A stretch of 32,000 nt of DNA from Candidatus Jordarchaeales archaeon (GCA_038858525.1 JAWCFL010000002.1:59987-91986); one strand, 5' to 3'; shown: positions 1-32,000, counted from the first letter of the stretch. The notes: a model not told the origin generated them from the sequence alone. Translations and numbers: made by a program.

Positions 1-17
1 GGAGAAAAGGGTGTTAA

Positions 18-434
18 ATGATGAGTAGCGGGAAGGCTGAAGAGAAAAAGAAGGCAAAGTGGGGTATCGCCCACATTTATAGCTCATTCAATGATACTAT
101 AATTACCATAACTGATCTAACAGGAGCCGAGACAATAGCCAGATATAGTGGAGGAATGATCGTTAAAGCCGACCGAGAGGAGTCCTCACCCTACGCCGCA
201 ATGCAGGCAGCTTTCAGAGCGGCTAGAGAGGCTATGGAGAAGGGTATCGTCGGGATTAACATTAAGGTAAGGGCTCCCGGTGGCCACGGCCCAAAGACCC
301 CTGGGCCAGGGGCGCAAGCGGCGATCAGGGCGCTGGCCAGAGCAGGGCTAAGAATAGGGAGAATAGAAGAGGTAACGCCTATTCCTCACGACGGAACCCG
401 GCAACCCGGTGGGAGAAGAGGACGTAGAGTGTAA
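18..434 (+). CDS. rps11: 30S ribosomal protein uS11
   Basis: [49 protein letters not shown] and C-terminal [15 protein letters not shown] are typical archaeal S11; lies directly before rpoD. Confidence 0.98.
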
Positions 435-462
435 TTCCCCTTTTTATACTGGTGGTGATTCA

Positions 463-1281
463 TTGAACGTTAAGATAATTAGGCTAGAAGGAAACGAGTT
501 TCGCTTCATTTTGGAAGGAGTGGACGTTTCCGTGGCTAATGCGCTTCGCAGAGTAATGCTAGCGGAAGTCCCGTCAATGGCTATTGATGAGGTGATAATA
601 ATCGAGAACACCTCCCCTGTTTTTGATGAAATGCTGGCACATAGGTTAGGACTTATTCCGCTTGTAACAGATCTGGAAAGCTACGTTTTACCTGAGGAGT
701 GTGACTGTAAAGGGGAGGGGTGCATTAAGTGCACTTTGACGCTTACTTTGGAGAAAGAGGCGGAGGAGGAGGGGGTGATCGTCTATTCAAGTGACCTGCA
801 GTCTCAGGACCCTGTTGTGCGACCAGTTAGTGACAAAATACCTATCGCGAAGATGGCTAGAGGTCAAAGAATAGTTTTAGAGGCACACGCTAAGTTGGGA
901 AAGGGTAAGGTTCATGCTAAGTGGCAGCCGGTTTCAACTTGCGCATACAAGTATATGCCAATTCTAGAGATCAACCAAGAAAAGTGTCTTCGATGCGGAG
1001 ACTGCGTATCCTTTTGTCCGAAGAAGGTTCTGGCGATTGAGGGGGAAAAGCTGGTCGTAAAAAATATTTTTGATTGTTCATTGTGTAAGTCATGTGAGGA
1101 GAGCTGCCGCTTTGACGCTATAAAGGTGTCTTGGGATGACAAGTCTTTCATCTTCAACGTTGAATCTACGGGGGCACTTCCACCTAGCGATATAGTTCGT
1201 GTGGCGATTAACATACTTTTAAGGAAGCTTTCCGATTTAGAGGAAGGCTTATCTATAGCAGTTAAGGAGGAAGCGCATTGA
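463..1281 (+). CDS. rpoD: RNA polymerase subunit D (Rpo3) with ferredoxin-like 2x[4Fe-4S] insert
   Basis: [35 protein letters not shown]; insert carries [12 protein letters not shown] and [11 protein letters not shown]. Start moved from 409 to TTG 463, which follows SD GGTGGTGA at 451-458. Confidence 0.97.
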
Positions 1282-1640
1282 AGGTTACCGGTCCAACCGA
1301 CCCTAACGTTAGAAGACTGATAGTCGCCCTCGAAAAAATGGCGAAGGCTGAGAGGGCGAAAATATGGAAGGACATATCTGAAAGACTGAAGAAGCCTAGA
1401 CGAAACAGGGTAGCAGTTAACCTTTCAAGGATAAACAGGTGTACGAAAGATGGGGATACCGTAGTTGTCCCCGGTAAAGTGCTTGGGTCAGGATTTCTTA
1501 GTCACAAGCTCTGTATAGCGGCCCTATCGTTTTCTGAAGCTGCTATAGAGAAAACGAGAAGTGCTGGAGGAGAATGTATATCGATTAGCGAGCTCATGAA
1601 GAGGAACCCTAAGGGCAGCGATGTTAAAATAATTACTTGA
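1278..1640 (+). CDS. rpl18e: 50S ribosomal protein eL18
   Basis: [37 protein letters not shown]; TTG start overlaps rpoD stop. Confidence 0.97.
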
Positions 1641-1654
1641 AAAGGTGATGAGGC

Positions 1655-2098
1655 ATGGAAGACTCCATCGTTATCGATGCAACTGACCTAGTTCTTGGTA
1701 GAATGGCCAGTGTTGTAGCGAAGCATCTTCTTAACGGAGAACGTGTCACTATAATAAACGCCGAAAAGGCGGTGGTGACGGGAAATCCAAGATTTATTAA
1801 AGAAAAATATAAAAAGTTCCTTCAGATAAGGACGATTACCGCTCCATGGAAGGGGCCAATACACTACAGGAGACCTGACAGGCTAGTTAGACGGACGATC
1901 AGAGGCATGTTACCATGGAAGAAGGCGCGAGGAAGGGAGGCATATAAGCGGTTAAGAGTATACATAGGCATTCCTGAGTTCCTTTCAGGAGTTAACGCAC
2001 AGACAATACCAGACGCGCATATAAGCGGTAAGGTTAACGCGAAATTTGTTCGTGTTGAGGATATCTCTCGTGAGGTAGGCTGGAGCATGCGGAGGTAG
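1655..2098 (+). CDS. rpl13: 50S ribosomal protein uL13
   Basis: IDATDLVLGRMASVVAK, INAEKAVVTG, RRTIRGMLPWKKARGREA. Confidence 0.97.
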   Translation: MEDSIVIDATDLVLGRMASVVAKHLLNGERVTIINAEKAVVTGNPRFIKEKYKKFLQIRTITAPWKGPIHYRRPDRLVRRTIRGMLPWKKARGREAYKRLRVYIGIPEFLSGVNAQTIPDAHISGKVNAKFVRVEDISREVGWSMRR

Positions 2099-2526
2099 TG
2101 ATCTTGAGCAAAACTAGAAAGCCCCAAGCTAAAGTTGTCGTTACAAGCGGTAAGAGGAAGACGGCAATTGCTAGGGCCATCGTGAGGCCGGGAGAAGGAA
2201 GAGTAAGAATAAACAGGATTCCATTGCCACTCATTAAGCCAGACGTCGTCCGGCTGAAAATTTCCGAGCCGCTCATACTGGCACGTGAAGTAGCTGAGGG
2301 AGTCGATATAGATGTTGACGTTAGGGGCGGGGGCTTTATGGGGCAGGCGGAGGCTGCACGGACAGCCATCGCTAGAGGGCTCTTAGAGTATTCAGGTAAC
2401 CTTCAACTCAGGGAGCTAATGATGGATTATGACGCAAAAATCTTCGTTTCTGACCCAAGGAGGAAGGAGCCCAAGAAGTTTGGAGGGCGCGGAGCGAGAG
2501 CCAGAAGACAGAAGAGTTATAGGTAA
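2098..2526 (+). CDS. rps9: 30S ribosomal protein uS9
   Basis: SGKRKTAIARA, VRGGGFMGQAEAARTAIARGL, C-terminal KKFGGRGARARRQKSYR. Confidence 0.98.
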   Translation: MILSKTRKPQAKVVVTSGKRKTAIARAIVRPGEGRVRINRIPLPLIKPDVVRLKISEPLILAREVAEGVDIDVDVRGGGFMGQAEAARTAIARGLLEYSGNLQLRELMMDYDAKIFVSDPRRKEPKKFGGRGARARRQKSYR

Positions 2527-2556
2527 GAACTATCATGTTTATTGGAGGTCTTGAAG

Positions 2557-2778
2557 TTGATAATACCTATTAGGTGCTTCACTTGTGGCGCACTTATCGC
2601 AGATAAATGGGAGGAGTACGCTAGGAGAGTGCGTCAAGGAGAAGAGCCTAAGGCTATCCTTGACAGCATGGGTTTAAAGAGGTACTGCTGCAGACGAATG
2701 CTTCTAAGTCACACCGACCTGATAGACGACATACTTCCATTCTCGCAAAAAATAAGAAAGGAGGAAGAAGTTTTTTAG
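2557..2778 (+). CDS. rpoN: RNA polymerase subunit N (Rpo10)
   Basis: [10 protein letters not shown] and [11 protein letters not shown] zinc motifs; start set at TTG 2557, 7 nt after SD GGAGGT (2544-2549). Confidence 0.97.
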
Positions 2779-2790
2779 AGGTGTTCCGAG

Positions 2791-3402
2791 ATGAGTGAGG
2801 CTGAGCTCCTAACGCAGCTTGACAAGTATCTCGCAGCGGGAATCCACATAGGAACACAAGTTAAAACTCAGTCTATGCTCCCATTTATATATAGAGTTCG
2901 CTCAGATGGACTCTACGTTCTCGATGTGAGAAAAACTGATGAAAGGATTAGGATAGCGGCACGCTTCCTCTCCCGCTTTGAACCCTCAAAAATCCTGGTT
3001 GTTTCAACTAGGACGTATGGGCAGAAGCCGGCTAAAAAGTTTGCAGAGGTAACTAGGGCGAGAGTAGTGACAGGCCGCTTTATACCTGGAACACTCACCA
3101 ACCCTAGTCTTCCGAACTACGTGGATGTGGATGTTGTAGTCGTTACAGACCCTAGGACGGATGCCCAAGCACTCATAGAGGCAGAGAAGGCAGGTATACC
3201 AACGGTAGCTCTTTGCGACACTGATAATTCAACGTCAAAAGTTGATTTATGCATACCGACAAACAATAAGGGAAGAAGAGCGCTTTCCTTAATCTATTGG
3301 TTGCTGGCGAGGCAGGTTTTGAGGGAAAGAGGCGAACTACCAGAGGGAGGCGAGCTCCAAGTATCGATCGAGGATTTTGAGGCAAAGGTTAAAGTTCAAT
3401 AA
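2791..3402 (+). CDS. rps2: 30S ribosomal protein uS2
   Basis: [50 protein letters not shown]. Confidence 0.98.
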
Positions 3403-3416
3403 ACTTGGTGGTAGTT

Positions 3417-4386
3417 ATGGTTATCGCATCTGCGCCTGGTAAAGTGATATTATTTCGGTGAGCATGCTGTTGTTTATGGGGAGCCGGCAGTTGTAGTTGC
3501 TGTTAATAAGCGAGCATTCGCAGAAGCACTACCGCTCTCAGGCAATAAGATCCGTATTTTCTCCCGCGAATACCAGTCGCGAGTTGAATTCGCATTAGAT
3601 AAGGAGCCCACGCAAATCGGAAATTTCAAGCCAATCTGGACAATTATTTCTCGCCTAAAAGAAGATTATGGGTTGAGCTATGGTTTTGAGTTGAAAATTT
3701 GGTCGGAAATTCCCCCGGGAGCCGGCATGGGATCATCCGCCGCTGTTGCTGTAGCGGCAACCGTAGCCATAAGTTCGCTTCAAGGAATAACTCTCTCAAA
3801 GAGAGAAGTTTACGATATTTCATTTGAAGCTGAAAAGGACGTGCACGGAACACCGTCAGGTGTAGACAACGCCATAGCTACGCATGGGTCTGCCATTATT
3901 TTTAGGCGTGGACAAGTAAAGAGGATTAAGTTGGACGGCGATGTGCCCCTTGTGGTGGGAGACACTGGCGTTAGACGGAACACTGGAGAGTGGGTTGCAA
4001 AGGTGCGTGAGAGGAGGGAAAAGTGTAAGGAAACGGTTGACCCCATAATAAGGCTTATAGGTAAGATATCGATGAGGGGATTGCAACTTTTAAGGAAAGG
4101 GTGCCTTAGAGAGCTAGGAGAGCTAATGGACATAAATCAGGGCCTTCTCGACGCTTTAGGAGTCTCAACGCTAGCTTTAAGCAACCTGATATTTGCAGCT
4201 AGAGGAGCCGGAGCTTATGGAGCTAAGCTAACAGGCGCTGGAGGAGGAGGATGCATGATCGCGTTGACGTCAAGGGATAAAAGCAGTGTTGTGGCTGGCG
4301 CGATAAGAGACGCAGGTGGGACCCCAATAATAACCGGGGTCTCTATGGAGGGAGTTAAGATCGAAACAGAATTTAAAGAGGCGTAG
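3417..4386 (+). pseudogene. mvk: Mevalonate kinase with a single +1 frameshift (real lesion or sequencing error)
   Basis: ATG 3417 gives MVIASAPGKVIL, then TTT CGG TGA. Removing one T from 3453-3455 gives FGEHAVVYGEPA, which continues without a stop into the ORF with PPGAGMGSSAA, HGTPSGVD and KLTGAGGGGC (GHMP kinase motifs). Confidence 0.93.
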
Positions 4387-4399
4387 CGGCGAGGTGGCC

Positions 4400-5194
4400 A
4401 TGCTGAAACCAATTATACTAAAGATTGGCGGAAGTGTGGTGACGGATAAGAGCAAGCCCTTCTCAGCAAGGAAAAGAATTGTAAAGCGTATTTCTGGAGA
4501 GGTCGCTACCGCCATCCGATCTGGATGCCCACCCCTAGTCATAGTTCATGGTGGAGGCTCTTTCGGTCACCCAATAGCCCAAAAACACGGCATTCATAAA
4601 GGATTTAGAGAAAAAACTCAACTTATAGGGTTCGTGGAGACTGTTCAGGTAATGCGAAGGCTTAGCGACATTATTGCGGAGAGCCTTCAAGCGTCAGGTG
4701 TTCCAGCGTTACCTCTGCAGCCGTCAGCAATCACCCTACAGAAAGGGGGACGGATTGCCACCATGTTTTCTAGAAGCGTTGAAGAAGCATTAAAGATGGG
4801 ACTTATTCCAGTCCTATGGGGCGACGCTGTTCTAGATGAAGAGAAAGGTTTCTCTATACTTTCAGGTGACCAAATAGTTTCACATCTATCGGCGCTCTTA
4901 TCCCCATCAAGAGTAGTATTCGGCACGGACGTTGACGGCATATACCCCTCAGACCCGAAGAAAGGTGAAGCTAAACCATTCAGAGAGCTAACGCGCGCCG
5001 AGCTTGAAAAAATAACTATTCAGTCCGGTGAGTCGGGTGGAATAGACGTTACTGGCGGGATGAAGGGGAAACTGCAGGAGATCATCGCTATAACGTCCAT
5101 GGGAGTTGAAGTTATCGTGATGAATGCAATGAAGGCTGGGAATGTGTTACGGGCGCTCTCAGGCGGAAAAGTTGGAACGCTTGTAAAGCCATAA
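4400..5194 (+). CDS. ipk: Isopentenyl phosphate kinase (amino-acid kinase family)
   Basis: ILKIGGSVVTDK, VHGGGSFGHP, ILSGDQIV, DVTGGMKGK; sits between mvk and fni; ATG 4400 follows SD GAGGTG. Confidence 0.92.
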   Translation: MLKPIILKIGGSVVTDKSKPFSARKRIVKRISGEVATAIRSGCPPLVIVHGGGSFGHPIAQKHGIHKGFREKTQLIGFVETVQVMRRLSDIIAESLQASGVPALPLQPSAITLQKGGRIATMFSRSVEEALKMGLIPVLWGDAVLDEEKGFSILSGDQIVSHLSALLSPSRVVFGTDVDGIYPSDPKKGEAKPFRELTRAELEKITIQSGESGGIDVTGGMKGKLQEIIAITSMGVEVIVMNAMKAGNVLRALSGGKVGTLVKP

Positions 5195-5210
5195 AGGGAT
5201 GTGGTGATGT

Positions 5211-6338
5211 TTGGGTCACATTGCGAAGACCAAGGAGAGAAAAATGGAGCACATCGAAATTTGTCTTAGGGAGAATGTCCAGTTTTCTAAGCCAGCAGGA
5301 TTTGAAGATGTTGAGTTCGTTCACTGCGCAATTCCCGAAGTTAATCTTGACGAAGTAAGTTTGGAGACAAGCCTCTTCAATAAAAAGCTAAAGGCGCCAA
5401 TAATAATTGCTGCCATGACGGGGGGAACACGTAAGGGAGGAGAAATTAACGCCTTCCTAGCAACGCTCGCCGAGGAGTTTGGAGTAGGAATAGGAGTTGG
5501 GTCACAAAGGGCCGCTATAGAAGACGCAAGTCTGAGAGAGACTTTCTCCGTGGTGAGGGAAAAGGCGCCAACAACCCTTAAGATTGCTAACATAGGCGCC
5601 CCACAACTGGTTAAAGGATATAGCGTAAAAGAACTCGAGAAGATAGTTTCTATGATAGAAGCTGACGTTTTAGCAGTACACCTAAACACGCTTCAGGAAG
5701 CCATCCAGCCCGAGGGAGAGACGATCTTTCGAGGGGTCCTGGAACGCTTAAAGCATATTGCCGAGGCGCTTGGCGTTCCAGTCATGGTTAAGGAAACTGG
5801 TTGTGGAGTGGCGCTAGAGGAAGCAATCCTCTTAGAAGAGGCGGGTGTGAAAGCAATAGACGTTGGCGGTGCGGGTGGAACTAGCTGGTCTGCTGTAGAG
5901 CATTTCAGAAGGAGAAGTGAGGATCAGTTGGGGAAAACTTTTTGGGATTGGGGGATACCGACGGTTGTTACCACCGTTGAGGTCGCTTCAGCCACAAACC
6001 TTAAGGTCATAGCGACGGGAGGCGTGAGAAGCGGCATTCACGTGGCTAAGGCGATTGCAGTCGGCGCCAGTGCGGCAGGAATCGCTTATCCATTCCTCGA
6101 ACCCGCTTATAGGAGAGATTATCATAAGGGGCGTAGCTTAATGGAGAAGCTCATTAAAGAGCTGAAGGTGACAATGTTCCTAACTGGATCAAGGAGGGTT
6201 GACGACCTCAAGCGGGCACGAGTAGTGATAACTGGAAGAACCGCCGAGTGGTTAAAGCTACGCGGCGTGGACACCGCGCTCTTCGCTAAAGGCGAAAGAC
6301 CTACCTTAAAAATGACCGGTAAACCAAAAGCTTCATAA
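5211..6338 (+). CDS. fni: Type 2 isopentenyl-diphosphate delta-isomerase (FMN-dependent)
   Basis: RKMEHIEICL, AAMTGG, GVGSQRAA, HLNTLQEAIQPEG, VKETGCG, GAGGTSW, FWDWGIPT. Confidence 0.96.
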   Translation: MGHIAKTKERKMEHIEICLRENVQFSKPAGFEDVEFVHCAIPEVNLDEVSLETSLFNKKLKAPIIIAAMTGGTRKGGEINAFLATLAEEFGVGIGVGSQRAAIEDASLRETFSVVREKAPTTLKIANIGAPQLVKGYSVKELEKIVSMIEADVLAVHLNTLQEAIQPEGETIFRGVLERLKHIAEALGVPVMVKETGCGVALEEAILLEEAGVKAIDVGGAGGTSWSAVEHFRRRSEDQLGKTFWDWGIPTVVTTVEVASATNLKVIATGGVRSGIHVAKAIAVGASAAGIAYPFLEPAYRRDYHKGRSLMEKLIKELKVTMFLTGSRRVDDLKRARVVITGRTAEWLKLRGVDTALFAKGERPTLKMTGKPKAS

Positions 6339-6355
6339 GGGAATGAGAGCTTTTT

Positions 6356-6396
6356 CATCCTAAACCCTTATGAGGGCTGAGCCTGAAGGAGGGATG
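6356..6396 (+). promoter_or_regulatory. Kink-turn in rpl7ae 5' leader overlapping the Shine-Dalgarno (L7Ae autoregulatory site)
   Basis: C-stem CCU(6366-68)/AGG(6387-89); bulge UAU(6369-71); tandem G6372.A6386 and A6373.G6385; then G.U, G-C, G-C, C-G with UGA loop; outer CAUCC/GGAUG helix. SD AGGAGG is at 6387-6392. Confidence 0.75.
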
Positions 6397-6401
6397 GCTC
6401 G

Positions 6402-6770
6402 TTGTCGAAGCCACATGTTAGGTTTAAAACACCAAGCGAGATAGCGTCAAAGGCCCTTGAATGTCTTGAAATAGCTCGCGACACAGGAAAAATAAAGAGA
6501 GGAACAAACGAGACGACGAAAGCTGTTGAGAGAGGTATAGCAAAGCTGGTTCTCATAGCAGAGAACGTTGACCCGCCAGAAGTCATAATGCACCTCCCGC
6601 TATTATGCGAAGAAAAAGAGATCCCATACGTCTACATCCCAAACAAGGAAGACTTAGGAGCGGCAGCCGGGATAGACAGGCCAGCGGCCGCAGCATGCAT
6701 CATAGAACCAGGGCAAGCAGAACAACTGGTAAGAGACATAGCAGGGAAAATAGCCGAAATCAAAAAATAA
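6402..6770 (+). CDS. rpl7ae: Ribosomal protein eL8/L7Ae (K-turn-binding protein)
   Basis: [49 protein letters not shown]. Confidence 0.98.
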
Positions 6771-6794
6771 AGGGGTTCTCAGGGCACCAGCAAG

Positions 6795-8387
6795 TTACAG
6801 TCCTTTAGAAACGTAAACCCCGTCTTTCTCGTAACCGTACTTGTAGTAATATTCCTTTACTCCTAAGCCTGAAAGCACAAGAATTTTCTTTGCGTCACAC
6901 TCCTCTCTAGCAATCCTTTCTGCATCTGCTAAGAGGCGTTCACCGTACCCTTTATGTTGCCAAGCGTCTTCGAGATGTTCGCCTACAGGCACTAGTGGAC
7001 CGTAGACGCGAAGTTCCCTAATTATCACTGAGCACTTTTCAGACACTTCTGGCCTATGAGCTTTCTCTGAGGGAGCTCTCATTCTGATAAAGCCTACAAG
7101 AGCGCGTCGATCCTCAGTCTCATACGAGATGAAGTAATCTTCCCCTTCGGAGGCGTTATACTTTTCAACGTGAAGCTTTATTTCGTCAGGTGATGGGGGA
7201 GTGCCGCCTTTGCGCATGTAGCGTCCGATCTCTCTGCAACGTATGCATCGGCAATTGGAACCTTCAGACTCAAGCTTTTTCAGAACAAGCTCTCTGAGGT
7301 TGCTTTTCTTAACCCCCGCAACTATTAGTCTGGCGGGTATGTCTCTCTGTATTCGCTGAATTCGAACCCAGTAAGGAATCATCTTCTTTGCCTGAGCAAT
7401 TACTTCAACGACGTTTTCTAGCGGGTAAGGTTCATACTCGCCTCTCTTATACATATCGTAAAGCTTTGTTCCTTCCAAAACGAGGCAGGGATATATTTTC
7501 AGGCTGTCAGGTTTGAACCTAGGATCATAAAAAATTGTCCTGAAAATCTCAATATCACGCTCGGGCGTGGAACCCGGCAGGTTTGGCATGATGTGAGCTG
7601 TGACCTTTAACCCTGCATCCTTCGCAACCCTGAAGGCCTCGACGACGTCGTCTACACTGTGCCCTCTTCGAATCAGAGAGTAGATCTCGTCATAAACGGT
7701 TTGAACGCCAAGCTCAACCTTCGTCGCCCCCAGCTGCAACATTCTATCTACATGATGTTCTTTGCAGTAATCAGGTCTGGTTTCTATAGTTATTCCCACA
7801 TTTCTTATTTTGGACTTCTCCGCCAGCTCCTTTGCCTCATCCAAACTAGATGATGTGACTCCGGTAATAGCGTCTAGGCACCGTTTCACGAAGAAGTCCT
7901 GGAAGGCTTCGGAGGATGCGAGGAAAGTGCCTCCCATAATTACAAGTTTAACTTTTCCCCCCTCAACCTTGTGGCCCATTCTCTTGAATTGCTCCAAGCG
8001 AGATTTGACCTGTAAAAATGGATCGTAGTAGTTCTCCGTGGCGCGTAGGGTTGCCGGCTCATGCCCGGTATAGGACTTAGGGGAGGAAACACCGCCAGGG
8101 CAATAAATGCATTCCCCGGGACAGGGAAGAGGAGGAGTCATAACAGCGACAACAAGTATGCCTGAAAGAGACCTACTACTTTTCTTGCGTAGAACGTGAA
8201 CAAGCTTCTCTTTTTCAGAGGAGGAGGCGTAACTCATGATTTTTACGTTGCTCGGAACAAATTTTAACCCGTAACGGCTACATACTAGCCGCTTAGCCTC
8301 TTCGATTCGCCTACCTTCAAGTAGCAGTCTGATAATTTCTCTGCAAACTTCTTTCTCTAAGTCGGCCTCCCGCTCTGCAATAATCAT
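6795..8387 (-). CDS. elp3: Elongator protein 3 (radical SAM + GNAT tRNA U34 carboxymethyltransferase)
   Basis: VAVMTPP, CPGECIYC, SPKSYTGHEPA, IMGGTF, ETRPD, RIQRDIP, CRCIRCRE, WQHKGYG; start set at ATG 8387 after GGGTGG. Confidence 0.95.
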   Translation of the reverse strand: MIIAEREADLEKEVCREIIRLLLEGRRIEEAKRLVCSRYGLKFVPSNVKIMSYASSSEKEKLVHVLRKKSSRSLSGILVVAVMTPPLPCPGECIYCPGGVSSPKSYTGHEPATLRATENYYDPFLQVKSRLEQFKRMGHKVEGGKVKLVIMGGTFLASSEAFQDFFVKRCLDAITGVTSSSLDEAKELAEKSKIRNVGITIETRPDYCKEHHVDRMLQLGATKVELGVQTVYDEIYSLIRRGHSVDDVVEAFRVAKDAGLKVTAHIMPNLPGSTPERDIEIFRTIFYDPRFKPDSLKIYPCLVLEGTKLYDMYKRGEYEPYPLENVVEVIAQAKKMIPYWVRIQRIQRDIPARLIVAGVKKSNLRELVLKKLESEGSNCRCIRCREIGRYMRKGGTPPSPDEIKLHVEKYNASEGEDYFISYETEDRRALVGFIRMRAPSEKAHRPEVSEKCSVIIRELRVYGPLVPVGEHLEDAWQHKGYGERLLADAERIAREECDAKKILVLSGLGVKEYYYKYGYEKDGVYVSKGL

Positions 8388-8510
8388 TCTTGTCCACCCT
8401 TTCTCTGAGATTCTCACTTGTCAAGGGTAAGGATAAAAAGATTTTTAGAAGATTAGCGAAACGTGGAAAGGTGGAGATGTGAGCTAGCCCACAAAAATGA
8501 GGTGAGCTTG

Positions 8511-10454
8511 TTGAGGAGCGAAGAGGAAGAAATCGACTGGAAAGCTGTAGGGTTTAAGGCTGGCTTAGAAATACATCAGGAGTTACTTACTACACGCAAG
8601 CTTTTCTGTCGTTGCCCTCCTAACCTCAGGAATGATCCGCCGCACTTTACTGTTAAGAGGTTTTTCCGCCCAGTTCTTGGGGAGATGGGGGAATTTGACC
8701 CTGCTATGCTGGCGGAGTACGAGAAAGGTAAGACCGTTATTTATGAGGGCTATTATGATACCACGTGCACATATGAGGTAGACGAAACGTACATGTAGCT
8801 TGCATGTACGCGTCAAACTCCGCCATTCGAGATATCTGATGAAGCCCTCGAGATAGGGCTGGAGCTGGTGTTGCTTCTGAAGGCTAATGTCGTTGATGAG
8901 CTTCATGTTTGTCGTAAGAATTACCTGGACGGCTCCGTCCCCTGCGGTTTCCAACGAACGCTGATTATAGGGCTAAATGGTAGCATACCGGTGAACGGGA
9001 AGGAGGTCCCGATAGAAACGATCTGTATAGAGGAGGATGCTGCACGCAAGATTAGAGAGGAGAGGAATACTGTTTATTACAGGCTTGACAGGCTTGGTAT
9101 ACCTCTGGTGGAGATAGTTACAGCGCCCTGCATAGAGACGCCGGAAGAGCTTATGGAGGCAGCCTTCAGAATAGGACTCCTACTTAGGAGCACGGGGAAG
9201 GTGAGGCGAGGCATTGGAACCATAAGGCAGGACGTGAATGTCAGCGTGAGGGACGGGGCACGAGTTGAAATTAAGGGCGTGCAGAAGCTGGAGTGGCTTC
9301 CGAAGCTAGCTAGAAACGAGGTTATACGGCAGCTTTCCCTTATCAGAATAAAGGATGAGCTTGCACGTAGAGGCGTTAGGGAGGAGGATTTGAAGCTGGA
9401 CGTTAAGGACGTGACGGAAGTGTTTAGGAAAACGCGTAGTAGATTACTCAAGCAGAGAGGAGATGAAAGGGTTTTGGCGGTTCGTCTTCCGAAGTTTTCA
9501 GGCATACTCGGAATTGAAGTTCAGCCGGGTAAGCGTTTCGGTAAGGAGATCGCTGAAAAAGTACATGCCGTTACTGGTTTGGCAGGTATAATTCATTCTG
9601 ACGAGAACCTTGAGGAGTATGGGATAAGCGCTGAAGAAATAAGTGAGCTACGCTTGACTTTGGGAGTTAACGAGGGAGACGCTTTTGTGCTCGTAAAAGC
9701 ACCTAGGGAGACTGGAGAAAGAGCTCTAGAGATCGTAGTTGAGAGGGCGCGCCAGTCTTTGAGGGGGGTGCCGAACGAGACGAGGCGTGCCTTGGAGAAT
9801 GGAAACAGCGAGTTTCTCAGGGAGCTTCATGGAGGGGCACGCCTTTATCCTGATACTGATACGCCTCCGATAAGGCTTAACCCAGAATTGATAGATAGCG
9901 TTGCGAGGAAGCTTCCAGAGTACCCATGGAACATTAAAGATAAACTTGTTAAAGAGTACGGCATAAGTGAGGAGTTCGCTGAAAAGCTCATCCTTGAGGG
10001 AAAGGTTTTCCTCTTCAGAGAGATCGTCGATGAGTACAGAGTTGACCCAGTCTTTGTTGCTTCTGTTCTTCTGCAAACTCTTAAGGCCTTGGAAAGGGAA
10101 GGAGTAAAAGTAGAAGAGGTTACGGAGGAGGAGCTTAAGGAAGTTTTTAGGCAACTTTCAGAGAACAGGATAGCTAAGGAGGCTATAGAGCCTTTAATCG
10201 CTAAGCTTGCGGAGAAACGTATTAGCGTAGAGGAGGCTTTGAAGGAGCTGGGCATAAGTCCTCTCTCCGAGAGAGAGCTAGAGGAGCTGGTGGGCAGTAT
10301 TGTGAGCGAAAACATAGACATTGTTAAGGAGAGAGGTGAGAGGGCTTTTAGCCCTTTGATGGGTATGATCATGAAGCAGGTGAGAGGAAGAATAGATGGG
10401 AGCAAGGTGGCTGAAGTCCTTAAAAGGAAAATTAGAGAGGGGGCCGGCGGATGA
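8511..10454 (+). CDS. gatE: Glu-tRNA(Gln) amidotransferase subunit E, interrupted by a 30-nt candidate intron
   Basis: GFKAGLEIHQ, KLFCRCP, GFQRT, LDRLGIPLVEI, GIGTIRQDVNVS, GGARLYPDTD. ORFs 8463-8798 and 8868-10454 share a frame and are split by TAG 8796 inside the insert. Spliced length 637 aa from TTG 8511 (SD GAGGTGA 8499-8505). Confidence 0.95.
8787..8816 (+). other. Candidate bulge-helix-bulge (archaeal-type) mRNA intron in gatE
   Basis: GACG(8781-84) AAA(8785-87) CGTACATG(8788-95) TAGCTTG CATGTACG(8803-10) CGTC(8811-14) AAA(8815-17): 4-bp central helix, two 3-nt bulges, 8-10 bp intron stem. Cuts after nt 2 of each bulge give GAC GAA ACT CCG CCA (DETPP). Confidence 0.85.
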
Positions 10455-11809
10455 GTGGCGATGACCAGTTAAAAGGCTATCATGGGTTTGCGAGGAAAAA
10501 ATTAGAGGGTGCAGGAGTAAAAATCTGGAGTATCGTGAGAATAATTAATCCTGACGCTACCTATGAGGGGATTCTTCTTCCGAGAAGCGAGCTCGGAGAC
10601 GAGGAACATGTGGTGTTAAAGCTTAAGACAGGGTACAACGTAGGCGTGAAAATTACGGAGGAAACAGTAATCGAGGAGGTTGGATATAGCCCAGGACATT
10701 ATGCTTTGCCTGAAAGAAAAGTAGAGTTTAAGCCGGGGAAGCCGCTTGTATCCCTGATAGGAACAGGTGGGACTGTTGCTAGCAGGCTGGACTATAGGAC
10801 TGGAGCAGTTATACCTGCCTTCACACCACAGGAGCTTTTCAGCGCCGTTCCAGAACTCGAGGAGATATGTAACCTCGAAACAGTCTCTCTCTTCGAAATT
10901 TTCTCTGAGGACATGCAACCAGAGTACTGGGTGCAGATAGCTAAAAAAGTGGCGGAGGAAATCAATAGAGGAGTCGACGGCGTAATAGTTGCCCATGGAA
11001 CAGACACTATGCACTTCACCTCAGCGGCTCTATCATTTATGCTTAAGGACCTCACTGTTCCCGTAGTCTTGGTTGGCAGCCAAAGAAGCAGTGATAGGCC
11101 TTCAAGCGACGCCGCAATAAACCTGATCTCGTCCGCGATTGTAGCTTCAAGAAGTGACATAGCTGAGGTTGTTGTGTGCATGCATGGAAGCAGTAGTGAC
11201 GACTATAACTTGATCCATAGAGGAACGAGAGTCAGAAAAATGCACACAAGCAGGAGAGACGCCTTCAGAACAATCGGGGACATACCTTTGGGCGTCGTCG
11301 CTAACGGAAAAATACGAATGTTGAGAAACGACTACAAACGTAGAAGTGATCATGGAAAGGTGACGGTAGACTCAAAAATAGACCCAAAAGTGGTTTTACT
11401 CTACACTTACCCGGGAATGCAACCCGACATCATAGAACACATCGTGAAGACAGGTTACCATGGAATAGTTCTTGCAGGTACAGGACTCGGGCATTGCCCC
11501 AAAACGATAATACCACAGATTGAAAGAGCAGTAAAAGATGGAATTGCTGTCGCCATGACGTCGCAATGCCTTTACGGGTTCGTGGGAATGAACGTCTACG
11601 AGAGAGGACGCGACTTACTCAAAATAGGCGTCATACCATGCGGCAACATGCTGCCGGAGACAGCATACGTAAAACTAGTCTACGTTCTAGGTCATACCAG
11701 AGACGCTGATGAGGTAAGGGAGATGATGACAAGTAACATGTGCGGGGAAATAACAAGTGGGGAGCCATATAACGCGTACCTGATCCTTCAGGGAGTAGAG
11801 GAATCATAA
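10451..11809 (+). CDS. gatD: Glu-tRNA(Gln) amidotransferase subunit D (asparaginase-like)
   Basis: KLKTGYNVG, TGGTVASRLDYRTGAV, HGTDTMHFT, GSQRSSDRPSSDA, RKMHTSRRDAF; ATGA overlap with gatE stop. Confidence 0.97.
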   Translation: MSGDDQLKGYHGFARKKLEGAGVKIWSIVRIINPDATYEGILLPRSELGDEEHVVLKLKTGYNVGVKITEETVIEEVGYSPGHYALPERKVEFKPGKPLVSLIGTGGTVASRLDYRTGAVIPAFTPQELFSAVPELEEICNLETVSLFEIFSEDMQPEYWVQIAKKVAEEINRGVDGVIVAHGTDTMHFTSAALSFMLKDLTVPVVLVGSQRSSDRPSSDAAINLISSAIVASRSDIAEVVVCMHGSSSDDYNLIHRGTRVRKMHTSRRDAFRTIGDIPLGVVANGKIRMLRNDYKRRSDHGKVTVDSKIDPKVVLLYTYPGMQPDIIEHIVKTGYHGIVLAGTGLGHCPKTIIPQIERAVKDGIAVAMTSQCLYGFVGMNVYERGRDLLKIGVIPCGNMLPETAYVKLVYVLGHTRDADEVREMMTSNMCGEITSGEPYNAYLILQGVEES

Positions 11810-12748
11810 TTACTCTAGGAACTCAACGTCGTCCACAATGCCGTCTCCATCTAGGTCGTAACCTATGATTACACGTGCAGGTATTGATGGATCAAAGGAG
11901 TTATTTTTTGCGACTTCATCTATGTGTTTCGTTACAGCTAGTATCGCTGCTCTGGTTCCCTGAAACCTTTTCCCGGCTAGAACCAGTACTCTTGATTGAG
12001 GGTTAAACGGATTGATTGACTTCACGACTATCCCGCATTCGTCTTCATAATAAGTGCGCCCGGTTATTGATGAAAAGATCCTGTTTTGCTCTTTCAACTC
12101 GAATCTTAGAGGTAGATTATCATTTATTCTGTTTGCAACCATGTTCGTTACGGGTCCTCCGACTATTATCATGTTTCCTTTAAGGTCATCTTCACGTACC
12201 TCAGTGTCCAGTTTTACGATTCCGACACCAAACCTGCCGGAGACGCTCCCGAGGAAAACTCCTAACTCCACCGCATAGTGAGCATCTCGGGATTGAGCTC
12301 TGTAAGGGCCGTGAACGTCAGGGCTGCCTACGATTATCTTAGAGTTGAGTTCACCGTTCTCAATGAAGGGAGTAAGAAAACTCGTGACTGCTTCACTAAG
12401 GCTCAACATCTGAGGAGGTTTAACGTTTAAGCCCGTTTCGCTGAAAACCAGGGAGACCGACTTAAAGCTGGCGGAATAATACTTTGCTACCGCTCCCTTG
12501 ACCTCTTCTTTCCTGCTTACATAGACTAAACCCGCCTTTTTTAGGGCATCTAAATGGTAGTATACTACTTGTTTGTTCATTTTGAGCTTTTCAGCCAGTT
12601 TTTTAGGGTATGTTGGCTCCTCCGCCAACGCCGTGAGTATACGTATCCTATCTCTTGTGAAAAGCTTGCCTAAAATCTCGTTTGTCTTTATCACTCGGGT
12701 CGGTATAGCGGAGTAGTTTCCGTCTTTCTCGATGAGCACCCAGTTCAC
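11810..12748 (-). CDS. ArsR-like wHTH transcriptional regulator with uncharacterised C-terminal domain
   Basis: GTG at 12748 on the minus strand; RIRILTALAEEPTYPKKLAEKLKMNKQVVYYHLDALKKAGLV is an HTH; C-terminal IIVGGPVTN motif. Confidence 0.75.
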   Translation of the reverse strand: MNWVLIEKDGNYSAIPTRVIKTNEILGKLFTRDRIRILTALAEEPTYPKKLAEKLKMNKQVVYYHLDALKKAGLVYVSRKEEVKGAVAKYYSASFKSVSLVFSETGLNVKPPQMLSLSEAVTSFLTPFIENGELNSKIIVGSPDVHGPYRAQSRDAHYAVELGVFLGSVSGRFGVGIVKLDTEVREDDLKGNMIIVGGPVTNMVANRINDNLPLRFELKEQNRIFSSITGRTYYEDECGIVVKSINPFNPQSRVLVLAGKRFQGTRAAILAVTKHIDEVAKNNSFDPSIPARVIIGYDLDGDGIVDDVEFLE

Positions 12749-12989
12749 AAAACCACCTCAACAAAGAAATGAACAATATAAAAAAGTTTAAAATGGTTTC
12801 GGAAGTAAAAACTTTTTTTGGAACGATAAAGCAACAAAGAAAAAATAAAAACAGATTAATTAAAAATCAGCTTTAAAAAATGATTGAAAAACAAAAATGA
12901 AGTTTAAAAAAAGGAAAAACCCAAAGCATGCAACTAACTCTTGTTACACTATTTTAATTTTCTTTTAAATAAAAGTTTTTATGAAGTTC

Positions 12990-13019
12990 TTATAAATCTT
13001 CTAAGAACAAAACTTAGAA
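12990..13019 (+). promoter_or_regulatory. TATA-like box plus inverted repeat upstream of glmS
   Basis: TTATAAAT at 12990-12997, followed by TTCTAAG-N7-CTTAGAA (12999-13019) in an AT-rich divergent intergenic region. Confidence 0.45.
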
Positions 13020-13055
13020 TTCATCTTATCTATCCCCTTCGGAGGCTGATCCCCC

Positions 13056-14873
13056 TTGTGTGGTGTTATAGGTATAGCTCATAGGAGTAGGCCTGTTGCT
13101 CCCCTCATAGTTGACTCGTTAAAACGGCTTGAGTATAGGGGATACGACTCCGTGGGGGTTGCAACACTTCACAATGGAACTATATTTATCGGGAAGGACA
13201 TGGGCAAAATAGACGAAGTTGATGCGAAGCTAAACCTTAAGGGGTTGCCCGGTCTTATCGGAGTAGGACATACTCGATGGGCAACTCATGGTTCGCCCTC
13301 CAGGGAAAATGCACATCCTCACGTAGATTGCAAGGGTATTTTAGCGCTTGCCCATAACGGCATAATTGAGAACTTCTTGGAGTTAAAGGATTGTCTAAGT
13401 AGGGGACATCGTTTTACCTCGGAGACCGACACTGAAGTCATTCCGCACCTAGTTGAGGAGCTATTTAAAGAAGAAGAAGATATCATATTAGCATTTAGGA
13501 ATGCTGTTAAGTTGCTTGAGGGAACATATGCCATAGTAGCTCTCTCCCCCCTACTCCCTGAAGGGTTACTATGCGCCAAGAATGGTAGCCCTCTTCTTAT
13601 AGGTTTAGATGATGGGGCTGCTTACTGTGCTTCCGATGTTACCGCTTTTCTCCCCTTTACCAATAAAGCCATTATTTTGGAAGACGGCTGTATAGCAATG
13701 GCAGGAAAAGGAGAGATACTCGTAGAAAGAGTTTCGGATGAGGTTATCGTGAAGCCTGAAATGATAGAAATTCCTTGGACAATAGAGATGGCGTGTAAGG
13801 GAGGCTACCCTCACCACATGATTAAGGAGATCCACGAGCAGCCTCAAGCGCTAAGGGAAACGCTGACCTTGAATATGCGGGAGCTTGATGAAGCTGTAAG
13901 AGTGATTGGTGAAGCCAGCCACGTATACTTGACTGGTGCTGGAACATCTAATCACGCCGCGATCGCGGGAAAGTACATGATGGCGCGCTTAGCATCTAAA
14001 ATGACGCACCCTGTCTTAGCGTCAGAGTTCCGCGAAGTTCTTCAAGATTTGCTGTCTGATGACTCTGTAGTTATAGCGATTACTCAATCGGGCGAAACGG
14101 CGGATACTCTTGATGCTGCCAGATACGCTAAATCTATGAATGCCAAGGTCATCGCTATAACGAACGTTGTGGGTAGCTCTGTAACGAGGGCTGCAGACGC
14201 CGTCCTTTACACTAGAGCTGGACCGGAAGTAGGAGTTGCAGCCACTAAAACGTTTCTTTCACAACTCGCATTACTGGCTCTCCTAGCGCTTAGGCTCGGA
14301 GAGCTAAACGACACTTTAAGTGGCGAGGAGCTTGAATGCATAAAACGAAAACTCTACGAAGCACCGAAGCTGGTTTCCGAAGCGATAAGGTTAACGGAAG
14401 AAAAAGCTAGGCTCCTCGCCAAGAAATACTCTACTAAAAAAAGTTTCTTCTTTTTGGGTAGGGGGGTGAGCGTAGCAACAGCTATGGAGGGAGCCCTTAA
14501 GCTTAAGGAGGTATCCTATGTTCACGCTGAAGCTTACCCGGCGGGGGAGTCGAAGCATGGACCAATAGCTCTAGTTAAGAGGGGATTCCCAGTGATCTTC
14601 GTGGCGCCTCCAGATGAGACGAAGAATAAAATTATAGGTAATATAATGGAGATGAAAGCTAGGGGTGCAAGCGTCATAAGTTTAACTCAGGAAGGAGAAA
14701 AGGAAGTCGAACAATTGTCGGATGATGTTTTAATTCTCCCCGCCACACCAACTCCTTTAACGCCAATAACGTACACTGTCCCCCTCCAACTATTTGCTTA
14801 CTATATGGCTGTGGAAAGAGGAGCAGACCCTGATAAACCACGCAACCTGGCTAAGAGCGTAACGGTGCACTAG
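13056..14873 (+). CDS. glmS: Glutamine-fructose-6-phosphate transaminase (isomerizing)
   Basis: N-terminal MCG nucleophile, RLEYRGYDS, GHTRWATHG, HNGIIENF, SQSGETADT-like TQSGETADT, ALKLKEVSY, KPRNLAKSVTV. Confidence 0.97.
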   Translation: MCGVIGIAHRSRPVAPLIVDSLKRLEYRGYDSVGVATLHNGTIFIGKDMGKIDEVDAKLNLKGLPGLIGVGHTRWATHGSPSRENAHPHVDCKGILALAHNGIIENFLELKDCLSRGHRFTSETDTEVIPHLVEELFKEEEDIILAFRNAVKLLEGTYAIVALSPLLPEGLLCAKNGSPLLIGLDDGAAYCASDVTAFLPFTNKAIILEDGCIAMAGKGEILVERVSDEVIVKPEMIEIPWTIEMACKGGYPHHMIKEIHEQPQALRETLTLNMRELDEAVRVIGEASHVYLTGAGTSNHAAIAGKYMMARLASKMTHPVLASEFREVLQDLLSDDSVVIAITQSGETADTLDAARYAKSMNAKVIAITNVVGSSVTRAADAVLYTRAGPEVGVAATKTFLSQLALLALLALRLGELNDTLSGEELECIKRKLYEAPKLVSEAIRLTEEKARLLAKKYSTKKSFFFLGRGVSVATAMEGALKLKEVSYVHAEAYPAGESKHGPIALVKRGFPVIFVAPPDETKNKIIGNIMEMKARGASVISLTQEGEKEVEQLSDDVLILPATPTPLTPITYTVPLQLFAYYMAVERGADPDKPRNLAKSVTVH

Positions 14874-15172
14874 ACACCGTTAAAAAGTAGCTTCAAAAAA
14901 TAGGTTTATAGACGGGCGTTGAGGTGAAGGTCGGGCTCAGGTTGAGAACGATTAATATTTGGATCAATTGCTCCTGCGCACGTGGCCTGCACGAGAATGA
15001 GAAGTTGGGAAGTTTGGCCTAGTGAAGTTATGGTTGACGTAAGCTACTTATAAGTCGAGGAGCGGACGAGTTTGCGGTATAAATGTAATAAAAAAGCTTG
15101 GTGGGTTTTTGAATTTCTTGATGCTTCCTAATATAAGCTGTAAACTCTAAAAACACTCAGCTTCTTTGCAAC

Positions 15173-15805
15173 TTACTCAAATACTGCAGAGACATTTTCG
15201 CCATTTAACTCTATGAGACCCATCGACCTTAGCTCGGAAAGTATTGTTTTCAGCTGAACAACGGCTAAGCCGAGACTCTTGCTCAACTCGTTAATACTAC
15301 GCTTTCCCGACTCTTGAAGGATCAAGAACACTCTGAATCTCAAGTCTCTTTCCAGTATTCCCTTAAGTCTCTCCTCCCTTTTTTTAACAAACTTTAATTC
15401 CTCCTCTAATTTTTTGATCTCTGTGTCCTTTTCGGCAATAACTAATTCAAACTTCTTAAGCTCCTCTGCTTTGCGTCGTAGCTCTTCCACCCTTTTTTCG
15501 TCCCATTGGCTTAACTCCTTAAGCTTCGCATCTAGTGCTCTAACCTTCTCTTCTAGACGCCTAATAGCATCGTTCTTTTCATCTATTTCCCTTATTTTTT
15601 CTGAAAGCTGCTTTACTAGTTCCTCTCCTCTTCTAAGAGCGTCCTCCTTCGCTTTACGCTCCATGTTAAGAGCTTCCTCCAACGCCCTCAACATGTTTTC
15701 TTTCTTTTCTAATTCCTCGTTTTTCCGATTCAAACTTTCCGTTAAATCTTGAACCTGTCTTTCTAATTTCTCAAGAACTTTTTTCTGAGATTCCGTGAGA
15801 GACAT
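15173..15805 (-). CDS. Coiled-coil protein with C-terminal winged-helix domain
   Basis: About 140 aa of E/K/L heptads, then FRVFLILQESGKRSINELSKSLGLAVVQLKTILSELRSMGLIEL; ATG 15805 after AGGAGAGG. Confidence 0.7.
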   Translation of the reverse strand: MSLTESQKKVLEKLERQVQDLTESLNRKNEELEKKENMLRALEEALNMERKAKEDALRRGEELVKQLSEKIREIDEKNDAIRRLEEKVRALDAKLKELSQWDEKRVEELRRKAEELKKFELVIAEKDTEIKKLEEELKFVKKREERLKGILERDLRFRVFLILQESGKRSINELSKSLGLAVVQLKTILSELRSMGLIELNGENVSAVFE

Positions 15806-16057
15806 TACTGTTCCTCTCCTACTATAATCCGACAAACTACGTCTATTTCATTCTTAATTTTTAACATTATTATTTTTTATTTCACTTTATAATACGACTT
15901 CGTGCTTTCTTTTTTCATGAAATAGTTATATAAATTATTCAAGAAATATTATTATAAGTTTTCTTTTCTTTTACATTTATATTCCTCCAATGAGAGACAT
16001 ATTATGAACACGTTTTCGTCAAAATATTCCCCCTTTTGGAGGTAGGAGGAGTCCTCC

Positions 16058-16981
16058 GTGGTCTGCATAGCGTTCCCTTGTTCATACCTTAATCTAAAAA
16101 ACAAGTCTTCCGTGGTAGTATGTGATGACGACATGACTATTAAGTGGAGTTCACCGGGAGACATTGAAAACTATAATATTCAATGGGATGTGCGGATAAC
16201 TGGAAAGAAGATGAAGGTTCAAATAGATGCCTCCAAGAGAGCTACAGACATCAGGTTCCTTTACCTAGGCCTCTCAGAAGTTTTCGCGTCATTGATGCCG
16301 TTGATAAATAACTTATCTCAGAAGTGTGGGGACACGAAGTTTAGCTTCCTTTGTAATTACTCAAATCTTAGGAAGTTCCTTAACGAATTAAAAATGCTGT
16401 CTTACGCTATGCTTCTGTGTGGGGGGGAAAACCCGCGATTCGAGAAAAACCCCCGACTAAACGTTGAAGTAGTAAATGAGCTCGTTGGGAGAGATTTAGC
16501 GAAGGTCAAGTCTAAAAAACGCCTACCTCTACTAGTTAAGGTGTGGAAGGAAAGGATCAACCTTCTCGTGGAACTCTTTTCAAAAAACATGAACCTTTTG
16601 TTTCTCGAATACTATTTGGATGGTAAACTGACGGAATACCCTCCCCAATGGCTGGAAGAAATAGTCAACGTAGTGAGGGAGGCAAGAAGCTTAGGCTTTA
16701 AGGTTCTTTTTCCCTTGAAAGAAAGAAACATTTATGAAATGTTAAAGCAATCCTTCTCAGAAGTAATCTTAGTAGAGCAGCAAAGCCTAAGGTTCTACGA
16801 GTCGCTTCTTGAAATAGCATGTGAAAGACCGCAGACCTGTTACTCCCTCTTCGAAATTGTAGGTTACCTTCACGGGAATCCATCTCCTACATATACAGAC
16901 GGCACACAAAGGTTCCTAGAGGAACTTGTATCCTGTGGGCTCCTCAGGAAGGTGGAAGGAAAATACTTAATAGAATACTGA
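16058..16981 (+). CDS. Hypothetical protein, possible C-terminal winged helix
   Basis: 307-codon open frame; SD GGAGG 8 nt before GTG; C-terminus FLEELVSCGLLRKVEGKY resembles a wHTH wing; no family recognised; start uncertain. Confidence 0.6.
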   Translation: MVCIAFPCSYLNLKNKSSVVVCDDDMTIKWSSPGDIENYNIQWDVRITGKKMKVQIDASKRATDIRFLYLGLSEVFASLMPLINNLSQKCGDTKFSFLCNYSNLRKFLNELKMLSYAMLLCGGENPRFEKNPRLNVEVVNELVGRDLAKVKSKKRLPLLVKVWKERINLLVELFSKNMNLLFLEYYLDGKLTEYPPQWLEEIVNVVREARSLGFKVLFPLKERNIYEMLKQSFSEVILVEQQSLRFYESLLEIACERPQTCYSLFEIVGYLHGNPSPTYTDGTQRFLEELVSCGLLRKVEGKYLIEY

Positions 16982-17114
16982 AAATTTAAGAAGTAATGTT
17001 TCGGGATTTTTATCGGCCATCTATATACGCTAAGGCTTTTAGAAAGGCTTATTTTTGTTTTCCCACAAAAAATAAATTTGGCAGGAATGTTGCTTTCAGA
17101 ATTATGAAGGGAAC

Positions 17115-17480
17115 ATGGTGGTTTCTATGGGGGAGTCAACTGAAGAGATCATAGCATCGATTATGGATAAAATACCTGAAATTGAGGGTATAATACTGTT
17201 TGATGCTGATGGAAACGCTATAGTGAGCCAAACGATTACACAGATGCGGCATGCGGAAATAGCTAAGAGCGCGGCGGCCATGATTGATGTCGCTAGAAAA
17301 CTCAGTCAATCAGTTGATAAGGGAGACGCATCGGTTACCTATGTGGAAAGTGAGGGAGGATTTACCGTCGTCGCTTTCGCTGGGAAGAAAGGACTCTTGG
17401 CCATAACGGGAAAAGATGCTACAAATTCCTTAGGGCTCATAATGAGAAACCTAAAACTGGTGCTTTCAAAAATAAAATGA
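17115..17480 (+). CDS. Roadblock/LC7 (LAMTOR2/MglB-like) domain protein
   Basis: About 120 aa with IPEIEGIILFDADGNAIVS, AAAMIDVARKL and LGLIMRNLK, matching the roadblock alpha-beta pattern; ATG 17127 is an alternative start. Confidence 0.8.
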   Translation: MVVSMGESTEEIIASIMDKIPEIEGIILFDADGNAIVSQTITQMRHAEIAKSAAAMIDVARKLSQSVDKGDASVTYVESEGGFTVVAFAGKKGLLAITGKDATNSLGLIMRNLKLVLSKIK

Positions 17481-17485
17481 ATCTT

Positions 17486-18022
17486 TTAATTTGTTTCCGT
17501 ACTTTCTGTAAGCTCCGACTTTTTTATTCTCCACCTTAATTGAAGCTTAAGTTTCTTCACGTCATATGGCAGGCCGAAGTAATCTGCGAAAAGCTCTGTC
17601 GTATATAGGATCTTTGTTCTTCCCTCGATCTTTCCATCTACAAACCCTAATCCCTCAAGTCTTTTTATGTGAACGTAGGCAGCGCTTCCCCTAGCCTTAG
17701 CCACCTGTGACTGCTTTACTGGCTGCATAAGAGCGATATACGCCAGAGTCTTAAGCTCCCCTAAAGAGAGTAAACCCCCCGGCACAATGTCCCTCACTTT
17801 TGGAGAGTAAGTTGCTCTAAGCTGCATCGCGTAACGTGAACCCGGGAGCTCAACGATCTCGATGGCGCTGTTCCTCATATTGTACTCCTTCATCATCTCC
17901 GATACAACTTTTCTCACCTGGCTACCTTCAACACCCGCTATCTTGGAAATTTGGCTTAATGTTAATGGTCTACCCGCAGCGTAAAGAGCAGCCTCAACTA
18001 TCGCCTTAACATTCTCCTCCAT
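17486..18022 (-). CDS. scpB: Segregation and condensation protein B (kite)
   Basis: VEAALYAAGRPLTL, LKTLAYIALMQPVKQS, YTTELFADYFGL. Confidence 0.93.
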   Translation of the reverse strand: MEENVKAIVEAALYAAGRPLTLSQISKIAGVEGSQVRKVVSEMMKEYNMRNSAIEIVELPGSRYAMQLRATYSPKVRDIVPGGLLSLGELKTLAYIALMQPVKQSQVAKARGSAAYVHIKRLEGLGFVDGKIEGRTKILYTTELFADYFGLPYDVKKLKLQLRWRIKKSELTESTETN

Positions 18023-18702
18023 TTTTCACCCTCCATAACGTATATTTCACCTCCCGGCTTTTCCTGCCAAATGTGAATCAGGTTTTTGAAAGCAAGGAAA
18101 AGAAGGGCGAGGAACGTTTCAATAAGACTTTCAAGGCTTCCATCAGTTAGGCTTGAAAAAGTGGTGATCTCTTGCTGGGCAGAAATAACTCTTGAGTACA
18201 CCTCACTCGCTTTAGCCTCCACGTCCCACTCGTCGTGAAGCGCCTCTAGAACTACTTCCTCAGGCTTTGATTCTTCCACCGTTAATGATGCCTTTTTCTC
18301 CCTTAACCGATTATCCTGCTTGGTTTCCGCTAGAAGGGCTTGTTGTAGGGCAAACAAAAGCTCTGCAAGAGTCACTTTGCGGCTCGTTATTCTGAAGGGC
18401 ATGGGTATCGGAGGTATGTCCACTCTACTAGTGCCTTCCTCCACTTTTTCGCCGTCACCGTTTCCTCCATAAGCCAACTGAAGAAGTAACTCTGACTTTA
18501 GACGATGAATTATTGATGCAGACAGAAGCGCTTTTCCTGAAATCCAGTAGTTAAGACACTCCATTTCACGCATCTTTTCCAAGAAGCTAATGATAAGCTC
18601 AGCAACATCGATATTCCACGGGTCATCACTTACCCTTGACGGGTCTATGAGAATCGACCATGGAGGTTCAAGCCAGAATGGCTTCTCATCGCGACCGCTC
18701 AT
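17998..18702 (-). CDS. scpA: Segregation and condensation protein A (kleisin)
   Basis: DPWNIDVAELIISFL, SGKALLSASIIHRLKSE, C-terminal FLALLFLAFKNLIHIWQEKPGGEIYV; start at ATG 18702, directly after smc stop. Confidence 0.9.
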   Translation of the reverse strand: MSGRDEKPFWLEPPWSILIDPSRVSDDPWNIDVAELIISFLEKMREMECLNYWISGKALLSASIIHRLKSELLLQLAYGGNGDGEKVEEGTSRVDIPPIPMPFRITSRKVTLAELLFALQQALLAETKQDNRLREKKASLTVEESKPEEVVLEALHDEWDVEAKASEVYSRVISAQQEITTFSSLTDGSLESLIETFLALLFLAFKNLIHIWQEKPGGEIYVMEGEKWRRMLRR

Positions 18703-18706
18703 GCCT

Positions 18707-21700
18707 TCACGCTGCAACTTCCCCTCCACCCCCATACTGCTCTTCTAACTGTTTTAGATTCGCATCGATGGAGAATACACAGGATGAACCATTCATGTAT
18801 GTAACACCGATTATCTGGTCTGCCTTTTTCATTGTAGCCTTTCTCAGCGACACAACGATGAACTGCGACGTTTTTGACAGCTCTTTTATTAAGTCTGCTA
18901 CCCTACTGGAGTTTTGCTCATCGAGAAATGCGTCGATCTCATCCATAACATAGAATGGAGCGGGGTGATACTGTTGTATGGCGAATATGAGCGCAAGTGA
19001 CGTGATCGATTTTTCGCCACCTGACATTAACTCTAACCGCTTGACCTCCTTCCCTGCCGGGGAAGCCTCTATGATCACGCCACCCGAGAAGGGGTCTATC
19101 GGGTTTTCTAGGACAAAACGCGCGCTACCACCAGGGGATAACGAGGAAAAGATTTGTTTGAAGTTTTTCTCTATGGCGTAGAAAGTTGAGAGGAAAGTGT
19201 TTCTTTTGTCTTTCTCAACCTCTTTTATGAAGCTCAGAATACTCTCTCTTTCCTCGATAAGTTTATTCCTCTTACTTATAAGCTCCTCATACCTCTTCCT
19301 TTCTTTCTCGTAAAGTTCTATTGCAAGCATGTTCACCGGCTCAAGACTCTTCTTTTCCTTCTCCTTAGACTTGATCATTTCGTCAAGCTCTCTGAAATCC
19401 ACAGAGTCGATGTCTTCGAAGGAGTATGAGCTGTAATCCTCAGCTTGCTTCTTCAGCTCGTTTAATGTTTCTTCCAAAAAGGACTTCTCAACTTCAGCTC
19501 CTCTCGCCTCCAACTCTAATTCCTTAACTTTTTCACTTGTTTTTTCTAGCTCGACGGAAAGATTAGAAACCTCCTTCTCAAGCTTCTCCCGCTCCGTCCT
19601 AATCTTCACCAGCTTATCTTCAAGCTCTGCCCTTCTTCTCTCTAAAGACGTTACTTCGCTCATCAACATATCCAAATCTTCTTTGGTAGCATTCAAGTCC
19701 GATTCTACGTTATCCATTTCAACCTTAACTTTTGAAAGTTCTCTCTCCTTCTCTCTGAGTAATCCCATAAGGTGCTCTCCTATCAAAGTCTGTTTCTCCG
19801 CTATCTTGACTTCTAGCTGACCAAGCTTGTCTTTAAGAGTTAGCATCTCTTTCTCTAATTCTCTTATCTGGTTTTGAAGAGCTGCAGTCTTTGACATTGA
19901 AGCAGCTTCTTCTAAGCGCGATATGCTCTCATTTGTTAGAGAAATACGAGAACGCACACCATATAGTAATTCTACAACCTTTCTCAGCTCTTCCTCCTTT
20001 TTGGCGTTCTCCTCAACGTACCTTTTTACCTCTTCCTCGAGCTCGTTAACTTCTCCTTCTAAGCTAGAAATTCTTTCATTTAGCTCCCTAATTCTGGCCT
20101 CATGAACGTAGACTTCTCTCTCAGCCTGCTTGAGCTCGCGTGTAATGTTTTGCTTGCGAGTAACTAAGCTCTTGATGCTCATCATAATGGACGCTCTTAG
20201 TTCCTCCATGCCTTTCAGTTCATTTTCTAACTTAGGTAGTTCCCCCGGCTCTTGAAGAAAGACAGCCTGCCTCTTTTGAATATGCCCTCCAACCATTACA
20301 CCTGACGTTTCAAGAATCTCTCCTTCAAGAGTCACTTTCCTTGCTTTAACGTTATGCAGCCGGCGCGCCACATCTAAACCTTTAACAATTATCGTGTTGC
20401 CGAAAACGTATTCAAAAGCAGGCCTAAACTTTTCGTCGAACTCAATGAGGTCAACGGCAGCTCCGACCACTCCCTTATCGTCTTCAACTACTGGCCGCGG
20501 CCTAGAACGTATCAGATTCAATGGGATAAAAGTTGCCCGCCCCAACCCGTTTTTCTTAAGGAAATTTATGCATTCAACAGCCACTTCATCATTCTCCACT
20601 ACGATGTAGTTAAGGCGTTGTCCTGCTGCAGCCTCAAGAGCCAGCGCATATTCTTCTCTAGTTTTGCCAAGCTCCGCTATAGTGCCATAAATTCCCTTTA
20701 AAACCCCCTTGTCACGTAGCTTTAAGATCTCATAGACTGCCGACTGAGACCTAAGTATACGCTCCCTTTCCTCGTTTATTGCCCTTATTCGGATTATTTC
20801 TTCCCTTAACTTTTGAAGTAAAGCCTCAACTTCCCTCAGCTCCCGCCCCTTCCTCCCCTCTTCAGCCTCAACTTCCCTCAGCTCGCTGGAAAGCGCCTTT
20901 TCTCTCTCTTCTTCCTTCCTCTTTTCTTCTCCCAGCAGGGCTAGCTCTCTTTTCATACTCTCGAGAGCATTTCTTAACCCATCTAACCTTTTCTTCTTCA
21001 TTAAAAGACTGGCCTGACCATTTGCAAGTTCTCTTTCAATGATCTTCTTTTCAGCCTCGAGCCGCGCCTCTTCCTTCCTTAACCCGTCAAGCTCTACTCT
21101 AAAACGATCCAATTCCTCCCTAACTTTCACATACTCCGTATCCACACTTGCCGCCTGCTCGTATAATGCTTCTAGGACGCGCTGCTTAGCATCAGTCTCT
21201 TCACTCAGCCTCTTACGTTCTGCTAAAGCCTCTTCCAGTGCCCTACTTTCCTCCATCAGCCTGTTCTTAATGGATTCTATCTCTCTCTTCAGCGATTCAA
21301 AACGATTAAGTCTCTCCGCCAACTCCTTCTCCTTAAAACTCACAGTAATCTTCTTCTCGGAAGCCGCCTTCCTTTTCTCATTCAGCTCTGACACTAAATT
21401 TCGGATATTCTCCTCAACAAGTGCAATTTCCGCATCTAAAAGCCTAGCGTCCTCAACAGCTTTCTGTTTCCTATCCTGAAGATCCCCCATCTTATTTTGG
21501 AGAACCCTTATTTTCTCTCTCTTCTCGTTTATTTCCTCCATCACCCTTCTCAACTTCTCGCTTTCCCTTTTCAGCTGAGCAAGGCAAAACTTAGCTCTAA
21601 GCGCTCTTATCTCCTCATCCAGCTGCTTATACTTGAGCGCCCCCTCCCTCTCCCTAGCCAACCTCTCCACTATGCTCTGCACTTCTCTAACTTGGGCAAG

Positions 21701-22291
21701 GTTCTCCCTTAGGTTCTGCTCTGCAACCTCCAGCTCCTTTTGCGCTTTCTCCTTCTTCTCATCAAAAGAAGCTATTCCAGCTATGTCTTCGAAAAGCCTC
21801 CTTATTTCGACAGGACCCTTACGTATCACCTCCAAAATTTCTCCTTGAGGAATCATGTTGTAACCGTCAGGGCTTATGCCTGCAGCCTCCAACAAATCAA
21901 CTATCTGACTTCTCGACACTACGCGTCCGTTAAGCCTATACACTCCCTTTCCATCCAAGTCTATTTGACGCGTTATCACCACGGTATCCGCGTCTACGGG
22001 AATACGCCTATCCACGTTGTCGAGATAGAGACTGACCGTAGCGTACTTAGCGGCTTTTCCGCCTCCACCTTTAGAGTAAAATATAAGGTCAGAGAAGCTT
22101 CCCGCTCTCATAGACTTGGCGCTCAGCATGCCTATACCAAAGCGAATAGCGTCGAGAAGATTACTTTTGCCTGACCCGTTAGGCCCAACTACAACTACAA
22201 ATCCCTTCGAGAAGTTAACTGTAACCTTACGATTACCAAACGACTTGAAGCCTCTAATCACTATTTTTTTGATGTGAACCGTGGCCACCAC
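18707..22291 (-). CDS. smc: Chromosome segregation protein SMC
   Basis: Walker A GPNGSGKSN, hinge GRATFIPL and RKVTLEGE, signature MSGGEKS, Walker B/D-loop MDEIDAFLD, long coiled coils. Confidence 0.98.
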   Translation of the reverse strand: MVATVHIKKIVIRGFKSFGNRKVTVNFSKGFVVVVGPNGSGKSNLLDAIRFGIGMLSAKSMRAGSFSDLIFYSKGGGGKAAKYATVSLYLDNVDRRIPVDADTVVITRQIDLDGKGVYRLNGRVVSRSQIVDLLEAAGISPDGYNMIPQGEILEVIRKGPVEIRRLFEDIAGIASFDEKKEKAQKELEVAEQNLRENLAQVREVQSIVERLAREREGALKYKQLDEEIRALRAKFCLAQLKRESEKLRRVMEEINEKREKIRVLQNKMGDLQDRKQKAVEDARLLDAEIALVEENIRNLVSELNEKRKAASEKKITVSFKEKELAERLNRFESLKREIESIKNRLMEESRALEEALAERKRLSEETDAKQRVLEALYEQAASVDTEYVKVREELDRFRVELDGLRKEEARLEAEKKIIERELANGQASLLMKKKRLDGLRNALESMKRELALLGEEKRKEEEREKALSSELREVEAEEGRKGRELREVEALLQKLREEIIRIRAINEERERILRSQSAVYEILKLRDKGVLKGIYGTIAELGKTREEYALALEAAAGQRLNYIVVENDEVAVECINFLKKNGLGRATFIPLNLIRSRPRPVVEDDKGVVGAAVDLIEFDEKFRPAFEYVFGNTIIVKGLDVARRLHNVKARKVTLEGEILETSGVMVGGHIQKRQAVFLQEPGELPKLENELKGMEELRASIMMSIKSLVTRKQNITRELKQAEREVYVHEARIRELNERISSLEGEVNELEEEVKRYVEENAKKEEELRKVVELLYGVRSRISLTNESISRLEEAASMSKTAALQNQIRELEKEMLTLKDKLGQLEVKIAEKQTLIGEHLMGLLREKERELSKVKVEMDNVESDLNATKEDLDMLMSEVTSLERRRAELEDKLVKIRTEREKLEKEVSNLSVELEKTSEKVKELELEARGAEVEKSFLEETLNELKKQAEDYSSYSFEDIDSVDFRELDEMIKSKEKEKKSLEPVNMLAIELYEKERKRYEELISKRNKLIEERESILSFIKEVEKDKRNTFLSTFYAIEKNFKQIFSSLSPGGSARFVLENPIDPFSGGVIIEASPAGKEVKRLELMSGGEKSITSLALIFAIQQYHPAPFYVMDEIDAFLDEQNSSRVADLIKELSKTSQFIVVSLRKATMKKADQIIGVTYMNGSSCVFSIDANLKQLEEQYGGGGEVAA

Positions 22292-22653
22292 CCGCCCGGA
22301 GCATGGAGAAATAATGCTCCTCTAAATTTAAGAAAAGATATTACGTAGGTAATACTTGCATAAAGCAACAGAGCTCGACTAACTAAAGGAGTTATCAGAG
22401 GTTTCTGGAGCCGAACTTTCTTTGGTTACTGTGAGAAGCTGGCGTCCTACTCCTGAAGGGATAAAGGCGATGGCTTAACGCCATAGTTTTTAGTTGGCGG
22501 TTGATGGCGAAAGCTCTCTAAACATGAGAGCTAAGAAATAAGAAGGGGAATAACATTTAGGATCTATGAGGAACACATTAACCTTGAGAATCATGAAAAT
22601 ATGTGAAACTAGTTTGCTGTATGAGTTGGAAGGCTGAACGAGTCCTTCTAAGG

Positions 22654-23496
22654 CTATGTGTAATAGGTTTCGGTTGGTTCTCTTTCACGCTCATCCCTAA
22701 GTGAGGTCATGATTCTTCTCATTATTTCTGGCGGAACTGCTTCCTCTTTCTTTATTTCCTTCTCCATCTTTTCGGCATGTTTTTCTAAGAAGCTTGTGTC
22801 GACTTTTAATCCGTATTTGGCGCAGAGCACGTCTATTATGGCTTTAGATGAGCGGGGGTTAAAGGTTATCCCGGAGTGCCCCTCAGCCAACAGGGAGACT
22901 CCTTCTATACCGTATTGGGGGGCTAGGAGGGGAATTGTTCCGTTTAACCCCGAGATTCGTCCTCCTCTAAGAGGAACGACGTTTTCTATCGAGAGGAAGT
23001 CTTCCAGCAACTTTTTGTTTGTGGCTGAAACATAAACTTTGGGACTTTTCACGTAATGAGTTGCTCCGAAACAACCGAGGGATATTATAGTTTCGACCGA
23101 AAGCTTTTGCATTAGGTGAAGGAGGATGTGGGCGATAAGGTTACTACCTAGAGGAGTGAATGGCTGAGTATATGACGATACGAAAAGGTAATCTCTATTA
23201 TCGCCTCTCATTAGGTGTAGGAATATCGAGAAGGAGTCAAACCAGTTCGCGAAAACGCCATCTTCAACTAAAGCCACGGCAGGTATGTCTAGGTTTGGAA
23301 TTTGGAGTATGGGACGGGCCTTAAGTTTTGTAGCCATGTAGTCAACCGCTACAAGACCCACATTCCCTATACCGGCAAAGCCTTGAAACACTACGGGTCT
23401 CTTCAAATCTAACTTGTCGATGTCAATCCCCTTCTTAAGAACTCTAACTTTTAATAAATCTCCAAGCTTCAAGTTTTCTAAGTTCATCTTAGCCAT
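22654..23496 (-). CDS. PAC2-family proteasome assembly chaperone/activator (Pba-like)
   Basis: VFQGFAGIGNVGLVAVDYM, GRISGLNG, GVSLLAE; C-terminal YYT is an HbYX motif. Confidence 0.85.
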   Translation of the reverse strand: MAKMNLENLKLGDLLKVRVLKKGIDIDKLDLKRPVVFQGFAGIGNVGLVAVDYMATKLKARPILQIPNLDIPAVALVEDGVFANWFDSFSIFLHLMRGDNRDYLFVSSYTQPFTPLGSNLIAHILLHLMQKLSVETIISLGCFGATHYVKSPKVYVSATNKKLLEDFLSIENVVPLRGGRISGLNGTIPLLAPQYGIEGVSLLAEGHSGITFNPRSSKAIIDVLCAKYGLKVDTSFLEKHAEKMEKEIKKEEAVPPEIMRRIMTSLRDEREREPTETYYT

Positions 23497-23715
23497 CCCA
23501 AGCTTCTTTTTTCAGTTAACATTATATGGCAACTAATTTCAACTTTTCTATACCAATAGACATGCAATGTTTTGGAGGAAGACAAAAGTGTTCTAATAGG
23601 AACAAATATGGAATTTAAAAGTTTTTCATGGCACGATACATTTTTTAAAAAATGTTCTTTCTGTCTTTTTGTTGCTTTTAGCATTACAGGCAGAATAAGC
23701 AGGGAGGTGCACTGG

Positions 23716-23886
23716 TTGAAAGCGACTTGTCCCGAATGCTACTTTGAATTCGATGTGGAAGGAGAAGTGATGATTGGGGAGATAATCGACTGCCCTGATT
23801 GTGGCGTCGAACTAGAAGTGGTTAGTGTTGATGAAGACAAAGTTGTATTGCAAACGGTTGCCGTAGAAGAAGACTGGGGCGAATAA
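23716..23886 (+). CDS. lysW: Amino-group carrier protein LysW
   Basis: CPEC and CPDCGVELEV zinc knuckles, C-terminal EEDWGE; TTG 23716 after SD GGAGGTG. Confidence 0.96.
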   Translation: MKATCPECYFEFDVEGEVMIGEIIDCPDCGVELEVVSVDEDKVVLQTVAVEEDWGE

Positions 23887-23890
23887 GGTT

Positions 23891-24736
23891 ATGATTCTCG
23901 GAATAGTTCATAATAGAATTGCATGGGAAGAAAAAGAGATAATAGAAGCGGCAAAGCGTAAGAATGTGACCGTGAAGTTATTTGATAGTAGAAACATGGA
24001 GGTTGACGTAACAGGCGACAAATGCGATTATGGAGTTGATGTTTTCCTTCAGAGGTCCATCAGTTACACTAAGGGATTGTACTTTACACTAGTTTTGGAG
24101 GCAATGGGATACAGAGTGGTTAACTCGTATAAGTGCCAAGAGGTGTGCGGTGACAAGCTTAAGACGACTATTGCGCTCAAACAGGCTGGACTTCCATTGC
24201 CAAAAACACGCTTAGCGTTATCATGCGATGCAGCAATGAAGGCGTTGGAAAAAATTGGTTATCCCTCGGTTATTAAACCATTGATAGGGAGCTGGGGCCG
24301 CCTAGTAGCTATACTTAATGATCCATCTTCGGCTAAGGCAATATTAGAAACAAGAGAAACGCTAGGCGACAGTATACATAAGATCTATTACCTTCAGGAG
24401 TATGTTAATCACAACTCGCGAGATTTAAGAGTTTTTGTTGTCGGAGACGAAGTTGTGGCGGCAATGTACCGGTACACTATTCCTGGTGATTGGAGGAGTA
24501 ATGCTACGATAGGCGGTAGGACTGAGGCGTGCAAGGTGACGGACGAGATAGAGGACATGGCGTTAAGAGCTGCGAAAGCGACCTTCAGCGAAATAGCAGG
24601 AGTCGACCTGCTTGAAGGAGACGGAGTTTTGCTTCTCAACGAGGTCAACCATAACCCGGGATTCCAACACCTCGCCGCAGTAACGAAAGTTGACATAGCA
24701 GGAAAAATCATAGATTACTTGAAAGAAAACACGTAA
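23891..24736 (+). CDS. lysX: LysW ligase LysX/ArgX (ATP-grasp, RimK family)
   Basis: IKPLIGSWGRLV, YYLQEYV, DWRSNATIGG, NEVNHNPGF; directly follows lysW. Aminoadipate versus glutamate specificity not determinable. Confidence 0.93.
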   Translation: MILGIVHNRIAWEEKEIIEAAKRKNVTVKLFDSRNMEVDVTGDKCDYGVDVFLQRSISYTKGLYFTLVLEAMGYRVVNSYKCQEVCGDKLKTTIALKQAGLPLPKTRLALSCDAAMKALEKIGYPSVIKPLIGSWGRLVAILNDPSSAKAILETRETLGDSIHKIYYLQEYVNHNSRDLRVFVVGDEVVAAMYRYTIPGDWRSNATIGGRTEACKVTDEIEDMALRAAKATFSEIAGVDLLEGDGVLLLNEVNHNPGFQHLAAVTKVDIAGKIIDYLKENT

Positions 24737-24934
24737 AAATCATCCTCATTGTATTTATAAATTGTTTCTCATCTGTCATTAAAGGATAAAGACGACTAGT
24801 GTTGCTTCTCAAATACCGATTGTGATGTGAATTTCATTGATAAGTAGAGTATTTCGGGTCTTTCTTTGTGAATATAATATTAAGGTTGAACTAGAGTTCT
24901 TTCCGAGAACGAAACAAACTCGGAATTAATTCAC

Positions 24935-25065
24935 GAGGTAACAGGAAAATGTGCGTTCCGGCTCTCCTTACTAGATAAATTTAATGGAAGGTGCATCGAT
25001 TGTTGTTCGGAACATGGACAATGTTCCAGTTAAATGAGGAGAAACAGCCTAATTCGGCGCATCAG
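24935..25065 (+). pseudogene. Probable eroded 3' remnant of lysY/argC
   Basis: With two frameshifts reads LD-NLMEGASIVVRNMD-MFQLNE, resembling the LysY/ArgC C-terminal DNLxKGAxGQAVQNMNxMFGLxE, at the position lysY usually occupies. Confidence 0.5.
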
Positions 25066-25091
25066 ACAAATGTAGGTAGGATGGTGTTACT

Positions 25092-25892
25092 ATGAAAATA
25101 GTGGTCAAGATAGGTGGAAGCTTGGCTGATGATGGATTGGAGAAGGTCATAATGAATGTCTCTGTCGCTACTGTGGGTAATCAGATGGTTGTAGTTCATG
25201 GTGGAGGCCCACAAATCAATGATCTCTCTGAGAGATTAGGTAAGAAGCCTGTTTATGTCACGGCGCCGAGCGGTTTTAAAAGCAGGTATACTGATGAGGA
25301 AACGAGGAACATAGCTGTGATGGCTATGGTTGGAAACGTTAACAAGAAAATAGTATCTCTTCTAAATCTGCGAGGGGTTCCTGCAGTAGGTATCTCGGGT
25401 GCTGATGGGCCGACGCTTATAGCTAAAAGAAAGGACAAACTGATAGTTCAGGAAGGGGAGAAGAAAAGAGTTCTAAGAGGCGACTATAGTGGAAAGATCG
25501 ATGAGGCAAACGGCGAGTTAATTTCACTTCTTGTCTCGCTGGGATACGTGCCTGTGGTAGCGCCAATAGCTATGAGTAGTGACGGAGAGCTTGTCAATGT
25601 AGACGGCGATAGGGCTGCCGCCTATATCGCTAAAGCCATAAACGCCGATGTGCTAGTATCAGTAACTGACGTTCCCGGGTTGATCCTAGACGGCGAAGTT
25701 GTAAGACGATTATCAATGAATGAGGCTGAAAAATTGGTCCCTATGATTGAGGGAGGGATGAGAAAGAAGATCTTCGCGGCTTTAGAGGCGCTAAAAATCG
25801 GAGTTCCTGCCATCGTTATATGTAGCGGATTAATGGAAAATGCCGTAGTAAGCGCGATTAGGATGGAGAGTGGAACGGTGATCACTAAATGA
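25092..25892 (+). CDS. lysZ: [LysW]-aminoadipate/glutamate kinase
   Basis: VVKIGGS, VVHGGG, SRYTDEET, GDYSGKI, VNVDGDRAAA, GGMRKKIFAA. Confidence 0.93.
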   Translation: MKIVVKIGGSLADDGLEKVIMNVSVATVGNQMVVVHGGGPQINDLSERLGKKPVYVTAPSGFKSRYTDEETRNIAVMAMVGNVNKKIVSLLNLRGVPAVGISGADGPTLIAKRKDKLIVQEGEKKRVLRGDYSGKIDEANGELISLLVSLGYVPVVAPIAMSSDGELVNVDGDRAAAYIAKAINADVLVSVTDVPGLILDGEVVRRLSMNEAEKLVPMIEGGMRKKIFAALEALKIGVPAIVICSGLMENAVVSAIRMESGTVITK

Positions 25893-26977
25893 TGGATGCC
25901 GTAGGATTTCTTATAGAGCTACTGGAGATACCAAGCCCGTCTGGGGAAGAAAGGAAGATCATTTCTTTCATTGCAAGGCGCCTAGAGGAGTGGGGGTATT
26001 GTGCAGAAGTGGATCGAGTTGGTAACGTTGTGGCTCAGCTCGGTGAGGGAGAACCCATACTGCTTTTAGCGTCTCATGTAGACACCGTTCCTGGTTTTCT
26101 TCCTGTAAGGGAGGAAAACGGTAGAGTGCTCGGAAGAGGAGCTGTTGACGCGAAGGCGTCCATTGCAGCCATGGCGATCGCTGGGGTGGAGGCCTTCCGA
26201 CGGAAGCCTAAGGGCAAAATAATATTTGCTGGAGTCGTGGAGGAGGAGGCAAGTCTTAAGGGAATACAGTCTCTCCTCGAGGGGCTTCCACGCATAGATT
26301 ATGCTATTTTTGGCGAGCCAACGGGGCTGAGCAAAGTTTGCTTAGCGTCTAAAGGCAGGTTGCTACTCAAAATAGACGTGCATACCAGCAGTGGGCACGT
26401 AGCGTGTTCTTGGATGCATAAAAACGCTGTCGAGGAGGCATTTAACCTCTGGCTTTCACTTAAGAATGCGCTATCGATTACTGGAAGCTCTTATTTCTCT
26501 TCTGTAACTCCAAACTTAACTATTCTTCAAGGAGGAAACGCTCCAAACGTTGTCCCTGAACATTGCTCATTTCACGTTGATGTTAGGTTTCCACCCAACG
26601 TGAGTTCATCTCACCTTCTGGAAGTAAGTAGCAAGGTGATAGATTCATTTGTGAAAAGTAGTGGGGTAAAAGTCGACTATAGCGTTCTAAGCCAGATAGA
26701 GGGGTTCAGAGCCAATAAGCGCTCAAAACTCGTAGAGGCACTCGTAAAGTCTATACGTGAAGAGACAGGAGAGGAGGCAAAATTCATCAAGAAAACAGGG
26801 ACATGCTTCATGAACCTGATAGGAAAATGGTTTAATGTGCCGGTAGTAGGCTACGGTCCAGGCGACCCGGCGCTTGAACACACCGAGGAGGAAAGCATAC
26901 AAGTGGAGGAGTATTTAGCGGCGATAAAGGTGCTGGCTAGGACAATAAATTATGTTTTATCAGAGGACCAGCATTAA
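25889..26977 (+). CDS. lysK: [LysW]-lysine/ornithine hydrolase (M20 metallopeptidase)
   Basis: SPSGEE, HVDTV, GRGAVDAKAS, VEEE, GEP, YGPGDPALEHT; lies in the LysW cluster. Confidence 0.88.
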   Translation: MMDAVGFLIELLEIPSPSGEERKIISFIARRLEEWGYCAEVDRVGNVVAQLGEGEPILLLASHVDTVPGFLPVREENGRVLGRGAVDAKASIAAMAIAGVEAFRRKPKGKIIFAGVVEEEASLKGIQSLLEGLPRIDYAIFGEPTGLSKVCLASKGRLLLKIDVHTSSGHVACSWMHKNAVEEAFNLWLSLKNALSITGSSYFSSVTPNLTILQGGNAPNVVPEHCSFHVDVRFPPNVSSSHLLEVSSKVIDSFVKSSGVKVDYSVLSQIEGFRANKRSKLVEALVKSIREETGEEAKFIKKTGTCFMNLIGKWFNVPVVGYGPGDPALEHTEEESIQVEEYLAAIKVLARTINYVLSEDQH

Positions 26978-27946
26978 GACAGCTTTCTGAACGTGTAACC
27001 TATTTTCCGCTTCATCATAAATTACCGAGTGGGGCCCATCAATTACGCCATCTGTAGCTTCCACATTTCGCCTTATAGGGAGACAGTGCATAAATATCGA
27101 GTCCTTCTTCGTTAAGCTCATCAGCTCCTCGTTACACGTCCAATTCCGGAACTTAACACGTAACTTCTTTTCTTCTTGTGGATTACCATAGTATTTTAGT
27201 GACCCCCAGGACTTGACGTAAACTACATCCGCCCCATCATAGGCCTCCTCAACGTTACTCGTGACTTGCAGGCTACCCCCAGATTCCTCAACGTTCTTCC
27301 TAGCCCATTTCATGATCTGCTCGTCCAACTCGAACCCCTCCGGGTGAAGAAGAGTTACATCCATGCCGAAACGTGTAGATATTAGAAGAGCCGAGTTTGG
27401 AACACTGCAAGGTAGAGGATTAGGATGATAAGCCCAGCTTAAAAGAAACTTTTTCCCTTTTGGGTCTCCCTTCTTCTCCCTTATCGTCATTATGTCAGCT
27501 AAAGCTTGGCACGGATGAAACATGTCGCATTCCATGTTAATTACCGGCACGTCAGCCCATAGGGCAAACTCACGGACGACGCGGTTGCTCTCACCATAGC
27601 GCCACCCAGTCACGTTAGGAAAGATCCTTATCGCTATAGCATCACCGTAGCGCGCCATCACAGAAGCGGTATCCTTTATGGACTCGGATCCCTTACCGAT
27701 CCATCCCGAGTCCGCCTCCATATAAACAGCATGACCGCCAAGCTGCGTCATTCCGATCTCGAAGGACAACCTCGTTCTAGTGCTAGGGTTAAAGAAAAGC
27801 ATGATTAGAGACTTACCTTTAAAAACATCAGAGTACGCCTGAGGCCTCCTCTTCACGTCCGACGCCAGTCTCAACGTTTCTTCGATAGCATCAAGCTCCC
27901 ATTCTTGAGTTGTTATGAGGTCCCTGCCCTTCAAGTCGCTTCGCAA
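26960..27946 (-). CDS. N-acyl-ornithine carbamoyltransferase family (AOTCase/SOTCase-like)
   Basis: FFNPSTRTRLSF and HPCQALAD, plus the AOTCase-type WAYHPNPLP loop and HCLPIRRNV...EAENRLHVQKA instead of the classical OTC HCLPAxRG. Confidence 0.85.
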   Translation of the reverse strand: MRSDLKGRDLITTQEWELDAIEETLRLASDVKRRPQAYSDVFKGKSLIMLFFNPSTRTRLSFEIGMTQLGGHAVYMEADSGWIGKGSESIKDTASVMARYGDAIAIRIFPNVTGWRYGESNRVVREFALWADVPVINMECDMFHPCQALADIMTIREKKGDPKGKKFLLSWAYHPNPLPCSVPNSALLISTRFGMDVTLLHPEGFELDEQIMKWARKNVEESGGSLQVTSNVEEAYDGADVVYVKSWGSLKYYGNPQEEKKLRVKFRNWTCNEELMSLTKKDSIFMHCLPIRRNVEATDGVIDGPHSVIYDEAENRLHVQKAVLMLVL

Positions 27947-27990
27947 CCGGAGCCACCGCCAAGACCCTTTAAAAGGATTTTAATTGATTT

Positions 27991-28344
27991 TCATTCTATG
28001 AAGCATCTTTCTAGCATTCCACTTTCCTTAAGCTGCTTAACTACCTGGTTATATCTAGCTCTATTATTCAGTAAGTCATTTATAGCTTCCTCATTGATGT
28101 GAGTTCCTGGTCTCACTTTCACTTCAACGTTAACTCCGAGTTTATCTTCCAAAGCTTTCTTTATTATAACCCCGATCACGCCTCCCATAGGGCACATAGA
28201 CGACGTTGGAGTAAACGTTACGGAGACTTTACCTTCCTCAACGGTTATATCGTCTTCACCAACAATTCCCATATCAATAACTGAAACTGGAAATTCAGGG
28301 TCACTAACCTTCCTCAGGACCTCAATGACATCATTTTTATCCAT
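27991..28344 (-). CDS. DUF59/MIP18 (SufT-like) Fe-S assembly protein
   Basis: LRKVSDPEFPVSVIDMGIV and FTPTSSMCPMG; ATG 28344 after GGTGGG. Confidence 0.85.
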   Translation of the reverse strand: MDKNDVIEVLRKVSDPEFPVSVIDMGIVGEDDITVEEGKVSVTFTPTSSMCPMGGVIGVIIKKALEDKLGVNVEVKVRPGTHINEEAINDLLNNRARYNQVVKQLKESGMLERCFIE

Positions 28345-28474
28345 AATATTTCCCACCATCTAAACCTTCTCCAAGAAACGATCGAAAAGAAGAATTTAAA
28401 TGTTATTAGACTTTACAATAATGTTTCCTCGCGAAGAGGTTATCCTTTACAGATTAAGGCACCTTATTTGTTAT

Positions 28475-29701
28475 TTATTCCTGCCGAAAGGGAAGACGCC
28501 GCTCAAGTTCACTTAGTAACTCTCTAACAGTTTTCCCTGTTTCTTCGGATATTCTTTTTAAATCCTCAAATTCGGGTTTGGCTCTAATTATTCTGCCCTG
28601 TTTATCTCTCGCGATCTTCACTTTAACGGTGTGCTTTTTCCCTTCCACTTCGAAGTCGAAGTCGATGATTTCTCTTTCTAATATCAACCTTTTAGATTGA
28701 TGGAACCGTACGCCCAGAGTTCCCGTTTCCCTAAACAATGTTTCCGCCATCTCGACGTAGTTTTCAGGGTTACATATGACCTGCAGTATGCAGCCAGGCC
28801 TCCCTTTCTTGGCGATTACGGGTATAATTGACACGTCTCTTGCTCCGGCCTTCATGAGCGCCGCTGAAACATGAGCTAAAATTTCTCCTGAGACATCATC
28901 GAGATTCGTTTCAACAACAACCACTTCGTCCTCGTATATTTTGGCTTCGCCTCCAACTATTATTCTGAAAACGTTCGGAGCCTCAACCAGTTCTTGCCCT
29001 CCAGCTCCATATCCCACCTTCAATGGCAGAACTGGTGGCATTAGAGTGAGTGGTTTAGCTTTTAGAGCTGCTAGTATTGCTACGCCGGTCGGGGTTGCGA
29101 GCTCGCGAGAAGTTGGACCGCTCATCATGGGTATTCCTGCTTCCTTAAGTATTTCGATCACCGCTGGTGCTGGTACTGGCAGGACTCCATGGGGCGACGT
29201 AATGTATCCTCCTCCTACGGCCACTGGACTCGTAAACCATTTAGCGTCAAGCAAGTCAAGTTCTTCGCACATTAGTGCAGCTCCTACCAGGTCGAAAACA
29301 GTGTCCGATGAGCCGAGCTCGTGGAGATGAACCTCATCCACGCTTTCACCGTGCACCTTTGCCTCTGAATTGGCAAGTAATGCTGCTGCTTTAATGGATA
29401 TGCGTGATGCGCGTCTCGATAATGAAAGCTCGTTGGCAGCTTTCTCCACGTACTCTAGCAGTTCTTTTCCTGTGAATCCTTTCTCCTCTTTGAGCGAGAG
29501 AGATACTCTCGTAGCCACCAACTCTTTCCTTTTAACTTTCTCTACATTAACTTTGATGCTCTCGCACTTTCGCATTATTTTCGGCAGAATGCTGGCGAGC
29601 TTTTCGAGCGCCGCCCACTTTCCGCTTAAGTCAACCAGTGCGCCTATGAACATGTCACCCGACACGCCAGCAATGGAGCAGTCAGCTATAACGCTGCTCA
29701 C
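28475..29701 (-). CDS. larC: Nickel-pincer cofactor nickel insertase LarC
   Basis: GVSGDMFIGAL, EAKVHG...VHLHELG, HGVLPVPAPA, ELATPTG, ETNLDD, ETGTLGVR, KPEFED. Confidence 0.94.
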   Translation of the reverse strand: MSSVIADCSIAGVSGDMFIGALVDLSGKWAALEKLASILPKIMRKCESIKVNVEKVKRKELVATRVSLSLKEEKGFTGKELLEYVEKAANELSLSRRASRISIKAAALLANSEAKVHGESVDEVHLHELGSSDTVFDLVGAALMCEELDLLDAKWFTSPVAVGGGYITSPHGVLPVPAPAVIEILKEAGIPMMSGPTSRELATPTGVAILAALKAKPLTLMPPVLPLKVGYGAGGQELVEAPNVFRIIVGGEAKIYEDEVVVVETNLDDVSGEILAHVSAALMKAGARDVSIIPVIAKKGRPGCILQVICNPENYVEMAETLFRETGTLGVRFHQSKRLILEREIIDFDFEVEGKKHTVKVKIARDKQGRIIRAKPEFEDLKRISEETGKTVRELLSELERRLPFRQE

Positions 29702-30507
29702 TTTTTCAGCCCTCCAGCCTCTTTTCCTCTGAAGGCCGCAACCCTATTGGCTATTAGAGCAGCGATAGCTCCTGCCCCAACACCGTTGTCTATGTTGACG
29801 ACAGCGACCCCCGGAGAGCATGACTGGAGCATTGTGAGAAGCGCACTGACGCCGCTACCTCCCAGCCCGTATCCTGTGCTTGTTGGGACGCCTATTACAG
29901 GTAAATCGATCAGCCCTGACACCACGGAGGGGAGCGCGCCCTCCATGCCAGCCACGACCACCACGACGTCAACTCCGTTTCTCACCATGTCTGCAAGTGG
30001 CTTGAAAACTCTATGTACCCCAGCTACCCCAACGTCGTATGCTACATATACATCGCACCCCATACATTCAGCTATGAGCCTAGCCTCTTCGGCTACGGGT
30101 ATATCTGCCGTCCCAGCAGTCAGGATGCCCACCTTGCCGCCTGTTCTAGCAGAGTCGTATTCTGGCTTCTTAATATAAATAGTCCCGGTCTCCTCCACAA
30201 TTCTTAACTGAAAGACGCTTTCTGGAAATTCCTTTCTAAGAAGAGCTAACTGCTCATTGTTGCACTTGGTAACAATAACATAGCCTTTTTCCTCGACTAT
30301 TCTTCTGGCGATCTCGACGAGATGTTTTTTGCGTTTCCCTCTAGCGTACACTATCTCAGGAATGCTTGAGCGAAGTTCCCTTTTCACGTCTATTCTGGCG
30401 ATGCCGTCGAGCTCCAATATCTGAAATGCCCTAACTGCTCGTTCAGCATCGTCTATTCCGATTTCTCCCCTGACAAGTTTTTCGAGAACTTCTCTTAGCT
30501 GTCTTAT
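29698..30507 (-). CDS. larB: NPN cofactor carboxylase/hydrolase LarB (AIR carboxylase-like)
   Basis: PEIVYARGK, TAGTADIPVAEEA, DVGVAGVHR, AGMEGALPSVVSG, VPTSTGYG, VVNIDNGVGA. Frame stays open upstream of TTG 30417 to an ATA at 30507 preceded by SD GGAGG. Confidence 0.92.
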   Translation of the reverse strand: MRQLREVLEKLVRGEIGIDDAERAVRAFQILELDGIARIDVKRELRSSIPEIVYARGKRKKHLVEIARRIVEEKGYVIVTKCNNEQLALLRKEFPESVFQLRIVEETGTIYIKKPEYDSARTGGKVGILTAGTADIPVAEEARLIAECMGCDVYVAYDVGVAGVHRVFKPLADMVRNGVDVVVVVAGMEGALPSVVSGLIDLPVIGVPTSTGYGLGGSGVSALLTMLQSCSPGVAVVNIDNGVGAGAIAALIANRVAAFRGKEAGGLKK

Positions 30508-30532
30508 CGGTTCTCCCTCCGCGGTCAGCTAC

Positions 30533-30559
30533 TTTAAATATTCCAGATTTACCTTTAAA
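30533..30559. promoter_or_regulatory. Divergent TATA-like boxes for larB and queC
   Basis: TTTAAATA at 30533-30540 (+) and TTTAAAGG at 30559-30552 (-) in the short divergent gap. Confidence 0.4.
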
Positions 30560-30577
30560 GCGTGATGGGGGTTTTTA

Positions 30578-31315
30578 ATGCAGACAAAGATTGGCGTTGT
30601 GCTTCTTAGTGGTGGATTAGACTCGACCGTGGCTTTATGGTGGGCCAAAAAGAAAGGAGGATACGGTGAGGTTCACACGCTAACTTTTTTTTATGGCTCT
30701 AGGGAAGAGAGAATTACGAGGAAAGTCTGTGAAATACTGGCGGCTCTTTCTAAGGTCGAAAGACAGATTTTCTTGGAGCTTCCTTGGCTTGGGGAGTTCT
30801 CAATTAGAAGTGGAGCCACATTGGTGGAAGGGGGAGATACGCCGCCCAAAGTGTCTATTAGTATGCTTGAAGACAAGAAGATCATGAAAAATGCTTCTAG
30901 AAGTGTTTGGATTCCTGCAAGGAATCTTTGCTTTGTCTCTATAGCTGCGTCTTACGCTGAATCGATTGGCGGCGAAGCAGAAATAATTACAGGGTTCAAC
31001 AAAGAGGAGGCTGAGACTTTCCCGGATAATTCTCCCATTTTCATCGAAAGAATGAATGCACTGCTAGAAGTTTCAACAATTAAGGCTAAGGTTGCCTTAA
31101 GAAGCCCTCTCATCCACTTAGACAAGAGGGGGATATGCGCGCTTGCAAAGTCGCTCGGCGTCCCTGTCGAGTATTCAAATTCTTGCTATGACCCAGCTGG
31201 CATCACCAAAAACGGTGAGCCCATTCATTGCGGCTTATGTGAGAGCTGCGCAAGAAGAAAACGCGCCTTCCTAGAAGCCGTGGGCTCAGACCCCACAATC
31301 TACGCACATAAATAG
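30578..31315 (+). CDS. queC: 7-cyano-7-deazaguanine synthase (PP-loop ATPase)
   Basis: LLSGGLDS, WIPARN, FPDNS, SCY...CGLCESC zinc site. Confidence 0.85.
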   Translation: MQTKIGVVLLSGGLDSTVALWWAKKKGGYGEVHTLTFFYGSREERITRKVCEILAALSKVERQIFLELPWLGEFSIRSGATLVEGGDTPPKVSISMLEDKKIMKNASRSVWIPARNLCFVSIAASYAESIGGEAEIITGFNKEEAETFPDNSPIFIERMNALLEVSTIKAKVALRSPLIHLDKRGICALAKSLGVPVEYSNSCYDPAGITKNGEPIHCGLCESCARRKRAFLEAVGSDPTIYAHK

Positions 31316-31423
31316 AAGAAGGTTACACTACGTAAGATTCCCCCTAACAAAGCAAAAAGTCCGTAAATAATGAAATAGGAGGTTGCTACGTTAGAAGGCT
31401 GCCTTTGAATTTTATAGGTGCTT

Positions 31424-32000
31424 TTATGCTGTTCCTTCCCTCCATCCTTTAAGGTAGGCTAGTTGCTCTTCCGTGAGTTTCTCCAGCTCTATCCCTAAGG
31501 CTTTGCACTTCAGCTCGGCTACTGTCATGTCTATTTCTTTAGGTATGTCAAGCACTATGTTTCCCATCTTCTTAAGTTCGTCTCTATGCTTGACAATCCA
31601 TTCAACCGCTAATGCCTGATCGCTGAAACTCATGTCCATCACTGAGCTTGGGTGCCCTTCAGCAGCGACGAGATTTACCAGACGACCCTTGCCTAGCAGA
31701 TATATTTTTCTTCCGTCTTTCAGCCTGTACTCGTCGACGTTAGGCCTTATTTCCTCCTTGCTCACAGCCAAGCTCTCTAGGTCTTTCAGGTTTATCTCGA
31801 CGTCGAAATGCCCCGCATTAGCTAGAATGACGCCATCCTTCATCTTTTCCATGTGCTCCTTCCTGATAACGTCTTTGCATCCGGTTGCTGTGATGAATAT
31901 GTCCCCCACCTCGGCAGCCTTGGACATGGGCATTACATCTATGCCTTCAAGTGCTGCTGTAAGTGCTCTGTGGGGGTTAATCTCGACTGCTATCACTCTT
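31424..32000 (-). CDS. ahcY: Adenosylhomocysteinase, 3' part (5' end outside window)
   Basis: DIFITATG, LANAGHFDVEI, GRLVNLVAAEGHPSSVMDMSFSDQAL. Confidence 0.96.
   Translation of the reverse strand, partial: RVIAVEINPHRALTAALEGIDVMPMSKAAEVGDIFITATGCKDVIRKEHMEKMKDGVILANAGHFDVEINLKDLESLAVSKEEIRPNVDEYRLKDGRKIYLLGKGRLVNLVAAEGHPSSVMDMSFSDQALAVEWIVKHRDELKKMGNIVLDIPKEIDMTVAELKCKALGIELEKLTEEQLAYLKGWREGTA

What the first reader, a model, noticed from the sequence alone, without database searches (positions are those of the whole stretch)
8775..8826. Bulge-helix-bulge intron candidate inside the gatE mRNA
Seen in sequence: gatE is broken by an in-frame TAG (8796) within a 30-nt insert. As RNA it folds as GACG/CGUC (4-bp central helix), AAA bulge, CGUACAUG/CAUGUACG stem (10 bp with U.G and A-U, GCU loop), second AAA bulge. 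Established: the archaeal tRNA splicing endonuclease (EndA) cuts after the second nt of each 3-nt bulge in such motifs, and cbf5 is the textbook protein-coding case. Applying that rule removes exactly 8787-8816 and gives ...TCTYEVD-E-T-PPFEISDEALEI..., an uninterrupted 637-aa GatE. The exon-exon helix is imperfect (GAG 8775-77 pairing CUC 8818-20 across a 3x3 loop), so this is a relaxed HBh'/BHL-type motif that needs a broad-specificity endonuclease. Inference: GatDE is generally required for Gln-tRNA(Gln) in archaea and the rest of the gene is intact, so this is more likely a functional mRNA intron than a pseudogene. It would make glutamine decoding depend on the tRNA-splicing machinery. Because gatE overlaps gatD (ATGA 10451-10454), unspliced mRNA might also lower GatD translation. 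Automated annotation would call this a split gene or pseudogene.
Basis: partly seen in the sequence, partly recalled or inferred. Interest (0 to 1): 0.95.

Follow-up and report, generated by a model that had tools for sequence, protein, structure and literature searches.

The report
tRNA-type mini-intron inside Asgard gatE
The gatE gene of this Asgard archaeon (Jordarchaeum) is not broken: it carries a 30-base intron of the kind normally cut out of archaeal tRNAs. The intron sits at the same codon boundary in all 11 genomes of the order, so the mRNA very probably has to be spliced before the enzyme can be made.

Summary
Observation confirmed.

Interpretation strongly supported, but not shown at RNA level.
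- Removing 8787-8816 closes exactly the 10-residue gap against solved GatE structures.
- All 11 sampled genomes of the order (Jordarchaeum and Freyarchaeia-like relatives) carry an insert at the same codon boundary. Lengths are 29, 30, 31 or 35 nt, so read-through is excluded.
- The 4-bp central helix and the inner stem covary: 8 pairs changed on both sides, reached by 0 of 500 shuffles.
- Both exons are under strong purifying selection (dN/dS 0.04-0.11).
- The insert is present in three independent DNA data sets and is unique in the genome.
- The genome encodes a two-subunit EndA (catalytic subunit has the Crenarchaea-type loop) and RtcB. PylS and GlnRS were not found.
- The same cleavage rule restores aEF-2, cbf5, an AIRS/SelD-like gene, an FAD oxidase and pcm in this genome. 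A third family has a different gatE intron 5 nt upstream.

The outer exon-exon helix is not conserved, so the motif is relaxed (HBh'). Public databases list GatE of this order only as truncated proteins. Earlier notes of this scan flagged the gatE intron in a congener and other mRNA mini-introns. No spliced RNA could be examined.

The parts
8511..8786 (+). gatE exon 1. The likely start is TTG 8511 (or 8508), preceded by the SD-like GAGGTG at 8499-8504. The open frame reaches back to GTG 8463.
   Evidence: Pfam GatB_N profile positions 2-37. Aligns to residues 1-83 of GatE 2d6f_C.
8787..8816 (+). 30-nt BHB-type (relaxed HBh') mini-intron with an in-frame TAG at 8796-8798.
   Evidence: Exactly fills the 10-residue gap against solved GatE. 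Inserts of 29-35 nt at the same site in 11 of 11 genomes of the order. Present in three independent DNA runs. Unique in the genome.
8781..8784 (+). Central 4-bp helix, exon strand (GACG; the Asp codon plus the G of the Glu codon).
   Evidence: Pairs with 8811-8814. 97.5% of cells are paired, and C-G changes to U-A in step with the synonymous GAC/GAU codon.
8811..8814 (+). Central 4-bp helix, intron strand (CGUC).
   Evidence: It reads CAUC or CAUU in the family where the exon reads GAUG.
8785..8787 (+). 5' bulge AAA. Predicted cut after 8786.
   Evidence: Invariant in 11 sequences. The cut rule restores the frame here and in five other genes.
8788..8810 (+). Intron hairpin h': 10-bp stem (8788-8797 with 8801-8810) and GCU loop (8798-8800).
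   Evidence: 7 of 10 pairs changed on both sides across relatives.
8815..8817 (+). 3' bulge/loop AAA. Predicted cut after 8816.
   Evidence: Invariant. It faces GUA 8778-8780, so in this genome it is one side of a 3x3 internal loop.
8775..8777 (+). Weak outer pairing of GAG with CUC 8818-8820. It is not conserved.
   Evidence: 73% paired, no covariation, and broken in 3-5 of 10 distinct sequences.
8817..10454 (+). gatE exon 2, including the stop TGA 10452-10454.
   Evidence: Pfam GatB_N positions 47-276, GAD and GatB_Yqey. Aligns to residues 84-617 of 2d6f_C.
10451..11809 (+). gatD, overlapping the gatE stop (ATGA).
   Evidence: Pfam GatD_N, Asparaginase and Asparaginase_C.

Best explanation
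The 30 nt at 8787-8816 are an archaeal bulge-helix-bulge type intron of the relaxed HBh' form, sitting in the gatE pre-mRNA of a Candidatus Jordarchaeum (Asgard) genome.

Proposed mechanism (inferred):
- In the transcript, exon bases GACG pair with intron bases CGUC. The intron hairpin stacks on this helix. This presents two AAA triplets, one as a true 3-nt bulge and one in an internal loop.
- The two-subunit (alpha-beta)2 splicing endonuclease cuts after the second A of each triplet.
- RtcB joins the exons to GACGAA|ACUCCG. The result is an mRNA for an uninterrupted 637-aa GatE (...TYEVDE-TPPFEIS...).

Shown by sequence: the structure, its conservation and covariation, the exactness of the excision, selection on both exons, and the presence of the enzyme genes. 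Inferred: cleavage and ligation themselves.

The intron is old. It predates the split of the two families of the order. It is one of several such mRNA introns in this genome.
For: 1. Exact excision. GatE 2d6f_C aligns with a gap of exactly 10 residues (EADE----------EPP). Relatives without the intron read GAY GAR|ACN CCN with nothing between.
2. Same site, variable length. G000 30 nt, G001 29, G002 31, G003 35, G004 30, G005-G010 30. Every stop reported inside these matches can be placed within the printed insert or at its frameshift.
3. Covariation. 91% of cells are paired. 8 pairs and 21 cells changed on both sides, reached by 0 of 500 shuffles. The slid controls reach at most 49% paired. 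In the central helix, exon GAC-G with intron CGUC changes to exon GAU-G with intron CAUC or CAUU.
4. Selection. dN/dS is 0.11, 0.06 and 0.04 against the three congeners. Synonymous sites are saturated between families, yet both exons stay intact.
5. The DNA is real. Contigs of three runs from three studies cover 8787-8816 with no gaps.
6. Machinery.
   - The EndA alpha subunit matches the A. pernix catalytic subunit at 1.6e-48, without gaps through its loop region, and has the catalytic His.
   - A second paralog lacks the His.
   - RtcB scores 601 bits.
   - PMC5829648 states that Asgard archaea have (alpha-beta)2 EndA with the L1 loop, which confers broad specificity.
7. The same cut rule restores other genes here.
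   - aEF-2: GTP_EFTU profile 2-80 | 82-187.
   - AIRS: 2-48 | 49-100.
   - FAD_binding_4: 1-80 in exon 1; resumes at profile 93 from residue 12 of exon 2, consistent with continuity.
   - cbf5: the GTLDPKVTG motif.
   - pcm: TISAP|HM.
   - Congener G003 lacks the aEF-2 intron, and its DNA matches the predicted exon-exon join codon for codon, apart from synonymous differences.
8. An independent gatE intron of 41 nt, with a full outer helix, lies 5 nt upstream in G021 of family f13. G031 and G041 of that family carry comparable inserts there, which I read by eye.
9. There is only one gatE and no GlnRS above cut-off.
Against: No RNA evidence. The only metatranscriptome contig near the site ends at 8779, and no RNA run was listed for the relative.

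The 3' cleavage site is not in a closed 3-nt bulge, and the outer helix is not conserved. Recognition therefore rests on the inferred broad specificity of this EndA.

The fold energy alone is unremarkable, z = -1.57.

All genomes are metagenome assemblies and no enzyme has been tested.

GatB is present, so a GatCAB route to Gln-tRNA cannot be formally excluded.
Confidence: 0.88

Rival explanations
1. gatE is a pseudogene or decaying copy. The insert is a disabling mutation, and Gln-tRNA is made another way, for example by GatCAB.
For: There is an in-frame TAG in this genome and a frameshift in three congeners. GatB is present in the genome.
Against: dN/dS is 0.04-0.11 over both exons, and the gene is intact in 11 genomes despite saturated synonymous sites. 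The only stops lie inside the insert. The insert itself covaries to keep its structure. No second gatE and no GlnRS were found.
Confidence: 0.02
2. The gene is expressed as two separate polypeptides that assemble without any RNA splicing: an N-terminal fragment of about 95 aa and a C-terminal fragment of about 530 aa.
For: Public gene callers report only a C-terminal protein of 487-564 aa for this order. A GTG at 8868 could start a 528-aa product.
Against: The 17 residues between the junction and GTG 8868 (TPPFEISDEALEIGLEL) are conserved as protein in all relatives. The in-frame codons just upstream (CTT GCA TGT ACG CGT CAA) include no start codon. This model gives no reason for the insert to keep a covarying helix with the exon.
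Confidence: 0.04
3. The ribosome deals with the insert directly. Either the TAG is read through, for example as pyrrolysine, giving a 10-residue insertion, or the ribosome hops over the insert as in T4 gene 60.
For: The insert is 30 nt and in frame here. Jordarchaeia were reported to recode stop codons (PMC9723677, title and abstract only). A hairpin follows the last exon codon.
Against: The 29-, 31- and 35-nt inserts in congeners cannot be read through. PylS was not found; the best hit is 32.5 bits against a cut-off of 178. The take-off and landing codons do not match (GAA against CAA). Hopping does not need the exon-intron 4-bp helix that covaries.
Confidence: 0.03
4. The insert is an assembly artefact or a small mobile palindromic element (MITE-like) that happens to lie in gatE.
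For: The insert is palindromic and is flanked by AAAC on both sides.
Against: Three independent runs carry it without gaps. There is no second copy in the genome at up to 5 mismatches. The flanking C is the first base of the stem and covaries, reading U-A in G002. The insert is ancient and fixed across an order.
Confidence: 0.01

Closest known systems
cbf5 pre-mRNA intron of Crenarchaeota (Aeropyrum, Sulfolobales, Desulfurococcales; Watanabe 2002, Yoshinari 2006, Yokobori 2009 = PMC2738675)
   Same: A short BHB-type intron inside a protein-coding gene. It is expected to be cut by a hetero-oligomeric EndA and joined by the tRNA ligase. The intron lies inside a conserved motif, and gene callers mis-annotate the gene. 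This genome's own cbf5 also carries such an intron.
   Different: The host gene is gatE and the lineage is Asgard (Jordarchaeia). Here it is one of at least six such introns in one genome. PMC2738675 states that no gene other than cbf5 had confirmed pre-mRNA splicing. Splicing of cbf5 was shown experimentally; splicing of gatE was not.
Non-canonical (relaxed HBh' / BHL) tRNA introns of Thermoproteota and Asgard archaea
   Same: A 4-bp central helix, 3-nt bulges with the cut after the second base, an intron hairpin and an imperfect outer helix. They need EndA with the L1/CSL loop (PMC5829648). Atabeyarchaeia and Freyarchaeia are reported to have introns in 92-95% of tRNA genes (PMC11291895). 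Here ARAGORN parses only 11 tRNAs.
   Different: The substrate is an mRNA. The exon strand of the central helix is made of codons, so it is constrained by the protein, and the intron strand follows it.
IRE1/RtcB-dependent unconventional splicing of HAC1/XBP1 mRNA in eukaryotes
   Same: A protein-coding mRNA is cut at stem-loops by a non-spliceosomal endonuclease and rejoined by the tRNA ligase. Removal of a short intron changes the reading frame.
   Different: The endonuclease (IRE1) and the motif are different. That system is regulated by stress, and there is no evidence of regulation here. This comparison rests on my own knowledge and was not tested.

Membership tests
Archaeal BHB intron (EndA substrate) | 4-bp central helix between the two cleavage sites | tested here: met
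   GACG 8781-8784 pairs with CGUC 8811-8814. 97.5% of cells are paired across 10 distinct sequences, with a compensatory C-G to U-A change.
Archaeal BHB intron (EndA substrate) | Two 3-nt bulges on opposite strands, each following the central helix 5' to 3' | tested here: inconclusive
   The 5' AAA is a true bulge between the central helix and the intron stem. The 3' AAA is invariant but faces 3 unpaired bases, which makes a 3x3 loop. This fits the relaxed HBh'/BHL class, not the strict hBHBh' class.
Archaeal BHB intron (EndA substrate) | Inner helix h' closing the 5' bulge | tested here: met
   A 10-bp stem. 7 of 10 pairs changed on both sides, and 94% of cells are paired.
Archaeal BHB intron (EndA substrate) | Outer exon-exon helix h closing the 3' bulge | tested here: not met
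   GAG/CUC is paired in only 73% of cells and shows no covariation. The f13 intron in G021 does have an outer helix.
Archaeal BHB intron (EndA substrate) | Cutting after the second bulge base restores a functional product | tested here: met
   Removing 8787-8816 closes the 10-aa gap against 2d6f_C. It also matches the DNA of relatives without the intron. The same rule restores five other genes.
Archaeal BHB intron (EndA substrate) | A cognate endonuclease able to cut relaxed motifs, plus a ligase | tested here: met
   Two EndA paralogs. The alpha subunit has the His and aligns without gaps through the loop region of A. pernix alpha. The other paralog lacks the His. RtcB is present. Only gene presence was shown, not activity.
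Archaeal BHB intron (EndA substrate) | A spliced RNA and an excised (circular) intron are observed | not testable with these tools
   No RNA contig crosses the junction and no RNA holder was listed.
Pseudogene | Relaxed selection and further disabling changes | tested here: not met
   dN/dS is 0.04-0.11, and there are no stops outside the insert in 11 genomes.
Pyrrolysine / stop-codon read-through insertion | An in-frame insert in all carriers, and Pyl machinery present | tested here: not met
   Inserts of 29, 31 and 35 nt in congeners. PylS was not found in a genome that is 92.7% complete.
Repeated mobile palindromic element (MITE-like) | Several similar copies in the genome | tested here: not met
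   A single copy at up to 5 mismatches, and no blastn-short hit longer than 13 nt.

The most novel reading that the evidence does not exclude
In Jordarchaeia, and independently in a second intron-rich Asgard lineage, cutting and rejoining of mRNAs by the tRNA-splicing enzymes is a routine and obligatory step of gene expression. It affects many essential genes: GatE, aEF-2, Cbf5, SelD-like, PCM, and possibly dozens more flagged elsewhere in this genome. Introns are gained and lost at the species level, as shown by the aEF-2 intron being present in three congeners and absent in a fourth. That would make an Asgard lineage the first prokaryotes known with genome-wide protein-gene splicing.
Probability: 0.6. 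Interest if true: 0.92.

Novelty: new member of a known kind. Interest (0 to 1): 0.82.

Why it matters
Only cbf5 is an established case of a BHB intron in an archaeal protein-coding gene. PMC2738675 says so explicitly. My four text searches found papers on Asgard tRNA introns (PMC11291895; bioRxiv 10.64898/2026.10.13.758758) but none on mRNA introns or gatE.

If confirmed, three things follow.
- An enzyme needed to make Gln-tRNA, and in the same genome the elongation factor aEF-2, depend on tRNA-type splicing in the closest prokaryotic relatives of eukaryotes. This bears on how intervening sequences in protein genes can arise, persist and be tolerated before a spliceosome exists.
- The exon side of the recognition helix is made of conserved codons, which shows how an intron can be locked into a coding site.
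- Public databases currently list GatE of this order as truncated proteins. Pathway reconstructions and marker-gene sets for these lineages are therefore affected, and gene callers need a BHB-aware step.

Tried and rejected
RNA evidence
- One metatranscriptome run (X15) holds near-identical sequence. Its 271-nt contig ends at 8779, 7 nt before the 5' site, and nothing covers 8808-9009. No conclusion can be drawn from this.
- No RNA holder was listed for the Freyarchaeia-like relative L014.

Single-sequence and library checks
- The fold z-score of -1.57 is not significant on its own.
- Rfam gave no match in 8600-9000.
- A protein database search found no full-length close relative of about 637-653 aa, so it gives no sign of an allele without the intron or of an assembled spliced transcript.

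Genome-wide census by BHB motif plus ORF-joining plus coding potential
- Total counts did not exceed the frame-shifted decoys. Junctions between adjacent genes swamp the signal.
- Only for compact introns of at most 45 nt was there an excess: 33 against 12-25.
- I therefore give no total number of mRNA introns.

Individual candidates
- The candidate at C21 turned out to be two separate genes, Brix and Pcc1.
- The candidates at C3:105835-105865 and C45:11319-11346 have no Pfam continuity and remain open.
- Other motif hits inside the window (2759-2779, 4345-4363, 21699-21713, 2056-2075, 9120-9136) look like chance.

Distribution in the phylum
- The phylum-wide table lists further families with two matches. 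I did not resolve these. In the cases I had already seen (G012, G023), the second match was gatB.

Full report
**The observation**

gatE lies on the + strand. The frame that opens at GTG 8463 stops at TAG 8796-8798 and then continues in the same frame to TGA 10452-10454.
- A GAGGTG at 8499-8504 followed by TTG 8508/8511 is the likelier start.
  - GACG 8781-84 pairs with CGUC 8811-14.
  - AAA 8785-87 is a bulge.
  - A 10-bp stem, 8788-97 with 8801-10, closes a GCU loop.
  - AAA 8815-17 faces GUA 8778-80.
  - GAG 8775-77 pairs with CUC 8818-20.
- The energy alone is not unusual (z = -1.57).
- gatD (GatD_N plus asparaginase domains) starts at ATG 10451 and overlaps the gatE stop.

**Exactness of the excision**
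- Against the solved GatE of Methanothermobacter (2d6f_C), the read-through translation aligns end to end, with one gap of exactly ten residues at the insert: EVDE[TYMxLACTRQ]TPP against EADE----------EPP.
- Pfam places both halves in the GatB_N catalytic domain.

**Who it is**

Related loci in named records are Candidatus Jordarchaeum sp., Jordarchaeia and Freyarchaeota MAGs. The window therefore comes from an Asgard archaeon of the order that holds both. The assembly has 63 contigs, 2.09 Mb and 92.7% completeness (quality figures).

**Relatives**

All 11 species-level genomes of the order carry an insert at the same codon boundary, GAY GAA | ... | ACN CCN.

| Genome | Group | Insert length |
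|---|---|---|
| G000 | own | 30 nt |
| G001 | same genus | 29 nt |
| G002 | same genus | 31 nt |
| G003 | same genus | 35 nt |
| G004 | same family | 30 nt |
| G005-G010 | second family | 30 nt |

- The 15 of the 19 more distant same-phylum loci retrieved that I examined by tblastn show no insert at this boundary; five printed junctions (G016, G018, G022, G036, G050) read GAY GAR ACN CCN with nothing between. Most of the 400 Asgard genomes surveyed give a single uninterrupted match.
- Lengths of 29, 31 and 35 nt rule out any read-through of the insert.
- Every stop reported inside these genes can be placed within the printed insert or at its frameshift.

**Covariation**

I aligned the 11 sequences and counted pairs.
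- The named structure is 91% paired.
- 8 pairs and 21 cells changed on both sides, reached by 0 of 500 shuffles.
- Partners slid by 1-3 columns drop to 13-49% paired.
- The inner stem has 7 of 10 pairs with double changes. G002 and the second family use quite different stems.
- In the central helix, the exon's synonymous Asp codon changes together with the intron. GAC-G pairs with CGUC in one family, and GAU-G pairs with CAUC or CAUU in the other.
- The three-base triplets at both cut sites are invariant AAA.
- The outer GAG/CUC pairing is kept in only 73% of cells and never covaries.

**The gene is alive**
- Nei-Gojobori estimates between this gatE and its congeners give dN/dS of 0.11, 0.06 and 0.04. 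Exon 1 alone behaves the same way.
- Between families, synonymous sites are saturated while both exons stay intact.
- There is one gatE in the genome. No GlnRS was found; the one hit scores 211 bits against a cut-off of 426 and is presumably GluRS.
- The 17 conserved residues that follow the junction have no in-frame start codon before them. They can only be translated as a continuation of exon 1.

**Not an artefact, not a repeat**
- Contigs from three runs of three different studies cover 8787-8816 with no gaps and at most one base difference.
- The 30-mer has no second copy in the genome.
- Rfam has no match.

**The machinery**
- The genome has two EndA paralogs.
  - One is 191 aa. It matches the catalytic subunit of the Aeropyrum pernix heterotetramer at 1.6e-48, has the catalytic His, and aligns without gaps through the segment that forms the Crenarchaea-specific loop.
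  - The other is 198 aa and lacks that His, as a structural subunit would.
- RtcB is present.
- PMC5829648 reports that Asgard archaea have the (alpha-beta)2 enzyme with the L1 loop, which gives broad substrate range.
- PylS was not found.

**The same rule works elsewhere in this genome**

A motif-plus-reading-frame scan gave candidates that I checked.

| Gene | Intron | Check |
|---|---|---|
| aEF-2 | 29 nt | GTP_EFTU profile 2-80, then 82-187 (...LIDTPGHV\|DFTGHV...) |
| AIRS/SelD-like | 30 nt | AIRS profile 2-48, then 49-100 |
| FAD oxidase | 24 nt | FAD_binding_4 profile 1-80, then 93-139 from residue 12 of exon 2 |
| cbf5 | 30 nt | restores GTLDPKVTG |
| pcm | 31 nt | restores TISAP\|HM |

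- The aEF-2 intron is present in G000, G001 and G002, with compensatory stem changes. It is absent in congener G003, whose DNA (CAC GTA GAC TTT ACC) matches the predicted spliced product codon for codon, apart from one synonymous difference.
- One candidate was a false positive, two adjacent genes.
- The decoy-calibrated totals showed no excess, so I give no census.

**A second, independent gatE intron**

In G021 of another family of the phylum (f13), gatE carries a 41-nt intron 5 nt upstream, inside the Asp codon.
- Its central helix is AGGC/GCCU, its bulges are AGA/AGA, and it has a proper outer helix. Excision gives ...LEADEEPP....
- G031 and G041 of the same family carry comparable inserts at that site, which I read by eye; the strict script did not resolve them.
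Two of its members, G021 and G031, are single-contig genomes of about 2.8 Mb, which would fit the Atabeyarchaeia of PMC11291895, but that is my inference.
- That paper and the preprint 10.64898/2026.10.13.758758 describe extreme tRNA-intron loads in just these lineages. They do not mention introns in protein genes.
- ARAGORN parses only 11 tRNAs in this genome, consistent with heavily interrupted tRNA genes.

**What is missing**
- Splicing itself was not observed. The one metatranscriptome contig near the site stops at 8779, and no RNA run was listed for the relative.
- Public protein collections hold only truncated GatE (487-564 aa) for this order, against about 638-645 aa in other Asgard archaea. 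The intron is therefore currently unannotated.

**Verdict**

The reading as a functional tRNA-type mRNA intron is strongly supported by comparative evidence; I put it at about 0.88. It is a new member of a known kind, with cbf5 as the established example. What makes it interesting is the company it keeps: several essential genes in one Asgard genome appear to need the same treatment. Earlier notes of this scan had flagged the 31-nt gatE insert of a congener, the aEF-2 intron here and other mRNA mini-introns. I rechecked the ones I cite.

Noticed in passing
L057:619-647 (G000:C4:81118-81146): A 29-nt BHB mini-intron in aEF-2 between ...LIDTPGHV and DFTGHV.... It is present in G000, G001 and G002 with compensatory stem changes. 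It is absent in congener G003, in G004 and in five of the six genomes of the second family; the sixth, G005, carries the larger insert noted below. G003's DNA matches the predicted splice product codon for codon.
   Followed up: yes
L072 (G005:C414), about 223 nt between ...LIDTPG and FTGNV...: One genome of the second family has a much larger insert (about 223 nt) in aEF-2, two codons upstream of the Jordarchaeum intron site. I did not fold or classify it.
   Followed up: no
L055:1547-1576 (G000:C1:177182-177211): cbf5 of this Asgard genome carries a 30-nt BHB intron with central helix CACU/GGUG and bulges AGA/AAA. Excision restores GTLDPKVTG. I did not compare the position with the crenarchaeal cbf5 intron.
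   Followed up: partly
L058:458-487 (G000:C2:6357-6386): A 30-nt mini-intron in an AIRS-family (SelD-like) gene. The Pfam AIRS profile continues 2-48 | 49-100 across it.
   Followed up: partly
L059:689-712 (G000:C13:45688-45711): A 24-nt mini-intron with AAA/AAA bulges in an FAD_binding_4 oxidase gene.
   Followed up: partly
G000:C1:145116-145146 (minus strand): A 31-nt mini-intron in a pcm-like gene. Excision gives ...GQTISAP|HMCVLM...VLEVGAGSG.... I recognised it by motif only and ran no profile on it.
   Followed up: partly
L034:469-509 (G021); also L035 and L036: A different gatE intron (41 nt in G021) 5 nt upstream of the Jordarchaeum site in another Asgard family. In G021 it has a full outer helix and AGA bulges; comparable inserts in G031 and G041 were read by eye. 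This points to independent gain or intron sliding at nearly the same spot.
   Followed up: partly
whole genome G000: ARAGORN finds only 11 tRNA genes, 8 of them with introns, in a genome that is 92.7% complete. Most tRNA genes are probably too interrupted to be parsed.
   Followed up: no
public protein collection (P0003-P0013): GatE proteins of Jordarchaeales and Freyrarchaeum in NCBI, JGI and Logan are all 487-564 aa. Only exon 2 is annotated, under the full name GatE.
   Followed up: partly
G048:C112:48-311 and G048:C46:5892-7475: In one genome of family f19, the two halves of gatE lie at the ends of two different contigs, and the break is near the same region. This may be an assembly break, and I did not pursue it.
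   Followed up: no
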